DNA from: an uncultured Gammaproteobacteria bacterium
GTDB lineage: Bacteria > Patescibacteriota > Microgenomatia > UBA12405 > JAHJSD01
Length of the DNA: 64,000 nt
Direction: 5' to 3'
Assembly: GCA_964428655.1 (NCBI GenBank)
Contig: CAYRYE010000002.1
Coordinates: 103,472 to 167,471, forward strand
Part shown: piece by piece, positions 1 through 64,000 of the stretch
How the letters are laid out: each line of letters opens with the position of its first letter
Numbering within the stretch: the first letter of the stretch is position 1
Position numbers and translations under genes: made by a program
Notes under the pieces: generated by a model
Seen by the model: the letters and a program-made list of their open reading frames with translations, nothing else
What the model was told of the DNA's origin: nothing
Database searches by the model: none

Positions 1-819
1 TCTTGGTCCAGCTGGCGAAAACCCAAAATTCCTTAGGTGTCAATAGTGTTCTGTCTCACACCACGGCTGGAACTTATCTCAAGTAACGGGAAATTGGAGG
101 TCTGAGAATTAGAGGAAGATCAATTTCATATACATCCGCTCGCCCAAATTTCGATTTCCACGTTGATCCTTTTCCGTCATAAGCCAGATAGCCTCCACTA
201 CGAATTCGCCTTGTTCTTACAAGCCTTATTCCTGGCCTAGCAAAAGATAACGGTTTGTCCCTCGCGCTTCCTCTTCTTTCTCTCTCTGCTTGTCTTCTGG
301 TCCTTACTCTTCGCAAAACCTCTACTGCACTACTAGTCATATCTACCTCCCCCGACCTCTAGAAGGTCCGAACACACGACCACGGTGTCCTCTAGCGCTA
401 TATCTTCTATATATTGGTATTTTCCGCCACCTTAACTCTACTTTCCTCTCTTCTACTACTTCCCTCTTTGTGGGTACACTTTTAGCCCTCAACACATTCC
501 CCACTATATCTGGTGACCTTCTTACTCCGTCAATAATAACGCTTTTTCTAATCATTGATCTCTTTTCACTCCTCTCCTTCCGCCTCTAGTAACCGGTCGA
601 TAAGACCCTTCTCCCCTTCTGGGCGGCCTCTGTTCTCTTACCGTCTGCCTCGGAAGTTGAAAGCCTCTTCGCGACAATATGGGGCAACTATCAGCCGTGC
701 CGCATGTATGGCATCTATTTCCCACCCCTTTACATTCCGCCAATTTAATCACCTTCCCTTACTAAACTAACCTCTAACATTACAAATTTATAAAGATTTG
801 AGAAAGATGATAGCATATA
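1..819. other. ORF-poor, strand-asymmetric (C/T-rich on + strand) region downstream of proS; candidate ncRNA or degraded gene, extends beyond window edge
   Basis: Only short abutting ORFs in three different frames on the minus strand (Arg/Gly-rich low-complexity translations); + strand strongly pyrimidine-rich; GC higher than typical intergenic DNA here; no 16S/23S terminal signatures found. Confidence 0.3.
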
Positions 820-2505
820 TTATGGGGTTTTGGCAAGTTGCAAATCCCTGCTCCTTTTTTCTTTTCTGTTTTTGACTTCTACCAATTTCTCCCCAACTAC
901 TCTTTTGCTCACCACTAATCGCCAGGGAACGCCGATTAAATCAGCGTCTTTGAACTTTTCTCCCGGCGAAGCATCCTCACGATCGTCAAATAAAACCTCC
1001 TCGCCTTTATTAACTAAATATTGATAAACTTTTTCTGCCCAAGCTTTGACTTTTTTGTTATGTAAATCTAAACCCACCAAATGGTATTTATAAGGCGCTA
1101 CTGCCTCAGGCCAGATAATACCGTTTTTATCGTAGTGGGTTTCAACAATTGTTGCCATTGAGCGGCCAATGCCAATGCCGTAAGACCCCATCCACATTGG
1201 TTTTCGCCTGCCTTTTTTATCAGTAAAATATCCTTTTTGAGGCTTGGTGTAAAAATGATCAATTTTAAAACAATGGCCCCATTCAATTGCTTTTTTGGCT
1301 TTTAACTTCCCCTTCTTGCACTCAGAACAAATGTCGTTTTCTTTAGCATTAACAATGTCAGCCAAAATTTTGTATTTAAAATCGCGGCCATAATTAACAT
1401 TAATTGAATCAGTTTTATCCTCTTTTTGGCCGCCAACATAATTACTTACCATTGGCAAACCAAGATCGCCAATAAAAGTCACTCCTTTGATTCCCCAAGA
1501 ATGAACATAGCCCGGCTTAGTGCCGATTTTGGCTAAATCTTTCTCTGTTGCCGGCTCCATCTTCTCAACCTCTAAAACCCGCTTTAATTTAATTTCATTA
1601 ACTTCTTGATCGCCTCGAACAGAGGCAATAATAATCCTGCCTTTTTCATCTTTGTAAACAACATTTTTTAAATACCGCCATAAAGGCCCACCATAATGTT
1701 TGATATTGTCTTCCATAGTGCAAACCCACTTTGGCTGATCAATAATTTTGAACTTCTTTTCTTTCTCCTCTGAATTAATGGGCATTCTTTCAAACGTAGC
1801 TTTTTCAATATTAGCGGCATAACCGCACTTGCTGCAGACAAAAAAAGTATTATCACCCACTGAAGCTTCCACCATAAATTCGTGAGACAAACTACCTCCA
1901 ATCGCCCCTGAATCAGCCAAAACTGGAGTCACTTTTAAACCAAGCTTTTTGGCAATTTTCAAGTAGGCGTTGTAAAATCTCTGGTAACTCTCCATAAATT
2001 GTTTTTCATCAGCACAAAAGTTGTAAGCATCTTTCATCATGAACTCTCTAACCCGAAGCAAACCCCCTCGAGGCCGTTTATCATCTCTAAATTTTTGGGA
2101 AAACTGATAAATTTCAATTGGTAAATCTTTGTAAGAAGGCGAAAACATCTTAACCAATTCAACCATCATTCCCTCAGCTGTCGCGCCAATCGCGAAAGTT
2201 GAACCATGATGATCGTCAACAATCATCATTTCTTCGCCAAAGGCTTGATCTCTGTTAGTTGCCTGCCAAATTTCAATGGAATGCAAAGTGGGAACAATCA
2301 GTTTTTGGCAACCGATAGCCTCCATTTCTTCTTCAATAATCTGATAAATCTTTAACCAAACGCGCATTCCTAGGGGTAAAAAGCCCCAACGACCGGTAGA
2401 AAAGCGGCGAATAAAGCCTCCCTGCCAAAGAAGTTTATGACCAGTCATTACTGCATCTGAAGGAACAGTTTTAATTGTCTTGCCAAACAGCTTTGAATAA
2501 CGCAT
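820..2505 (-). CDS. proS: prolyl-tRNA synthetase (bacterial type, class II)
   Basis: 561 aa; N-terminal MRYSKLFGKT...SDA..GHKLL ProRS signature, class II motifs (FRDE-like RVREFMMKDAYNF), C-terminal anticodon-binding region. Confidence 0.9.
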   Translation of the reverse strand: MRYSKLFGKTIKTVPSDAVMTGHKLLWQGGFIRRFSTGRWGFLPLGMRVWLKIYQIIEEEMEAIGCQKLIVPTLHSIEIWQATNRDQAFGEEMMIVDDHHGSTFAIGATAEGMMVELVKMFSPSYKDLPIEIYQFSQKFRDDKRPRGGLLRVREFMMKDAYNFCADEKQFMESYQRFYNAYLKIAKKLGLKVTPVLADSGAIGGSLSHEFMVEASVGDNTFFVCSKCGYAANIEKATFERMPINSEEKEKKFKIIDQPKWVCTMEDNIKHYGGPLWRYLKNVVYKDEKGRIIIASVRGDQEVNEIKLKRVLEVEKMEPATEKDLAKIGTKPGYVHSWGIKGVTFIGDLGLPMVSNYVGGQKEDKTDSINVNYGRDFKYKILADIVNAKENDICSECKKGKLKAKKAIEWGHCFKIDHFYTKPQKGYFTDKKGRRKPMWMGSYGIGIGRSMATIVETHYDKNGIIWPEAVAPYKYHLVGLDLHNKKVKAWAEKVYQYLVNKGEEVLFDDREDASPGEKFKDADLIGVPWRLVVSKRVVGEKLVEVKNRKEKRSRDLQLAKTP

Positions 2506-2517
2506 GGAATTATTATA

Positions 2518-4098
2518 TCAAACCTTATTCTTCATCTCTAATTCTTTAAATTCCCCCCGGTATCTTTCTATTATCTCTTTGGCGATCGGGGCGGCAACAT
2601 AAGAACCGGAGCCGCCGCGCTCAACTAAAACGGTAATTACTACTTCTGGATTATCGCTTGGGTAGAACAGAGTAAACCAGGCATGGGCATCATCAGTGCC
2701 GTCTCCCACCTCGGCGGTGCCTGTCTTACAAGCTACGCGAGGTTTAAAATCAAAAAAGGGAAAGCCTGTTCCACCGGAAGAACAGGCTTCAATCATGCCC
2801 TGTTTAATTAATTCTAAATGCTTTTGTTGAATATTTAGATCGCGGCAATTATCTACTACTGTTAAGTGTGGCTGACAGAGTTTGCCGCCATTAGCAATTA
2901 CTGCTGTTACCGCTGCTATTTGAAGCGGCGTTGTCGTCAAATCGCCCTGGCCAATGGCCAAATGATAAGTATTGCCCAAAAACCAGCGTTCACCCTTTAC
3001 TTCTTCCTTCCATTCTGGCGACGGCAAGAAGCCATTAATCTCCCCAGGCAAATCAATCCCTGTTGGCTCACCCAAGCCAAACCTCCCGGCCCAATCTAGC
3101 AGTCCTTGGGCTCCCAGCCATTCACCCACTTTGTAGAAATAAATATCATTTGATCTCTTAATTGCCCTAATTAAACTCACCATCCCTTCGGTTTGACCAT
3201 ACTGAAGCCAATACCAATTGCCAAACCGCCACTCACCAATTCTTATTTCACCCACATCTTCAACCTCTTTGTCAGCATCAATCTTGCCCTCTTCCAACCC
3301 TGCGGCAGCGGTTATCATTTTAAAGACAGATCCTGGATGATAAGCACCACCAATGGCCCGATTCAACAAGGGCAAATCGCCATCATTTAGTAATTGCCCT
3401 ATCTTCCCCTCATCTCTTCCCTTAGTGAAAATATTAGGATCAAAAGAGGGAGAAGAAACTAGAGCCAAAACTTCTCCATTTTGAGAATTTAAAACTACTA
3501 TCGCCCCTTTTTTGTTTTCAAACGCTTGCCAAGCCGCCTTCTGCCATCTTAAGTCAAGAGTGGTTAATAAATCCCCCCCTGACTGAGATTCCCTTCTCCC
3601 TAACTCCCTAACTGTTTCACCAATGGCAGTAACCTCAACTAATTTCTCTCCTGGTTTGCCCCTCAAGAGCTCATCATAAAACTGTTCTACTCCTCCTCTC
3701 CCTACTAGATCTCCCGATTGTATCCCCTCATTAGCGCTAACCTCCTCTTTTGTTGCTTCTCCTAAATAGCCGCTTAAATGAGCCGTGATTTTGCCCTCTG
3801 GATATTCTCTTAACCAAACCTTTTCTAATTCCTCCCCTTTTGCTTCTAAGCGCAAAGCTTCGCCTCTTTCAACTACTTCACCTTGACTGTCAAAATATCT
3901 AATAGAGTTTCTGACTAATTCTTTGTGGTTTTTATCCGAAATTCGCCCTCTGGGTGCCGGAATTCTAACTCTTTTTATTCTATTGCCTTCGGCGAGCTGG
4001 CGAAAGTAGGCGCCGCGAATGAGCATTAAGTCTGCCGCTCGGGTTAAGAAGAGACCAAAAATAAGAAACAAAAGCCAGTGGAAAAACTTAATAATCAT
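2518..4098 (-). CDS. mrdA: penicillin-binding protein 2 family transpeptidase
   Basis: 526 aa; N-terminal TM helix, SVFK (SxxK) active-site motif, PBP dimerisation plus transpeptidase architecture; immediately downstream of mreBC. Confidence 0.8.
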   Translation of the reverse strand: MIIKFFHWLLFLIFGLFLTRAADLMLIRGAYFRQLAEGNRIKRVRIPAPRGRISDKNHKELVRNSIRYFDSQGEVVERGEALRLEAKGEELEKVWLREYPEGKITAHLSGYLGEATKEEVSANEGIQSGDLVGRGGVEQFYDELLRGKPGEKLVEVTAIGETVRELGRRESQSGGDLLTTLDLRWQKAAWQAFENKKGAIVVLNSQNGEVLALVSSPSFDPNIFTKGRDEGKIGQLLNDGDLPLLNRAIGGAYHPGSVFKMITAAAGLEEGKIDADKEVEDVGEIRIGEWRFGNWYWLQYGQTEGMVSLIRAIKRSNDIYFYKVGEWLGAQGLLDWAGRFGLGEPTGIDLPGEINGFLPSPEWKEEVKGERWFLGNTYHLAIGQGDLTTTPLQIAAVTAVIANGGKLCQPHLTVVDNCRDLNIQQKHLELIKQGMIEACSSGGTGFPFFDFKPRVACKTGTAEVGDGTDDAHAWFTLFYPSDNPEVVITVLVERGGSGSYVAAPIAKEIIERYRGEFKELEMKNKV

Positions 4099-4105
4099 AT
4101 AAGTT

Positions 4106-4864
4106 TTATTTTATGATTCCTACCGTCAATAACTTCTTTGGGTCAATCAGCCACTTTACTTTAGCCTCTTGAAAAACTTTATCTTCAGAAGGAAAAATCT
4201 CAGTAATTTCACCAATAAGAAAAACTTCACCAGTTTCTATCAAAGCGCCAACTAAATCACTGACTCTAATTTTATCACTAGCCAAAATCTCTTTTATCCG
4301 CAAATTGTGGCCATCGCCAACCAATATCCCTTCAGCTACAGTTGGACTATTTTTTTTAGCTTCCGCTTCATTCAACCAAATCTTAACTGGAATCTTTATT
4401 CCTGAAGAATTCAACAAGCCAATTCTCGCTCCCTGGCCAGAAATTCTCTGGACTTTCCCAACGAGAACCCTGCCGCTGACTACTGAAGCTCCTTCTTTAA
4501 ACTCCTCTTGGCTAGTGAGAGAAGCCAAAATTTCTCTATCGCTTCCTCCAACCAGCTTGGCTAAAATAACTCTTGTTTTCGGCTTAATGCCCGCGTCAAG
4601 CAATCTCCTCGCCTGGCTATTTTCTTCCCTGAGTTCTAAAACCTCTCCTTGACAAGAAATCAATTGCCTCTCTAAATGTTCTAATTCTTCTACTGGACCA
4701 ATGATTTTTTGATAAACCTTTTCTCTGGAAGCCCCCAACAACTGACCAACTCCATTTTTGAACGGATTTAAAAAACCCAAGCTATCTAGGCCCCAAAAAA
4801 ACAAACCCAAAGCTAAAATTAACCACCAATTTTTAAACCTAAAATCCAATTTTGACTTTCCCAT
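4106..4864 (-). CDS. mreC: rod shape-determining protein MreC
   Basis: 252 aa; N-terminal TM, coiled-coil then beta-rich domain; position between mreB and PBP2. Confidence 0.7.
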   Translation of the reverse strand: MGKSKLDFRFKNWWLILALGLFFWGLDSLGFLNPFKNGVGQLLGASREKVYQKIIGPVEELEHLERQLISCQGEVLELREENSQARRLLDAGIKPKTRVILAKLVGGSDREILASLTSQEEFKEGASVVSGRVLVGKVQRISGQGARIGLLNSSGIKIPVKIWLNEAEAKKNSPTVAEGILVGDGHNLRIKEILASDKIRVSDLVGALIETGEVFLIGEITEIFPSEDKVFQEAKVKWLIDPKKLLTVGIIK

Positions 4865-4869
4865 TTTAA

Positions 4870-5928
4870 TTAATCTAGGCCTCCGACTATTTTTATTCCC
4901 CTAAGCAATTTCTCATTCTCCAGCAGTTTCAAACAGCCATAGACAACACTAGCTAATGGATTTTTTGCTGTCCAAACCGGCATTTTAGTACTTTGGCCAA
5001 CCATTTTTTCCATCCCCAACAATTGAGAACAGCCTCCGCTTAAAACAATACCTCGCTTTGAAATATCAGCGGTTAACTCTGGCGGCGTTTCTTCTAAAAG
5101 CTCATTAACTTGAGAAAGAATTTCCTGAATAATCGGCGAAAGCGCCTCTCTTACCTCTTCCTCGCTAATTTCAACGCTCTTGGGCAGCCCTGTTTCTAAA
5201 TCTCGACCTTTAACCAACTCGCTTCTCGATTCATGTTCGCCATTCTGGGGCATAACGCTGCCAATTTCAATTTTCAATTTTTCGGCAGTCGGCAAACCAA
5301 TAAGCACTCCGTACTTTAAACGGAGAAAATTAAGAATGGCTTCATCCATTTCCCGACCAGCGAGCTTAAGACAACGGCTCAAAACAACTCCCCCCAAAGA
5401 GATAACAGCAATTTCTGTGGTTCCCCCGCCAATATCAATCAGTAAATTTCCGGCTGCTTTTTCAATTGTTAAGTCAACGCCAATCGCAGTCGCCATCGGC
5501 TCTTCAACAAGAAAAACTTTACCCACTCCCGCGCTTAAAGCAACTGACTTAACCGCTCTTTTTTCTACCTCTGTTATTCCTGAAGGAACACCAATTACTA
5601 CCCTAGGTTTCAAAAAGCGAGGAAAGCGAGAGGGCAACTCATTAATTGAACTAACTAGGTGATCCAAAAAGGCAACTGTAGCGTCAAAATCAGCGATCGC
5701 CCCATCTAGTAATGGTTCAACTATCTCTATCTCTCGAGGTTCTTTGCCCACCATCTGTTTCACTTTGTTACCAAAAAACAAAACCTTCCCTGGCTTACCC
5801 AGCTTCTTCTTCTGCCTGGCAACTAGAGTCGGTTCTTCAAAAATAATCCCTTTGCCGGGAACGCCGGCCAAAGTATTAGAAGTTCCTAAATCAATACCAA
5901 TGGACAAATTTAAATTGTTTAATAACAT
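4870..5928 (-). CDS. mreB: rod shape-determining actin homolog MreB
   Basis: 352 aa; IGIDLGTSNT phosphate-1 motif, actin/Hsp70 fold signatures throughout. Confidence 0.9.
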   Translation of the reverse strand: MLLNNLNLSIGIDLGTSNTLAGVPGKGIIFEEPTLVARQKKKLGKPGKVLFFGNKVKQMVGKEPREIEIVEPLLDGAIADFDATVAFLDHLVSSINELPSRFPRFLKPRVVIGVPSGITEVEKRAVKSVALSAGVGKVFLVEEPMATAIGVDLTIEKAAGNLLIDIGGGTTEIAVISLGGVVLSRCLKLAGREMDEAILNFLRLKYGVLIGLPTAEKLKIEIGSVMPQNGEHESRSELVKGRDLETGLPKSVEISEEEVREALSPIIQEILSQVNELLEETPPELTADISKRGIVLSGGCSQLLGMEKMVGQSTKMPVWTAKNPLASVVYGCLKLLENEKLLRGIKIVGGLD

Positions 5929-5999
5929 ATGTCTTAAAAACTCTAAATCCTAAGCTAGAAATTAGAGTTTATCCTTATTTTATATGATAAACTCTCTTA

Positions 6000-7880
6000 A
6001 TGAAACTTTGGGATAAAATAATCTTTTGGACCTACGCCGTCCTCTTCTTTTTGGTTCCCCTGATTCTAAGTCCTTGGAACTACGAGCTTTTTGAGTTTAA
6101 CAAAATGCTGGTTGTTTATTTGGCAGCCGTGGTTATCGGCTGGGCCTGGGTTTGCAAAATGATCACTTGCCGAAAATTCATTTTTCGCTACAGCTTTTGG
6201 GATCTTCCCTTGCTTTTATTTCTAACTTCACAAATAATTTCCACCGTTATCTCCATCGACCGATACACTAGCATTTTTGGCTATTACTCCCGATTCCACG
6301 GTGGGCTGTTATCAACAATCAGCTACCTTTTGCTCTACTGGGGATTGGTGAGCAATCTCGATAAAAAAAAAGCAAGCAGGTTGATTAAAGTTATTCTGAT
6401 TTCCGGTTTATTGGTTTCTCTTTACGGCATCGCTGAGCATTTTGGTATTGATAAAAATCTTTGGGTCCAAGATGTTCAGAACCGGGTTTTTTCAACTTTA
6501 GGCCAGCCAAACTGGTTAGCCGCCTATCTAAATATTCTTATTTTTATTGCTTTGGGACTCTTTATCAATTCCTCCACCGCTCACCCCATCTACTATCTAC
6601 TACTATCTACTATCTACTATCTTTGCCTTCTCTACACTAAGTCCCGTTCTGGGTTCCTTGGCTTTATTATTCCCTTTGTTCTTTTTTTAATTATCAATTT
6701 TTTCCTTTCTCTAAAACAAAAAAAAGATAAGGCAAAACTAAAAAAAATCTCATTAATTCTAACCACATTTATAATCCTTTCTCTTTTAATTGGAACTCCC
6801 TTTAGCCCAAGATTAGGGAAAACCAAAATTAGAAAAACTGAAAATGATCAGACTAAAAAAGAGAGTGTCGATATCACCCCCTCATCCGAAATTCGCAAAA
6901 TTGTTTGGAAAGGGGCAATTGATCTGGGGAAAAAATACCCCTTTTTTGGCACCGGTGTAGAAACTTTTGCCTATAGCTACTATTGGGCCAGACCGGCTGA
7001 GCACAATCTTACCTCCGAATGGGATTTTCTTTACAATAAAGCCCACAATGAGTATTTGAATTTTGCCGCTACCACAGGCACGCTTGGCTTGTTAGCCTAT
7101 CTAACCCTAATTGTCTCTGCTTTAATTTTTACGATTAAAAAATTTCCCTCATGTTTTATATTCTATGTTCTAATTTCTATTTGTATCACTAATTTTTTTG
7201 GTTTTTCCGTTGTTGCTGTCGCTGCTTTATTTTTCCTTTTGCCAGCAATGAGTGTATCATTTAAACCCGCTTCTTTGAAAAAATACAAACTCTGTCTAGG
7301 TAAATTAGAGACAAAAAAATTAATCACGGTGGCCACTATTATTGCCGCTTGGGGAATTTTTGAAATTGCCAGTTACTGGCTGGCTGATTATCACTTTAAT
7401 CAAGGGTACAAATTAGAAAAGGCAGGCTTCCTAGATTCAGGCCTAAGCCACCTCAATAAAGCCGTAAGGCTAAATTCCCATGAGTCTAATTTTTACTCTG
7501 AACGAGCTATCATCCTAGCTAAAACCGCCGCCGCCTTAACCCAAAATGATCAATCTACTGCTGCCACTGAATTAGCCCAACCAGCAATTGAGGACTCTCG
7601 AAAAGCTCTTCAACTCTCCCCCTATCATATCAATTTGTATAAAAACCAAGCCAAAGTTTTCTATTATCTCGCTTTTCATGAATTAAAATATCTCCGGGAA
7701 GGTATAAAAACATTGCTAACGGCTGAGAAACTGGCCCTTACTGATCCTAAAATTCCCTATAGTATTGCCGTTATTTATCAAACCCTAGATGAGAATAAAC
7801 TTGCTAAAGAGTATTTTCAAAAAGCTATAGAATTAAAACCGAATTATGAGGCGGCTAAATCAGCTTTGGAGAAAATTTGA
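6000..7880 (+). CDS. O-antigen ligase (Wzy_C)-like polytopic membrane protein with C-terminal TPR repeats
   Basis: 626 aa; about 12 TM helices, conserved Wzy_C-like loop, C-terminal about 180 aa TPR-like helical repeats; contains in-frame 7-nt tandem repeat at 6598-6633. Confidence 0.65.
   Translation: MKLWDKIIFWTYAVLFFLVPLILSPWNYELFEFNKMLVVYLAAVVIGWAWVCKMITCRKFIFRYSFWDLPLLLFLTSQIISTVISIDRYTSIFGYYSRFHGGLLSTISYLLLYWGLVSNLDKKKASRLIKVILISGLLVSLYGIAEHFGIDKNLWVQDVQNRVFSTLGQPNWLAAYLNILIFIALGLFINSSTAHPIYYLLLSTIYYLCLLYTKSRSGFLGFIIPFVLFLIINFFLSLKQKKDKAKLKKISLILTTFIILSLLIGTPFSPRLGKTKIRKTENDQTKKESVDITPSSEIRKIVWKGAIDLGKKYPFFGTGVETFAYSYYWARPAEHNLTSEWDFLYNKAHNEYLNFAATTGTLGLLAYLTLIVSALIFTIKKFPSCFIFYVLISICITNFFGFSVVAVAALFFLLPAMSVSFKPASLKKYKLCLGKLETKKLITVATIIAAWGIFEIASYWLADYHFNQGYKLEKAGFLDSGLSHLNKAVRLNSHESNFYSERAIILAKTAAALTQNDQSTAATELAQPAIEDSRKALQLSPYHINLYKNQAKVFYYLAFHELKYLREGIKTLLTAEKLALTDPKIPYSIAVIYQTLDENKLAKEYFQKAIELKPNYEAAKSALEKI
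6598..6633. repeat. tandem repeat (ctactat-like 7-nt unit, about 5 copies) inside CDS
   Basis: atctactatctactactatctactatctactatc read directly; encodes HPIYYLLLSTIYY segment. Confidence 0.8.
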
Positions 7881-8439
7881 TTAATTTCCCCTTTTCTTCT
7901 TTAAAAAGCTTGCCGTTATCTTTTTTAATATGATCCACAAATAAAACGCCGTTTAAATGATCCAGCTCATGCTGGAAAATGACTGCGCAAAAGTCCTGGA
8001 GTTTTTCTTCTTTCTCAACTAATTTGTTTGTCTTTCCAATAGTCTGATACTTTACTTTTATCTTCAGCCAGCGGCGGACAGCTCCATGAAAATTAGGAAA
8101 TGAAAGGCAGCCCTCCAAAAAATCTTCCTTTTCACCATCACTTTTTAAAATCTGAGGATAAGTTTTCTTTTCACTAAAGGTATCAATAATTCTAGGGTTA
8201 ATATAGAAGCAAATATTATCTTTACAAGAACAGTTGCCATCACGACAACAGTTCACTTTACGCCTAATGGCGAATATCTGACAAACTTGGTTTACTTGAG
8301 GAGCAGCTAGGCCAACACCAATCTTTGATTTAGTCAATTCTTTCTCAAGAAGTTTGACTGTTTTTAAAACATCATTATTAAGAGTGGTAACTTTTTTAGA
8401 CTTTTTCCTTAAAACAGAATTCGGGTAAGTGATAATCAT
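7855..8439 (-). CDS. def: peptide deformylase with Cys-rich insertion
   Basis: 194 aa; motifs GVGLAAPQ, EGCLS, QHELDHL (HExxH); insertion NCCRDGNCSCKDNIC between motifs I and II. Confidence 0.85.
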   Translation of the reverse strand: MIITYPNSVLRKKSKKVTTLNNDVLKTVKLLEKELTKSKIGVGLAAPQVNQVCQIFAIRRKVNCCRDGNCSCKDNICFYINPRIIDTFSEKKTYPQILKSDGEKEDFLEGCLSFPNFHGAVRRWLKIKVKYQTIGKTNKLVEKEEKLQDFCAVIFQHELDHLNGVLFVDHIKKDNGKLFKEEKGKLIKFSPKLI

Positions 8440-8663
8440 TTCTTTTTGGACTTCTTTTTTTCCGGTGCTTTTTTAGTCATTTTCCCGTCTTTTTTAAGTC
8501 TTTTAATGCATCTGGTGCATAATTTCATTGTTTTTTTAATGCCGCCTTGATAGAAGGTTATTTTTTGGACATTGGCGCCAAATTTACGAGACGATCTGTT
8601 CTCAGCGTGAGAAACTCTTCGCCCAATAACATTTTTTTTGCCGCAAATCTGACACTTGGCCAT
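8436..8663 (-). CDS. rpmB: 50S ribosomal protein L28
   Basis: 75 aa; MAKCQICGKK...RVSHAENRSSRKF matches bL28 N-terminus; Lys-rich C-terminal tail. Confidence 0.75.
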   Translation of the reverse strand: MAKCQICGKKNVIGRRVSHAENRSSRKFGANVQKITFYQGGIKKTMKLCTRCIKRLKKDGKMTKKAPEKKKSKKK

Positions 8664-8732
8664 AACTGGTATAATATAACAAACAAATTTTTAATTTACA
8701 ACCTGCCCGGCAAACAGGTTTCGCAATTTCCA

Positions 8733-9314
8733 ATGATAATTTCGATTTTTACCATCTTAATTGCTATCTCAATCCATGAATTTGCTCATGCCTGGGTAGC
8801 TAATCGATTGGGTGATCCTACTGCCAGATTAGAGGGAAGAATGACTCTTAACCCCCTGGCTCATCTTGATCCCATAGGAACTATCGCTCTATTTTTAATC
8901 GGTTTTGGCTGGGGCAAGCCAGTTCCTATTGATCCCTATAACCTCCGCCAGCCTCGACGAGATCAGGCTTTAATTGCCCTTGCCGGCCCAATCACCAATA
9001 TCATTTTCGCCATCCTAATCAGCTTTATTTTTAAACTTTTTCACTTTACCCCTATACTTCATACTTTATACTTCATACTAAAAATTAATCTGGCTTTGGC
9101 TTTCTTTAATCTGCTCCCTCTTCACCCCTTGGACGGGTCTAAAGTGGTTCTGGGGTTTTTACCTTTTGAAACAGCGGAAAAATGGGAAGAGTTTTTAGAA
9201 AGGTACAGTCTACCCATCTTATTGACATCTTTTCTGCCAATATTTTCCGGCAAAACTGCCGTTGGTTTATTTTTATTCCCTCTTATCAATTTTTCCCTTC
9301 AACTTTTGATTTAA
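8733..9314 (+). CDS. site-2 protease (peptidase M50) family small membrane metalloprotease
   Basis: HEFAHA (HExxH) in first TM; internal ATG at 8733 preferred over listed 8547 start because the upstream part overlaps rpmB/def antisense; contains 13-nt tandem repeat at 9053-9080. Confidence 0.6.
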   Translation: MIISIFTILIAISIHEFAHAWVANRLGDPTARLEGRMTLNPLAHLDPIGTIALFLIGFGWGKPVPIDPYNLRQPRRDQALIALAGPITNIIFAILISFIFKLFHFTPILHTLYFILKINLALAFFNLLPLHPLDGSKVVLGFLPFETAEKWEEFLERYSLPILLTSFLPIFSGKTAVGLFLFPLINFSLQLLI

Positions 9315-9559
9315 TTGTTGGTCTTTGATACTATTTGACTGTCTTTGCTTATCTTGACAAGTGTTCCCAAATGAAAATAAAATAAAAGTGTCCCGTTAAA
9401 GAATTGACAATAAGCAAGAGCTTTTCCTCCACACTCGTTAAAAAAGGGAGGGCGCGTCTCCGATATCTTTTGGGTATCAGGGCAGCTCACCCGCCTTTAA
9501 TTTCGAGGAAAATTATTGCCATTGCACTCTTGACGGGACTTTAGTACTCCTGGAAACAT

Positions 9560-9588
9560 TTGCCTGCAACCAGGCTTTCGCATATAAT
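9560..9588 (+). promoter_or_regulatory. sigma70-like promoter for tRNA/rpmG cluster
   Basis: TTGCCT - 17 nt - TATAAT, about 14 nt upstream of first tRNA. Confidence 0.55.
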
Positions 9589-9602
9589 ATTCATATATTT
9601 GG

Positions 9603-9679
9603 GCCACCTTAGCTCAGTTGGTTAGAGCAACGGTTTTGTAAACCGTAGGTCCTCGGTTCGAATCCGAGAGGTGGCTCCA
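9603..9679 (+). tRNA. tRNA-Thr (anticodon TGT), CCA encoded
   Basis: Cloverleaf folded by hand: acceptor GCCACCT/AGGTGGC, D-arm GCTC-AGTTGGTTA-GAGC, anticodon loop TTTGTAA, T-arm CTCGG-TTCGAAT-CCGAG. Confidence 0.8.
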
Positions 9680-9751
9680 GCGCCCGTAGCTTAACGGACA
9701 GAGTGCTGGTTTGCGGAACCAGTGACGGGGGTTCGATTCCCCCCGGGCGCA
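9680..9751 (+). tRNA. tRNA-Arg (anticodon GCG as read), no CCA encoded
   Basis: Acceptor GCGCCCG/CGGGCGC, anticodon stem CTGGT/ACCAG with loop TTGCGGA, T-arm GGGGG-TTCGATT-CCCCC; GCG anticodon is uncommon, identity moderately confident. Confidence 0.6.
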
Positions 9752-9755
9752 CAAA

Positions 9756-9841
9756 GGAGGAGTCGGATAGCGGTCAATTCCACACGCTTGGAAAGCGTGA
9801 GCCTTTGGGCTACAGGGGTTCGAATCCCCTCTCCTCCGCCA
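9756..9841 (+). tRNA. tRNA-Ser (anticodon GGA), type II with long variable arm, CCA encoded
   Basis: Acceptor GGAGGAG/CTCCTCC, anticodon loop CTTGGAA, variable arm AGCC-TTTG-GGCT, T-arm AGGGG-TTCGAAT-CCCCT. Confidence 0.75.
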
Positions 9842-9842
9842 A

Positions 9843-9917
9843 GCTCCCGTAGCTCAACGGACAGAGCACTGGTCTTCGGAACCAGGGATGAGAGTTCAAT
9901 TCCCTCCGGGAGCACCA
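9843..9917 (+). tRNA. tRNA-Arg (anticodon TCG), CCA encoded
   Basis: Acceptor GCTCCCG/CGGGAGC, anticodon loop CTTCGGA, T-loop TTCAATT (one A.C mismatch in T-stem). Confidence 0.65.
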
Positions 9918-9918
9918 G

Positions 9919-9990
9919 GCCTGGATAGCTCAGAGGTGGAGCATTCCCTTGGTAAGGGAAAGGCCGTGGGTTCGAATCCCACTCCAGGCT
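9919..9990 (+). tRNA. tRNA-Thr (anticodon GGT), no CCA
   Basis: Acceptor GCCTGGA/TCCAGGC, anticodon stem TTCCC/GGGAA with loop TTGGTAA, T-arm GTGGG-TTCGAAT-CCCAC. Confidence 0.75.
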
Positions 9991-10015
9991 CAAAAATGTA
10001 GTATAATCACCCATT

Positions 10016-10192
10016 ATGGCAAAGAAAAAAGGGCCGAGAATGATTGTTGGCTTAGTTTGTTCAGAGTGTAATTCTTTTAACTACATCACTGAAAGAAACA
10101 AAGCCAACACGCCGGAAAAACTAAAATTAAAAAAATACTGCCGAAAGTGCAAAAAGCGGACTGAGCACAAAGAAACGCAAAAGCTGAAGTAA
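10016..10192 (+). CDS. rpmG: 50S ribosomal protein L33 (58 aa, below ORF-track cutoff; found by reading)
   Basis: MAKKKGPRMIVGLVCSECNSFNYITERNKANTPEKLKLKKYCRKCKKRTEHKETQKLK: CxxC...CxxC zinc ribbon and NK..P..L.LKKYC bL33 signature; classic location among tRNAs upstream of tRNA-Trp/secE/nusG; TATAAT at 10002-10007. Confidence 0.8.
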   Translation: MAKKKGPRMIVGLVCSECNSFNYITERNKANTPEKLKLKKYCRKCKKRTEHKETQKLK

Positions 10193-10195
10193 AAG

Positions 10196-10267
10196 GGGCC
10201 CGTAGTATAACGGCTAGTACATCGCCATGGCATGGCGAAAATAGGGGTTCGATTCCCCTCGGGTCCA
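10196..10267 (+). tRNA. tRNA-Ala (anticodon GGC), no CCA
   Basis: Acceptor GGGCCCG/CGGGTCC with G3:U70 identity pair, anticodon loop ATGGCAT. Confidence 0.75.
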
Positions 10268-10269
10268 CT

Positions 10270-10343
10270 AGGGGCGTCGGTTAATGGTAAACCACGGGTC
10301 TCCAAAACCCGGACTGGGGGTTCGATTCCCTCCGCCCCTGCCA
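10270..10343 (+). tRNA. tRNA-Trp (anticodon CCA), CCA encoded
   Basis: Acceptor AGGGGCG/CGCCCCT, anticodon stem CGGGT/ACCCG with loop CTCCAAA, T-arm GGGGG-TTCGATT-CCCTC. Confidence 0.8.
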
Positions 10344-10345
10344 GC

Positions 10346-10663
10346 ATGAAAAAACGTCAAAAACAATCATCGCAAAATTTGGTCAAAGACATTGCCAAAA
10401 CTCTAGAACTAGCGCCAGAAAAAGTCAATCTTGCCAAGTTAGGTCAAGAACATCACAAAAAACCTCGCTTTGTTTACGGATTTACTACTCCTTCAGTAAG
10501 AAACGGGAAGAAAATCCCAGCTGGTTTTTTCAAAGTATCCGGCTCAAAGCACGCCAAACAAATAAAAAGAGAGAGTTTAGCCATGCAAATAGCAAATGAG
10601 CAACTGAATGTTCCTACTGTCGGCATAATCTCACCCACAAAAAAATGCCTGGTGGCGGCATGA
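10346..10663 (+). CDS. N-lobe fragment of an aminoglycoside-phosphotransferase (APH)/choline-kinase-like protein kinase-fold enzyme
   Basis: 105 aa; FVYGF...FFKVS (beta3 Lys), IKRESLAMQ (alphaC Glu), LNVPTV hinge-like segment; stop overlaps start of next ORF (ATGA). Confidence 0.5.
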   Translation: MKKRQKQSSQNLVKDIAKTLELAPEKVNLAKLGQEHHKKPRFVYGFTTPSVRNGKKIPAGFFKVSGSKHAKQIKRESLAMQIANEQLNVPTVGIISPTKKCLVAA

Positions 10664-11418
10664 TTTTGGAACTGGCCTTTTTAGATTTTGAAAAAGATGG
10701 TCAAGTCATCATTAATAATGACCAAATTGCTAAAGCCAATCCGAGACTAGGAATCAGAGCGGCGAAAACTCTCTGCTTGTTCAGCGGTCAGGAAATTCCT
10801 GAGAGAGTTAACCATCTTGTTTTTAAACGAGGCGACTGGAGAAATAAATCGCCACGGTGTTTTTGGCAGATATGGGAAAAGTGTAGAGGGCGAGTATTTA
10901 AGCAAAAGTTCAAAGAAATGGTGGATGATCTAATCGGAGCCCAAAAGTTAAAAAAAATCATTAGATCTGCCAAGAAAGACATAAGCTCACTGTTTGAAAC
11001 GAAGAAAGAAACTGGAAAAAGGTATTTTGTTCACAATGATGCTTCGCCAAGTAATATGTTTTTCGGCCATGATGGTAAAGCCTTACTCTTGGATTTTGAA
11101 CACGCCGGGGTAACCCGCCACCAAGTATTGGCTTTAATTACCGATCTTGGTAACTTTTCCGGAAGATGCTGGCCCAATCCCAAAATGCAACAAGAATTTT
11201 TGGCAGAATGTCTCAAGACTAAAAATTTAGGAAGTTTAAAAAAACGGTACAAGTTAATAAAAGGCGTGTTGGTATTTGGAACCATCTTTTTGGCAAAATA
11301 TGGCATGGGTACGCGTCAAAAAGAACATCAGATGTCTGTCTCGCTGTTAGAAAACCTAGAAAAAGCATTGCTGAGAATAGACCAAGAATACAAATCACTT
11401 TCTAGCATGGTTCACTAG
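10660..11418 (+). CDS. C-lobe of APH/kinase-like phosphotransferase (split from the upstream ORF by a frame change)
   Basis: [13 protein letters not shown] catalytic loop (HxDxxxxN) and LLDFEHAG (DFE = DFG equivalent); ATG at 10660 chosen. Confidence 0.55.
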
Positions 11419-11449
11419 GTTTACACGCGAAAATCTTAATATAAGAGCA

Positions 11450-12838
11450 ATGACAAAGAAATTTCGGAAATTTAAAAACCTAAAATCACGTCCACCGCTA
11501 AAGGAACGGCTTTTTCATAGCAAAGTTGTCAACCAAGCAATTGCTGATATTTCTCAGCGAATCAAGGATCCGGATATCAAACGAATGTTTAGCCACTGTT
11601 TACCTAATACCTTAGACACTACTGTTTGCTATCGAGAAAGCAAGGCCGGCAAACCCGATACTTTTATTGTGACAGGAGACATCCCGGCCATGTGGCTCCG
11701 TGATTCAACCAGTCAGATTTGGCCGTATCTAAGATTCATCCAACAAGACAAAAAGCTTCAAAAACTTTTTATTGGCCTGATCAATCGTCAAGTAAAAAAT
11801 ATTTTGATTGACCCGTATGCCAATGCCTTTAAAGACATTGGCGCCCCACGCACCAAAAGAAACCCCTGGTGGCCCAAGGGCAAAGCTTGGAAAAAAGGAG
11901 TCTGGGAAAGAAAGTATGAGCTTGACAGTCCTTGTGCTTTTTTTCGCCTGTCTGCTGGCTACTACGAAGCAACAATGGATACTGACCCCTTTGATAAAAA
12001 CTGGCTGAAAGCAGTTAAGCTGGCGATTAAGATTATCAAAGATGAGCAAAATACTCTTGATAAACAAAACCTTAAAACCATGTTTAGGTTTTTCATGCCT
12101 AACCGAAAACCCCACCCCGCCATTCGCTTGCGAGGCTATGGCTATCCTGGCAAAAAATGCGGACTCAGCCGAACTGTATTTAGACCGTCTGATGATGAAG
12201 CCGTGTTTCCCTATTTAATCCCTGCCAATGCTTTAGCGGTGGTCACTCTTCGCGGCGTTTCAAAAATACTCAAACAAAAAAAGCAAAATCAACTCGCCCA
12301 AGCAACAATCCATCTTGCCGGGGAAATTGACCAGGGAATTAAAAAATACGGCGTGGTCGAACACAAAAAGTTTGGCAAGGTCTTTGCCTACGAAATAGAT
12401 GGCTTCGGCTCACATTGTTTGATGGATGACCCAAACGTACCCAATTTACTGAGCCTGCCTTACTTGGGCTACTGTTTGCCAAACGATCCAACTTATTTGG
12501 CAACTAGAAAGTTAGTTCTTAGTAACTCAAATCCATTTTATGCTAAAGGTAAAGTAGCTTTCGGAATGACTAGCCCTCATCGGGGCACAGTTAACCAATT
12601 TTGGCCGATGGGAACAATCATGCAAGCCATGACGTCCAGCGATGAAAACGAAATTACTTCCTGTTTGAAAACACTTAAAAAAACCCATGCCGGTACTTAC
12701 TTTATGCATGAAAGCGTCCATGTTGATAATCCCAAGAAATTCACCAGATCGTGGTTTGCCTGGGCCAATTCGCTTTTTGGAGAATTAATCCTCAAGATTG
12801 CTGAAAAATATCCCAAGATTCTAGAAAAAAACTTATGA
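11450..12838 (+). CDS. glycoside hydrolase family 125-like (DUF1237, metal-independent exo-alpha-1,6-mannosidase family)
   Basis: 462 aa; [13 protein letters not shown] motif characteristic of GH125/DUF1237 (alpha/alpha)6-barrel proteins. Confidence 0.65.
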
Positions 12839-12869
12839 AAATTATCAAACGGGTTCTAACATAGTCCAT

Positions 12870-12890
12870 TAGCCCCTGCAGATTTGAAAT
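12870..12890. repeat. direct repeat copy 1 (tagcccctgcagatttgaaat)
   Basis: 19/21 nt identical to second copy at 13249-13269. Confidence 0.7.
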
Positions 12891-13248
12891 TTACAAGAGA
12901 AATAAAATGAACAAAAAAAAGAACGTTCTGATTCACTTTTTACAGCTGACGGTGAGTATAAGGACCCAGGAGGCGGAGGAAGAACCCGGCCTCTTCCAGA
13001 GCCTGGGATTTGTCCAAGATCACCAAGAGGTCAGCGTCCTGTTATTACCTTCCCAGGAATAGAATGCCCCCACTGTGGAGAAACACACACGAGAGAAAAC
13101 TTGTCTCCAGTTCGTCGAGCTGGAATAACTCGAAGAAGAACTTAAGCAATCAAAGCCAAGATAGCGCTGGCCGCTATTTTCCAAAGGTGTTAATCTGAGA
13201 TATCTGGAGGGTGTATGCGTTTTTGAATTCGGTTCGAAGTTTTCGATA

Positions 13249-13269
13249 TAGCCCCTGCCGCTTTGAAAT
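13249..13269. repeat. direct repeat copy 2 (tagcccctgccgctttgaaat)
   Basis: 19/21 nt identical to copy at 12870-12890; the pair brackets about 380 bp holding a 51-aa ORF. Confidence 0.7.
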
Positions 13270-13295
13270 CTTTTTGGCGCTACCCAAAACTCACT

Positions 13296-13330
13296 TGAAA
13301 AATAGAATAATATAGGACTATAATAACAAA
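13296..13330 (+). promoter_or_regulatory. sigma70-like promoter (TTGAAA - 18 - TATAAT) upstream of GC-rich segment
   Basis: cttgaaaaatagaataatataggactataat read directly. Confidence 0.45.
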
Positions 13331-13361
13331 GATTATTAATCCAATCATTTTATAAATCAAA

Positions 13362-13646
13362 ATGACGACAGAACATGGTGCCCCAGTGAACGAAGCGGAA
13401 GCGGTAAGGCTAGCTGCCCAAGAAATAGCAGCCCCCCTTTACCGCGCAGTCGCAAGAGGGCTTAGAGAGAAGGGACCAGTAATTGGAACGATTGGGCTGA
13501 TATTGCAGGCAACTCAGCGAGGATCTCCCATTAGACAAATTCTTGAAGGAACTTGCAAGAGACACAGAGTTCCCCTTGACAAAGCAGGCGGACCAACGCA
13601 CTCCAAAGCCGGCGCAACAATCGCCAGAGCTGTTTGGAGAGGATAG
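13362..13646 (+). CDS. hypothetical GC-rich small ORF (94 aa), possibly instead a structured RNA
   Basis: GC about 55% versus about 40% surroundings; alternative ORFs on opposite strand; no recognisable domain. Confidence 0.25.
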   Translation: MTTEHGAPVNEAEAVRLAAQEIAAPLYRAVARGLREKGPVIGTIGLILQATQRGSPIRQILEGTCKRHRVPLDKAGGPTHSKAGATIARAVWRG

Positions 13647-14037
13647 TGAAAAAGATTGCACGCCATTGATGTGGCTAGGTACTGACCGCTAAACAAAGTT
13701 CATCAACTCCTACCACTTCCAGGACTAGAGGCAACACATTGTACATGATTTGTTACTAGTTTAGGCCCATAGACTCGATCCACTATTGTCTTCCCACACT
13801 AAACAATACCAAATCTTTTTCGGTGTAAAGTTCTTTGCCTAGAACATGTCTCAGGCCTATGTGAGCACGTTGAAAAACGAACACCACGACCCTCAGAAAG
13901 CACTCTCAAGTTACCCAAATCTGTCCCCTTCGGAAGCTCACTTCCTTCAGCTAAAATTAGCCTCATTTTATTTATTATAAAAATTGAAGAAGTTCTTGTC
14001 AATAACAATACTATAAAACACCTGAAAAGTGTATCTA

Positions 14038-14673
14038 TTAATCCGGGATCCTTTTACCTCGTTGATCGTGGCAGCGATTTTCTTTCTCATCACAAGCTTC
14101 TTCGCAGGTAGGATCGTTTTCAAAAATTCGAGGACACTCACTAATAAATGGATCTTCAAACTCGGCGCATTCTCCACTAGGTGTACAGGCATAATAAACA
14201 ACGCAGCCATCATTAATACGAATATTGCTGCTGGAAACGCCGTAATTGTACTCACAATCAGAACCACAACCACTCTGACAACCAGCCTTTTCGATCCCTG
14301 AATCTTGAAAATTTTCTAAATTAGCTAGAACCTTAAACCATTGACTGCAATCATCATCTTCAGTTTGATATCCATAACCACTTCTTTTTGGATCACAAGG
14401 AAAATTAGGCAAATAAATCATATTGCCCAGCTCAAGTTTTTCCCCACACTCAGGAAGATCGCCAGGAAAACAACCAGCATCAAAAAAATAATCATAAAGA
14501 GCAGTTTTTATTTTCTCCAGTTCAGCTTTCCTTTTCCCGTCCCTGGCCTTTTTCATTTGAGTCGAGATTAACAATGAACTAAATAAGATAATAAGGCCGA
14601 TAAGAACAATAATTACTAGGAGTTCAAAGAGACTAACCCCTTTAAAAGAATTGCCTCTGGAAGCAATTGTCAT
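14038..14673 (-). CDS. type IV pilin-like protein (prepilin N-terminal cleavage/methylation domain) with Cys-rich C-terminal domain
   Basis: KG|VSLFELLVIIVLIGLI prepilin motif with Glu at +5; 16 Cys in C-terminal 130 aa. Confidence 0.75.
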   Translation of the reverse strand: MTIASRGNSFKGVSLFELLVIIVLIGLIILFSSLLISTQMKKARDGKRKAELEKIKTALYDYFFDAGCFPGDLPECGEKLELGNMIYLPNFPCDPKRSGYGYQTEDDDCSQWFKVLANLENFQDSGIEKAGCQSGCGSDCEYNYGVSSSNIRINDGCVVYYACTPSGECAEFEDPFISECPRIFENDPTCEEACDEKENRCHDQRGKRIPD

Positions 14674-14723
14674 ATTTCAATATAACACACTGATTAACTT
14701 ACACACTCCCGGAGCGCGTAATA

Positions 14724-15377
14724 TCAGGAGTTCAGCCATTTTTGACGGCGGAGATAGGCCCAGAAAAGAAGAATACCGCCAATACCCACAATGCCCATGC
14801 TTAAAATCATCTCCCATTTATCTAGCCCTTCTGAAACAACGAGAAGGGCTTCCCCACTCTGCCATCCCAACCAGCCCAACAACATTCCTCTGACTAATAA
14901 CCCCAGAGCTGTAGATAGATAGAAACCCAGAGGGCGAATCCTCACCGCCCCGCAAACAGCTGAAATCAAGGAAGACGGGATAACCGGAATAGCTCTGAAA
15001 ACAAAGATTAACAATTCATCAACAACTCGTCCTTTAAAATATTTATCCTTAATTTTCACCACATCAGACCACTTAAAATCTAACCACTTGCTGAATTTAT
15101 CAATCAACCATTTCCCCCCAAACCAAGCGGCTAAATAGATCATGGTTGAACCAATGGTTGAACCAATAGCAAAAGGCAAAGCCGCTTTGAAGAAAACTTT
15201 TTCAATTACCTGCCAAAAATTGGAGATTTCTCTGGGAACAAAGAAAAAACCAGCCGCCATTGGCACCAGAGGCGAAGGAATAGGAACAATTATCTGTTCA
15301 ATTAACCCAGCCAAGGCAACACTGGCAACACCATTACCTTTTATTGTCTCAAAAATCAAGTTATTAAAATCCATCAT
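14724..15377 (-). CDS. DedA / SNARE-associated (VTT domain) family membrane protein
   Basis: 217 aa; multi-TM with conserved G-rich re-entrant loops typical of DedA/TVP38. Confidence 0.6.
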   Translation of the reverse strand: MMDFNNLIFETIKGNGVASVALAGLIEQIIVPIPSPLVPMAAGFFFVPREISNFWQVIEKVFFKAALPFAIGSTIGSTMIYLAAWFGGKWLIDKFSKWLDFKWSDVVKIKDKYFKGRVVDELLIFVFRAIPVIPSSLISAVCGAVRIRPLGFYLSTALGLLVRGMLLGWLGWQSGEALLVVSEGLDKWEMILSMGIVGIGGILLFWAYLRRQKWLNS

Positions 15378-15414
15378 AAGAATTAGTATTTAGTATATAG
15401 CATGTGGGGATAAT

Positions 15415-16113
15415 TTAAAAAAATAAACTAAAAGAAATCTGTTTTTTTACCTTTTGAACCCACTGATTAATCTTTTTTTCAGAATAAGGTTTCAGTTTTT
15501 CAAATCTTGGATCAAGGGTGTTTTTGGGTTGAAAGTTTTGCCACTTCCAGATCACGTTCCTTCTACCAACTATTTCTTTAAGCTGGTTTGCCATTTTCAA
15601 TAAAATCTTTTTTTTATGAATTTCGGGAACGATTGTAGTGTGAACTTCAAACAGCTTTTTAGATTTTAAAATCAATTTTAATGCTTTCTTAATTTCTCCT
15701 GTTGCTTCAAAATCAGTAATTTTTGGATATTCTTCCCAAACAGTTTTAAAATCAACTGCCCAAAAATCAACCAAATTCTCTTTAATAAGCTTCCCAATCA
15801 TTTCTGGTAAACTGCCATTAGTTTCAATCATTATCTCTAAACCAATATTTTTTACCTTTTTACAAAAGACGTCCAAATCTTTTTGAAGTATCGGTTCACC
15901 GCCCGTGATCACTAATCCATCCACCCATTTTTTTCTTTTTTCCAAATCAGCCAAAATTTCTTGTGCCGGAATCAGCCTCGTTGTGTTCATTTCAACTAAA
16001 TCTTTATTATGGCAAAAAGGACAACGAAAATTACAGCCTGGAGTAAAAATAACCGCCGCAATTTTCCCCGGCCATTCAATTAGTGAAGTTTGCAAATACC
16101 CGGCAATTTTCAT
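15415..16113 (-). CDS. nrdG: anaerobic ribonucleoside-triphosphate reductase activating protein (radical SAM)
   Basis: CNFRCPFC (Cx3Cx2C), GGEP motif; last gene of nrdD operon with 4-nt overlap to upstream ORF. Confidence 0.8.
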   Translation of the reverse strand: MKIAGYLQTSLIEWPGKIAAVIFTPGCNFRCPFCHNKDLVEMNTTRLIPAQEILADLEKRKKWVDGLVITGGEPILQKDLDVFCKKVKNIGLEIMIETNGSLPEMIGKLIKENLVDFWAVDFKTVWEEYPKITDFEATGEIKKALKLILKSKKLFEVHTTIVPEIHKKKILLKMANQLKEIVGRRNVIWKWQNFQPKNTLDPRFEKLKPYSEKKINQWVQKVKKQISFSLFF

Positions 16114-16448
16114 AGTTCTTTTTTTTCTTCATACTGACCCGGACTCCAAGCTGGAGAACTAGCCATAACTACTCTCATATCTCCCTCGACCTGATACCAT
16201 TTCCCTTTTTCAATCATCACCAAATCACCAACACTAATCTCAAATATTTCATCACCAAGGTAAAACTTCCCTCCACCTTTTAAAACAAAATAAGTCATAT
16301 CAACTTTTTCATTTTTCGCCCAGCCCTTTTCCGGATAACCCCCTTTAATATCTACAATTGCCAAATCTAGATTTTTAGTTCCTCCATACTCAAAAACCGT
16401 GCAGGTTGGTTTTTTAAAAACTTGTGCTTTTTGTTTTTTAACTAGCAT
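16110..16448 (-). CDS. cupin-domain protein
   Basis: 112 aa; two-motif cupin beta-barrel pattern; translationally coupled within nrdD operon. Confidence 0.55.
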   Translation of the reverse strand: MLVKKQKAQVFKKPTCTVFEYGGTKNLDLAIVDIKGGYPEKGWAKNEKVDMTYFVLKGGGKFYLGDEIFEISVGDLVMIEKGKWYQVEGDMRVVMASSPAWSPGQYEEKKEL

Positions 16449-16471
16449 AGTTTTAACAGGTTTCTTTAACT

Positions 16472-16759
16472 TTAATTTTTAATTTTGGCTTTTAAATCTC
16501 TAAGGCTTGGCACTTCGCCACGCCAACTAGCAATTTCTTTACCCCCATCGTTGCATAATAATATTGTTGGCGTGCTCATGACCATGTAAAAGGCGGCTTC
16601 GGCCATACCGTCGACAGTATCGATGTCAAACTTTTCAAGTTTAGGCTTCTTGCCACCCGTCCCACCGTCCCGATGTAACATCGTGAGGAGGGACTTCACC
16701 ACTTTTTTCGCTGCCGGACATTTTGGGCAATTCTTTTTAGTAAAGAGTTTTAAAATCAC
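16472..16759 (-). CDS. glutaredoxin/thioredoxin-like small redoxin (CPKC active site)
   Basis: 95 aa; KKNCPKCPAAKK N-terminal CxxC in thioredoxin fold context; within nrdD operon. Confidence 0.65.
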   Translation of the reverse strand: MILKLFTKKNCPKCPAAKKVVKSLLTMLHRDGGTGGKKPKLEKFDIDTVDGMAEAAFYMVMSTPTILLCNDGGKEIASWRGEVPSLRDLKAKIKN

Positions 16760-16980
16760 TTCTGCTCCTTTGCCAATTCAAATCTATAAAAAGCTTTACC
16801 ATTGCGGGTTATTTTTTCCAAAAACATATCTTTGGGCCTAACCCAAATCCGACCATCGTCTAAATGAATATAAACCACCATATCTTCTTCTGTTTCGCTA
16901 TGCTTCGCTTCAAACAAAACTTTCATTTTATAACCTTTAAAATGATTGTAAAGACCACCAATAATTAACTTTCTTGACAT
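16756..16980 (-). CDS. DUF1653-like small protein
   Basis: 74 aa; YNHFKGYKMKV...MVVYIHLDDGRIWVRP resembles DUF1653 signature (Y.HYKGG.Y ... WVRP). Confidence 0.45.
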   Translation of the reverse strand: MSRKLIIGGLYNHFKGYKMKVLFEAKHSETEEDMVVYIHLDDGRIWVRPKDMFLEKITRNGKAFYRFELAKEQK

Positions 16981-19070
16981 TAAAACCTCCCTTCATTCTT
17001 ATAACGATCTTTTAATTCGGCGATTTTACCTTTATTCCACCGACTAGTGAGGCTGAAAAAGCCAGAAACGCGAGTAATATAGTCAACATTTTTACTCTTG
17101 CAATAGGGACATTTTTTCAATAACCCTCGAGCTGTTTTTCGGCAATCATCGCAAAGGGTAAATTCAGGAGAAAAAGCAACCAGCTGGTTTTGTGTTTGAT
17201 AAAAAGTCTTTTCAATAAAATTGGCAATTGACTGCGGCGGCGGCTTTTGCTCACCCAGCCAAATATGCGTCATAGCACCAGCATCAATCAAGGGGTGGAA
17301 TAAGCCTTCTTTAGCCACCCGCTCAATAGGATCTATATTAGCGGAAACATTCATCTGAGTTGAATTAGTATAATAGACTGCCCCTGTTTTAAGATTGCCT
17401 TTAACCACTTGCTTTGCCTGCTCCGGGAACCATTCCAAATCCAGTTTAGCCAAACGATAAGAAGTCCCTTCTGCCGGAGTCTGTTCAGTGCAAATCCGAA
17501 TTCCTAATTCCTTACTCTGCTTCTGGGTACAAAGCCTCATAAAGGAAATTACTTTTAGGCCAAATTTTATAGCCTCATCTGATTGATGAAGCTCCTGTCC
17601 CAAATGATACTGAATCATCTCGTTTAAACCATAAATAGTAGTCAGCTCAACTGAACGGTCAAAACGATAATAAGGATAAGGATCATTTTCCTGCCGTGTG
17701 CAAAGGACCGCCAAAGGCCCAGCCGCTCCCAAGTCAAGAATCCTTTTAATAAAACGCCGTTTTTGAAGATGCGCTTGGGCAATTAAATCCAGCCGCTTTT
17801 TTAACAAAGAAAAAAGTTTCTTTTCATTATGTCCTGCTTTGTAAGCGATCCGCGGCAAATTAACCGTCAGCCAGCTGGTAGAGGAATGTCTCATTAATTC
17901 CGGCTTTTTGGTTTCAAGCAGATCCTGCTTGTCCAACTTAAAGGATAAACGACAGCACTGAGAAATCCGCACACTGCTTCCCCGATCAAAAAAGAACTCG
18001 GTATTCCCCTTTTCAATAGCTACCTGGGCGGCTAATTCCAAAAATTCTTTATGCCCCGGAGTCTGCCAAAATTTTTCCGTCATATGAAAATTCGGCTTAG
18101 GCCAAAAAAAGGGTCTCCCGACTCCGTCTCCGCCAAGATAAACTTTCATCAAGGCAGTCAAAAATCGCTGAGCGTCCTTTTGATAATATTTATAAGTTTT
18201 GCCTGTATATTTACCTCCTGGGCCAATGGCCGGAGTGTTAGCATAATGATCTGGTATCTCCCAATAAAGATTAATGTCGGAAAAAACCGCCTGGCCGCCC
18301 TTGGCAACATTTTGCATATTAAATTCGTAAACCATTAATTGAGCCAAATCATAAAGTTCTTTATCAGACATCCCAGTCAAAAAGGGAGCTAGAAAGATGT
18401 TGACTGCCTCCCAACCAATTGCTCCGGAAAAATTAACCTGCAGCATACAGGAAAATTTTATCAAATGCAGAATTAAAACATGAGCGTGCTTAGCAGGCTT
18501 GGCCATTGCCAACGAAGCAGCTACATTCAAACCGTATTTTTTAACATATTCAAGATTATTACCACAGCAATAAGGCCGATCAGGAAAAGTCAACTTGTGC
18601 AAATGAATATCCCCGCGTAAATGAGCATCGGCCACTCGAGGCGAATAGATCTCAGTCAAAGCATAATCTTTTTTCATTGAACCGGCCAAAGTCATATTGG
18701 TTGTTTCCGGAGTGTGGGGATTATTAGAAGAAACCTGCTCGTTATGAGCTAAGATAACATTGCCCACATCATAAATCGGCAATCCCAAGCGCCGATATTT
18801 ACGGTATTCTCTCTGCAAGCCCCGGTTAAGCAATTCCGCTCCCACTAAAGCCCGAACCAGGGCGCCGGTAATACGCTTGATCTTTAATCGCCGAACTTTT
18901 CGTTCTACTTTTTCGGCAACTTCTTTTAATAAACCATCAGTTAAACCGGTTTCTTGCTTCAAAGATTTAATAATATAACAGTTATCCCAAGAGCCAATTT
19001 CCTCACTGGTAGTTCTCACTTGCATAGTTAAATCCCTAATCTCGTCGCGTTTTGTTGGTACCGGGCTCAT
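16980..19070 (-). CDS. nrdD: anaerobic ribonucleoside-triphosphate reductase (class III), paralog with N-terminal ATP-cone and RVSGFF glycyl-radical motif
   Basis: 696 aa; HLRGDIHLHKL...YCCGNNLEY NrdD N-terminal motif, CCRLSF, C-terminal Zn ribbon CDDC...CPYC and ITRVSGFFS glycyl-radical loop; about 100-aa ATP-cone-like N-terminus. Confidence 0.8.
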   Translation of the reverse strand: MSPVPTKRDEIRDLTMQVRTTSEEIGSWDNCYIIKSLKQETGLTDGLLKEVAEKVERKVRRLKIKRITGALVRALVGAELLNRGLQREYRKYRRLGLPIYDVGNVILAHNEQVSSNNPHTPETTNMTLAGSMKKDYALTEIYSPRVADAHLRGDIHLHKLTFPDRPYCCGNNLEYVKKYGLNVAASLAMAKPAKHAHVLILHLIKFSCMLQVNFSGAIGWEAVNIFLAPFLTGMSDKELYDLAQLMVYEFNMQNVAKGGQAVFSDINLYWEIPDHYANTPAIGPGGKYTGKTYKYYQKDAQRFLTALMKVYLGGDGVGRPFFWPKPNFHMTEKFWQTPGHKEFLELAAQVAIEKGNTEFFFDRGSSVRISQCCRLSFKLDKQDLLETKKPELMRHSSTSWLTVNLPRIAYKAGHNEKKLFSLLKKRLDLIAQAHLQKRRFIKRILDLGAAGPLAVLCTRQENDPYPYYRFDRSVELTTIYGLNEMIQYHLGQELHQSDEAIKFGLKVISFMRLCTQKQSKELGIRICTEQTPAEGTSYRLAKLDLEWFPEQAKQVVKGNLKTGAVYYTNSTQMNVSANIDPIERVAKEGLFHPLIDAGAMTHIWLGEQKPPPQSIANFIEKTFYQTQNQLVAFSPEFTLCDDCRKTARGLLKKCPYCKSKNVDYITRVSGFFSLTSRWNKGKIAELKDRYKNEGRF

Positions 19071-20956
19071 AGTTTCTTATTTCTAAATCGCTCTTTTAAC
19101 TCGTGCCTCTTCCCTTTATTCCATTGCTTAACAAAAGAATAATAACCGACTACTCTTGTTATCCAATCCACATCTTCACTACCGCAAAAACTGCATTTCT
19201 TTTTAATACCCCGCATTACCCGCCCGCAATCATCACAAATAGTGAACTCCGGACTAAAAGCTACTTGGACATTCTGCGTCTGATTAAAAATTTTCCAAAT
19301 CAACCTGGCCATCGACTGCGGCGACGGTCGAGACTCCCCTAGCCAAATATGACTCAAAGCGCCACCCTGCATCATTGGGTGAAACTTTCCTTCAACCTCA
19401 ATTCTTTCCAAAACATCTATTTCGGCGTCAACATCTAATTGGGAAGAATTTGTGTAGTAAACTTCATCTGTTTTTGGATTGCCGTGAACAATTTTTTTAC
19501 TCTCTTCCGGATAGCAAATCAAGTCTAGCTTGGCAAAACGATAGTTAGTTGATTCCGCCGGGTCTTGGTCTAAAAGTATTTTTAACCCCGACTTCTTACT
19601 TTCCTCCTCACACTTTTTTTTCATAAAAGCGGTTATCCGCAAGCCAAATTTAAGCGCTTCATCAGACTGGTGCAGAGCCCTACCCAAATGGAATCTGACC
19701 GCATCAGAAAGACCGCCAACTGCATTCATGAAAGTCATTTTATCAATTCGTAAATAAGGTTCTTTGTCACTTTTGGCAGTTATGGTCAACATACCCAAAG
19801 GCCCGGCAAGCCCCATTGCTAACAACTTTTTCAAAAATTTATACTTCTGCAGGTGAGCTTTAGTCAACAGTTGCAATTTCTCCTCTAAAATCTTGAAAAA
19901 ATTCTCATCATTATGTTTCGCTTGATAAGCTATCCGAGGTAGATTGATGGTCAAATAAGGACAGGCGGCATAACGCATCCGCCATGGCTTTTTGGCATCT
20001 TTTAAATCTTCTTTGGATAACTCGAACTGAACCCGACAGCACTCAGAAATTTTAGCAGTTGCTCCCCGGTCAAAAATAAAATAAGGATTGCCCATTTTCG
20101 AAGCAACATCACAGACATGTTCCAAAAACTCTTTATGACCCGGTGTCTTCCAAAATTTAGTAGTAATATGCACATTTGGTTTTGGCCAGAAAAAGGGCCT
20201 GCCCTTAGCATCGCCCCTTTTATAAATATTCAGTATTTGCCAAACCAAAGCCTGCGATTCTTTAACATAGTCTTTATAAAGCTTGCCCGTATATTCACCT
20301 CGGGGGCCAATGGCCGGCACATTGGCAAAATGATCAGGAATTTCCCAATAAAGATTAATGTCGGAAAAAACCGGCTGGGCCCCATGGGGACCAACTGTTT
20401 GATTAAATTGATAAATTATCCTCTGGGCTACCTGTCTTATTTCCCTATCCCCCATCCCTCCTAAATACGGGGCCATATACATATTTAGGGCATCCCAGCC
20501 AATGGCGCCGCCGAAATGGGCCCGCAGAGCCATGGTCATTCTCATCATATGATCAACCAGAGCATCAATGTGGCCGGCTGGTTTAACAGCGGCAAAAGAA
20601 GCATATTTAGTTAAGCCAAATTTTTTGACATATTCCAAGCTCTGGCCAGAACAATAGGGTCTGTCAATAAAGCCCAGCTTGTGAAGCTTTATATCTCCTT
20701 TTCTATGAGCTTCAGCAACATCTTTGGAAAAAACGTTCCGCAAAGCATATTCTTTTTTTAAAAACTCGGAAAGAGTAAAAGAGGTGCCTTCCGGACTATT
20801 TATTTTGTTGGCATCATCTTTGCTGCCTTCCGAGGCAATAACACCGCCTATTTCACCCAAAGTGATAATAATTTTTTTTCCCAGGCCATTGACTCTCCCT
20901 ATTTCGGTGAAATCAGTGGGGTCAAAACTATCGGTTTCTTTTTTTCTAATTGGCAT
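19067..20956 (-). CDS. nrdD: anaerobic ribonucleoside-triphosphate reductase (class III), paralog lacking ATP-cone, RVVGYY glycyl-radical motif
   Basis: 629 aa; HRKGDIKLHKL...YCSGQSLEY, ECCRVQF, Zn ribbon CDDC...CSFC, ITRVVGYYS; paralogous to downstream copy (shared FSDINLYWEIPDH, GRPFFWPKPN). Confidence 0.8.
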   Translation of the reverse strand: MPIRKKETDSFDPTDFTEIGRVNGLGKKIIITLGEIGGVIASEGSKDDANKINSPEGTSFTLSEFLKKEYALRNVFSKDVAEAHRKGDIKLHKLGFIDRPYCSGQSLEYVKKFGLTKYASFAAVKPAGHIDALVDHMMRMTMALRAHFGGAIGWDALNMYMAPYLGGMGDREIRQVAQRIIYQFNQTVGPHGAQPVFSDINLYWEIPDHFANVPAIGPRGEYTGKLYKDYVKESQALVWQILNIYKRGDAKGRPFFWPKPNVHITTKFWKTPGHKEFLEHVCDVASKMGNPYFIFDRGATAKISECCRVQFELSKEDLKDAKKPWRMRYAACPYLTINLPRIAYQAKHNDENFFKILEEKLQLLTKAHLQKYKFLKKLLAMGLAGPLGMLTITAKSDKEPYLRIDKMTFMNAVGGLSDAVRFHLGRALHQSDEALKFGLRITAFMKKKCEEESKKSGLKILLDQDPAESTNYRFAKLDLICYPEESKKIVHGNPKTDEVYYTNSSQLDVDAEIDVLERIEVEGKFHPMMQGGALSHIWLGESRPSPQSMARLIWKIFNQTQNVQVAFSPEFTICDDCGRVMRGIKKKCSFCGSEDVDWITRVVGYYSFVKQWNKGKRHELKERFRNKKL

Positions 20957-21165
20957 TTTCCAAACAAAAACACAAAAAAATAAAAACGCGCGCCGTTATA
21001 CTCTATTCAAGGGGCAGCCAGAACAAATCAAAAAGCAAGTTACAAGTTAAATAATAATATACACCAAAAGGCAATCTCGCTGTCAACTGGCAATCTCTGT
21101 ATCAAATTCTCTCAAAGATTAAAGATGGCTGTCGACCGCCCTAGAGTAGATCCCAAACAATAAAT

Positions 21166-21372
21166 TTGTTATTATATGACACAGTGTTGGAAAGAATCAG
21201 AGAATTTATCACCGATGTTAAGCGAGTCATCAAAGAAGTCACTTGGCCCAAAGCTAATGATTTAACTCAACTAACAGTTGTAGTAGTATTAATTTCAATC
21301 GTAGCTGGAGCCTTTTTGGGGACTGCGGATTTTTTATTCACCAAATTAATCAGCTGGGTGACACTGCAATGA
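21166..21372 (+). CDS. secE: preprotein translocase subunit SecE (TTG start as listed; GTG at 21184 also possible)
   Basis: [47 protein letters not shown] = SecE C-terminal TM signature; directly upstream of nusG. Confidence 0.8.
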
Positions 21373-21941
21373 AAACCAAAAAGTATCGCTACCCAATTAG
21401 TAATGCCAAGCCAATCGGTAATGTCCAATGGTTTGTGGTTCACACTTATTCTGGTCATGAATACAAAGTAACTCAGGCCTTAAAACAGCGCGTTCAAACT
21501 ATGGGCCTTGAAGACAAGGTTTTCGAAGTTATCATTCCCATCCAAGATAAGTTCTCCATTCGCCAAGGACAAAAAATTAAAACCCAAGAAAAAGTATTCC
21601 CTGGCTATATTCTCGTCCATATGGTCCTTAATGACAATTCATGGTTAGTGGTCCGAACTACGCCAGGCGTTACCGGATTCATTGGTGTGGACAACAAACC
21701 AACTCCTATCTCCAATAAAGAAGTGGAAAAAATTGTCAGCACTATTAAAAAAGGTAAACCAAGATTTAAAACTAAGTTTTCAGTTGGAGAGGCAGTTAAA
21801 ATTACTGATGGGCCCTTTATTGAATTTTTGGGCACCATTGAAGAGGTTAATAAGGAAAAGGGCAAACTAAAAGTTCTAGTCTCCATTTTTGGCCGAGAAA
21901 CACCAGTGGAGTTGGATTTCCTACAGGTTAGTAAAATATAA
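21369..21941 (+). CDS. nusG: transcription termination/antitermination factor NusG
   Basis: 190 aa; NGN domain [17 protein letters not shown] motif [21 protein letters not shown]. Confidence 0.9.
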
Positions 21942-21946
21942 ACAAG

Positions 21947-22369
21947 GTGGCTAAGAAAATCAAAACAATCATTAAATTAAATCTTCCCGCCGGAGAAGCG
22001 AACCCGGGACCTCCGGCTGGGCCAGCTTTGGGACAACACGGTGTTTCAATCATGGATTTTATTAATCAATATAACGAAAAAACAAAAGATCAAAAAGGCA
22101 ATATTATTCCGGTAGTTATCACTGTCTATGAAGACAGAACTTTTAACTTCATCACTAAACTCCCCCCAGTCTCAGCCTTAATTAAGAAAAAATTAGCTCT
22201 TAAAAAAGGTGCTGAAAAAACAAAACTGGAAAAAGTGGGAAAGTTAACCAAACAACAAATTGAAAACATTGCTAAAGAAAAAATGCCCGATTTAAATACC
22301 AACAACTTAGAAGCGGCAATGAAAATTGTTGAGGGAACAGCTAAAAGTATGGGAGTAGAGGTAATCTAG
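21947..22369 (+). CDS. rplK: 50S ribosomal protein L11
   Basis: 140 aa; [19 protein letters not shown]11 signature. Confidence 0.9.
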
Positions 22370-23145
22370 TGGGTCAGAAAAAAATCAAAGTCATTGGTGA
22401 AAAACCAAAACCAGAAAAAAAAGAAAAAGAGCCAAAAAAAATTCGAGTGGCAGGATTAAAGGGTGGCGAGCGAATTAAGGTCGTTGATGCTAATGCTGAG
22501 CCAATTAAAACCACAGAAGAAAAGACAGAGGAAGAAAAAAAGAAAACAGAAAGAAAACCAAAAGTCCGGGGCAAAAAATACAAAACTGCTAAAAACAGAG
22601 TTGATTCAAATAAACTTTACTCTCTTCCTGAGGCAATAGAATTAGTGAAAAAAACTTCAATTGGCAAATTCGTTGGCAACCTAGAAGCTCACATTGTTGT
22701 TAGACAAACTGGTGATTTGGGTGAAGTTAAACTTCCCTATTTTAAAGCCAAGACAAAGAAAATTGCTATCGCCGACGAAAAAATTGTCGAAAAAATCAAA
22801 AACGGCAAAATTGACTTTGATATTCTTCTAGCTAGTCCCCGAATAATGCCTAAATTAATTCCATTTGCCAAGGTTTTAGGGCCAAAAGGGCTGATGCCAA
22901 ATCCCAAAAGCGGCACTCTTGTTGATGACCCCAAAAAGGTCAAGGCTAAATTTGCTAAAAAAACTTTAAAAATAAAAACTGAGAAAAAAGCTCCGGTGGC
23001 TCATCTTGTGGCAGGAAAGCTTGATCAGCCAGACAAGGAGTTAATCGCTAATATTAAGGCTTTAATAAAAACCATCAATCCCAACCAAATAAAGAAACTG
23101 GTTCTTAAGGCCACTATGGGCCCAGGAGTAAAAGTAAAAGTGTGA
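22369..23145 (+). CDS. rplA: 50S ribosomal protein L1 with about 70-aa Lys/Glu-rich N-terminal extension (GTG start overlapping rplK stop)
   Basis: 258 aa; canonical uL1 core begins near KYKTAKNRVDSNKLYSLPEAIELVKK; preceding 70 aa are KEKEPKK low-complexity. Confidence 0.8.
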   Translation: MGQKKIKVIGEKPKPEKKEKEPKKIRVAGLKGGERIKVVDANAEPIKTTEEKTEEEKKKTERKPKVRGKKYKTAKNRVDSNKLYSLPEAIELVKKTSIGKFVGNLEAHIVVRQTGDLGEVKLPYFKAKTKKIAIADEKIVEKIKNGKIDFDILLASPRIMPKLIPFAKVLGPKGLMPNPKSGTLVDDPKKVKAKFAKKTLKIKTEKKAPVAHLVAGKLDQPDKELIANIKALIKTINPNQIKKLVLKATMGPGVKVKV

Positions 23146-23948
23146 GTTGTAAAACAGGTCTTAAAATCTTGAAACAATTAATCAGTAAAAGGATCGTCAA
23201 GGTCCTAGCTTTCTTAAAAAACATTTTTTTAAATCAAAACTCATTTAAGGATGGAGATCATCATCTTGAAGGTGAATTTCCATTTCAGTCTCAATTTGAC
23301 AGCGACAGGTCTTCTTCGGGTTGGAAATCTCAAAAAAAATACAAATTTTGGAGCCAACGAGCTTGTGGTATTGCCTGTGTTAGGATGATTATAAAAAGTA
23401 AAAAACAAGCGGCGCTCACAATGGCTGAACTCGCCAAAAGAGCACAACAATTAGGGGGCTATAAACTTTATGATCAAAAGGGGAATTTTATAGATAAAGG
23501 TTGGTATTACAAAGCTTTGCTTAAAGTCTTAGCAGACTTTGGCTTTTTAGGTAACGTGAATAAGGTTTTACCAACCAACCAAATCGCCAGGAAGATTAAA
23601 AAAGGTTGTTTTGCAGTGGTTTCTGTTAACAACCAAGTCCTAAACAATAAAAAAGTGGCCTTCTTCAATTTCAGTAATCACTTGGTCCTCGTAACGGGTT
23701 TTAGAGCCAAAAATGGCAAGGTTGTTGGTTTCTACCTCCATAATCCTTACGACACAACAAGAAAATCACAAAAAGGCAATTTTGTTGATATTGCTTTATT
23801 TAAAAAGGCCTTTGGCTACCGTGGCTTCTATTGCTGGCCAATCTCATCTCGCAACAAAGCCAGCAATTCAGGCAAAGAACACTCTGCAAAGCCAGCTAAA
23901 CAAGAGTTCTTAATCCATGGCAAACATTTGCCCTCTTTTCTCAAATGA
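23142..23948 (+). CDS. peptidase C39-like (papain-fold) domain protein
   Basis: 268 aa; WSQRACGIACVRMI matches Q...CG.AC catalytic-Cys motif of C39/C39-like domains, downstream His in NHLVLVTGF; occupies the position where rplJ-rplL are usually found. Confidence 0.5.
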   Translation: MSCKTGLKILKQLISKRIVKVLAFLKNIFLNQNSFKDGDHHLEGEFPFQSQFDSDRSSSGWKSQKKYKFWSQRACGIACVRMIIKSKKQAALTMAELAKRAQQLGGYKLYDQKGNFIDKGWYYKALLKVLADFGFLGNVNKVLPTNQIARKIKKGCFAVVSVNNQVLNNKKVAFFNFSNHLVLVTGFRAKNGKVVGFYLHNPYDTTRKSQKGNFVDIALFKKAFGYRGFYCWPISSRNKASNSGKEHSAKPAKQEFLIHGKHLPSFLK

Positions 23949-24023
23949 AACACCTCTAATCAATATCCTATAACATATCACGCCCTATCAAAATTAAAAA
24001 TACACCCATGATAAAATAGGATC

Positions 24024-25271
24024 ATGGGTTTTAAAAAACAGGTTGTTAGCCACTATAAAAATCTTAAACACTTTCTGGTCTCGATTAAAGAAACTCTCAA
24101 ACACGCCTATCCCGCCAGAAAACTAATGGTCATTGGTGTCACTGGAACTGACGGAAAGACCACCACTTGTCATTTAATCTACCAGATTCTAAATGAGGCC
24201 CAGAAATCAACAGCCCTTATTTCTACAATCGGCGCTTATTTTAAAGATAAAAAAATTGACACTGGTCTTCACACTACTACTCCCGACGCTACTGTTCTCC
24301 AACCCCTAATCAGTGAATTGGCCAAAAAGGGAGCCAAATATTTAGTTCTGGAAGCAACCTCCCATGGGTTAGATCAACACCGAGTATTGGGGTGTAACTT
24401 TTCTGTTGGAGTGTTGACGAACATCACCCACGAACATCTTGATTATCATCAAACATTTGAAAAATACAGAAAAACCAAGGCAAAACTATTTAAAAAAGTA
24501 AAAGTTGCTATTCTTAATAAAGACGATTCTTCCTTCTCTTTTATTAAAAACAAAATAAAAGGAAAAGTTATTTCCTATAGTATTAGTCAACCAGCTAATT
24601 TAAGAGTGATTTCCAGAAAGCTGAGTCCTCTAGGAACAGAATTTACCATTAAGGAGATAAGGAAAAGAATTAAGTTAAAAACCAAGCTTGTTGGCGACTA
24701 CAATATCTCAAATATTCTAGCGGCTATAGCGGTTACTCGCAGTCTGGGGATCAGTTGGGAAATTATTCAAAATGCAATTAGCAATTTTAAAGGGATCCCT
24801 GGAAGAATGGAAGTTATAGACATGGGGCAAAACTTTACTGCCATTGTTGACTTTGCCCATACCCCCAATGCCCTAGAAAAGGTTCTAAAAACATTGAGAA
24901 AATTAAAGGGCAAAGGTCGGATTATTGCCGTCCTTGGTTGCGCCGGGAAAAGAGATGTTTTAAAGCGGCCAATTATGGGTAAAATTGCTACCAAATTAGC
25001 TAATATTAGTATTTTTACTGCTGAAGATCCCAGATGCGAAAAAATTGAAGACATTATTGGCCAAATTGCAAAAGGAGCTGTTAAAAATAATTTTCTGATT
25101 GAGCCCGACAGACAAAAAGCGATTAATCTGGCAATTAAAACCGCCCGTGCAGACGATATTGTTATTCTCTGCGGCAAAGGGCATGAGCAAAGCATGGCCT
25201 ACGGAAACCAAGAAATTCCCTGGGATGATCGAAAAGCAGCTAAAAAAGCCCTGGCAAAATTAATGGAATAG
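24024..25271 (+). CDS. Mur ligase family protein, MurE-like, lacking the N-terminal UDP-binding domain
   Basis: 415 aa; P-loop VIGVTGTDGKTTT near N-terminus, VDFAHTPNALEK, EDPRCE (DNPR-like) C-terminal motif. Confidence 0.6.
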   Translation: MGFKKQVVSHYKNLKHFLVSIKETLKHAYPARKLMVIGVTGTDGKTTTCHLIYQILNEAQKSTALISTIGAYFKDKKIDTGLHTTTPDATVLQPLISELAKKGAKYLVLEATSHGLDQHRVLGCNFSVGVLTNITHEHLDYHQTFEKYRKTKAKLFKKVKVAILNKDDSSFSFIKNKIKGKVISYSISQPANLRVISRKLSPLGTEFTIKEIRKRIKLKTKLVGDYNISNILAAIAVTRSLGISWEIIQNAISNFKGIPGRMEVIDMGQNFTAIVDFAHTPNALEKVLKTLRKLKGKGRIIAVLGCAGKRDVLKRPIMGKIATKLANISIFTAEDPRCEKIEDIIGQIAKGAVKNNFLIEPDRQKAINLAIKTARADDIVILCGKGHEQSMAYGNQEIPWDDRKAAKKALAKLME

Positions 25272-25734
25272 TAATCATAAAATGGAGCTAGAAACTCTCT
25301 CCTTAAAAACCAAACAGTTACTCAAACATTACTTTTCTCTCCGCATTGCCAACAAGAAAATTGTTTGCCCCTGAAGGAAATTATTTTAATCAAAAACCAG
25401 ACTTTACCTTTAGAAAAACAAATGCTGCCTGAATTTCGGGGTCACCGTAACCTTTTCCCATAGTAAGAATAACTAGAATCGTTTCATCTACCATATTAAA
25501 ACAAATATTTATCCTGCTCTTACTCTAACACTTGGCCCACATGAACTCGCTTTATCATACACCTCGTGCAGATTACAACCCCTCCTGCGTCCCCTGCTAG
25601 GACAAACATTATTCTTTACCTGATTATCATGCACTCTAGGCAAACAGTATTCTTTACTTTTAAAAGGCAAAAGGCATCGGCATTTTGTTTCTCCTGGAAA
25701 AAGAATAATCATTTTTTCACCTCTTTAACAACTT

Positions 25735-27075
25735 TTACTTTCCCCTTATTTTAACACCTACTCCCAAACCTTGCAATTTTTCCGCAATTTTTTCATATCC
25801 TCTTTCAACGTGTTCAACTCCAAAAACCGTTGATTTCCCTTTAGCAATCGCCGCGGCTAACAAATAAGAAAAACCAGCCCGAATATCAGGCATCTCAATT
25901 TTTGTTCCTTTTAATTTAGTCGGACCAAAAATAATAGCGCTGTGATTAAATCTCTCCCCTTCAAACCGACAGGGCAAAGAACCAAGACAGCGAGTAGAGA
26001 GCTTAATGTTAGCTCCCATTTTGTCAAGCTCCTTAACATATTCAAAACGATTTTCAAAAACTGTTTCATGAACAATTGATTCTCCATGAGCTTGAGTCAA
26101 TAAAACAACAAACGGTTGTTGCCAATCAGTCATAAAGCCAGGGTGAGTGCTTGTTTCAATCGAAATTGATTTGAGAGGTGTTTTAGTAGCGAAAAAACGA
26201 ATTCCCTCTTTTTGAACTTCGATTCCCCCACCAACTAGTCTGATTTTGTTCAGAAAAGTAACCATGTGTCTCTGTTCTGCGCCCTTAACCAAAACGTCGC
26301 CTCCTGAGGCAATTGCGGCACAAGCAAAAGAAGCTGCCTCTATTCTATCAGTGATCACTTGATGATCATATCCTCCCAACTTATCAATACCATCAATGAT
26401 ATAAGTTCTATCCTCTCTCATTTCAACTATCGCTCCCATTTTTTGTAAAACCATTACCAAATCAATCACTTCAGGCTCAATAGCTGCATTTCTTAAAACT
26501 GTTCTCCCTTGAGCAAGAACCGACGACAATAAAACATTCTCAGTCGCCCCAACACTGGGATAAGGTAAAAGGATTTCTGCCCCATGAAGCCGGTCAGCAG
26601 AAATTAGATATTCATCATTTTGGCGTTCAATCTTCGCCCCCATTTTCTCTAGAGCCATAAAGTGAAAATTGACTGGCCTCTTGCCAATCTCATCTCCACC
26701 CACTATTGGAACCCTTGCCCAACCACAGCGATGAAGTAAAGGACCAATCATTAAGATAGGAATTCTATTGCGACCCGTATATGACTGGGAAACAGCAGGT
26801 ATTTTAATCTTGGAAGTTTGAATTTTAATCCTTCTTCCCCTACCTCGGCAGTCAACTTTACCACCTAATTCCCGACACATCTGAAGAGTAAGTTGAGTAT
26901 CTTCAATATTTGGAGCATTATCCAAAACGCAGACTTCTTTAGTTAACAAAGAAGCGACTATCTCTTTTGTCGCTGCGTTTTTAGCTCCAGAAATCTCAAC
27001 TTCACCTCTCAGTGGACCAATCGGAAAAATTTCATAGTGGCACTTCTTTTTGAGAGGCTCTTCATTTTTCATCAT
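25735..27075 (-). CDS. murA: UDP-N-acetylglucosamine 1-carboxyvinyltransferase
   Basis: 446 aa; EISGAKNAATK motif, EPSP-synthase-like two-domain fold signatures. Confidence 0.9.
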   Translation of the reverse strand: MMKNEEPLKKKCHYEIFPIGPLRGEVEISGAKNAATKEIVASLLTKEVCVLDNAPNIEDTQLTLQMCRELGGKVDCRGRGRRIKIQTSKIKIPAVSQSYTGRNRIPILMIGPLLHRCGWARVPIVGGDEIGKRPVNFHFMALEKMGAKIERQNDEYLISADRLHGAEILLPYPSVGATENVLLSSVLAQGRTVLRNAAIEPEVIDLVMVLQKMGAIVEMREDRTYIIDGIDKLGGYDHQVITDRIEAASFACAAIASGGDVLVKGAEQRHMVTFLNKIRLVGGGIEVQKEGIRFFATKTPLKSISIETSTHPGFMTDWQQPFVVLLTQAHGESIVHETVFENRFEYVKELDKMGANIKLSTRCLGSLPCRFEGERFNHSAIIFGPTKLKGTKIEMPDIRAGFSYLLAAAIAKGKSTVFGVEHVERGYEKIAEKLQGLGVGVKIRGK

Positions 27076-27175
27076 AAAGGTGCTTTTTATTATACTAGTT
27101 CACGAAAATAAAATTAAAAACGAACTACTTTGAGAGTTCCTTAAAAATTGGAAAACTTTTGTTCTACCCTTGCAC

Positions 27176-28213
27176 TCATCCCAAAGCAAGCCACAAGCCG
27201 AAAATTCCTAGAATTATTCCTGTCAACCAAGCCCGCATAACAATTTTCGGTTCCTGCCAACCAATTTTCTCAAAGGCATGGTGAAGGGGGGCCAGGGGAA
27301 AAACTTTCTTATCAAAAAATTTTATTGAAAGCAATTGAATTGAACTAGATATAATCTCTACAACAAAAATCCCGCCAATAAAAACCAAGGCAAATATCTT
27401 ACCTGTTAGCAGACCAACTAAACCTAGAGTGGCTCCAAAAGATAAAGCGCCTGCATCACCTAACCAAATCCTAGCCGGATAAACATTAAAATACAAAAAG
27501 GCAATCAAAGCCCCAATCCAAATGGCCAAAAATATGGATAGGGGTATATCTAAATTTGAAAACGAAATGACCATAAAAGCAACCAAACAGATTAAAAGAA
27601 GCCCTGAAGAAAGCCCATCCAATCCATCAGTAACATTGTAAGCATTAGAAAAGGCAACAAGTACAAAAGCGGCAAAAGGAATAAAAAACCACCCCATAGA
27701 GACAACGATTGAGGTAAAAGGAAGATGAACAAAATCTAAGCCTAAATTAAAGTATAAAAGGCCACCAATTAAAAGGCCTAGTGCCCATTGGAGAATGAAC
27801 TTCATTTTTCCTGAAATACCAAATTTTAAGCCTATTTTTCCCTTTTCAGGTTTGCCAAAAATCTTGACCCAGTCATCAAAAAGACCTAGAAATCCAAAAC
27901 CCAAAAATGTTAAAAGTAAAACATGGACCTCATCTGTAAAAGAGTAAGTAGAGTACTTTCTCCAATCAATTTTAAGAAGATAAATTGTCAACAAAAAAAT
28001 AATTGTCGTTAAAACAATAATCAAGACGCCACCTCCGATTGGGGTGCCTGCTTTCCAATCATGAAGTTTATCAAAAACAGGTACTTTTCCTTTTTTTGGC
28101 GCTTCTTTTCTACGAGTAAATTTTAAATGATAGAGAAAGTCTATAAAGGGAACAATTCCAACCGAGTTAATAAAGAATGAAGCTAAAAGCAAGCTCAAGT
28201 AGTAATGAATCAT
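27176..28213 (-). CDS. mraY: phospho-N-acetylmuramoyl-pentapeptide transferase
   Basis: 345 aa; 10 TM, NAYNVTDGLDGL and LGDAGALSFG motifs. Confidence 0.85.
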   Translation of the reverse strand: MIHYYLSLLLASFFINSVGIVPFIDFLYHLKFTRRKEAPKKGKVPVFDKLHDWKAGTPIGGGVLIIVLTTIIFLLTIYLLKIDWRKYSTYSFTDEVHVLLLTFLGFGFLGLFDDWVKIFGKPEKGKIGLKFGISGKMKFILQWALGLLIGGLLYFNLGLDFVHLPFTSIVVSMGWFFIPFAAFVLVAFSNAYNVTDGLDGLSSGLLLICLVAFMVISFSNLDIPLSIFLAIWIGALIAFLYFNVYPARIWLGDAGALSFGATLGLVGLLTGKIFALVFIGGIFVVEIISSSIQLLSIKFFDKKVFPLAPLHHAFEKIGWQEPKIVMRAWLTGIILGIFGLWLALG

Positions 28214-28312
28214 TAGTGTTTTTAAGTATAGCCTTTTCTTTACTTTTCCGCAACCTAAATCTGACTACGGCTTAGTTTCTCAAGGACTCCTCCCCATCCT
28301 GCTAATTGTATA

Positions 28313-29650
28313 TTAAATAGACCTAATAATTCTATCGAACTTTTTTCCTCTATTAAACTCATTAGCAAACATTTCAAAACTAGAGCCTCCAGGAGAGAAA
28401 AGCAAAATGTCCCCACTGCTGCTTAAATTTACAGCCTTATTTGCGGCTTCAGATAAATTATCAAAATCCCAAAATGTTGGAATACTACCTATATTCAGTT
28501 TCTCTACCTCTCTCTTCAATTTCTCCGAACCGCTGCCCCTGAGAACAACAACAGACTTCGGCTTATACATTCTGATCGCTTTGGCCAATGGTCTATAATT
28601 CAGGTCCTTATCTGTACCGCCAGTGAGCAGAATCACTTCTTTGCCCCTGCCGGTAAACCTCTTTAGAGCTACCGCTACTGCTTCCGGAACAGTAGCGCAT
28701 GTATCATTCACTACATGAATTCCATTGAACTTTCCCAAATACATCTGTCTGCCATAAAGGCCCTGGTAGTTTTTAATCGCACCTAAAACAATATCATCAG
28801 AAACATCTAAGTATTTCGCTACTACGGCAGCAAGAAGAAGATTATGCCTGTTATGATCCCCAGCAAGAGGATGGAAATCGCTGAAAACCAAATCTTGTAA
28901 AAAACCAAACTGGGAAAACTTAGGAGTAATAACTTTTTCCAAAGCTTCCTCACTAAATCCCTTAGTCATTTTGTCATAGAAATTGGAAATCAAGAGGTCG
29001 CCTTTATTTTGAAATTTAAAGATTGTCTTCTTAGCATCAACATATTTACCCATGGTGCCGTGACGGTCTAAATGATCTCTCATTATATTAGTTATCACCG
29101 CAATTTGGGGGCTTTGCCGTTTTAACCTCATCCACTCCAACATAAAACTGGATATTTCTAAAACCGAAATAGAGTCTTCATCAAGTTCATCTAAAATATT
29201 GAAAGCAGAAACACCAATATTACCCCCCAGGAAGGCTTTTTTCTTTGCCTTCTTGAGAATTTGATAAATAATATTAGTTGTCGTCGACTTTCCTCTCGTT
29301 CCCGTCACGCCAATTGATAGACCTTTTTTATTGGCAAAAAAGTAAGACATGGGGCAAAAAACCGGAATATTACTTTTAATGGCAGTGTCTATATATTTAT
29401 TACCTGGCGGAACTGCTGGGGAGGCAATTACAATTTCTGCATTCCTAAAGTCTCCTTCCCTATGCTCACCTAAAATAAATTTTATCCTAGAAAATTCTTT
29501 TAAGGCCTTTACCGAAGAGAAAAGGATCTTTTCGTCTTTAAGGTCAGTAACTAGAACATCGCGTCCTTTTTGGGCAAAATATCTAGCGGCTCCTACCCCA
29601 CCCTGGTTCAAACCTAAACCCATTACTAAAATATAGTTCCCACTCATCAC
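28313..29650 (-). CDS. murD: UDP-N-acetylmuramoylalanine--D-glutamate ligase
   Basis: 445 aa; N-terminal Rossmann ILVMGLGLNQGGVGAARY, P-loop GVTGTRGKSTTT; sits between mraY and murC. Confidence 0.75.
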   Translation of the reverse strand: MMSGNYILVMGLGLNQGGVGAARYFAQKGRDVLVTDLKDEKILFSSVKALKEFSRIKFILGEHREGDFRNAEIVIASPAVPPGNKYIDTAIKSNIPVFCPMSYFFANKKGLSIGVTGTRGKSTTTNIIYQILKKAKKKAFLGGNIGVSAFNILDELDEDSISVLEISSFMLEWMRLKRQSPQIAVITNIMRDHLDRHGTMGKYVDAKKTIFKFQNKGDLLISNFYDKMTKGFSEEALEKVITPKFSQFGFLQDLVFSDFHPLAGDHNRHNLLLAAVVAKYLDVSDDIVLGAIKNYQGLYGRQMYLGKFNGIHVVNDTCATVPEAVAVALKRFTGRGKEVILLTGGTDKDLNYRPLAKAIRMYKPKSVVVLRGSGSEKLKREVEKLNIGSIPTFWDFDNLSEAANKAVNLSSSGDILLFSPGGSSFEMFANEFNRGKKFDRIIRSI

Positions 29651-30987
29651 GAGGAAGAAAACTTTTGTCCTTTTAAAAAGGTATCAATTGGTCCAGCGCT
29701 CAAAACAATGATAACACAAGCGGTTTGGCCCTCTTTTTTAAACTCATCCCAGAGTTCTTGGTAGTTTTCTAGCAACTTAACCTTCACTCCATGAGCAACA
29801 ATTCCTTTTTTTACTTCTTTAATGTTTACCCCCTCGACTGCCTCTTTTGATTCTCTGCCTTTAACATAATAAATTGGCAAAAGAATTAATTTATCTACTC
29901 CCTGCCAACAAGTTACAAGCTGGTCAAATAGGCGCCAGGTACGTTCATACTGATGGGGCTCAAAAACAGCTATTAGCCTTTCTTTAGAAAAAACGCTCCT
30001 TAAGGCACTAATTACTGCTTTAATTTGGTCTGGGTGGTGACCATAGTCATTAATCACCACTGCTCGACCAATTTTCCCCATTCTTTCTAATCTTCTTGAG
30101 CAACCAGTGAAGCTAGCCAAGGCTTTGACTGCCTGCCCTGGAGCCACTTTTACTCCTGCTGTTGCCCTAATTGCAGCTAGGGCATTGAAAACATTGTGTT
30201 TGCCCGGCACCTTTAATTCTAATTTAAACTCAGAGCTTCCAAACTTCACCACAGATTCAGAACCCCATTTTTTTGGCTGAAATTTTTCTATCTCTTCTCC
30301 ATATTCTTGAGTTTTTTTGCCCTGTTCCCTTGCTTTAGCTAAGACTTTTTTTACATAAGGATCTTTAACATAACCAATAACTAAAGAGCCCTTCTTCATC
30401 TGAGAAACTAACCGGATAAAGGCTTTAAGCGTGTCTTCTTTGCTTTGATAACAATCAGGATGATCGTAGGCAATATTGGTAATAACCAGAAGATCAGGTT
30501 TTAAAGACAAAAACTGCTTTTTATATTCACAGGCCTCAACAACAAAAATATCACTGGTGCCGCTTCGATATATTCCCTCACCAATAATAGCATTGGGGTC
30601 TCTGCCTATCTGTTCTAAAATAGTCTTGATCATCAAGGTGGTTGTAGTTTTTCCATGGGCACCACAAACAGCAATCGTAAAATAATCAGAAACTGCCTCG
30701 CCCAAAGCTTCGAAATAAGTAGAAGTTTTAATCCCCTGTTTTTTAGCTTCAACAATTTCCGGATGGGACTGGTTGATATTGGGAAAGATTAACCAGTCAA
30801 CTCCCTTCTTAACGTGTTCACGACTATTGCCTTCAAAGAATTTTACTCCTTTTTCAATTAGTGGCTTAGTTCGCTCGTTGACAGCAACATCACAACCACT
30901 GACTTGATAGCCCTTATCATTCATCCACCCTGCCAAAGCACTTAATCCTGCCCCACCAATGCCTAGAAAGTGAACCCGCATTAGCAC
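29647..30987 (-). CDS. murC: UDP-N-acetylmuramate--L-alanine ligase
   Basis: 446 aa; VHFLGIGGAGLSALAGW N-terminus, P-loop GAHGKTTTT. Confidence 0.85.
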   Translation of the reverse strand: MLMRVHFLGIGGAGLSALAGWMNDKGYQVSGCDVAVNERTKPLIEKGVKFFEGNSREHVKKGVDWLIFPNINQSHPEIVEAKKQGIKTSTYFEALGEAVSDYFTIAVCGAHGKTTTTLMIKTILEQIGRDPNAIIGEGIYRSGTSDIFVVEACEYKKQFLSLKPDLLVITNIAYDHPDCYQSKEDTLKAFIRLVSQMKKGSLVIGYVKDPYVKKVLAKAREQGKKTQEYGEEIEKFQPKKWGSESVVKFGSSEFKLELKVPGKHNVFNALAAIRATAGVKVAPGQAVKALASFTGCSRRLERMGKIGRAVVINDYGHHPDQIKAVISALRSVFSKERLIAVFEPHQYERTWRLFDQLVTCWQGVDKLILLPIYYVKGRESKEAVEGVNIKEVKKGIVAHGVKVKLLENYQELWDEFKKEGQTACVIIVLSAGPIDTFLKGQKFSSS

Positions 30988-31526
30988 TCCTTTAATTCCT
31001 GCAAAACTTCAACAAAAATTTTTTCTGTCTTCTCTTCCTTACCAAAAAGCATTAAAACAAAATCTTCTGGTTCAATATTAGCAGGAGGCTTCCCAATACC
31101 AATTCTGATCCGCCAAAAATCTTTAGTCCCTAAGTTTTCGATAACTGATTCTACTCCATGATGCCCGGCGGCTCCTTTTCCAAATTGAATTTTAAATTCA
31201 CCAAAGGGAATGTCCAAGTCGTCGTGAATGAGATATAAATGATTGATGATTGATGATTGCCGTGCGTCGCCAAAGGTTTTGCCGACAACACGATGATTAA
31301 TAAATTTAAGAAGTTTTTTTAGGCAGTTTCCCGATTCGTTCATAAAACAGTTAAGAAAAACTATCTTCCAATTATTCTCCAACCTTATAATTTCTCCACT
31401 CTTTCGACTGTTCACTATCGCCCCATCATTCCGCTTCCTGATTAAATACTGACCAAACATTTTTCCCACATTGTGGCGTGTTTTGGAATATTTCTCTCCA
31501 GGGTTTCCAAGACAGACAAAGATCAT
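30981..31526 (-). CDS. pth: peptidyl-tRNA hydrolase with about 13-aa insertion carrying a repeat element
   Basis: 181 aa; MIFVCLGNPGEKYSKTRHNVG, catalytic His, ...GHNGV-like GHHGV; insertion HRVVGKTFGDARQSSI coincides with tandem repeat 31240-31259 and shared element 31260-31284. Confidence 0.85.
   Translation of the reverse strand: MIFVCLGNPGEKYSKTRHNVGKMFGQYLIRKRNDGAIVNSRKSGEIIRLENNWKIVFLNCFMNESGNCLKKLLKFINHRVVGKTFGDARQSSIINHLYLIHDDLDIPFGEFKIQFGKGAAGHHGVESVIENLGTKDFWRIRIGIGKPPANIEPEDFVLMLFGKEEKTEKIFVEVLQELKEC
31240..31259. repeat. tandem repeat tgattga x3 inside pth
   Basis: tgattgatgattgatgattg read directly. Confidence 0.8.
31260..31284. repeat. 25-nt hairpin-capable element (copy 1) ccgtgcgtcgccaaaggttttgccg, shared with 32479-32503
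   Basis: 24/25 identity with second copy; imperfect palindrome gtcgccaaa/tttgccgac. Confidence 0.75.
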
Positions 31527-31527
31527 T

Positions 31528-31869
31528 CTATTCTCGCTCTACTAGGGATTCTATTATTTCTGCTCCGGCATCCTTTTCTCCAGTCACCCCATCCAAAAAC
31601 TCTTCCAGCCTACGAGTAGCTAGAAATCTATCTTGCGGATCGTTTTGTTCGCCTTTCAAGTGTTTCACAAGAATAACCAAAGCCCCGGCTACTAACGCAC
31701 CATTTTCGTCTGCAATAAGGGCAGCCAAAAGTTGTTTCACTCCTTCTCTGACAGTCTCAACATTTCCCTTTTCTTGTTTCTCTTCTCCAAGGGATCGAAA
31801 ACCCTTAACAACCCCAACTTCTAGAGCTTGTTGCTGACTTTGAAGCTTACTACCTCTATCTTCCGCCAC
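31528..31869 (-). CDS. hypothetical protein (113 aa)
   Basis: Long ORF, no recognised motif; somewhat GC-rich. Confidence 0.35.
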   Translation of the reverse strand: MAEDRGSKLQSQQQALEVGVVKGFRSLGEEKQEKGNVETVREGVKQLLAALIADENGALVAGALVILVKHLKGEQNDPQDRFLATRRLEEFLDGVTGEKDAGAEIIESLVERE

Positions 31870-31892
31870 TTTTTACCCCCTTGCTTTTTAAT

Positions 31893-32279
31893 CTATAATT
31901 TTAACTGCTTTTCTAGATTTTCTAATTCTCCTGGTAATTGCAAATTATTTAAATCTAAATTCTTCGGTAAATTTGGGATATTTGGTGCTGGCATGATTCT
32001 TTCCCACTGAATCTGCTGCAAAGTCTTTTCTACCCAACCACTCATTATGCGGCTCAAATTCATCTGGGAAAAAAGATAAGCAATTACCCCAAAAATCACA
32101 ATATAGCCAAAAAGAGTTCCTAACGTATGAAAAACGCCGGCCAGAAAATTAAAGAAGGCAAATTTAAAAGGATTGGCCGAGTAAATCATGTGCCGGCCGG
32201 AAGTTTTCAACTCACCAAGCTGCTGGTTCAACTTTTTAAGTTGTTCGGTTAAATCTTTCTCTTGCTCCATTGTGGGCAC
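31893..32279 (-). CDS. hypothetical membrane protein (128 aa, 2 TM, coiled-coil ends)
   Basis: Hydrophobic core FKFAFFNFLAGVFHTLGTLFGYIVIFGVIAYLF. Confidence 0.35.
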   Translation of the reverse strand: MPTMEQEKDLTEQLKKLNQQLGELKTSGRHMIYSANPFKFAFFNFLAGVFHTLGTLFGYIVIFGVIAYLFSQMNLSRIMSGWVEKTLQQIQWERIMPAPNIPNLPKNLDLNNLQLPGELENLEKQLKL

Positions 32280-32346
32280 GCCAGGATTCGAACCTGGGAC
32301 CCCTGACTTATAAGATCAGTGCTCTAACCACTGAGCTACGCGCCCG
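32274..32346 (-). tRNA. tRNA-Ile (anticodon TAT as read; AUA-decoding type), no CCA
   Basis: Reverse complement folds as GGGCGCG-TA-GCTC-AGTGGTTA-GAGC-A-CTGAT-CTTATAA-GTCAG-GGGTC-CCAGG-TTCGAAT-CCTGG-CGTGCCC-A. Confidence 0.6.
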
Positions 32347-32369
32347 CCTGTGGCGGCTAAATCTGCTTT

Positions 32370-33656
32370 TCAATTAAAGTATACCAAATTGCCAGCAATT
32401 TCAACAAATTTTATTTTTGTCAACACCGGGTAGCCTGTCCCGACGTTACATCGGGGTTGACTTATACCTAAACACCGGCCGTGCGTCGCCAAAGGCTTTG
32501 CCGGCGGCATGGAGGCAATCGGAATATAATTATCTGATAAGCCTTTGCCATCTGGCCAAACAATGGCCATTGCCTTTTTGCCAATCTGACTTTGCCAGAA
32601 TCGCAAGCGAAGCTCTTTTTCCAGTTTAGCTAATTTTTTGGCCCTAATTTTTTTAGTCCTCTCATCAATTTGATTTTCCATTTCAGCCGCTGGCGTTCCT
32701 TTTCTTAACGAATATCTAAAAATGTGAATTTTGCCAAATTTAATTTTTTTCACAAAGTCTAAAGTTTTCTGAAAATCTTTTTCCGTCTCGCCGGGAAAAC
32801 CAACAATAATATCAGTGGTGATATTCAATCCTTTTCCTATTCTGCGTCGCACAATTTTGACTATTTTTTCGAACTGCTCGGTTGTGTAACACCGATTCAT
32901 TAATTTTAAAATCCGATTACTGCCAGACTGCAAACTCAGATGTAAATGCCTGGCTAATCTATCCCTTCCTATTTTTTTATAAATAGAAATCAGCTTTTCG
33001 ACATCAATCATTGGGTTTATGGAGCCCAGCCGCAAAAGTTTAACATCAGTTTTTTTCAAAACTTCTTCAACCAAGTCAATCCAACTCTTGCCATTATCAC
33101 TGTATTGGGAAACGTTTTGACCGGTTAAAACTATTTCCAAAGCGCCGTTGTTAATTGCTCTCTCTGACTGACAAACTATTTCCTTTACAGGAACACTAAT
33201 AGGTTTTCCTCGAATCAAACAAGGTAAGCAATAACTACAGGCGTTAGCACAGCCGGTTTGGATTTTGATTAAAACTCTTGAATCTTTGTCTCTTTTGCCA
33301 GCCGCGAGTCCTACTGGAGTGTTTTTATTACTAATTTTTTCCCACTTTTTCTCATTCTCCAACAGTTCATCTATTCTCTCTGGAACTCGGCCGCCAAACT
33401 TTTGAATTTTGTCCACCCAACAACCAGCAACTACTAACTTTGCTTTGGGATTCTTACGCCGCAACTGCCGAATCGCCTGCCGAGTTTCTTTCTCTGCCTT
33501 ATGAGTAACTACACAGGTATTTAAAACCAATAAATCTGCCTTCTCGGCCTCTTTTGCTTTCTTCCAGCCACTTCCCAAAAGCAAACCCTCCAGTTTCTGA
33601 CTCTCCGCCTGATTCAACCGACAACCCAAAGTTTGGATATAAAAAAGATTTTTCAT
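32370..33656 (-). CDS. MiaB/MtaB-family radical SAM methylthiotransferase with atypical C-terminal extension
   Basis: 428 aa; N-terminal MTTase domain IQTLGCRLNQAES, radical SAM CANACSYCLPC; C-terminal about 45 aa contains the shared 25-nt element in a different frame from the pth copy. Confidence 0.75.
   Translation of the reverse strand: MKNLFYIQTLGCRLNQAESQKLEGLLLGSGWKKAKEAEKADLLVLNTCVVTHKAEKETRQAIRQLRRKNPKAKLVVAGCWVDKIQKFGGRVPERIDELLENEKKWEKISNKNTPVGLAAGKRDKDSRVLIKIQTGCANACSYCLPCLIRGKPISVPVKEIVCQSERAINNGALEIVLTGQNVSQYSDNGKSWIDLVEEVLKKTDVKLLRLGSINPMIDVEKLISIYKKIGRDRLARHLHLSLQSGSNRILKLMNRCYTTEQFEKIVKIVRRRIGKGLNITTDIIVGFPGETEKDFQKTLDFVKKIKFGKIHIFRYSLRKGTPAAEMENQIDERTKKIRAKKLAKLEKELRLRFWQSQIGKKAMAIVWPDGKGLSDNYIPIASMPPAKPLATHGRCLGISQPRCNVGTGYPVLTKIKFVEIAGNLVYFN
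32479..32503. repeat. 25-nt hairpin-capable element (copy 2) ccgtgcgtcgccaaaggctttgccg
   Basis: see copy 1 at 31260-31284. Confidence 0.75.
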
Positions 33657-33726
33657 ATATTGAAGTTATTTTAACCTAAGAAAGTGAAAAAGTTGAACTG
33701 GCAAAAAGCTAAATTGATTCCTCTGC

Positions 33727-34083
33727 TTATTCTACTGGTTTTACTGGTGTTGCAGAAGCCTCCGGCGATACTTCAGGAACCCTTGCTGCTGGTTGCTCAG
33801 AACCTACAGCTTGAGCAAAGATTTTATCTCTTTCCTGCCGTGCTTCAGCTAACTCCTCTACTGCCTGGTAATCACCTGAGGCAATAGCTTCATCTTCAAT
33901 CTCTTTAAAGAGAGCATCCAAGTAAACCATTACTTCTCGAGAAAGCTCTTCATCCAAGGCCTCCCCTTTGGATAAAGTCTCGACTGCCCCTACATACCTG
34001 GCCCTTACTTCCTCATCCAAGGTATTATCTTCTTTAATAAAATTAATCATTACCTGGAAATAGTTTTTATTATCTTGATCCAT
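33727..34083 (-). CDS. hypothetical acidic protein (118 aa)
   Basis: Asp/Glu-rich, GC-rich ORF paired with the upstream 632-aa gene. Confidence 0.35.
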   Translation of the reverse strand: MDQDNKNYFQVMINFIKEDNTLDEEVRARYVGAVETLSKGEALDEELSREVMVYLDALFKEIEDEAIASGDYQAVEELAEARQERDKIFAQAVGSEQPAARVPEVSPEASATPVKPVE

Positions 34084-34106
34084 ATTTTAAAAAATTATTA
34101 ACAGTT

Positions 34107-36005
34107 TTAACCCCTTTTCCTTCTTCGAGTAACTCTGGTTACCACCGCTCTGGCTTTTTCACTCAAAGTAGCTCCAGCGGACAAAGCTGAAACAACCGGA
34201 GCAACAACTCTTATTATCGCCCCCTCAACCTTTAAAGTAGTGGCAACTGTCGGACCAATATTCCGAACTCTCTCCCAAAACCGAATACTCCTCATAGCTT
34301 CTCCAGCATCACCAATTGCTGTTCCCGCCGCCCCAGTATCGGTGGCCCCCGCAGCTTCAACAACAGCGGTACCGGCTTCACCTAATTGACTCCACAGAGA
34401 AGTTAACTTTTCTCCAGCTTGGGCAACTACCCCATCAACACTGACTCCTAAGGCTTCTGCCCCCGCAGCAACCCCTCGGAGAGCAACATAACTTAAAGCG
34501 GCTACGGCTGCTGCCTCAGCCACTTTAACTCCTGTTTCTGCCGCTTTAGACATATCCAGTCTTCTACTAACCGAAAAAACTCTTGCCTGAGTCATCTTTT
34601 CTAAGGCCACTCTTTCCTTAACACCGTCTTCAATAATCATCATCAGAGCTTTAACTTCGTGCAAAGCGGAAATATTTCCCTGATCCAATTGTTCCGCCAA
34701 GCTTTCACTAGTCAATCTTTCAACTGCTGTCTGTTCGGCTAACTCAGTCCTCATTATCCGACCATAAATCCCTTCTGCAAAATCATCTCCCGGTTCTCCA
34801 ACAGAAGTTTCAACACTACCTTGTCCACCCATAGTTACCTCACAACCCAATTGATCAGCAACATTTAGACGGGGAACAGCATTAAAAGCAGCCCTTTTTA
34901 GAGGATCGCTCAATGAATCAGCATGTTCTTCCTCCCAACTCCCTAATTCTCCAGAATTTAAAACATGCTCAGGTAATTCTGCCACCAGAGGATTAAGCGC
35001 TTCTCCTACTTGTTTTTGTAAAGCAGCTAAATTTTCTCCCCTTTCTGCTAGAATCCCCTCAAGTCTACCATCAATCTCCCTATCAATTGCCTCCCTCATC
35101 GTTTCTGGACCAGTCTCTTCTTCTACTAGAATCTGTCCAATGACTGTCTCATAGAGAGTTGCTACTTCAACCAATCCTGCCCCTCTTAATTTCCTCTTTG
35201 CTCTCCGAGCTAATTTTTTCTCTCCCCGAACTCTGACTTGATCAACGACAGAAATTAAGCCTTTATCACCACCAAACCTATCCACCAATTCACTAGGAAC
35301 AATTCCATCCCTTGCTCTACCAACAACTTGTTGAGCGACAGCATTTTGGCCAGCAACTAAAATAACAGCTGTTTCTTCATGCTGTTCAACCATTTGAAGG
35401 ACTTCCTGTAATCTGGCCAATAAAATCTTTGCCTCGGCATGGCTAGGAACTTTACCCAATTCTCCGGCAATAACCTGTAGATAGCTGATCCCTCTTTTTT
35501 CTACCTTAGCAGCGCTTAAGTCACCTCCTGCTGCAGTAGCTTTTGCTAAAGCTTTAGCAATTTGCTCTGTCAGAATTTGATCAACCTCACCCATGTGGCC
35601 AGTATATTCAGTCTCTATTTCTCCTGGCTCCATATCAGGAGCGGATGCCTTCATTGGCTCAACATGCGTTTGGGCCTTCCTAAAACTTTTTCCCTTTCTT
35701 TTTGCTTCTTTCCTCTCGTTCCTAGCTCTGTCAATTCTTTCTTGAGCCGCATCTTTCTTTCCCTTAACCTTTTCGACTGCAACTTTCACTTTTGGCTCAG
35801 TTTGAGCCACAATTTCAGCCTGTTTACCACCAAGCTCATCTAAAGCTCCCTCTAGAGATTCAAAAGCAAAACCAGTGGTAACAATGTTCCGAGCTGCCTC
35901 CATCTGGGCATCGATCTCTCCTTGAGGAACTTTTTCCACTAGCCTTTTTGGAATATCAACTCTCGGAGCAGCAGTTTCGGAAGTAATAACTGGTGTTTCA
36001 CTCAC
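34107..36005 (-). CDS. hypothetical large Ala/Val/Glu-rich protein (632 aa), compositionally atypical
   Basis: Uninterrupted 1.9 kb ORF, GC clearly above the window average, no signal peptide or known motif. Confidence 0.45.
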   Translation of the reverse strand: MSETPVITSETAAPRVDIPKRLVEKVPQGEIDAQMEAARNIVTTGFAFESLEGALDELGGKQAEIVAQTEPKVKVAVEKVKGKKDAAQERIDRARNERKEAKRKGKSFRKAQTHVEPMKASAPDMEPGEIETEYTGHMGEVDQILTEQIAKALAKATAAGGDLSAAKVEKRGISYLQVIAGELGKVPSHAEAKILLARLQEVLQMVEQHEETAVILVAGQNAVAQQVVGRARDGIVPSELVDRFGGDKGLISVVDQVRVRGEKKLARRAKRKLRGAGLVEVATLYETVIGQILVEEETGPETMREAIDREIDGRLEGILAERGENLAALQKQVGEALNPLVAELPEHVLNSGELGSWEEEHADSLSDPLKRAAFNAVPRLNVADQLGCEVTMGGQGSVETSVGEPGDDFAEGIYGRIMRTELAEQTAVERLTSESLAEQLDQGNISALHEVKALMMIIEDGVKERVALEKMTQARVFSVSRRLDMSKAAETGVKVAEAAAVAALSYVALRGVAAGAEALGVSVDGVVAQAGEKLTSLWSQLGEAGTAVVEAAGATDTGAAGTAIGDAGEAMRSIRFWERVRNIGPTVATTLKVEGAIIRVVAPVVSALSAGATLSEKARAVVTRVTRRRKRG

Positions 36006-36124
36006 AATTTTTCGGATTTAGTTAATTTCTAACCTCAAGAGAACTATAAGAGATCAGTGCCCTGTTTGTCAAGAAGAAGTTTGGACTTGTTAAAATCAAG
36101 CCAAACTTGATAAAATAACATTAA

Positions 36125-36201
36125 GTTCCCGTAGCTCAGATGGATAGAGCGTTCGCCTCCTAAGCGAAAGGTCGAGGGTTCGAATCCCTCCGGGAGCACC
36201 A
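36125..36201 (+). tRNA. tRNA-Arg (anticodon CCT), CCA encoded; last A is the A of the next gene's ATG
   Basis: GTTCCCG-TA-GCTC-AGATGGATA-GAGC-G-TTCGC-CTCCTAA-GCGAA-AGGTC-GAGGG-TTCGAAT-CCCTC-CGGGAGC-A-CCA. Confidence 0.75.
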
Positions 36202-37661
36202 TGAACCAAAATCAAACCTCTAAAGAGGCAATTGAGATCCATCTTCGCACCTACCGTTCAGTTTTGCGGAGTTCAAATGAAATTGCTGTTTCTACTTTAA
36301 TTCCCACTTATCTAAAAATGAATCCATTATTACACCCCAAGGCGGGCTTGGAAAATGAAACAGACCAGGAAGCTCTCGCTTATGCTCTCAATCGTTTTCC
36401 TAAAGAAATTCTACAGACAAAATTAATTGTTATTGGTCAAACTAAAAAAGTTTTCCTAGAAGCTGACTATAATCTTGGCAAATGGAAAAGAGTCAAGGCT
36501 CTTCATCGGCGGCGGCAAACTTTCTTTGATCCAAAAACTAAAACTCTAGCTTGCTTTGCCGCTTCTATCTCTGACGTTGACGATATTGTTAATCTGGCCA
36601 TTGCTCTTCAAATTGAGCTTAAAAAGAGCGGGGTGAAAAAACACATAAGAATCTCTGGTGAAGTTCCAAACTTTAAAATCAAGCTGCTGGCTGGCACTTG
36701 GGTTAATTTTGCCAAAACGGCTCAAAATTGGTGGCAAACGGTGATCAGAAAAACCAAATCCCAATTTGACCTCGTCAATCAACCACTGGTTTTCATTTCC
36801 TCCAACAATCATAGCCTGATTAATTCCCTAGATTGTTTTTGTCTTGATCACAAAAGCGAAATCCTTGATCATTTTAAAAAAGAAAGGCCAGAGATCAAAT
36901 CTAACAAAAATTCCTACTTTATTTATTTTGCTTCTCAATTCGTATTCAAAACCAACAAAAATCTCTGGCAAAAGAAACTGGCTAGAGAAAAAAAATTGGG
37001 AATTATCCGCATCCCACCCCAAACTAGTCTCTATTCAGAAACACAAATCATTCCAGGAAAACTTATTAGTAAAAAACTCAAAGATCTAATTATTTTAAAC
37101 ATTGAATATCCTTTAGGTTTTGCTGCTTTTCATCTTCTAGAGGAGGTTTTAGAAAACGCTCAGAAAATACTGGCAGTTTACATTCTAGGTAAAGCGGCTG
37201 CCTTAAACACGAAAATTGGTGATATTCTAATTCCTAAAATCGTCTTTGACGAACACACCCAAAATACCTATATGCTGAACAATTGTTTTAACAATAACTT
37301 CCCATATAAATTCAAGACTGGTTCTGTCTTGGATAATCAAAAATTAGTCTCTGTCTTAGGCACTTTTCTGGAAAACAAAGATCTTTTCAACATCTACTCA
37401 GAAAAAGAATTCAATATTATTGAAATGGAGGCCGGCCCCTACTTAGGAGCCATTGCTCAAGCCACTTACCCCAAGCCTTTGCCTCAAAATACGATTGTTG
37501 ATCTTCACCAGCCCCCGTTCGACCTTGGTTTAATCTATTATTCTTCAGACAGCCCCTATATTCTCTCACAGCGCTTAGGAGAATTTTTAGGATTAGCTGG
37601 AATTGAGGCCACCTATTTAACAACAAAAGCAATTATTGACAGAGTTAAGAAGATTTTTTGA
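36201..37661 (+). CDS. two-domain protein: unknown N-terminal domain plus C-terminal nucleoside-phosphorylase (PNP_UDP_1)-like domain
   Basis: 486 aa; C-terminal VYILGKAAALNTKIGDILIP and EMEAGPYLGAI resemble PNP/MTAN phosphate-binding and EMEA motifs. Confidence 0.45.
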   Translation: MNQNQTSKEAIEIHLRTYRSVLRSSNEIAVSTLIPTYLKMNPLLHPKAGLENETDQEALAYALNRFPKEILQTKLIVIGQTKKVFLEADYNLGKWKRVKALHRRRQTFFDPKTKTLACFAASISDVDDIVNLAIALQIELKKSGVKKHIRISGEVPNFKIKLLAGTWVNFAKTAQNWWQTVIRKTKSQFDLVNQPLVFISSNNHSLINSLDCFCLDHKSEILDHFKKERPEIKSNKNSYFIYFASQFVFKTNKNLWQKKLAREKKLGIIRIPPQTSLYSETQIIPGKLISKKLKDLIILNIEYPLGFAAFHLLEEVLENAQKILAVYILGKAAALNTKIGDILIPKIVFDEHTQNTYMLNNCFNNNFPYKFKTGSVLDNQKLVSVLGTFLENKDLFNIYSEKEFNIIEMEAGPYLGAIAQATYPKPLPQNTIVDLHQPPFDLGLIYYSSDSPYILSQRLGEFLGLAGIEATYLTTKAIIDRVKKIF

Positions 37662-37662
37662 G

Positions 37663-38319
37663 TTATTCTCTCGGCGCTTTGCCGTAAATAATAATTGTCG
37701 TTCCAGGATTATTCCTGCTGGCCGAAATACTCTTTCTTTCTCCCAAATCAGGCCTGGCCCAGTAATATAATTTGCCTGCGTCTTCAGTTCTTAAATTAAT
37801 GCAACCATGAGACATTGGATGACCAAAATTGCTGTGCCAATAAGTGCCATGGATGCCATAGCCGCGCCAGCTAGGTATTTTCTCATTATAGAAATACATT
37901 ACATAAGGAACATTGGGAAGATAATAGTAAGTTCGCAAAGCTTTTGAACCGCCTTCCATTTTGCAGTATCGAAGCTTAATCCAAATTTGAAAAACACCGG
38001 TTGGTGTCCGGCCCCATTTGCCCGTTGAAATCAAAAAGTTATAAACCATCCGACCATCTTGGTAAGCATAGAGCCGCTGATTGGTCAGATCTATTTCAAT
38101 TCTTTTTTGACCGGTTGTCTGACCCAAAACTCGAACACTTCCTTCATCACCAAGCAAAGACATATCTACGGGTAAAGCTTGGTTATTGTAAAAAGCAGTT
38201 ACGCCTGAAGGGTCAAACTGGCCGCTTAAAGCAGGAAGTTTTCCACTTGATCCAAGGAGAACCAAACAGGTAATCAAAAAAACATTAGTCACTACCAAAA
38301 AACGGTACCAAAATTTCAT
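37663..38319 (-). CDS. L,D-transpeptidase (YkuD domain) with N-terminal TM anchor
   Basis: HGTYWHSNFGHPMSHGCINL catalytic His/Cys motif. Confidence 0.8.
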   Translation of the reverse strand: MKFWYRFLVVTNVFLITCLVLLGSSGKLPALSGQFDPSGVTAFYNNQALPVDMSLLGDEGSVRVLGQTTGQKRIEIDLTNQRLYAYQDGRMVYNFLISTGKWGRTPTGVFQIWIKLRYCKMEGGSKALRTYYYLPNVPYVMYFYNEKIPSWRGYGIHGTYWHSNFGHPMSHGCINLRTEDAGKLYYWARPDLGERKSISASRNNPGTTIIIYGKAPRE

Positions 38320-38987
38320 TATTCCCGTGCCTCCTCAACAATTTCTACTGCTTTTGAGGTGCCAATCCGATCAGCACCAGCATCTAGATAGGCCCAAACT
38401 CGGGCGGCGGTAGAAATTCCTCCTGCCGCCTTAATTTTAACTTTATTAGCCACCACTTCTTTAATCACTTTCACATACTTTATCTTGGCATCACGAGGAC
38501 CAAACCCAGAAGTAGTTTTGACAAAATCAGCCCCAGAACGCATTACTAAACTAGAGGCTTTTCTAATCTCTTCTTCGTTCAAAAAATAAGCCTCAATAAT
38601 AAATTTAACAATTATCTGATTATTCTTCTTTTTTACCGCCTTGACTATCATGTCTAATTCTTTAAAATAATCAGTTTCTTTGCCTGCTTTTAACCAGCCA
38701 ACATTGGCAGAAATATCCAACTCGTCAGCTCCATTCTCAATCGCATTCAAACCAACAGCAATTTTAGCCTCAATTGTATCCTGACCCAAAGGAAATGAAA
38801 CCACTGTTCCCACTTTACCTTCATCACCCAAAAGCTCCCTGGCTAATTTCACCCAACAGGGGTTAACAAAAGCGGCGTTAAAGCCATACCTTAAAACCTC
38901 TTGACAAAGTCGTTGAATTTCTGCCTTAGTCGAAGAAGCGCCATGATTAGCGTGATCCAAAATTTTGGCCAATTTTTTATCACTCAT
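38319..38987 (-). CDS. deoC: deoxyribose-phosphate aldolase
   Basis: 222 aa; DeoC TIM-barrel signatures incl. Schiff-base Lys region VKIKAAGGIST. Confidence 0.8.
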   Translation of the reverse strand: MSDKKLAKILDHANHGASSTKAEIQRLCQEVLRYGFNAAFVNPCWVKLARELLGDEGKVGTVVSFPLGQDTIEAKIAVGLNAIENGADELDISANVGWLKAGKETDYFKELDMIVKAVKKKNNQIIVKFIIEAYFLNEEEIRKASSLVMRSGADFVKTTSGFGPRDAKIKYVKVIKEVVANKVKIKAAGGISTAARVWAYLDAGADRIGTSKAVEIVEEARE

Positions 38988-39042
38988 CTATTGACCAATA
39001 TAGCACCCCAATACAAGAAAGACAATTAAGTCCTAATAAATT

Positions 39043-39279
39043 TTAACCCATTAAACGCTTTGCTTTCTTCAAAACCGAACCAATATCCCCTCTGTACCCA
39101 TTGGTGCCAATTCTGATCCTTACCCGTCCTGGAGGCAATGGTCTTCTTTTCGCACCACACTGATTTGCTGTCTCTTTTACTGTCATCCGAGTAGTGCGCC
39201 CGTCACCAAACCATTCTTCTACCACACCCCTTATAACGGGAAGCTTTTCTCTATTAACAACAACTTTGTATGATGGCAT
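39043..39279 (-). CDS. hypothetical small basic protein (78 aa)
   Basis: ORF only. Confidence 0.3.
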   Translation of the reverse strand: MPSYKVVVNREKLPVIRGVVEEWFGDGRTTRMTVKETANQCGAKRRPLPPGRVRIRIGTNGYRGDIGSVLKKAKRLMG

Positions 39280-39322
39280 TAAATAATCAAAAAACCTATA
39301 ACGTGAACTAAATATAACTTAA

Positions 39323-39985
39323 ATGCTCTTAAATTACAAGAAGCTAACCAGCTTTCTGGAAATAGACTGTGCTAAAATCTCAAACAGAATGATTAATGCT
39401 CTCTCAGGCTACTTGGCTGGCCTATCAGTGGGTGTTTACTGCTTAGGACTTTGTCTGCCGGTTTTTCTACCCATTCTTCTTTCTGAAAAAAGAGATAATA
39501 AAAAGAGTTTTCTTTTAATTTTAGAATTTTCGGCTGGACGATTGGTTGGCTATTTTCTTTTCGGCCTTATTTTCGGCTGGCTCGGCCAAACAATACGCAA
39601 TCAGCTAATTCATACTCTTGTTTCTCTGGTTAACCTTTGGATGGGGATCATGTTAATTCTCTACGCTTTAGGCAAAATTGAAAAAAAGCTCTGCGCCCTG
39701 ATTCCTTTTGCCAAAATTCGCTGGCCGTTTTTAGTTGGTTTCTTAACTGGAGTCAACGTTTGTCCGCCTTTTATTGCCTCTTTAACTCACATTTTCAATC
39801 TTAAAAGCGCAATAAAATCAATAATTTACTTTTTAGCCTTCTTTTTAGGCACCAGCACCTACCTAATCCCCGCCGCCTTTTTCGGCATCTTTACCAGATT
39901 CCCAATTATTCAGAAGTTGGCCCGAATCAGCGGAGTTTTGGTAGGAATCTACTTTATCAGCCGAAATCTAATTCTTATTTTTTAA
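39323..39985 (+). CDS. polytopic membrane protein with CxxxC in TM1 (DsbD_2/CcdA-like candidate)
   Basis: 220 aa, 6 predicted TM; VYCLGLCLP motif. Confidence 0.35.
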   Translation: MLLNYKKLTSFLEIDCAKISNRMINALSGYLAGLSVGVYCLGLCLPVFLPILLSEKRDNKKSFLLILEFSAGRLVGYFLFGLIFGWLGQTIRNQLIHTLVSLVNLWMGIMLILYALGKIEKKLCALIPFAKIRWPFLVGFLTGVNVCPPFIASLTHIFNLKSAIKSIIYFLAFFLGTSTYLIPAAFFGIFTRFPIIQKLARISGVLVGIYFISRNLILIF

Positions 39986-40390
39986 CCCCTTCATAAAATA
40001 GCCCAATCGAGCCATAAGGTGAAAAAAACTTATCACCACAAAAGAAGTTCCTAAATTATTGTGCCAAGAGAAAAGAAATTGATTGCTAACTCCTAAGCCC
40101 AAAAGCATACCAAAAACTCCAGCCGGAATAAAGAGAAGGAGTAAACTCACATTCCAAAAATATTTAAAACCAGCTTTAGATAAAAATGTGGTTTTGTTTA
40201 CCAAATACCAATGAAGAAAATACAAAACGGCCGGAATAAAAATAAACCAAAAAATCGGGTCAGCAGAAGCCTTTATTTGCTCTCCCAAAACTACTTCGCT
40301 TCGATCACAAATCTGATTACTGTTCTCATCAATATAGAGACTGCATAATCCAGGATAAGGATCATTGATACGACTATAAGGACAATTCAT
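39968..40390 (-). CDS. hypothetical membrane protein (140 aa)
   Basis: Cys-containing N-terminus then 3 TM helices. Confidence 0.3.
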   Translation of the reverse strand: MNCPYSRINDPYPGLCSLYIDENSNQICDRSEVVLGEQIKASADPIFWFIFIPAVLYFLHWYLVNKTTFLSKAGFKYFWNVSLLLLFIPAGVFGMLLGLGVSNQFLFSWHNNLGTSFVVISFFHLMARLGYFMKGLKNKN

Positions 40391-40408
40391 AGTAAAATAT
40401 TTAGTAGC

Positions 40409-41527
40409 ATGAGTAAAAAATATCTTGGCTTGTTAATCATTATAGCAGGAATAATTCTCTCCCTGCTGATTGTCATTAAAAATTCAATCAGCCAAAAAGG
40501 CCTTTCATCAGAAAATTTACAAGAGGCAAGTTATTATACTCAACTTGAGAACGGCAAGGTTCAATGCAATCTTTGCCCCAACCGCTGTGTTTTAAAACCA
40601 GGCCAGCGGGGCATCTGCGGCGTCCGGGAAAATATTAAGGGCAAGCTTTATTCCTTGGTTTACGGCAAACCTGTCTCCATTCATGTTGATCCAATTGAAA
40701 AAAAACCGTTTTACCATTTCCTGCCTGGAGCAAGAGTTTACTCTCTAGCCACTGTTGGTTGTAATTTGGATTGCAAATACTGCCAAAACTGGGACATTGC
40801 CCATCGAGATCCTGAAGATGTCGAAGCAAGAGATATGACTCCTCAACAAGTAGTCAATGAGGCTCTCCAGAACAAAGCTCAAATAATCGCCTTCACCTAC
40901 AACGAGCCAACTGTTTGGTACGAATACATGTTGGACATTGCCAAACTGGCTAAAGAAAAAGGTTTGCGAACAGTGATTATCACCAGCGGCTTTATTAATC
41001 CTGAACCCTTAAAAGAACTTCTTCCTTATCTTGACGCAATTAAAATTGATCTTAAGGCTTTCAATAATCAAGTTTATTCTGATCTTATCCAAGGCAGACT
41101 TGAACCGGTTTTAGACTCAATCAAAACTGTTAAGGAATCAGGTAAGTGGTTGGAATTAGTCAATCTAATTGTTCCCGGCTACACTGACGATCTTGATGAA
41201 ATTGGCCGAATGTGCCAATGGATCAAAGAAAACATCGGTGATGAAACTCCAATTCACTTCTCTAGATTCTGGCCAAAATATAAACTACTTAATCTGCCGC
41301 CAACATCAGAAGAAATCGTCAAACAAGCTCGCCAAACTTGTTTAGATATTGGTTTGAAATATGTTTATACCGGCAACATTGATGATCTGACCGGCAGTAC
41401 CACTTATTGCCCAGATAACAACCAGTCCTTGCTTCGCCGCCATGGTTATATTATTGAAGAAAACCTAATTGACTCCACCGGCAACTCAAAAGTTTGCCCA
41501 AGTCAAATTCCTGGAGTGTGGAATTAA
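40409..41527 (+). CDS. AmmeMemoRadiSam-system radical SAM enzyme, copy 1, with N-terminal TM anchor
   Basis: 372 aa; N-terminal TM LGLLIIIAGIILSLLIV, then CNLCPNRC...GICGVREN, HVDPIEKKPFYHFLPG, radical SAM GCNLDCKYCQNW; paralog of 43436-44503. Confidence 0.8.
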   Translation: MSKKYLGLLIIIAGIILSLLIVIKNSISQKGLSSENLQEASYYTQLENGKVQCNLCPNRCVLKPGQRGICGVRENIKGKLYSLVYGKPVSIHVDPIEKKPFYHFLPGARVYSLATVGCNLDCKYCQNWDIAHRDPEDVEARDMTPQQVVNEALQNKAQIIAFTYNEPTVWYEYMLDIAKLAKEKGLRTVIITSGFINPEPLKELLPYLDAIKIDLKAFNNQVYSDLIQGRLEPVLDSIKTVKESGKWLELVNLIVPGYTDDLDEIGRMCQWIKENIGDETPIHFSRFWPKYKLLNLPPTSEEIVKQARQTCLDIGLKYVYTGNIDDLTGSTTYCPDNNQSLLRRHGYIIEENLIDSTGNSKVCPSQIPGVWN

Positions 41528-43429
41528 TCAATTTACCCGAGTCGGACTGCAAAAAACTACTAAAAGCAGTAAAACTACCAGAAATCCCGAAAGATTAACT
41601 ATTCCCAACCCCGGCAATAAACAAGTGGCAGTTAATAGGGCGCCGAGAAAACCGCCAAAAAGATCAAAGGCGTAAATAAAGGCTGGATCTTTAGTTTTGG
41701 CAAGATAACAGGCGTTGGTTAAAGCATAAACAGCTCCATCAATAAAGCCACTGGCAATGCCAATTACCAGCCAAAACCAAATAAAGCCTTGCCAATGACC
41801 ACCAATAAACAAAAAGATGAAAATCAAAAGATAACTAACTAAAGCTGGCTTTAGCCATTGCTTTTTCCTTTCAACCCAATCGCCCAGCCAAACTCCTAAC
41901 GCCATTCCCAACAGCACCGCCGCAATAATTAACCCTAGTTGAGAATAAAGGTAGCCAATCTTGGTTTGAAAAAGAAAAAGAATCAAAGTCTCAACCGCCA
42001 TTAAAACAAAGCTGGAAGCGCCTGCTATTAAACCTAATCGCCGCTTTGAACTTAATTTGATGTTTAAAACAATTAAACCCGCTAACAAGGCCAATGGCAA
42101 AAACCAAATCATCCTCCCCATTATTTTGGGTAACTTAAAACTGGAAATCGTCTGCCAAAACAAGTGATGATAGAAGTAAGCTAAAGGCCAATGATCACGA
42201 TTTAATTCCTTTGTTCCTTTGTTAAACCTTGCTGTCAGATCTTTCCGCCGCTGATCCTGCCAAACCCAACGAAAATACTCGCCCTCAGTTTCTGGATCAA
42301 TCTTGATTGGCAACGATGAACCTAAAATAATTACTCTTTCTTCGGCCATCAGTAATTCTGTTTCCGGAAAAACCTGGTTAATGGTTTGGTAAATAATTTT
42401 TCCAAAACGCAATGCTTCTTCACTTTGATAATCAACTGGCAAATAAAACATCAAGGTAAAAATTCCTTTTTTGGTTAATTTTGCTTTAACTACCTTGAAG
42501 AACTCTAAAGTGAAATAACGATTAGTCAAAAGATTACTGGGGTTGCCCGGGGAAAAAACAATTAAATCCCAGTCATTAGCGCTTGCCAAAAATCGGCGAG
42601 GATCACTAACAAACGGCTTAACTGATTGATCCAAAAACTCTTTTTGCAGCTCAAAAAGTTTTCTCTCTGAAGAAAGAAAGACTGACTCCTGTGGCAAAAG
42701 TGTACTTGTTAATTCGTTGGCTAAATTTAAATCTCCAAAAGTCAAAATTTTTGCTGGGGTTGACAAAAATACTGGAAACAAACCAGCTATTTGCCGGCTG
42801 GAAAATCTTTCTTGATTATTAAAAACTGGATTGCCAGAAGAAAAAATTGTCTGCTGGCCAAGATTTTCAGCAACAATCAATTGACTTCCTTTAGAATAAA
42901 CAATTTTGGTTAGGTCGGGATACCGCCTTTTTAACGTTTGACAATCAAATTTAGAGGGCAAGGGAAAAGCTGTTTGACTTAAAACAAAAGTATAAAAAAG
43001 ACCGGCAGCAACAAAACCTATTGTTTCCCAAAAGTAAGCCAGGTTGGGTTTATAGCCCGTTTGACAACCTAAAGTAAACAAGGCTCCGGAAAGAATTGAA
43101 AGGGGCAAAACAGCCAAAGCGGTAATTAGCATTGCTTCAAAGAGTGACGGCAGTTCGCCAAAAGGCAAAACACGACTTAAAATCAAACGCAGCAGAATCA
43201 ACGTTATAGGTACCAATAAAGCAAAAATAAGTTGTAAAAACCAAACCAAACGGAGAAATCGGTAAAGCCTTTTTGCCCACAAGCTCCCCAAACCAACAAA
43301 AAGCAGCCAAAAACCTAAACCAAGAGCATAGAAAATCTCATCTCCCCCAAACCAACTAATCAGCTCGCGCAGAACTACTAGTTGACCCAAAAGTGAAAAA
43401 ACTCCTAATAGAAAAAAGAAAACAAGCAT
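41528..43429 (-). CDS. polytopic membrane protein with embedded spermidine-synthase-like (aminopropyltransferase fold) domain
   Basis: 633 aa; TM helices at both ends; central DLIVFSPGNPSNLLTNRYFTLEFFKVVKAKLTKKGIF resembles SpeE DVIIVDSSDP...FYQ...L..GG motifs. Confidence 0.6.
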   Translation of the reverse strand: MLVFFFLLGVFSLLGQLVVLRELISWFGGDEIFYALGLGFWLLFVGLGSLWAKRLYRFLRLVWFLQLIFALLVPITLILLRLILSRVLPFGELPSLFEAMLITALAVLPLSILSGALFTLGCQTGYKPNLAYFWETIGFVAAGLFYTFVLSQTAFPLPSKFDCQTLKRRYPDLTKIVYSKGSQLIVAENLGQQTIFSSGNPVFNNQERFSSRQIAGLFPVFLSTPAKILTFGDLNLANELTSTLLPQESVFLSSERKLFELQKEFLDQSVKPFVSDPRRFLASANDWDLIVFSPGNPSNLLTNRYFTLEFFKVVKAKLTKKGIFTLMFYLPVDYQSEEALRFGKIIYQTINQVFPETELLMAEERVIILGSSLPIKIDPETEGEYFRWVWQDQRRKDLTARFNKGTKELNRDHWPLAYFYHHLFWQTISSFKLPKIMGRMIWFLPLALLAGLIVLNIKLSSKRRLGLIAGASSFVLMAVETLILFLFQTKIGYLYSQLGLIIAAVLLGMALGVWLGDWVERKKQWLKPALVSYLLIFIFLFIGGHWQGFIWFWLVIGIASGFIDGAVYALTNACYLAKTKDPAFIYAFDLFGGFLGALLTATCLLPGLGIVNLSGFLVVLLLLVVFCSPTRVN

Positions 43430-43435
43430 TATTTA

Positions 43436-44503
43436 ATGTTAAAATTAATCAAAGATAATTTAATTATGCCAAACCTAAAGGCCTTTTACCAAAAACAGGC
43501 TAAGAATACTATCCGCTGTCTGGCCTGCTCGCATCATTGTCTGATCCACAAAAGTGAAAAGGGTATCTGCGGTGTTCGAGAAAACAACAAGGGAAAATTA
43601 AAGCTCCTGGTTAAAGGGAAAGCCGTAGGTATGCACCTTGATCCCATTGAGAAAAAACCGCTATTTCATTTTCTTCCCGGAGAAACAGCTTTGTCGTTTG
43701 GCACTCTTGGCTGTAATTTCTCCTGCCAATTTTGCCAAAACTGGACTCAATCCCAATCACCAAAACAAACTGACAATGTCCCTAAACTCATTGAAAAAAT
43801 CAGCCATAATTATTCGCCAAAAGAAATCGTTGATCTGGCTTTAGAATTCAAATCCCCAACCATTGCCTATACCTACAATGAACCAACGATTTTTATTGAA
43901 TATGCTCTGGAAACAATGACTCTGGCCAAAGAGGCCGGCTTGAAAAATGTCTGGGTCAGCAATGGCTTCATGAGCCGCCAAACACGAAAGGCTTTGGCCA
44001 GTAAACTCGATGGTATTAATATTGACCTTAAAAGTTTTAATCCTGATTTCTACCACCAAATTTGTGGAGCCAAAATCGAACCAGTTCTCGACAACATTAA
44101 GTGGCTCTGGAAAAAGGGTGTTTGGGTTGAAGTGACTACTCTGATTATTCCTGACAAGAATGATTCCCCCAGTGAACTGAAAAAGATTGCCAATTTTTTA
44201 AAAGACATCTCTTCCAATTTACCTTGGCACATTACTCCTTTTTATCCCAGCTACAAAATGCTTAATAAACCAAGAACTCCGGCAGAAAAATTACTTGAAG
44301 CTTGGCAAATCGGCAAAAAAGCAGGCCTAAATTTTGTTTACCCGGGAAATATTATTAATGAGGAACATGCTTCAACACATTGCAGCAAATGCGGCCAATT
44401 ATTAATAAAAAGAAGCGCTATTGGAGTAAGGGTAACCAGCAATTTTAAAAATGGCAGTTGTCAAAAATGTAGTCAGAAAATTCCGGGAATATGGCGGCGC
44501 TAA
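43436..44503 (+). CDS. AmmeMemoRadiSam-system radical SAM enzyme, copy 2 (soluble)
   Basis: 355 aa; CLACSHHC...GICGVRENNKGKL, LDPIEKKPLFHFLPG, GCNFSCQFCQNW. Confidence 0.8.
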   Translation: MLKLIKDNLIMPNLKAFYQKQAKNTIRCLACSHHCLIHKSEKGICGVRENNKGKLKLLVKGKAVGMHLDPIEKKPLFHFLPGETALSFGTLGCNFSCQFCQNWTQSQSPKQTDNVPKLIEKISHNYSPKEIVDLALEFKSPTIAYTYNEPTIFIEYALETMTLAKEAGLKNVWVSNGFMSRQTRKALASKLDGINIDLKSFNPDFYHQICGAKIEPVLDNIKWLWKKGVWVEVTTLIIPDKNDSPSELKKIANFLKDISSNLPWHITPFYPSYKMLNKPRTPAEKLLEAWQIGKKAGLNFVYPGNIINEEHASTHCSKCGQLLIKRSAIGVRVTSNFKNGSCQKCSQKIPGIWRR

Positions 44504-46023
44504 AACCAATTCTTATCACTGTTTTCTTAGCTGGAATAATCCTGTTTTTGCTTTTTATTTTTCGCTCCCGAAACAATGATAAAATAACAAAAGAAGAGAT
44601 GAAAACGACTCGCCAATCTGCTGTTTCAGGCAGTTTTTATCCAGCTAATAAAAACGAACTTCAGGAGCAGATCAATGCTTTACTACTATCAAATGAAAAA
44701 ATTACAAATGACCAAATGATTAAATTGTTAGTAGTTCCCCACGCCGGCTATGATTACTCAGGGGCAGTTGCCGCGGCTGGATTCAAACAGATCGAAGGAC
44801 AAACAATCAGCCAAGTAATCATCCTCGGCAGTTCCCATCAAGCCTGGTTCAACGGAGCCGTCATTGATGAAAGCGATTCTTGGCAAACTCCTTTAGGAGA
44901 AGTGGCTCTTGATAAAGAATTGGCTGAAAAACTAATCAATCAAGAAAACGATATTATTTTTTCCTCCAGCCATCATAGCCAAGAACATTCTCTGGAGGTT
45001 GAACTTCCCTTTTTACAAACTGTTCTAAAAAACTTCAAGATTGTGCCAATTCTTTTAGGAAACGCCAATGACCAAACAATTGAAAAATTAGCTGATCTAA
45101 TTACTCAGAACTTTGATGAAAAAACCCTCACTGTTGTCAGCACTGATCTTTCCCACTACCCCAGTTATGATATTGCCCAACAAGTTGATCAAAACACTAT
45201 TAACAGTATTATTTCTGGTGATGTTGTTAATTTTGAAAGAACAATCAGCCAACAAATGAGTATTGGCTACCCCAATTTAGACACTTGTGTCTGCGGCGAA
45301 AAAGCAGTTAAAACAGGCATGTTGATTGCTCAAAAACTAGGTCAGGCAAATTGGCAGCTGGTCAAATATGCCAACTCTGGGGACTCCACTTCGCCAGAGC
45401 TTCGCGGGGCAAGTGAAAGCCGAGTTGTTGGTTATGCGGCAATCATTTGGACGCAAAAAAGCGCTAAAAAGGAACACTATCCGGGATCGTCCCAACTGCT
45501 TTTAAAAATCGCCCGAGAAACTCTTGAAACTCATCTCAAAAACAAGAAAACTCCTGAATATAACATTGATGATCCAAAACTAAATGAAAAACTGGGTGTT
45601 TTCGTCACTTTAAGAAAAAATGATCAACTCCGCGGCTGTATGGGTGATTTTGATCCCAAAACACCACTTTGGCAAACAGTTCAGCGCCAAGCGATTACTG
45701 CCGCCACCGAAGACCCGCGCTTTTCGCCAGTAGGCTATGATGAATTAAAAGAGATTAAAATCGAAATTTCAGTCCTTTCTAAACCTAAAGAAATTGATGA
45801 CTGGCAAAAAATTGAGTTAGGCAAACACGGCGTTGTTCTTCGTCAAGGCAGCCGCGGCGGCACTTTCTTGCCCCAGGTGGCCACAGAAACCGGCTGGGCT
45901 TTGGAAGAATTTCTTTCCCAACTTTGCTCTCAAAAAGCCGGTCTGCCGCCCGAGTGTTATAAAGATCAAAAAACTAAACTTTTAGTTTATACTGCTGAAG
46001 TGCTTGGTGAAAATGGAGATTAG
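44491..46023 (+). CDS. MEMO1-family (AmmeMemoRadiSam protein B) fused to AMMECR1 domain, with N-terminal TM anchor
   Basis: 510 aa; SGSFYPA...VVPHAGYDYSG (MEMO1) then C-terminal LRGCMGDF...RGGTFLPQV (AMMECR1 signature). Confidence 0.8.
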   Translation: MAALKPILITVFLAGIILFLLFIFRSRNNDKITKEEMKTTRQSAVSGSFYPANKNELQEQINALLLSNEKITNDQMIKLLVVPHAGYDYSGAVAAAGFKQIEGQTISQVIILGSSHQAWFNGAVIDESDSWQTPLGEVALDKELAEKLINQENDIIFSSSHHSQEHSLEVELPFLQTVLKNFKIVPILLGNANDQTIEKLADLITQNFDEKTLTVVSTDLSHYPSYDIAQQVDQNTINSIISGDVVNFERTISQQMSIGYPNLDTCVCGEKAVKTGMLIAQKLGQANWQLVKYANSGDSTSPELRGASESRVVGYAAIIWTQKSAKKEHYPGSSQLLLKIARETLETHLKNKKTPEYNIDDPKLNEKLGVFVTLRKNDQLRGCMGDFDPKTPLWQTVQRQAITAATEDPRFSPVGYDELKEIKIEISVLSKPKEIDDWQKIELGKHGVVLRQGSRGGTFLPQVATETGWALEEFLSQLCSQKAGLPPECYKDQKTKLLVYTAEVLGENGD

Positions 46024-47320
46024 AATTAAAAGGCCTACTAAAATTGTCAAACTCATCATCATTACAGCCATATTTGGCCTTGGGATCACTGCCGGCTATT
46101 TCTGTCGATCTAAAAAGTCGCCAGCTAATCCGAATCAGGCAGCCAAAGAGAAAAATATTTACATCGCCCTTGTTTTGGAAGTTTATGACAAAATTAAAGA
46201 AAATTATTGGCAAAAAATAGATGATGAAAAATTAACCAACACTTTTGTTCTGGGAATCGAAAAACTAACTGGCCAGCCTCAGCACTTAAAAACTCTTGAC
46301 CGGGCCAATCTTCAAGTAAAACTAAATGAAATTAACAAGCTATTTGACTCGGAAAAGAAGCAAAAAGAATTTGCCACTAAGCTAGTTGATGTGGCTTTAG
46401 CTAACTTGGAGCCTTTTGGCCGCAGTCGTCTTTATGTCAAAAAAGACGAAATCGCCCTAAAAAAGAATGTCGAAAACAGAACCGATGTTGATCACTACCA
46501 GGTTTTAGGAGTCAACAAAAAGGCTTCGACTGAAGAAATCAATAAAGCCTTTGAAGAAAAAATCAAAGAAGTGGAAAAAGACGATTCTCCTGAAAACGAA
46601 GAAAAACAAAAAGCCCTTGCTCAAGCTCACCGCGTTCTCTCCGAATTAGAAGCCCGAGAAATTTACAATGAATCCGGCATTGAACCAACTATTAATTACA
46701 AATTGATTCGGCCTGACATTCTTTACATTCATTGGACTAAATTTTCGCCCACCACCCTTGATGACATTAAAAGAGTCACTGAAAAATTTGATGATCGACA
46801 AGGTTTAGACACTTTGATTTTAGATCTAAGAGATAATGTTGGCGGAGCAATTGACGGCCTCCCTTATTTCCTTGGTCCTTTTATTGGCAATGATCAATAT
46901 GCTTACCAATTTTTCCATCAGGGCGAAAAAGAAGACTTTAAAACCAAAATCGGCTGGATGCCTAGTTTAGTTCGGTATAAAAAGGTAATTGTTTTAATCA
47001 ATGAAGGTACTCAGTCGTCGGCTGAAGTAATGGCCGCTGCTTTGAAAAAATACAATGTTGGCATCTTAGTCGGTACCAAAACTAAAGGCTGGGGCACAGT
47101 GGAAAAAGTTTTTAAACTTGACAATCAAATTGATCCTAACGAAGAATACTCTGCGTTTTTAGTCCACCGGCTAACTCTGAGAGACGACGGCCAGCCAATC
47201 GAGGGCCACGGCATTGATCCAGTGATTAACATCAATGATCCCGACTGGGAAAAGCAACTTTACTCCTACTTTCACTATGATGAGCTGGCCGAGGTAATAA
47301 AAGAGATTTTCGGGAGATAA
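46013..47320 (+). CDS. membrane-anchored J-domain-like plus S41 (C-terminal processing) peptidase-like protein
   Basis: DHYQVLGVNKKASTEEINKAFEEK J-like helix (no HPD); LILDLRDNVGGAIDG and NEGTQSSAEVMAAAL match S41 LIxDLRxNxGG and catalytic Ser motif. Confidence 0.55.
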   Translation: MEIRIKRPTKIVKLIIITAIFGLGITAGYFCRSKKSPANPNQAAKEKNIYIALVLEVYDKIKENYWQKIDDEKLTNTFVLGIEKLTGQPQHLKTLDRANLQVKLNEINKLFDSEKKQKEFATKLVDVALANLEPFGRSRLYVKKDEIALKKNVENRTDVDHYQVLGVNKKASTEEINKAFEEKIKEVEKDDSPENEEKQKALAQAHRVLSELEAREIYNESGIEPTINYKLIRPDILYIHWTKFSPTTLDDIKRVTEKFDDRQGLDTLILDLRDNVGGAIDGLPYFLGPFIGNDQYAYQFFHQGEKEDFKTKIGWMPSLVRYKKVIVLINEGTQSSAEVMAAALKKYNVGILVGTKTKGWGTVEKVFKLDNQIDPNEEYSAFLVHRLTLRDDGQPIEGHGIDPVININDPDWEKQLYSYFHYDELAEVIKEIFGR

Positions 47321-47325
47321 TCGTC

Positions 47326-47357
47326 ATTGATAATTGATAATTAATAATTGATAATTT
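47326..47357. repeat. tandem repeat (tgataat-like units) in intergenic/promoter region
   Basis: attgataattgataattaataattgataattt read directly. Confidence 0.7.
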
Positions 47358-47361
47358 ATTT

Positions 47362-48588
47362 ATGGCCAACGGACATCCAGCCGGTCAACTGTACTTGCCT
47401 CACTGGCGTTACCGACCAAAACTCAAGGGGCTTTCGGGGATTTATATTAATACGGCCATCCGAAATCTGGCTAACAGCCTGATTGGTATTTTTATTCCTA
47501 TCTATATCTATAAAATAACCGGCAATTTCGCTCTTGTCTTTCTTTTTTACGCCATTTTCCGTCTGGCCACAATAGTCACCACTATTCCTGCCGCCAAAAT
47601 AATTAACAAAATTGGGCCTGACCTTTCAATGTTCATTTCCAGCATTACTCGATCAATTTATTTCATCCTTCTTATTTTGGCTAAAACTTCTTCGTTATCT
47701 TTATGGCTAGCGCCGGTTTTTGGTGGAATCACTGCCTTATACTGGCTCTCTTATCACAGCGCTTTTTCGTCTCAAAGTAAAAAAAAGAGGTTGTCGCGAC
47801 AAGTAGCCAATCTTTCCAACATCACCCGCTTAGCAACGATCTTTGCTCCTCTGCTTGGTGGTTTTATTGCCGATCAACTTGGGTTCCAAGTTCTCTTTCC
47901 CGCCGGAGTGCTTCTATTAGTCGCCTCATCACTACCAATCTTTCTGGATGAATACAATAAAAAGGAAAGGGTCTTGCCTCTCCCAAAACTGGAAAAGGAA
48001 ATTTTTTCTCAAAAAAACAAGAATCTATTTTTTGCCTATTTTTTTCAAGGCATTCATGGCAATGTAACCGGCATTGCCTGGCCTTTAATCCTTTATTTAT
48101 TCCTCCCCAACTTAGAGAAAATTGGCGGACTGACCACTTTCACCCTGATTATCTCCCTTATCACCGTTAACTGGTTCAGTCGGAGAATCAACCAGTTTAA
48201 GATTCTGCCTTTTTCTCTGGGTAATATAGCCAGAAGTCTTTTGTGGCTGCTAAGAGGAATAACTGTTAATCCTTTGCTGATTATTTTTTCTGACCCTGTT
48301 TTCCAAGTTTCCTCTGTTTTCGTTAATCTCCCCCACAATATCCTTCTTTATCAATTGGGTAAAAAAAATTCCCTTTCTTTCTTTGTTCAACGAGAACTTG
48401 CTCTCCACATGGGCACTTTTGTCTCCAGCTTACTTACTTTCTTTATTCTCTTTCACGGTTTTTCTTGGCCAATTGTCACTCTTCTTGCTGTTTGGGGAAT
48501 CAATTTAAGCACCATCTTTATGACCAAGTATTCCCAGACAACAAAACCACCCTTTGAAAAATTCAAAATAAAGCTCGCCAGACTTTAA
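47362..48588 (+). CDS. MFS-like polytopic membrane transporter
   Basis: 408 aa, about 12 TM helices, two 6-TM halves. Confidence 0.5.
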   Translation: MANGHPAGQLYLPHWRYRPKLKGLSGIYINTAIRNLANSLIGIFIPIYIYKITGNFALVFLFYAIFRLATIVTTIPAAKIINKIGPDLSMFISSITRSIYFILLILAKTSSLSLWLAPVFGGITALYWLSYHSAFSSQSKKKRLSRQVANLSNITRLATIFAPLLGGFIADQLGFQVLFPAGVLLLVASSLPIFLDEYNKKERVLPLPKLEKEIFSQKNKNLFFAYFFQGIHGNVTGIAWPLILYLFLPNLEKIGGLTTFTLIISLITVNWFSRRINQFKILPFSLGNIARSLLWLLRGITVNPLLIIFSDPVFQVSSVFVNLPHNILLYQLGKKNSLSFFVQRELALHMGTFVSSLLTFFILFHGFSWPIVTLLAVWGINLSTIFMTKYSQTTKPPFEKFKIKLARL

Positions 48589-48612
48589 AGAAGTCTTTTC
48601 CGGATCAATCAG

Positions 48613-49734
48613 CTATTTGTGAGCCCAGTGTGAGATATCAATCAAAACTACGTGCTTGTCGTCATAATCACCGGAGTTGGAAACAATTTTCACAGCCCCA
48701 TCCTTTTTAAGCACTGCTTCATCTTCAATCTCGGGAGAGCAGTAATCTGTGCCATCTGAACCAACCAAAAGAACAACTTGACGCCCAGCCCCATACACCT
48801 CGCTAGACGCAAATTCTGCCTTTTTCATTACTCCTATTCTCAGGTTTTTCTCAAATGCGCGGCGCGGCTGACCAAATGCAGTATCGATTGCTCCTTCTAA
48901 GTTGTCAACAGTTTCCGCTGCCCCTTGCGGCGTATTCTCTGCTTCTATAAATCTTCCAAGCAATTCCTGCCTTGCTTCACTAACTGCCTGGCTGATTTCT
49001 GATGGCGTCATTTCTTCAGTAGAACCAATATATCTCCTCAGTATATTTTGAGGCACTTCTAAAATTCTTTTTTCTTCAGGCTGAGCGCTGGAAATTAATT
49101 CAAGTCTTTCATCTCCCGCATAAGCCCAGGCAATATGATCTTCGGTAATCAAAACAACTGCGCCGGCAGTAGAATAATCAAATTTATCTTTTCTTCTCGC
49201 TCCTTTATAAGCCTGGTGAATCCGTCCATTCATATAAAGTGCCAATCGGCCGCAAAATTCCTGAGGAGAATCACTGAGACTATTTTCAAAGGCTTCTTCT
49301 CCACGAGCCACAGCGCTTACAGCACTCTGCGCGGCTTCTATGCCTTGAGTGGCTGCCATATGCCCATTTCCGCCCTCACTAACACCGTCAAGAGAAACAA
49401 TTAAAAGAGACTCACCAAACTTTGGGTGTTTAAAAACAGCCGCCAACATTCTGTCGTCACCGCCAACACCTTTTGCCTCCTTATCACTTCTAGCTTGAAT
49501 AGCGGCGCTGACAAACAATCTGGATTCTGCCAAAGAAACATTTCTTTGCATTTGGTGCATCGGCGGCTTTGCGCCCTCCACCACTTCCCTGCCCAAAGCC
49601 AAATAATTATTTCCAAGATGATCTTTTTCTTTTTTTTGAACTGAAATAATATCTTCTCCCATATTTTGCAATCTTTTCCGTAATCTGTTATACACTACAT
49701 ATAACATAAATGAGTCCTGAACATCAAAAAGCAA
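48613..49734 (-). CDS. PP2C-like (SpoIIE/PPM family) phosphatase-like protein, degenerate
   Basis: VSLDGVSEGGNGHMAATQG resembles VADGMGGH..G PPM motif; AYAGDERL resembles GDSR motif. Confidence 0.4.
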   Translation of the reverse strand: MLFDVQDSFMLYVVYNRLRKRLQNMGEDIISVQKKEKDHLGNNYLALGREVVEGAKPPMHQMQRNVSLAESRLFVSAAIQARSDKEAKGVGGDDRMLAAVFKHPKFGESLLIVSLDGVSEGGNGHMAATQGIEAAQSAVSAVARGEEAFENSLSDSPQEFCGRLALYMNGRIHQAYKGARRKDKFDYSTAGAVVLITEDHIAWAYAGDERLELISSAQPEEKRILEVPQNILRRYIGSTEEMTPSEISQAVSEARQELLGRFIEAENTPQGAAETVDNLEGAIDTAFGQPRRAFEKNLRIGVMKKAEFASSEVYGAGRQVVLLVGSDGTDYCSPEIEDEAVLKKDGAVKIVSNSGDYDDKHVVLIDISHWAHK

Positions 49735-49756
49735 AAAACATAATTATTATTACTTA

Positions 49757-49825
49757 GTCGCTTTAAACCCGAAACTTCGGGGTAAAAAGCGGCATGACCA
49801 AAATCCTTCGCGAGAAGGGTTTTTT
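49757..49825 (+). promoter_or_regulatory. ileS 5' leader: long hairpin (49757-49793) and intrinsic-terminator-like hairpin ccttcgcgagaagg + T-run (49805-49825) ending about 19 nt before the ATG
   Basis: Stems and T-run read directly; TACAAT at 49832-49837 only 6 nt before ATG. Confidence 0.45.
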
Positions 49826-49843
49826 GTTTGTTACAATAGAAAT

Positions 49844-52792
49844 ATGGTTAGGAAAAATAAGCCACCAAAAAAATATTTCAAAGAAGTGCCGGCTAAGTTT
49901 GATTTTATTGGCAATGAGAAAACGCTTTTGGATTGGTGGTATAAAAGCGGCGTGGTTAAAAAGTATCTAGATAAAAACAAGGACTCTAAAAAGAGATTCT
50001 CTTTTATAGATGGGCCTATCACCGCCAACAACCCCATGGGGGTTCATCACGCCTGGGGCCGAACCTTGAAAGATTTATATCAGCGCTACAAAAATATGCA
50101 AGGCTTCAAACAGCGCTTCCAAAATGGCTTTGACTGCCAGGGATTATGGATCGAAGTTGAAGTAGAAAAGGAAAGAAAATTTAAAACTAAAAAAGATATT
50201 GAAAAATACGGTATTGCTGAATTCGTTGAAGACTGCAAAAACAGGGTTCGAAAATATTCGAAAGTGCAAATTGAACAATCCAAAAAGCTAGGCTACTTTA
50301 TGGATTGGGGCAACGATTACTACACAATGAGCGATGAAAATAACTACGGCATTTGGAGTTTTCTGAAAAAAGTCTGGCAAGACGACAACCTTTATAAGGG
50401 CCGCGACAGCGTGCCCTGGTGCCCCCGCTGCGGCACAGCTATTTCCCAACACGAAATTTTAACTGAAGAATATAAAAAAATAACACACGATTCAATTTAT
50501 TTTGAACTCCCCATTGTTAGTCGTGACAACGAACGCTTTCTTGTCTGGACAACAACACCATGGACTTTGCCAGGAAACGTTGCTTTAGCTGTTCATCCAG
50601 AACTGGAATATTGGCTAATTAAAGGTTTTACTGGTATAAATTTTTGGATAGCCGGCCCACTAGCTAAAACGGTTTTTAATACTGATGTTAAGGCCATAAA
50701 AAAAATCAAGGGTAATAAATTGGTAGGGCTTAAATACACTGCGCCCTTTGATGAATGGCCTGCTGTTCAGGCCGCCAAAAAAGAAAATCCCAAAACTTTC
50801 CATACCGTAGTCGCCTCTAAAGAAATGGTGGCAGAAGATGAAGGAACCGGAATCGTTCATATTGCCACCGGCTGCGGCACTGAAGATTTCCGCCTTGGAC
50901 AAGAGAAAAAGCTGCCGGTTTTACCAACGATTGATGAAGCGGCTTGCTACCTAAATGGTTTTGGAGACTTAAGTCATAAGAATGCAAAAAACAATCCTCG
51001 ACTGGCTTTAGACCATCCATTATTAAAAGTTAAAGTCGGCAATCCTGCTGAAGACTATATTTTTGAAATTAAACCTTACACCCATCGCTATCCTGTCTGC
51101 TGGCGTTGCCAAACTGAACTCGTCTGGCGGGTAGTTGATGAGTGGTATATTGCTATGGACAATCAGCATCAACCCAAGGCGAAAAACTATCGTCAACGAC
51201 TAATGCAGATTATTAAAAAAGTTCATTGGATCCCCTCTTTTGGCTATGCCCGCGAATTAGACTGGCTTCGCAATATGGAAGATTGGCTCATTTCTAAAAA
51301 ACGCTATTGGGGCTTAGCTTTACCCATTTGGGAATGCTCGTGCGGTCATTTTGAAGTGATTGGCTCAAAAGAAGAATTAGAAAAAAAGGCAGTTGAAGGC
51401 TGGAAAGAATTCATTGGCCACACTCCACACCGACCCTGGATAGACAAAGTAAAAATCAAATGCCCCCAATGCGGTCAATTGATTAGCCGAATTTTAGATG
51501 TGGGCAATCCTTGGCTAGATGCAGGCATTGTTTCTTTTTCTACCCTGAAATATTTTAAAAAGCGTCAATACTGGCAGAAGTGGTTCCCTGCTGACTTAGT
51601 GCTTGAGTGTTTTCCGGGCCAGTTTAAAAACTGGTTCTATTCTCTTTTGGCCATGAGTGCTGTTTTGGAAAAGACAGCCCCTTTTAAAACTCTTTTAGGC
51701 CACGCTCTGGTCCGTGACGAAAAGGGCGAGGAAATGCACAAAAGCAAAGGTAATGCTATTTGGTTTGACGAGGCGGCAGAGAAAATGGGGGTTGACGCCA
51801 TGCGGTGGCTGTATGCGCGGCAGGAACCGAAATTTAATCTCAATTTCGGCTACGGCATTGCTGATGAAGTCAGAAGGCAATATATTTTCCTGCTTTGGAA
51901 CACTTATCGGTTCTTTGTTACCTATGCCAATTTAAATGGTTGGAAACCAAAGAAAAAATGGCCAAATGGTCAAATGGCCAAATGGTCGAAATTGGATAAA
52001 TGGATCTTGTCTCGTCTAGAATCAACTAAAAAAGTCGCTAAAGAAAAACTTGACGACTACCACCATCACGAAGCAATTAAAGCTATTGAAAAATTTCTGA
52101 ATGATCTTTCTTTATGGTACGTTAGAAGATCCAGAGAAAGAGTTAATCCTAACAACAGAGATAAAAAAGACAGAAGCGCTTGCCTCCCCACCTTATATTA
52201 TGTTCTGAAGAACCTCTCTCTAATTCTGGCTCCATTTGTTCCCTATTTAACAGAGACTATTTGGCAGGGATTAACTAATTCTGACAACTCTGTCCACCTT
52301 CAAAATTGGCCAGAAACAAAAAAAGAATTAATTAACAAAAAATTAGAAAAGCAAATGGCATTGGTGCGGGAAATTGTCACTCTCGGTCATAGTCAAAGAA
52401 AGGCAAAGCAAATTAAGGTTAGACAACCATTAAAAAAGTTCAAAGTTCAAAGTTCAAAGTTCAAAGTTAGTGAAGTCTTAATTCAACTAATTAAAGACGA
52501 ATTAAACGCAAAAGAAGTAGAAATTAAAACCGGAAAGGGCGAATTAAAAGTTGAGTTTGATACAAAAATCACCCTGGAACTAAAAGCAGAGGGTGAGGTA
52601 CGAGAATTGATCCGCCAAGTTCAAATCCTGCGCCGCGAAGCGGGATTATCTTTAGACGACAAAATCACTATCCACGCCCCCTCCTGGCCAAAAAAATGGG
52701 AAAAGGAAATACTAACACGAACTGGAGCTAAAGAAATTAAAAAAGGAAAAAAGCTCAAAATTATCACTAATTCTGACTTTAAGAACACCTAA
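49844..52792 (+). CDS. ileS: isoleucyl-tRNA synthetase (type 2-like), with atypical HIGH/KMSKS regions and two internal tandem repeats
   Basis: 982 aa; GPITANNPMGVHHAW aligns to GPPYANGSIHIGH; editing CP1 TTTPWTLPGNVALAV; EMHKSKGN at KMSKS position; WCPRCGT zinc motif. Confidence 0.85.
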   Translation: MVRKNKPPKKYFKEVPAKFDFIGNEKTLLDWWYKSGVVKKYLDKNKDSKKRFSFIDGPITANNPMGVHHAWGRTLKDLYQRYKNMQGFKQRFQNGFDCQGLWIEVEVEKERKFKTKKDIEKYGIAEFVEDCKNRVRKYSKVQIEQSKKLGYFMDWGNDYYTMSDENNYGIWSFLKKVWQDDNLYKGRDSVPWCPRCGTAISQHEILTEEYKKITHDSIYFELPIVSRDNERFLVWTTTPWTLPGNVALAVHPELEYWLIKGFTGINFWIAGPLAKTVFNTDVKAIKKIKGNKLVGLKYTAPFDEWPAVQAAKKENPKTFHTVVASKEMVAEDEGTGIVHIATGCGTEDFRLGQEKKLPVLPTIDEAACYLNGFGDLSHKNAKNNPRLALDHPLLKVKVGNPAEDYIFEIKPYTHRYPVCWRCQTELVWRVVDEWYIAMDNQHQPKAKNYRQRLMQIIKKVHWIPSFGYARELDWLRNMEDWLISKKRYWGLALPIWECSCGHFEVIGSKEELEKKAVEGWKEFIGHTPHRPWIDKVKIKCPQCGQLISRILDVGNPWLDAGIVSFSTLKYFKKRQYWQKWFPADLVLECFPGQFKNWFYSLLAMSAVLEKTAPFKTLLGHALVRDEKGEEMHKSKGNAIWFDEAAEKMGVDAMRWLYARQEPKFNLNFGYGIADEVRRQYIFLLWNTYRFFVTYANLNGWKPKKKWPNGQMAKWSKLDKWILSRLESTKKVAKEKLDDYHHHEAIKAIEKFLNDLSLWYVRRSRERVNPNNRDKKDRSACLPTLYYVLKNLSLILAPFVPYLTETIWQGLTNSDNSVHLQNWPETKKELINKKLEKQMALVREIVTLGHSQRKAKQIKVRQPLKKFKVQSSKFKVSEVLIQLIKDELNAKEVEIKTGKGELKVEFDTKITLELKAEGEVRELIRQVQILRREAGLSLDDKITIHAPSWPKKWEKEILTRTGAKEIKKGKKLKIITNSDFKNT
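51956..51993. repeat. tandem repeat (ccaaatggt/caaatggc 8-nt units) inside ileS
   Basis: aaatggccaaatggtcaaatggccaaatggtcgaaatt read directly. Confidence 0.8.
52438..52468. repeat. tandem repeat gttcaaa x4 inside ileS
   Basis: gttcaaagttcaaagttcaaagttcaaagtt read directly. Confidence 0.85.
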
Positions 52793-52799
52793 AGAATAA

Positions 52800-53174
52800 T
52801 TACCCCTCTATTCTCTTCCAATCTACTCTAACCATCAACTTCCGTGTCCTCCGCTCCTGAGCTCGCCGCCTCGGCCCACCTCCTGGCAGACGCCCTGATT
52901 TTGGTCTTCCTGAATCGCTTTTTCTTGTTGAAGCGTGAGTAGTGCCTTTTCTGCTATGTCCAGACATTGCCAATCGGTTAAGCTCTTTTTTATCAAGAGG
53001 CTGTGTGCGACCCACTTCCACAATTCGCCTACTAACTCTGGTGTGGGGGCCAAATTGATTAGACCACCTTTCCACTAGAAAAACTGCATCTTTGTGCCCA
53101 CCTTGCTCCAAGCGTTTAACAACCTGCCCAAGAGTTAGAGTTTCATTTCCCTGTTCTGGTTTTCCTGAATTCAT
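52800..53174 (-). CDS. hypothetical basic GC-rich protein (124 aa)
   Basis: ORF only; Arg/Gly-rich C-terminus. Confidence 0.3.
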   Translation of the reverse strand: MNSGKPEQGNETLTLGQVVKRLEQGGHKDAVFLVERWSNQFGPHTRVSRRIVEVGRTQPLDKKELNRLAMSGHSRKGTTHASTRKSDSGRPKSGRLPGGGPRRRAQERRTRKLMVRVDWKRIEG

Positions 53175-53242
53175 TTTGTTTGACCAGTCAATTATAAATA
53201 ATTAAACCGGGTTATTATTATAACAGCTCAAAAGCTCGAAGG

Positions 53243-54118
53243 TTACCAAAGCTTTCTAATCACCTCAGCGATTTTCTGGCAAAAAAGGACTCCGCCGGGG
53301 CCAGAGGGGTGGAGATTATCGCCGGCGTTAATATAAGTTAGTTTTCCTTCGCCGTTTGCGTCCATTGAAGGATGATAGGCATCAGCCAGAGAATAACCCT
53401 GAGAGGTAGCAAAATTGATTAAGTTTTGCAAATATTTTTTAACTGTTAGCACTCTAGCTCTTTTTTGGTCAGGAGGCCAATCAATACCGTCAATGCCATC
53501 GCCATAAACAGATGAATTAGGAGCAATAGTGGCCGCCAAAATGATTTTGGTTTTTGGCGAAAGCTGCTCTACCTTAGTGATTATCTCGGCAATTAAAAGC
53601 CATTGTTTATCCAACCCTTCTTGACTATCACCAAAGTTATTATAAGCAAAAGATTCTAAAACTAAAATATCAGGTTGAATCGACACAACCGAGGGAAAGT
53701 TTCTACCCAAATACTCATATTCGTTAGTCAGCCTATAAAGAGCATGCCCCAAATTACTGGCGCCAACACCAAAGTTATAGAGACTAAGATTAGTATTGGG
53801 AAAATAATTCTTCAAAGCGGTTTGAAGCTGAGGTAAATCTGATTGCAAAACGTCAATCATTGAATCACCTAAGACCGCAACAGCTAGGGACTTTGGTCCT
53901 GATTGCTTTTCGACTTCAACACCTAACACCTGTGGTGTTGACCTCGCTTCAGGTGTAGGGGTAGGGGTTGGCTCCTGCGCTAACAGTAAGCCAAAGCCGC
54001 TAATTTGGGGCTCACCCAATAATTGGCCAAATTGACTAACTTGAGCTTCTGCCTTTATTGAAACCCAAAAAAGTAAGCAAAGTAAAAAAACAGGGAAAAA
54101 TGCTAATTTCTGCTTCAC
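53243..54118 (-). CDS. secreted SGNH/GDSL-family hydrolase
   Basis: Signal peptide; block I AVLGDSM (GDS), C-terminal DNLHPSGPGG (DxxH). Confidence 0.65.
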   Translation of the reverse strand: MKQKLAFFPVFLLCLLFWVSIKAEAQVSQFGQLLGEPQISGFGLLLAQEPTPTPTPEARSTPQVLGVEVEKQSGPKSLAVAVLGDSMIDVLQSDLPQLQTALKNYFPNTNLSLYNFGVGASNLGHALYRLTNEYEYLGRNFPSVVSIQPDILVLESFAYNNFGDSQEGLDKQWLLIAEIITKVEQLSPKTKIILAATIAPNSSVYGDGIDGIDWPPDQKRARVLTVKKYLQNLINFATSQGYSLADAYHPSMDANGEGKLTYINAGDNLHPSGPGGVLFCQKIAEVIRKLW

Positions 54119-54177
54119 AAAATCAGTCTAAGTTTTCTTTTCTAATCTGTCAACCAATTTTTGCTAAAATATACCAT

Positions 54178-55179
54178 ATGTTTAAAAAGGCTGCATTGTT
54201 GGCTTTAGGCCTGTCTTTGGCAATTGGCGGGATTTGCCTGCTGTTCGGTCCCAACCAATCTCCTTCTAAAATTCTCTCGCCCCTAACCAGGTTTAATAAG
54301 CCAACCTCCGTGCCAAAACCTTTAGAAAAATATTATTTTGAGAATCTTAGAAAACAAAAGTTTCCTGGCAGTGAAATTAAATTGGAGAAAATAATTAAAG
54401 AGGAAGAAAAATACACTTCCTGGCTATTCTCATTCCAAAGTAATAATAAAAAAGTTACTGGGATGGCTAACATTCCGATGGGGTCGGGAAAATTACCAGT
54501 AATTATTATGCTTAGAGGCTATGTTGATGATGAAATCTATTTCACTGGTTTGGGCACCAGAAAAGCAGCTGGAGTATTTGCTGAAAACGGATTTATCACC
54601 CTCGCGCCTGATTTTTTGGGGTTTGGCAACTCTGACTCACCTTCAGAAGATATCCTAGAGGCCCGTTTTGCCCGACCAATTACAGTTTTAAACCTCCTGG
54701 CGTCAGTAAAAACCCTGCCGCAAGCAAACCTTGAAAAAATCTTTTTCTGGGCCCATTCCAACGGCGGCCAAATTGCTTTATCAGTTCTGGAAATTACTCA
54801 AAAAGATATTCCCACCACTCTTTGGGCACCGATTACCAAAGGCTTTCCTGAATCAATTCTCCATTACATGGATGATTATGAAAATTTAGATGAATTGGGT
54901 AAGGAGGTTTATGACAAAATCACTAATTTTTGCAAAAATTATAATTCCCAAAAAGTATCTATAAACAATTATTTTGCTGACATCAATGCCCCAATTCAAG
55001 TCCATCAAGGCAGTCAAGACCCTTTAATTGACCAAAAATGGTCAGATGAATTTGTCGAAAAAATAAAGAATTTGGGTGAAGATATTACTTATTTCAAATA
55101 CTCCAAAAGCAATCACCATCTAAAACAAGACTGGGATGAAGTAGTTGAAAAAGATTTAGAGTTTTTTAAAAATTTTTAG
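54178..55179 (+). CDS. alpha/beta-hydrolase (dienelactone hydrolase / S9 peptidase-like) with N-terminal TM
   Basis: Internal ATG at 54178 chosen (upstream part overlaps SGNH gene); nucleophile elbow WAHSNGG, catalytic Asp/His region QDPLID...H. Confidence 0.6.
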   Translation: MFKKAALLALGLSLAIGGICLLFGPNQSPSKILSPLTRFNKPTSVPKPLEKYYFENLRKQKFPGSEIKLEKIIKEEEKYTSWLFSFQSNNKKVTGMANIPMGSGKLPVIIMLRGYVDDEIYFTGLGTRKAAGVFAENGFITLAPDFLGFGNSDSPSEDILEARFARPITVLNLLASVKTLPQANLEKIFFWAHSNGGQIALSVLEITQKDIPTTLWAPITKGFPESILHYMDDYENLDELGKEVYDKITNFCKNYNSQKVSINNYFADINAPIQVHQGSQDPLIDQKWSDEFVEKIKNLGEDITYFKYSKSNHHLKQDWDEVVEKDLEFFKNF

Positions 55180-55197
55180 ATAGGAACAATTTTTTCT

Positions 55198-55401
55198 CTA
55201 CCTAACTTCCTTATTTCGCAGAATGGCGGCGCTTCTGCTTGAACCAGTCTGACACCAATAGGGTCTAGGTGAAATATTTAAAAAACGTTCGTTTCTGCAA
55301 CCGAAAACACAATGTCCTTCGCCCACTTTTTGTCTTGAACCCAAAAATCTAGTACAGTCTCCGCAAAACCTTGGCAGGGGTAATCTAGATAATTTTTTCA
55401 T
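55198..55401 (-). CDS. hypothetical Cys-rich small protein (67 aa)
   Basis: 6 Cys (FCGDC...GHCVFGC); ORF only. Confidence 0.25.
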   Translation of the reverse strand: MKKLSRLPLPRFCGDCTRFLGSRQKVGEGHCVFGCRNERFLNISPRPYWCQTGSSRSAAILRNKEVR

Positions 55402-55440
55402 TATAAGCTATTTTAACATCAAACGCCCTTTTGGAGAAGA

Positions 55441-55725
55441 TTAAGGATTTAGGTAAGAAGGCAATCTGTACTCAGTGGTGCGCCTAACAATAACCTTTGT
55501 TCCGCCCGCCGCAGCTGGTCCCTTCAAAAATCTAACTGTTGCCCCCGGCGCTAATTTCCTGTTCCCAAACAGATCTCTCACTTTCAATCTAGGAGGATGG
55601 CCAGGCCGAACCCGTAAGGTTGCTTTACCCAAAACAGTATTGCCTCGTACTGTTAAATCAACTCTCGGATCAATCATTGCCTCACCAGGCCTACCCGGAT
55701 AAGTTATAATTGTCTCACCTGCCAT
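55441..55725 (-). CDS. hypothetical GC-rich small protein (94 aa)
   Basis: ORF only. Confidence 0.25.
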   Translation of the reverse strand: MAGETIITYPGRPGEAMIDPRVDLTVRGNTVLGKATLRVRPGHPPRLKVRDLFGNRKLAPGATVRFLKGPAAAGGTKVIVRRTTEYRLPSYLNP

Positions 55726-55734
55726 ATTGTCCGA

Positions 55735-57090
55735 TTATATCACAATTTGCGTTATTCTATCTTTCCTTCTTTTCTTCTCCCAAAACTCACCTCGGCGGCA
55801 AAGCAAACCTTGAGCCTGGGATTTATCAACCATTAAGGCTTTAACTACTATTTCTAAAAAAATTGTATTTTGGGAACCCTTAACTAAAAGCAATTCCTTG
55901 CCTTTCAGATGCCCTTTTAGAAAATCAGCCGCTTGCCAAGCGGTTTTAAAAGCATTGATTTTGCTTTTAACAAATCCTAACTTTAAAGCCTTTGGCAGAA
56001 AATACTGTTTCATTTCCAAACCAACCAGAACAATTTCGTCAGCTACTTTAACCGCCTGCCTAGCTGCTTTCTCATGCTCAATTTTTGATTGGCTACCCAG
56101 CTCTCTCATATCACCTAAAACAGCGATCTTTTTCCTTTTAGTCTCTTTACCATATTTATCGAGCAAATCCAGCATTGTTGTTACTGCTTTCGGCGAAGAA
56201 TTATACGAAGAGTCAATTATCAAAGTGTCTTTAATGCCTTTGATTAAACTTGACCTGCCCGGGGGCAAAACAAAATATTTCTTAATCCCGGTAATCGCTT
56301 TTTTGGAATTAATGCCTAGCGCTTCAGCTATACCAACGGCTAAGCCAAAATTAATTTCATATACCTCGGGTAAAACACAATCTTTAAAATCTATTGAAAC
56401 TTTTTCCGCCTTAATTATTTTCGCCTTTGTCAGCTTTGCTCGTTTTTTAACAAATTCATCACCAAAGTTTAAAACCGCATAACCTTCTTTTGACAAATTG
56501 GCAATTAGCTTGGCTTTTTCGTCGGCGATAGCGCTAAGCACAGCGGACTCTCCAGGGGTGGCTCTAGACTCTCCCGGAGTGACCACAGAAACAACAGCCT
56601 CAAACTGCATGCTGTGAACCGGGGTAACACCGATGAAAACACCAATCTGGGGTTGAATAATTTTCAACAAATAACCCATATTCTTAGGCTCTGTTGGCTC
56701 ATCCACTCCCATTTCAACTACATAAACGTCATAGTCCTGCCAATTAACCAAGAGCGTTAAGGGAGAAAGAATGGCCACTCTCGCCCAATCAAAGAGAGAA
56801 AAATCTTTCATCTTTAAGCCTAAAATATTAAGAGGAATCCCACTTTCAGAATTAGCTTTTTCAGAGTACTTGACTTTGAAACTATCTTTTAGGGCTGCCG
56901 CTGTAGCATACATGGTCGAAGTTTTCCCAACCGACCCAGTAATGCCCACAATAACAACTTCTTTCTTTCTCCTCAATCTCCGAAAAAAATTAATCTTCGC
57001 CAACTGAATCTTAGAAAGGATCCGCAAATAGTGAAGAAATAATAATCCCACTCTCGATTTGAGTTTCATCGGACATAAACTCAGGGGCAA
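55735..57090 (-). CDS. murF: UDP-N-acetylmuramoyl-tripeptide--D-alanyl-D-alanine ligase, short N-terminus
   Basis: 451 aa; P-loop GITGSVGKTST, IIDSSYNSSP (MurF DDSYNANP motif). Confidence 0.7.
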   Translation of the reverse strand: MPLSLCPMKLKSRVGLLFLHYLRILSKIQLAKINFFRRLRRKKEVVIVGITGSVGKTSTMYATAAALKDSFKVKYSEKANSESGIPLNILGLKMKDFSLFDWARVAILSPLTLLVNWQDYDVYVVEMGVDEPTEPKNMGYLLKIIQPQIGVFIGVTPVHSMQFEAVVSVVTPGESRATPGESAVLSAIADEKAKLIANLSKEGYAVLNFGDEFVKKRAKLTKAKIIKAEKVSIDFKDCVLPEVYEINFGLAVGIAEALGINSKKAITGIKKYFVLPPGRSSLIKGIKDTLIIDSSYNSSPKAVTTMLDLLDKYGKETKRKKIAVLGDMRELGSQSKIEHEKAARQAVKVADEIVLVGLEMKQYFLPKALKLGFVKSKINAFKTAWQAADFLKGHLKGKELLLVKGSQNTIFLEIVVKALMVDKSQAQGLLCRRGEFWEKKRRKDRITQIVI

Positions 57091-57109
57091 ATTATACCTT
57101 TTTCAACAA

Positions 57110-58891
57110 TTAAACATTTAGAGATCGCTTATCAATATTATTTTTTATTAATCCCAAAAACTCAGCTAATTTCTGTTCTTTCTGTTTTTTCTGGCCCCTT
57201 TTACGAACATTGACTGATTTGTTTTTTTCCTCTTTATCGCCAAGGACTAAAATATAGGGAACTTTTTGAAGTTCTGCTTGACGAATACGGTAAGAAAGGG
57301 TCTGGCTGGAATCGTCAAGCTCAACACGAATATCTTCTTTTTTAAGAGTTTCGGCCACTTTTTGACCATAATCAACATGTTTTTCAGTAATGGGCAAAAC
57401 TACCACTTGCACTGGTACCAACCAAACCGGAAAAGCGCCAGCAAAATGTTCAGTTAAAAAGGAAATAAATCTGATGTGAGATCCCAATGGAGCCCGGTGA
57501 ATACAAACTGGTATTTTCTTTTTGCCATCTTCGCCAACATATTCTAAACCAAGGGCTTTGGGAATAAAAAAATCAAGTTGGTTAGTTGAGGCAGAGAAAA
57601 CTTTTCCAGTCACCGTCCTGATATTAAAGTCTATTTTAGGTCCATAGAAAGCGGCTCCGCCTTCCTCAATTTCATAAGCAATTCCTGATTTTTTAATATA
57701 TTCCAGAGTGATTTTTTCGGCTTTATCCCACATTTTGTCGTCGCCAAGATACTTGTCTTTATTTTCCTTGTCTCTAATGGCAAAAGAAAGAAAATAATCT
57801 TTTTCGATTAAACCCAAAACATCGTAATAATACTTATGCAGTTCCATCACTTTTTGGAATTCTTCCTCAGCCTGTTCTTCAGTGCAAAAAATATGGGCGT
57901 CATTTTGATGAATTGGCCCTCGGGCCCGCATTATGCCATGAAGTTCACCAGCCTTTTCATAACGATAAACTGCCCCATATTCAGCAATCCTCAAGGGTAA
58001 ATCGCGATAACTTCTTGGCTGACTTTTAAAAACTAAATGATGAGCAGCACAATTCATTGGTTTTAAGTAGTAGTTTCCTTTTTCTTTATCTCTCAAGGCT
58101 GGATACATTGACTCCAAATAATGGGGAACATGACCAGTTTTCTTAAATAACTCCTCGGTGGCAATATGGGGAGTAAAAACTCGAACATAACCCCACTTCC
58201 TCTCAGTTTTTTTGGCCCACTTTTCCAGTTCTTCAGCAATAATCGCCCCGTTGGGTAAAAGAGTCACCAAACCTTGACCAAGTTCATCAGATAGCTGATA
58301 AAGTTTAAGACTTTTGTTTAGCTCGCGATGGTCACGTTTTTTGGCTTCTTCAATTTGTTTTAAATAATCATCTAGCTCTTTTTGGGTTGGAAAGGCAGTA
58401 CCGTAAATGCGGGTGAGCATTTTGTTTTTTTCATCGCCTCGCCAATAAGCGCCGGCAACAGATAAGAGTTTGAAAGCGCCAATTTTACCTGTACTCTTTA
58501 TATGAGGACCAGCACAGAGATCAACAAATCCTTCGCCTGTGTAATAAAGCATTGCCTTTTCGCCTTTTTCCTCAATTTCATCCAACCATTCCTGCTTGTA
58601 AGGATTGCCTTTAAAAAGTTTTTTTGCCTCTTTAACGGCAATTTCTTTCTTAACTAAGGAAAGATTTTTCTTAATAATCTTTCTCATCTCTTTTTCAATC
58701 TTGGAAAAGTCACTCTCTGAAATTTTCAAACCACCCCTAATATTAAAGTCAAAATAAAAACCTTCATCTATTGCCGGCCCCATAGCTTTAATTATTTTGC
58801 CCGGCCAAAGATTGTCCATTGCCTGCATCAACACATGCTCGGCTGTATGCCTCATTACTTTCAGGGTGTTATTCGGATTTTGTTTCTTCAT
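57110..58891 (-). CDS. thrS: threonyl-tRNA synthetase lacking N-terminal TGS domain
   Basis: 593 aa; MRHTAEHVLMQAM (HxxxH of second additional domain), class II core motifs, C-terminal anticodon-binding domain. Confidence 0.9.
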   Translation of the reverse strand: MKKQNPNNTLKVMRHTAEHVLMQAMDNLWPGKIIKAMGPAIDEGFYFDFNIRGGLKISESDFSKIEKEMRKIIKKNLSLVKKEIAVKEAKKLFKGNPYKQEWLDEIEEKGEKAMLYYTGEGFVDLCAGPHIKSTGKIGAFKLLSVAGAYWRGDEKNKMLTRIYGTAFPTQKELDDYLKQIEEAKKRDHRELNKSLKLYQLSDELGQGLVTLLPNGAIIAEELEKWAKKTERKWGYVRVFTPHIATEELFKKTGHVPHYLESMYPALRDKEKGNYYLKPMNCAAHHLVFKSQPRSYRDLPLRIAEYGAVYRYEKAGELHGIMRARGPIHQNDAHIFCTEEQAEEEFQKVMELHKYYYDVLGLIEKDYFLSFAIRDKENKDKYLGDDKMWDKAEKITLEYIKKSGIAYEIEEGGAAFYGPKIDFNIRTVTGKVFSASTNQLDFFIPKALGLEYVGEDGKKKIPVCIHRAPLGSHIRFISFLTEHFAGAFPVWLVPVQVVVLPITEKHVDYGQKVAETLKKEDIRVELDDSSQTLSYRIRQAELQKVPYILVLGDKEEKNKSVNVRKRGQKKQKEQKLAEFLGLIKNNIDKRSLNV

Positions 58892-59310
58892 TTTCTGCTA
58901 TTAATATACAATTTAAGCAAATAAAAAACCAGCCTTCGCGGCTGGTTTGGTTCTTTTCCAAATTACTCCGCTACAAACCAGCCTCTTATAAGGCAGTAGC
59001 TGTAGTGGTAGCAATCAAAGAAATTTTCATTTTATTAGAGATAGTATATCACAACTTATCTTTTCCGAAATCAGCGGCTCCCCACTGCCTCTCTTACCAA
59101 TCCTGGCCGACAACCATGCGGACAATCTCCACTATGAACACAACAAAGAGCAGGTCTTTCTGTTCTTCCCCATTTTCCTCGACAGCCAACCCGAGTGCCT
59201 CCCCCGGTAGTTGTTGGAATAGCCCGACCACAACGAGTAACTTGTTTTACTCGTTCTGTTGTAACTTGCGACATATTTTCACTTATAACAAATTTATAAA
59301 AAATCGTCAA
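58892..59310 (-). promoter_or_regulatory. putative about 380-nt GC-rich structured 5' leader of thrS with its own promoter (TTGACG-17-TATAAG at 59282-59310); overlaps ORF 59071-59310
   Basis: Promoter hexamers and spacing read on minus strand; leader ends in terminator/antiterminator; the 67-79 aa Cys-rich ORF inside may be spurious or a leader peptide. Confidence 0.4.
58921..58984 (-). terminator. intrinsic terminator hairpin (ccagcc-gcgaa-ggctgg + U6) with mutually exclusive upstream pairing (ggctggtttg / caaaccagcc), 30 nt upstream of thrS ATG
   Basis: Minus-strand sequence ggctggtttgtagcggagtaatttggaaaagaaccaaaccagccgcgaaggctggtttttt read directly; segment caaaccagcc can pair with either neighbour. 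Confidence 0.55.
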
Positions 59311-59379
59311 TTAATAAAAAATGTTTTCTAAATCAAGAACAAGTTTGATTTTGTTAATCGCGGCGTCAACGCAAAAAAA

Positions 59380-59688
59380 TCTATAGTGTATAATATGTAC
59401 ATATATTGAAAATGTCAAAAAAACCTATTGCTCTAATTGCTCCTACGGGTAGACACTGTGAGGGATGTCGAACTCCAGCTGGAAGCATTTGCCCTGTAAA
59501 CCCCAGAACATCTTTAAAACCCACAAAAGAACAGCCTCGCGGAGAGGCATTATCTCCAAACTTATGTGTGAACACTAGTAGAGGTCTCTCTAAAAAGCAA
59601 CTCCGTGTAACTAGACGTTGGATAGGTCGAACAGCAAGGACTTGTTAGATACCGGGCTAGGTGTTAAAATCAAATCAAATATAATTAA
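59380..59688 (+). ncRNA. candidate GC-rich structured RNA (or 80-aa Cys-rich ORF 59406-59648) downstream of a TATAAT promoter and co-oriented with tRNA-Cys/tRNA-Lys
   Basis: TATAAT at 59388-59393; GC-rich in an AT-rich genome; several local hairpins (ggagaggcattatctcc, ccagctgg); no match to RNase P, tmRNA or SRP consensus that I could confirm by eye. Confidence 0.25.
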
Positions 59689-59761
59689 GGTCCGGTGGTG
59701 AAGTGGCTAACACGGCGGTCTGCAAAACCGCTATTCATGGGTTCGAGTCCCATCCGGACCT
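59689..59761 (+). tRNA. tRNA-Cys (anticodon GCA), no CCA
   Basis: GGTCCGG-TG-GTG-AAGTGGCTAA-CAC-G-GCGGT-CTGCAAA-ACCGC-TATTC-ATGGG-TTCGAGT-CCCAT-CCGGACC-T. Confidence 0.75.
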
Positions 59762-59768
59762 CTTTTTT

Positions 59769-59841
59769 GCGCCCGTAGCTCAGCTGGCAGAGCACCGGCC
59801 TTTTAAGCCGTGGGTCGGGGGTTCGAATCCCTCCGGGCGCA
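59769..59841 (+). tRNA. tRNA-Lys (anticodon TTT), no CCA
   Basis: GCGCCCG-TA-GCTC-AGCTGGCA-GAGC-A-CCGGC-CTTTTAA-GCCGT-GGGTC-GGGGG-TTCGAAT-CCCTC-CGGGCGC-A. Confidence 0.75.
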
Positions 59842-60228
59842 CAGTTTAACTATCATCTTCTGGTCACGTCTCGAGGGATCTGAAGGGGCACTAAGAATCG
59901 CAAAAGCCTGCTCTTCTGTTATATCCCCATGAATACTATATCTCCCGTCCACCTCCAACCAGGCACCCTCTGGGCCTACCAAAACCGCAAGACTTAACGC
60001 AATTGATTGAGGGCAAACTACTCTAGTTCTAGCCACACCCCCGGCATGTTTAAGTTCGTGCTTCACTACTTTTTTAACAAAAGGTTTTCCTCCTCGAACT
60101 CCATTCTTTTCTAAGAAAAACAGCGCTTGACGCCCAACTCTCCTAATTGCCCCAAAAGTATTAGCCCTTCCCTCGACTGGACCAGAAGCAAAATAACCAG
60201 CACAATACAACTCCCTTTCTTTAGCCAT
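59803..60228 (-). CDS. small HExxH-motif protein (putative metallopeptidase-like), 3' end antisense-overlaps tRNA-Lys
   Basis: 141 aa; VVKHELKHAGG; last about 13 codons are simply the reverse complement of the tRNA, so the true C-terminus is uncertain. Confidence 0.35.
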   Translation of the reverse strand: MAKERELYCAGYFASGPVEGRANTFGAIRRVGRQALFFLEKNGVRGGKPFVKKVVKHELKHAGGVARTRVVCPQSIALSLAVLVGPEGAWLEVDGRYSIHGDITEEQAFAILSAPSDPSRRDQKMIVKLCARRDSNPRPTA

Positions 60229-60423
60229 ATTTCTTTATTTTAAACTATTCCTTTCTTTGGCGCTATCTTTTCCTAACTTTTATATTCCTTCATTTTTTGC
60301 CCAAACAGAGCCAGTATTTTTTGGCGAACATCACTAGGATGGAAAGCAATAAAATAGGGTGTAATTACTTCTCTTGTCCTTCGTTTTTTCATCCACCAAA
60401 ATTGGAACCGATAGAAAATTTTC

Positions 60424-61086
60424 TCAATCAAATTCTGCATTTGGTAAAAAATCTTTAACCCATAAATTAGCTCTTATAAATTTTTGATAAATATTGCCTC
60501 TCTGCCATAAAAGCTTTAGTTGATAAATTTCGTAGGCAAGGAATAAATCCTTGTCTTTTACAAAAACATCGAGATGATCTTCATCTAAAAACATATTCAA
60601 ACAAATCTTGTTCTGAGATTTTTTTTCACCTGGTTTACGTCGGACACCGAGAATAGATAGCAAAAGAGTGGTAAAAAATCGAGTCGTCCAAAGCCAGCCA
60701 GAAGAAGAAATGATAAATAAATCAATGTCGTCAATTCTTTCAGCATTCTTCGCGGCCACACTCCCGGTTAGGCCGACAAATTTAATGGTAGGAATAACTT
60801 TTAAAATTTTGGCAATTTTTTTGGCTATTTTGAATTTTCTTATTGCTTCAACTCCTCGCTTTTTACGAATTCGAACAATTTTTGTCCGCCCGAGTAAAAA
60901 ATAGAGACCACTATCCTTTTCTATTCTTTTCTCTTTTTCTATTCTTTCCAAGGCAATATCAAAATCCTCTTTTCTCAGTCGCTTGGGGCCTCGCTTCCAA
61001 ATCAACCTCTGCCAAATTTCGTCTCTTGTTAAAGGAAAATCAAAAAGATCAGCATAAATAAAAGTCTTTAAAATAGCCTGCTTCAC
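60424..61086 (-). CDS. predicted nucleotidyltransferase (pol-beta superfamily fold)
   Basis: 220 aa; LTGSVAAKNAERIDDIDLFIIS matches G[SG]x9-13 D.D motif. Confidence 0.5.
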   Translation of the reverse strand: MKQAILKTFIYADLFDFPLTRDEIWQRLIWKRGPKRLRKEDFDIALERIEKEKRIEKDSGLYFLLGRTKIVRIRKKRGVEAIRKFKIAKKIAKILKVIPTIKFVGLTGSVAAKNAERIDDIDLFIISSSGWLWTTRFFTTLLLSILGVRRKPGEKKSQNKICLNMFLDEDHLDVFVKDKDLFLAYEIYQLKLLWQRGNIYQKFIRANLWVKDFLPNAEFD

Positions 61087-61117
61087 AGATTAATGATAAC
61101 ATGGAATAATAAGTCTT

Positions 61118-61849
61118 ATGACTAAAAAGGTTAGTTGTGTCATTCCTGTTTTTAACGAGGAAAGAACCGTGGCCGGCGTAATTGAAGTCTGCCTCAAAAC
61201 TCCAGAAATCAATGAAATAATCATTGTCAATGATGGCTCTGAAGACAACACAAAAGAAGAAATAGAAAAATTTTTGACTAAAGTCCAAATAATCAATCTC
61301 TCTAAAAACAAAGGCAAGGGTTATGCCGTTGCCCAAGGCGTAGCATCAACCAAATTCAAAACTCTACTTTTCTTAGATGCTGATTTGATCAATATAAAAC
61401 CATATCATCTCTCTTCCTTAATGCGCCCCGTACTCAACAATGAAGTTGATATGACCATTGCCGACTTAAATGCAGGCTTCAGAAAACCTTATTCTATCAT
61501 CTGGCCTTTCAGTGGGCAAAGATGTATATCTAAAAAACTGGTTGCTCCCCTTTTGGACAAAATAAGCAAGGCTGGATACGGAATGGAAATCATTCTCAAT
61601 GAGAAACTTAAAAACAAACGAGTAATAGTTATTCCTATTATTACCAGTAAAAATCTTCACCTCAGAAAACCCAAGAAACAAAAAGACTGGCTAGCTTTTT
61701 ATATTAAAGAAAGTTGGGATGTCTTCCAGAGTATGGTGAAACTAAAAAGCCGTTATTACCGTCAAAAGGCAAAAGAAAACTTTTTAGACGAACTCTCTGG
61801 CTATTTAAAAATCAACATCAAAAAAATAAAAGAGTATTTAGAAGAATGA
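61118..61849 (+). CDS. family 2 glycosyltransferase (dolichyl/polyprenyl-phosphate sugar transferase-like)
   Basis: 243 aa; VSCVIPVFNEE, IIVNDGSEDNT, DAD motif FLDADL. Confidence 0.8.
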   Translation: MTKKVSCVIPVFNEERTVAGVIEVCLKTPEINEIIIVNDGSEDNTKEEIEKFLTKVQIINLSKNKGKGYAVAQGVASTKFKTLLFLDADLINIKPYHLSSLMRPVLNNEVDMTIADLNAGFRKPYSIIWPFSGQRCISKKLVAPLLDKISKAGYGMEIILNEKLKNKRVIVIPIITSKNLHLRKPKKQKDWLAFYIKESWDVFQSMVKLKSRYYRQKAKENFLDELSGYLKINIKKIKEYLEE

Positions 61850-61850
61850 T

Positions 61851-62486
61851 TTAGGAAGCCATCTCTCTTCTGTTTTCCCAGGCCTGTTTTAAAGTCCAAG
61901 CGTCGGCGTAGTCAAGATCAGCGCCAGTGGGCAATCCCTGTCCAATACGAGTAATCTTAATTTTGGGCTTTGAGTTTTGAGTTTTGAGCTCCCGCAACTT
62001 GCGGGTTATATACATTGCTGTTGCTTCACCTTCCATGGTAGGATTAGTGGCCAAGATTATTTCTTTGATTTCGCTCTTTTTTACCCGATCAAACAATTCC
62101 CTAATGCGCAACTCTTCCGGGCCAATGTGTTCCAAGGGATTAATCACCCCACCCAAAACATGGTAAACGCTATTAAAATCACCCATTTTCTCGAAAGCCA
62201 CAATATCTAAGGGGTGCTCAACAACACAAATTATTGATTGATCACGCTGAGAATCACCACAAATTGAACACGGGTCAGTCTCATCAAGATTAAAACAAAT
62301 TGAGCACTGTTTAGTTTTCCGTTTTAAATCCAACAAAGCTTGAGCAAATTTTTCAATATAATGATTGGGCGTTTGCCACAAATAAAAAGTCAGCCGCGCC
62401 GCCGTCTTTGGCCCAATTCCCGGTAATTGTTCGAAAGTGGTGATTAGATTTTGTAATGATGAAGGTAATTTCATTTCCTCAGCCAC
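61851..62486 (-). CDS. recR: recombination protein RecR
   Basis: 211 aa; HhH LPGIGPKTAARL, C4 zinc finger CSICFNLDETDPCSICGD, Toprim domain; 7-nt tandem repeat (61968-61988) adds a short segment near the C-terminus. Confidence 0.85.
   Translation of the reverse strand: MAEEMKLPSSLQNLITTFEQLPGIGPKTAARLTFYLWQTPNHYIEKFAQALLDLKRKTKQCSICFNLDETDPCSICGDSQRDQSIICVVEHPLDIVAFEKMGDFNSVYHVLGGVINPLEHIGPEELRIRELFDRVKKSEIKEIILATNPTMEGEATAMYITRKLRELKTQNSKPKIKITRIGQGLPTGADLDYADAWTLKQAWENRREMAS
61968..61988. repeat. tandem repeat ttttgag x3 inside recR
   Basis: ctttgagttttgagttttgag read directly. Confidence 0.8.
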
Positions 62487-63424
62487 TCTCTTGCTTCAAT
62501 TGCCGCCTTACAACCCATACCAGCGGCAGTAATTGCCTGCTTATATTTCCAATCAACACAATCGCCGGCCGCAAAGACACCGTCAACTGAAGTGAAAACT
62601 TCATTATGGACTTTAACATATCCTTTCTCGTCAAGATCTAAAAACCCCTGCCTTGCCGGCAGGCGGGCCTTCAAAAAATCCGTATTAGGTTTGTGGCCAA
62701 TAGCTATAAAGCAACCATCCACCGCTAGCCGCCATTTACCCTTGCCAATCGTTTCCAATTCAAGAGTTTTTAATTTATTCTCTCCTAAAAACTTTTTAAC
62801 TTGGGTGTTAACCAAGGGCTTGATCTTCTTACTGGCTAAAACTCTATCCCGGATTATTTTTTCAGCTCGATATTTTTCCCGACGATGAATCAAATATATT
62901 TTTTTGGCAAAGCGGGTCAAAAATTCAGCCTCAGTAAAAGCAGTGTCGCCGCCGCCAACCACTGCTGCTACTTTGTCTTTAAAAAACGGCGCGTCACAAG
63001 TGGCGCAAACAGAAATACCTTTACCGCGCAATCTGCCTACTCCAGGAACATTCAACCACTTGGCTGAAGCGCCAGTGGCGACGATAACCACTTTAGCAAA
63101 ATATTCTTTATTGCTCTGGGTTTTGACAACGAAGCGCTTAAGGTTTCTAATCGAAACTGCCTCACCAGCTACCACCTCGGTGCCAAACTTCTCCACTTGT
63201 TTTTGCATTCGACTCATCAGCTCTGGCCCAGCAACACTCTCAAAACCAGGATAATTCTCAATATTGGTAGTTAATACTAACTGCCCTCCGGGTTGGTTAC
63301 CAGTCAAAACTAAAACTTTAAAACCACCTCGGGAAAGATAAATCGCGGCTGTTAAGCCAGCCGGCCCGGAACCGATAATAACTGCGTCATATTTGTTCAT
63401 TTGATCATCAGCAACTCCTGGCAC
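62471..63424 (-). CDS. trxB: thioredoxin-disulfide reductase
   Basis: 317 aa; FAD GxGxxG YDAVIIGSGPAGLTAA, redox-active CATCD, NADPH site GGGDTA. Confidence 0.85.
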   Translation of the reverse strand: MPGVADDQMNKYDAVIIGSGPAGLTAAIYLSRGGFKVLVLTGNQPGGQLVLTTNIENYPGFESVAGPELMSRMQKQVEKFGTEVVAGEAVSIRNLKRFVVKTQSNKEYFAKVVIVATGASAKWLNVPGVGRLRGKGISVCATCDAPFFKDKVAAVVGGGDTAFTEAEFLTRFAKKIYLIHRREKYRAEKIIRDRVLASKKIKPLVNTQVKKFLGENKLKTLELETIGKGKWRLAVDGCFIAIGHKPNTDFLKARLPARQGFLDLDEKGYVKVHNEVFTSVDGVFAAGDCVDWKYKQAITAAGMGCKAAIEAREWLRK

Positions 63425-63750
63425 TCTAAACTTTTAAAAATTTCTTTCAGGGCTATTTCGTTAGTTCGATCTTTACCCTTCAATTCTATCACTTCACAAC
63501 CACATTTAATTTTGCCGTCTTTCAATTTTATTAAAATATCAGCCTCGTCAATAAAAGGGCAAGAAATTGGTTGATTGCCAACAATAACCTGGGCCTGGCT
63601 CTCGCCGGTACGAATACCTGCTTGGTATTCAGCCAGAAAACTGACAAATTTTCTTGAATCCCGACGCAAAATTTCCTCGGCAATTTTCTTGCCCAACCAG
63701 AGCACTCCTTGGCCAGCAAAACCAGTAATAATAATTTTTATATTCTTCAT
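63397..63750 (-). CDS. 2-oxoacid:ferredoxin oxidoreductase gamma-subunit-like protein (short)
   Basis: 117 aa; IIITGFAGQGVLWLGKKIA resembles PorG/KorC GxGGQG N-terminus. Confidence 0.45.
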   Translation of the reverse strand: MKNIKIIITGFAGQGVLWLGKKIAEEILRRDSRKFVSFLAEYQAGIRTGESQAQVIVGNQPISCPFIDEADILIKLKDGKIKCGCEVIELKGKDRTNEIALKEIFKSLECQELLMIK

Positions 63751-64000
63751 CTTATCTTAAATCCACTCAAAAACTGCCTAATTTCCTTTTCTTGGCTTTT
63801 GGCTTTTTTAAATCTTGGGTCATTAACTCGGCAAAAACTAATCACTTCAACAAAAGCAAAGCCCGGATGTTGGTAAGCCGCTTCTATTATTTTGGCAAAA
63901 TGAGACAGGTTGTAAACAATGGTCCGGCTAAAAAAAACCTTAGGAAAAGAAGTAAAAAGTTTTTTTGGCTCCAACGGCGAATAGGAAGAGCCGGCAGGAT
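63747..64000 (-). CDS. C-terminal part of a larger protein (likely 2-oxoacid:ferredoxin oxidoreductase TPP-binding beta subunit); ORF runs off the window edge
   Basis: Frame stays open to position 64000; HPGFAFVEVISFC-type C-terminus; translationally coupled to downstream gamma-like ORF. Confidence 0.35.
   Translation of the reverse strand, partial: PAGSSYSPLEPKKLFTSFPKVFFSRTIVYNLSHFAKIIEAAYQHPGFAFVEVISFCRVNDPRFKKAKSQEKEIRQFLSGFKIR

Follow-up and report, generated by a model that had tools for sequence, protein, structure and literature searches.

A probable leader-peptide transcription attenuator ahead of the threonyl-tRNA synthetase gene in a CPR-like bacterial genome

How is thrS, the gene for threonyl-tRNA synthetase (ThrRS), controlled in an uncultivated, CPR-like bacterium with a small genome when the gene is preceded by an intrinsic terminator but by no canonical T-box? 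The question arises at one locus in a 64,000-nt stretch of assembled DNA (hereafter, the window), for which an earlier note described a GC-rich structured leader with a terminator/antiterminator switch and suggested a divergent or novel structured RNA of the kind that regulates aminoacyl-tRNA synthetase (aaRS) genes. Taken together, the sequence elements and folding models make it likely that thrS is instead controlled by a classical, ribosome-mediated leader-peptide transcription attenuator that senses charged tRNA-Thr. Its sensor, as read from the sequence, is an ordinary Thr-rich leader peptide open reading frame (ORF; 59030 to 58986) that the earlier note overlooked.

RESULTS

A terminator/antiterminator switch and a Thr-rich leader ORF

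The window ThrRS has the Pfam domains tRNA_SAD, tRNA-synt_2b, and HGTP_anticodon. Public gene calls place the start of thrS 12 codons downstream, at a Met; because the resulting 12-residue N-terminal extension is also present in homologues, the ATG at 58891 is a reasonable start (Table 1). The 30 nt before this ATG are AU-rich and unstructured, and the T-run of an intrinsic terminator ends some 30 to 31 nt from it. The terminator has a GC-rich stem of 9 bp (AAACCAGCC-GCGAA-GGCTGGTTT, 58948 to 58926, plus the T-run), and its 5′ arm is contained in a segment (region 3, CAAACCAGCC) that forms 10 perfect Watson-Crick pairs with an upstream segment (region 2, GGCTGGTTTG). Shuffling the upstream 96 nt 200,000 times yielded an equally long complement in 6 cases (chance, 3e-5). 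The two helices, the antiterminator formed by regions 2 and 3 (2:3) and the terminator formed by regions 3 and 4 (3:4), are mutually exclusive, which at the sequence level is the choice that a classical attenuator makes. The terminator scan and computed pairing thus confirm three proposals of the earlier note: the terminator before thrS, the 10-bp alternative pairing of its 5′ arm, and the switch that the two compose.

Between the GC-rich stretch and the terminator lies a leader ORF of 14 codons, 4 of which specify Thr and are grouped as 4 within 6 codons. Its stop codon is separated from region 2 by 2 nt, and its Thr codons are complementary to region 2, the antiterminator arm. The peptide encoded in the window, MKISLIATTTATAL, is hydrophobic. 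Gene callers miss this ORF yet call the adjoining orphan ORF of 67 codons, which matters for annotation. The locus therefore contains each sequence-level component of a classical attenuator: an ORF of cognate codons, a terminator, an exclusive antiterminator, and the appropriate geometry.

Table 1. Positions of features in the thrS and ileS leaders of the window
Feature	Position	Strand	Basis or remark
thrS (threonine--tRNA ligase, 593 aa), the regulated gene	57110..58891	minus	Pfam domains and homologues
TATATT, -10-like hexamer	58903..58908	minus	Past the terminator, 11 nt ahead of the thrS ATG
Intrinsic terminator: stem AAACCAGCC/GGCTGGTTT, loop GCGAA, U-run	58920..58948	minus	Terminator scan, folding
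Region 3, CAAACCAGCC; partner is region 2 (10-bp antiterminator) or region 4 (9-bp terminator)	58940..58949	minus	
3′ arm of the 1:2 stem; its first part is region 2	58955..58985	minus	MFE pairs
Region 2, GGCTGGTTTG, 5′ arm of the antiterminator	58974..58983	minus	Pairing computed
Leader ORF MKISLIATTTATAL, 14 codons and stop	58986..59030	minus	ATG AAA ATT TCT TTG ATT GCT ACC ACT ACA GCT ACT GCC TTA TAA
Region 1, 5′ arm of the long 1:2 stem, holds the Thr codons	58990..59023	minus	MFE pairs
Control codons ACC ACT ACA gct ACT	58995..59009	minus	4 Thr; the last ends 11 nt before region 2
P2, extended -10 element TGaTATACT, candidate attenuator promoter	59043..59051	minus	12 nt upstream of the leader ATG; function putative
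Orphan ORF of 67 codons (Cys-, Gly-, and Arg-rich product)	59071..59274	minus	Coding periodicity
P1, promoter-like site: TTGACG (59310-59305), 17 nt, TATAAG (59287-59282)	59282..59310	minus	Function putative
Ile mini-ORF MSPEHQKAKNIIIIT and stop	49710-49757	plus	Terminator scan
Hairpin after the Ile mini-ORF	49758-49793	plus	
Terminator ahead of ileS	49800-49823	plus	

Predicted folds and the proposed course of attenuation

The minimum free energy (MFE) fold of 59045 to 58915 reaches -42.2 kcal/mol (z = -5.4 against 200 shuffles). Left unconstrained, as on a transcript with no ribosome, the window leader pairs region 1 with the 3′ arm of the long 1:2 stem and then forms the terminator. Translating ribosomes were represented by masking the A-site codon plus 12 to 15 nt and refolding a transcript that ended just before region 4. 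When the ribosome is placed at the last Thr codon, the 2:3 helix is the MFE structure in the window and in two related lineages described below (L166 and L168), and in those two relatives this holds for a ribosome at any Thr position. When it is placed at the stop codon, the 2:3 pairing is lost in all three lineages, and region 3 is free for the terminator. The geometry is thus that of an attenuator, marginal only for early stall positions in the window: with a ribosome at either of the first two Thr codons, other small hairpins are slightly favoured there (-16.8 versus -15.9 kcal/mol for 2:3, on a truncated transcript at equilibrium), and, taken in isolation, the 2:3 and 3:4 hairpins hardly differ in stability (-14.4 and -14.6 kcal/mol). 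For these reasons, antitermination in the window would hinge on kinetics, i.e., the order of synthesis, and on the site of the stall. Antitermination in the textbook trp attenuator likewise rests on the order of synthesis.

From this layout we infer a transcription start site, translation of the leader ORF, and a response to Thr-tRNA, as follows. Transcription would start upstream of the leader ORF, probably from the extended -10 element at 59051 to 59043 and possibly also from P1 at 59310 to 59282. When Thr-tRNA is plentiful, the ribosome would reach the UAA stop and cover region 2, whose start is 2 nt further on; the terminator would then form from regions 3 and 4, and RNA polymerase would stop about 30 nt before thrS. 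On a transcript with no ribosome loaded, region 1, with its Thr codons, would pair with region 2, and the terminator would again form. When Thr-tRNA is scarce (e.g., when ThrRS activity is limiting), the ribosome would stall on ACC-ACT-ACA-gct-ACT, breaking the 1:2 stem and leaving region 2 exposed to pair with region 3 before region 4 is transcribed; with 2:3 formed, no terminator could arise, and transcription would read through into thrS.

Conservation in related thrS loci

In a neighbour-joining tree, the window ThrRS groups with two proteins, P0003 (74% identity) and P0004 (72%), whose loci (L166/L167 and L168) were found by exact-protein look-up of the closest ThrRS. Both have the same layout upstream of thrS.

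(i) In L166/L167, the leader peptide ends in SGETTTTIAEP and contains 4 consecutive Thr. The stop codon overlaps GCUGGCUUAA (a gap of -1 nt), which pairs with UUAAGCCAGC over 10 bp, and the terminator is AAGCCAGC-CAAGA-GCUGGUUU followed by U7. The leader ORF of L166 has a GTG start only, and this start is sited inside the upstream ORF.

(ii) In L168, the leader peptide is MGRLTQIIQGVTTTTTTAF, in which 7 of 19 codons specify Thr, 6 of them consecutive (TTTTTT). The stop codon lies 2 nt ahead of GGCUGGUUUGU, which pairs with AUAAACCAGCC over 11 bp, and the terminator is AAACCAGCC-AAAAA-GGCUGGUUU followed by U7. No promoter adjoining the leader ORF was seen in either L166 or L168.

The 2:3 pairing is fully canonical in all three lineages (10 bp in the window, 11 bp in L168, and 10 bp in L166), and the distance from the end of the last Thr codon to region 2 is 11, 11, and 14 nt across them. 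Set against GGCUGGUUUG:CAAACCAGCC of the window, GCUGGCUUAA:UUAAGCCAGC of L166 differs by two pairs that have changed on both sides, from U:A to C:G and from G:C to A:U. The earlier note had made conservation and covariation of the leader in relatives the test of its proposal, and the outcome is divided: the Thr run, the geometry, and the 2:3 pairing (through two double changes) are kept, but the GC-rich stretch is not conserved.

Beyond this group, nine further ThrRS relatives were examined, six of which have tRNA-Val(GAC), DUF5660, or DUF5665 directly upstream of thrS; one contig begins inside thrS. No leader device accompanies the tRNA-Val(GAC) gene that abuts thrS in L084, L085, L086, and L170, the adjoining DUF5660 in L171, the adjoining DUF5665 in L173, or the unrelated 68-aa ORF upstream of thrS in L169. 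The attenuator layout is thus known from three lineages (the window, L166/L167, and L168) and is lacking in sister lineages, and because the next lineages out are without it, the device appears young and restricted to a small clade. Searching genome contigs with ThrRS returned only relatives of ≤47% identity, and searching metagenome contigs with a clade-specific ThrRS segment returned mostly distant ThrRS and one close relative, L086. This region is identical in contigs that represent the organism in other samples. The nearest named matches to ThrRS and IleRS (56 to 62% identity) belong to Woesebacteria, Microgenomates, and Patescibacteria.

Thr specificity and a second leader unit ahead of ileS

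Upstream regions of 159 thrS genes were scanned for a mini-ORF that has, close to its stop, a run of at least 3 identical residues from a single four-codon family and is followed by a terminator. Thr runs occur in four lineages and an Ala run in one; in the same 159 regions, there are no runs of Gly, Pro, Val, Ser, Leu, or Arg. The fourth Thr lineage is a Phycisphaerales MAG (L034), in which the mini-ORF MSQKTTTTTTTTSPD is followed by a GC-rich terminator, with thrS about 60 nt on. Further Thr-run mini-ORFs stand ahead of thrS in a Polyangiaceae MAG (L016, MNWLSLLTTEGTTTTR) and in L117 (MKLAATTTIF, with a terminator).

A scan of all terminators in the window uncovered a comparable unit with Ile codons. 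It consists of a mini-ORF, a hairpin, and a terminator, beyond which TGTTACAAT stands 6 nt ahead of the ATG of an ORF of 982 aa identified as ileS (TIGR00392, 690.9 bits versus a cut-off of 621.4). The adjacent gene is divergently oriented, which leaves no upstream gene for this terminator to serve. The arrangement is kept in two relatives, with mini-ORFs MKSQREKTSQIIIDF in L174 (69% IleRS identity) and MFFSLSIIG in L175 (65%). No leader was found for proS, which also lies in the window.

The ileS unit supports the sensing of cognate codons. Folding revealed no antiterminator in the ileS leader of the window, L174, or L175, so the combination of cognate mini-ORF and terminator does not always follow the classical scheme, and the ileS version might use a mechanism not yet described. 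All three have -10-like hexamers between the terminator and ileS, and ileS very likely also has its own promoter downstream of the terminator. One candidate mechanism might be ribosome-dependent control of read-through into, or interference with, a downstream promoter of the leaderless type. Together, the Thr-run leaders of the Phycisphaerales and Polyangiaceae MAGs and the Ile-run leader suggest that aaRS genes come under leader-peptide control repeatedly and that annotation understates how often.

These comparisons bear on whether the mini-ORF and hairpin could be an independent small gene, encoding a hydrophobic micropeptide or a small RNA, that stands next to thrS by chance. Such a gene would account for the extended -10 element and terminator that the unit possesses and for the hydrophobic character of MKISLIATTTATAL. 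The counterparts in L166 and L168, however, are not hydrophobic, and the Thr run is the sole part that the three peptides share; moreover, the unit accompanies thrS in three lineages and has independent parallels at thrS in other phyla, and an Ile version stands ahead of ileS in the same genome. We regard chance adjacency as highly improbable and retain attenuation as the preferred reading.

The GC-rich stretch and the 67-codon ORF

The earlier note made the GC-rich stretch part of a structured leader. An excess of GC is present, though moderate (0.49 to 0.52 over 59050 to 59250, versus 0.40 for the window), and is confined to the 67-codon ORF, whose GC contents at codon positions 1, 2, and 3 are 0.61, 0.69, and 0.25. 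The codon score of this ORF is 0.13, in the low range of genes (0.30 ± 0.11), versus -0.64 off frame. It has no Pfam match and, among 5.8 billion proteins, no homologue other than itself. The corresponding stretch holds a 149-codon ORF in L166 and a 15-codon ORF plus spacer in L168; alignments of the GC-rich upstream regions of the window, L166, and L168 score no better than shuffles, and the 149-aa ORF of L166 has no Pfam match and no tblastn hit in the window or L168. No repeats of the leader were found elsewhere in the window.

Because of its coding periodicity, a folding z score that is the same on both strands, and the lack of conservation of the stretch, the 67-codon ORF most likely stands apart from the switch as an orphan gene encoding a small protein. 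The Cys-rich ORF of 67 to 79 aa, which the earlier note took as possibly spurious or a leader peptide, is thus probably a real gene. Two candidates were set aside: the 67-codon ORF as the leader peptide, a role that falls to the ORF at 59030 to 58986, and the GC-rich stretch as a structured RNA, given the coding periodicity, equal z scores on both strands, and absence from relatives.

The same evidence weighs on a switch made of RNA only, in which uncharged tRNA-Thr (as in a divergent T-box), the ThrRS protein, or a small ligand would bind a long GC-rich leader. A terminator and an antiterminator are indeed present, the predicted fold of the 240 nt upstream is somewhat more stable than those of shuffled sequences (z = -3.25), and thrS is T-box controlled or autoregulated in other bacteria (PMC1262725, PMC2965389). 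But the z score of the GC-rich stretch is the same on the opposite strand, its periodicity is that of coding sequence, and it is absent from both relatives that keep the switch. At the gathering score, Rfam models matched only tRNAs across the window, and a permissive scan of 58700 to 59900 (E ≤ 10) recovered neither the T-box (RF00230), in agreement with the earlier note's failure to find a canonical one, nor Thr_leader (RF00506). The sole weak match, spanning 58920 to 59036, was to Phe_leader (RF01859; 26 bits versus a gathering score of 55, E = 0.085). Inspection of the predicted hairpin loops near thrS, AUAA and GCGAA, which are unlike the anticodon loop of tRNA-Thr, disclosed no anticodon-arm mimic; ARAGORN detected no tmRNA, only tRNA-Cys and tRNA-Lys upstream on the other strand. 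With a complete leader-peptide sensor present instead, and conserved in two related lineages, an RNA-only switch is very unlikely, and the divergent or novel structured-RNA leader of the earlier note gives way to a Thr-rich leader ORF as the proposed sensor.

Promoters and translation signals

The promoter-like site that the earlier note placed at 59310 to 59282 is present. Its -10 hexamer is preceded by TGT, i.e., it has the extended -10 form, and the scan for consensus promoters omits the site on account of the final G of the second hexamer. With 7 nt between the site and the ATG of the 67-codon ORF, the arrangement is of the leaderless type, and the site presumably drives that ORF as a leaderless-type message; the same succession of a -10 hexamer, 6 to 7 nt, and ATG also heads the non-homologous upstream ORFs of L166 and L168. 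P1 may also feed the attenuator because no terminator intervenes, in which case the transcript would have the length of about 380 nt envisaged by the earlier note.

Most genes in this window lack a Shine-Dalgarno sequence, and many look leaderless. Shine-Dalgarno-like motifs precede 6 of 46 long ORFs, and a -10-like hexamer ends 5 to 13 nt before the start in 17 of 45, compared with 4.8% of other ATGs. Since such motifs are rare in the window and P2 fits the habit of a -10-like hexamer close to the start, the absence of a Shine-Dalgarno sequence from the leader ORF is not evidence against its translation.

This habit also supplies the main caveat. The hexamer TATATT falls after the terminator and before the thrS start, at a distance often seen for genes here, so thrS may also have its own, unregulated promoter, which would make the attenuator a modulator of additional read-through rather than the sole control. 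Taken to its limit, the hairpin would be nothing but the terminator of the 67-codon ORF, thrS would be transcribed from TATATT (58908 to 58903), and the mini-ORF and the 10-bp complement would be without function. The typical 11-nt spacing of the hexamer, the lack of a terminator between the 67-codon ORF and the hairpin, and the occurrence of -10-like hexamers between terminator and thrS in L166, as well as between terminator and ileS in the window, L174, and L175, are all in keeping with such an arrangement. It leaves unexplained, however, why a Thr run is kept in three lineages with otherwise unrelated peptides, why the stop codon lies within -1 to +2 nt of region 2 in all three, why the 2:3 pairing (chance complement, 3e-5) is retained through two-sided changes, and why enrichment upstream of thrS is specific to Thr. 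We therefore consider a functionless mini-ORF unlikely; a promoter downstream of the terminator would in any case be compatible with an attenuator.

DISCUSSION

The thrS leader is best read as a new example of a known mechanism and not as a new kind of RNA. Our literature search found no paper linking CPR bacteria with leader-peptide attenuation, and as far as that search extends, this is the first leader-peptide attenuator described in a CPR/Patescibacteria-like genome. Attenuation in such a genome would imply that transcription and translation are coupled despite initiation that is largely free of Shine-Dalgarno sequences, and it gives the thrS leader a directly testable mechanism.

Leader-peptide attenuators of aaRS genes have been described for pheST in gammaproteobacteria and for trpS and leuS in Streptomyces (PMC1262725), as well as for hisS paralogues in Bacillus (PMC2965389) and for alaS and, less clearly, thrS in S. 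lividans (PMC8079986). As in E. coli pheM/pheST (PMC1262725), an ORF of cognate codons and alternative hairpins would control the matching synthetase, with charged tRNA sensed rather than the free amino acid; unlike pheM/pheST, the window element involves another amino acid, shows no sequence similarity, and comes from another phylum. Actinobacteria likewise have leader peptides ahead of aaRS genes, including thrS, often on leaderless or near-leaderless transcripts (PMC1262725, PMC8079986), and those of Streptomyces lividans TK24 include alaL-alaS and thrL-thrS (PMC8079986). The S. lividans thrL has two Thr codons only and no clear intrinsic terminator (PMC8079986), whereas the window element combines a cluster of Thr codons with a canonical terminator and with an antiterminator that two related lineages retain.

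The Firmicutes T-box, including that of thrS (PMC1262725, PMC2965389), resembles the window element in yielding more synthetase at low charging through a choice between terminator and antiterminator; unlike the T-box, which binds uncharged tRNA directly, the sensor proposed here is the translating ribosome. It is tempting, if rather doubtful, to suppose that cognate leader-peptide units have taken over the role of the Firmicutes T-box across several aaRS genes (thrS and ileS so far) in this CPR-like lineage. With the enterobacterial thrL leader (RF00506), the window element has in common a run of Thr codons and the logic of 1:2, 2:3, and 3:4 hairpins. The target of the thrL leader is the biosynthetic thrABC operon, and its peptide ORF includes Ile codons as well; by contrast, the window element would act on a synthetase gene, with a control cluster of Thr codons only. 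In E. coli, the binding of ThrRS to the thrS operator blocks translation initiation. That translational operator is a tRNA-Thr-like 5′ untranslated region to which ThrRS binds (PMC2965389); like it, the window element would exert feedback control through the 5′ leader of thrS, and unlike it, the window element includes an intrinsic terminator and a leader ORF.

Leader units and translation starts in the window

Besides the attenuator upstream of thrS, the window holds a second leader unit with cognate codons, upstream of ileS, in which a mini-ORF is followed by a hairpin and a terminator; 3′ of the terminator come, in order, TGTTACAAT, 6 nt, and the ATG of ileS. Because the upstream neighbor gene is divergent, this terminator is premature. 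The architecture is kept in loci L174 (mini-ORF MKSQREKTSQIIIDF) and L175 (mini-ORF MFFSLSIIG), from relatives whose IleRS is 69% and 65% identical to that of the window, respectively, and an antiterminator was found in none of these three ileS leaders.

In all three lineages bearing the thrS attenuator (the window and relatives L166 and L168), a promoter upstream of it places its −10 hexamer 6 to 7 nt before an ATG, and the ORFs that follow are mutually nonhomologous. Across the whole window, a −10-like hexamer ends 5 to 13 nt 5′ of the start codon in 17 of 45 long ORFs (7 of these 17 with an extended TG), versus 4.8% of other ATGs, and Shine-Dalgarno-like motifs are rare (6/46 long ORFs). 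These two window-wide counts suggest that the source organism commonly has mRNAs without a leader or nearly so.

Features of the window and of related and unrelated thrS loci
Feature	Locus	Position	Strand
ileS upstream unit	window	49710-49843	+
Mini-ORF MSPEHQKAKNIIIIT* of ileS leader	window	49710-49757	+
Hairpin after mini-ORF	window	49758-49793	+
Terminator of ileS leader	window	49800-49823	+
ileS	window	49844-52792	+
ORF after promoter, 67 codons	window	59274-59071	
ORF after promoter, 149 codons	L166	23-472	
ORF after promoter, 15 codons	L168	68-115	
tRNA-Val(GAC) abutting thrS start codon	L084	492-570	
Same	L085	2469-2543	
Same	L086	1860-1935	
Same	L170	1159-1233	
Moderately GC-rich block (up to 0.50)	window	59420-59600	both
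Terminator-like hairpin in block	window	59548-59534	-
Promoter TTGACA-17-TATTAT	window	59418-59390	-
141-codon predicted ORF	window	59803-60228	-
tRNA-Lys	window	59769-59842	+
Two NrdD paralogues (696 and 629 aa)	window	16980-20956	-
Region with Thr-run mini-ORF MSQKTTTTTTTTSPD*	L034 (Phycisphaerales MAG JB052)	2630-2745	
Region with Thr-run mini-ORF MNWLSLLTTEGTTTTR*	L016 (Polyangiaceae MAG)	2844-2990	
Region with Thr-run mini-ORF MKLAATTTIF*	L117	1649-1745	

Other features of the window

A second GC-rich block contains two ORFs without a Pfam match and has no Rfam match; read along the minus strand, a near-consensus promoter follows it. The predicted ORF of 141 codons overlaps the tRNA-Lys gene in antisense orientation, and its tail (...CARRDSNPRPTA) is typical of antisense-tRNA translation. 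Elsewhere, two tandem paralogues of the anaerobic ribonucleotide reductase NrdD are adjacent and both full-length.

thrS upstream regions in other lineages

At the four sister-lineage loci, tRNA-Val(GAC), usually preceded by a DUF5660 gene, lies 0 to 50 nt from thrS with no terminator between them; thrS may be cotranscribed with this tRNA there and freed by processing. Farther afield, Thr-run mini-ORFs stand 5′ of thrS at L034, L016, and L117, with clear intrinsic terminators in the L034 and L117 leaders. Since these are independent cases from unrelated phyla, control of thrS by leader peptides may be recurrent and underannotated.
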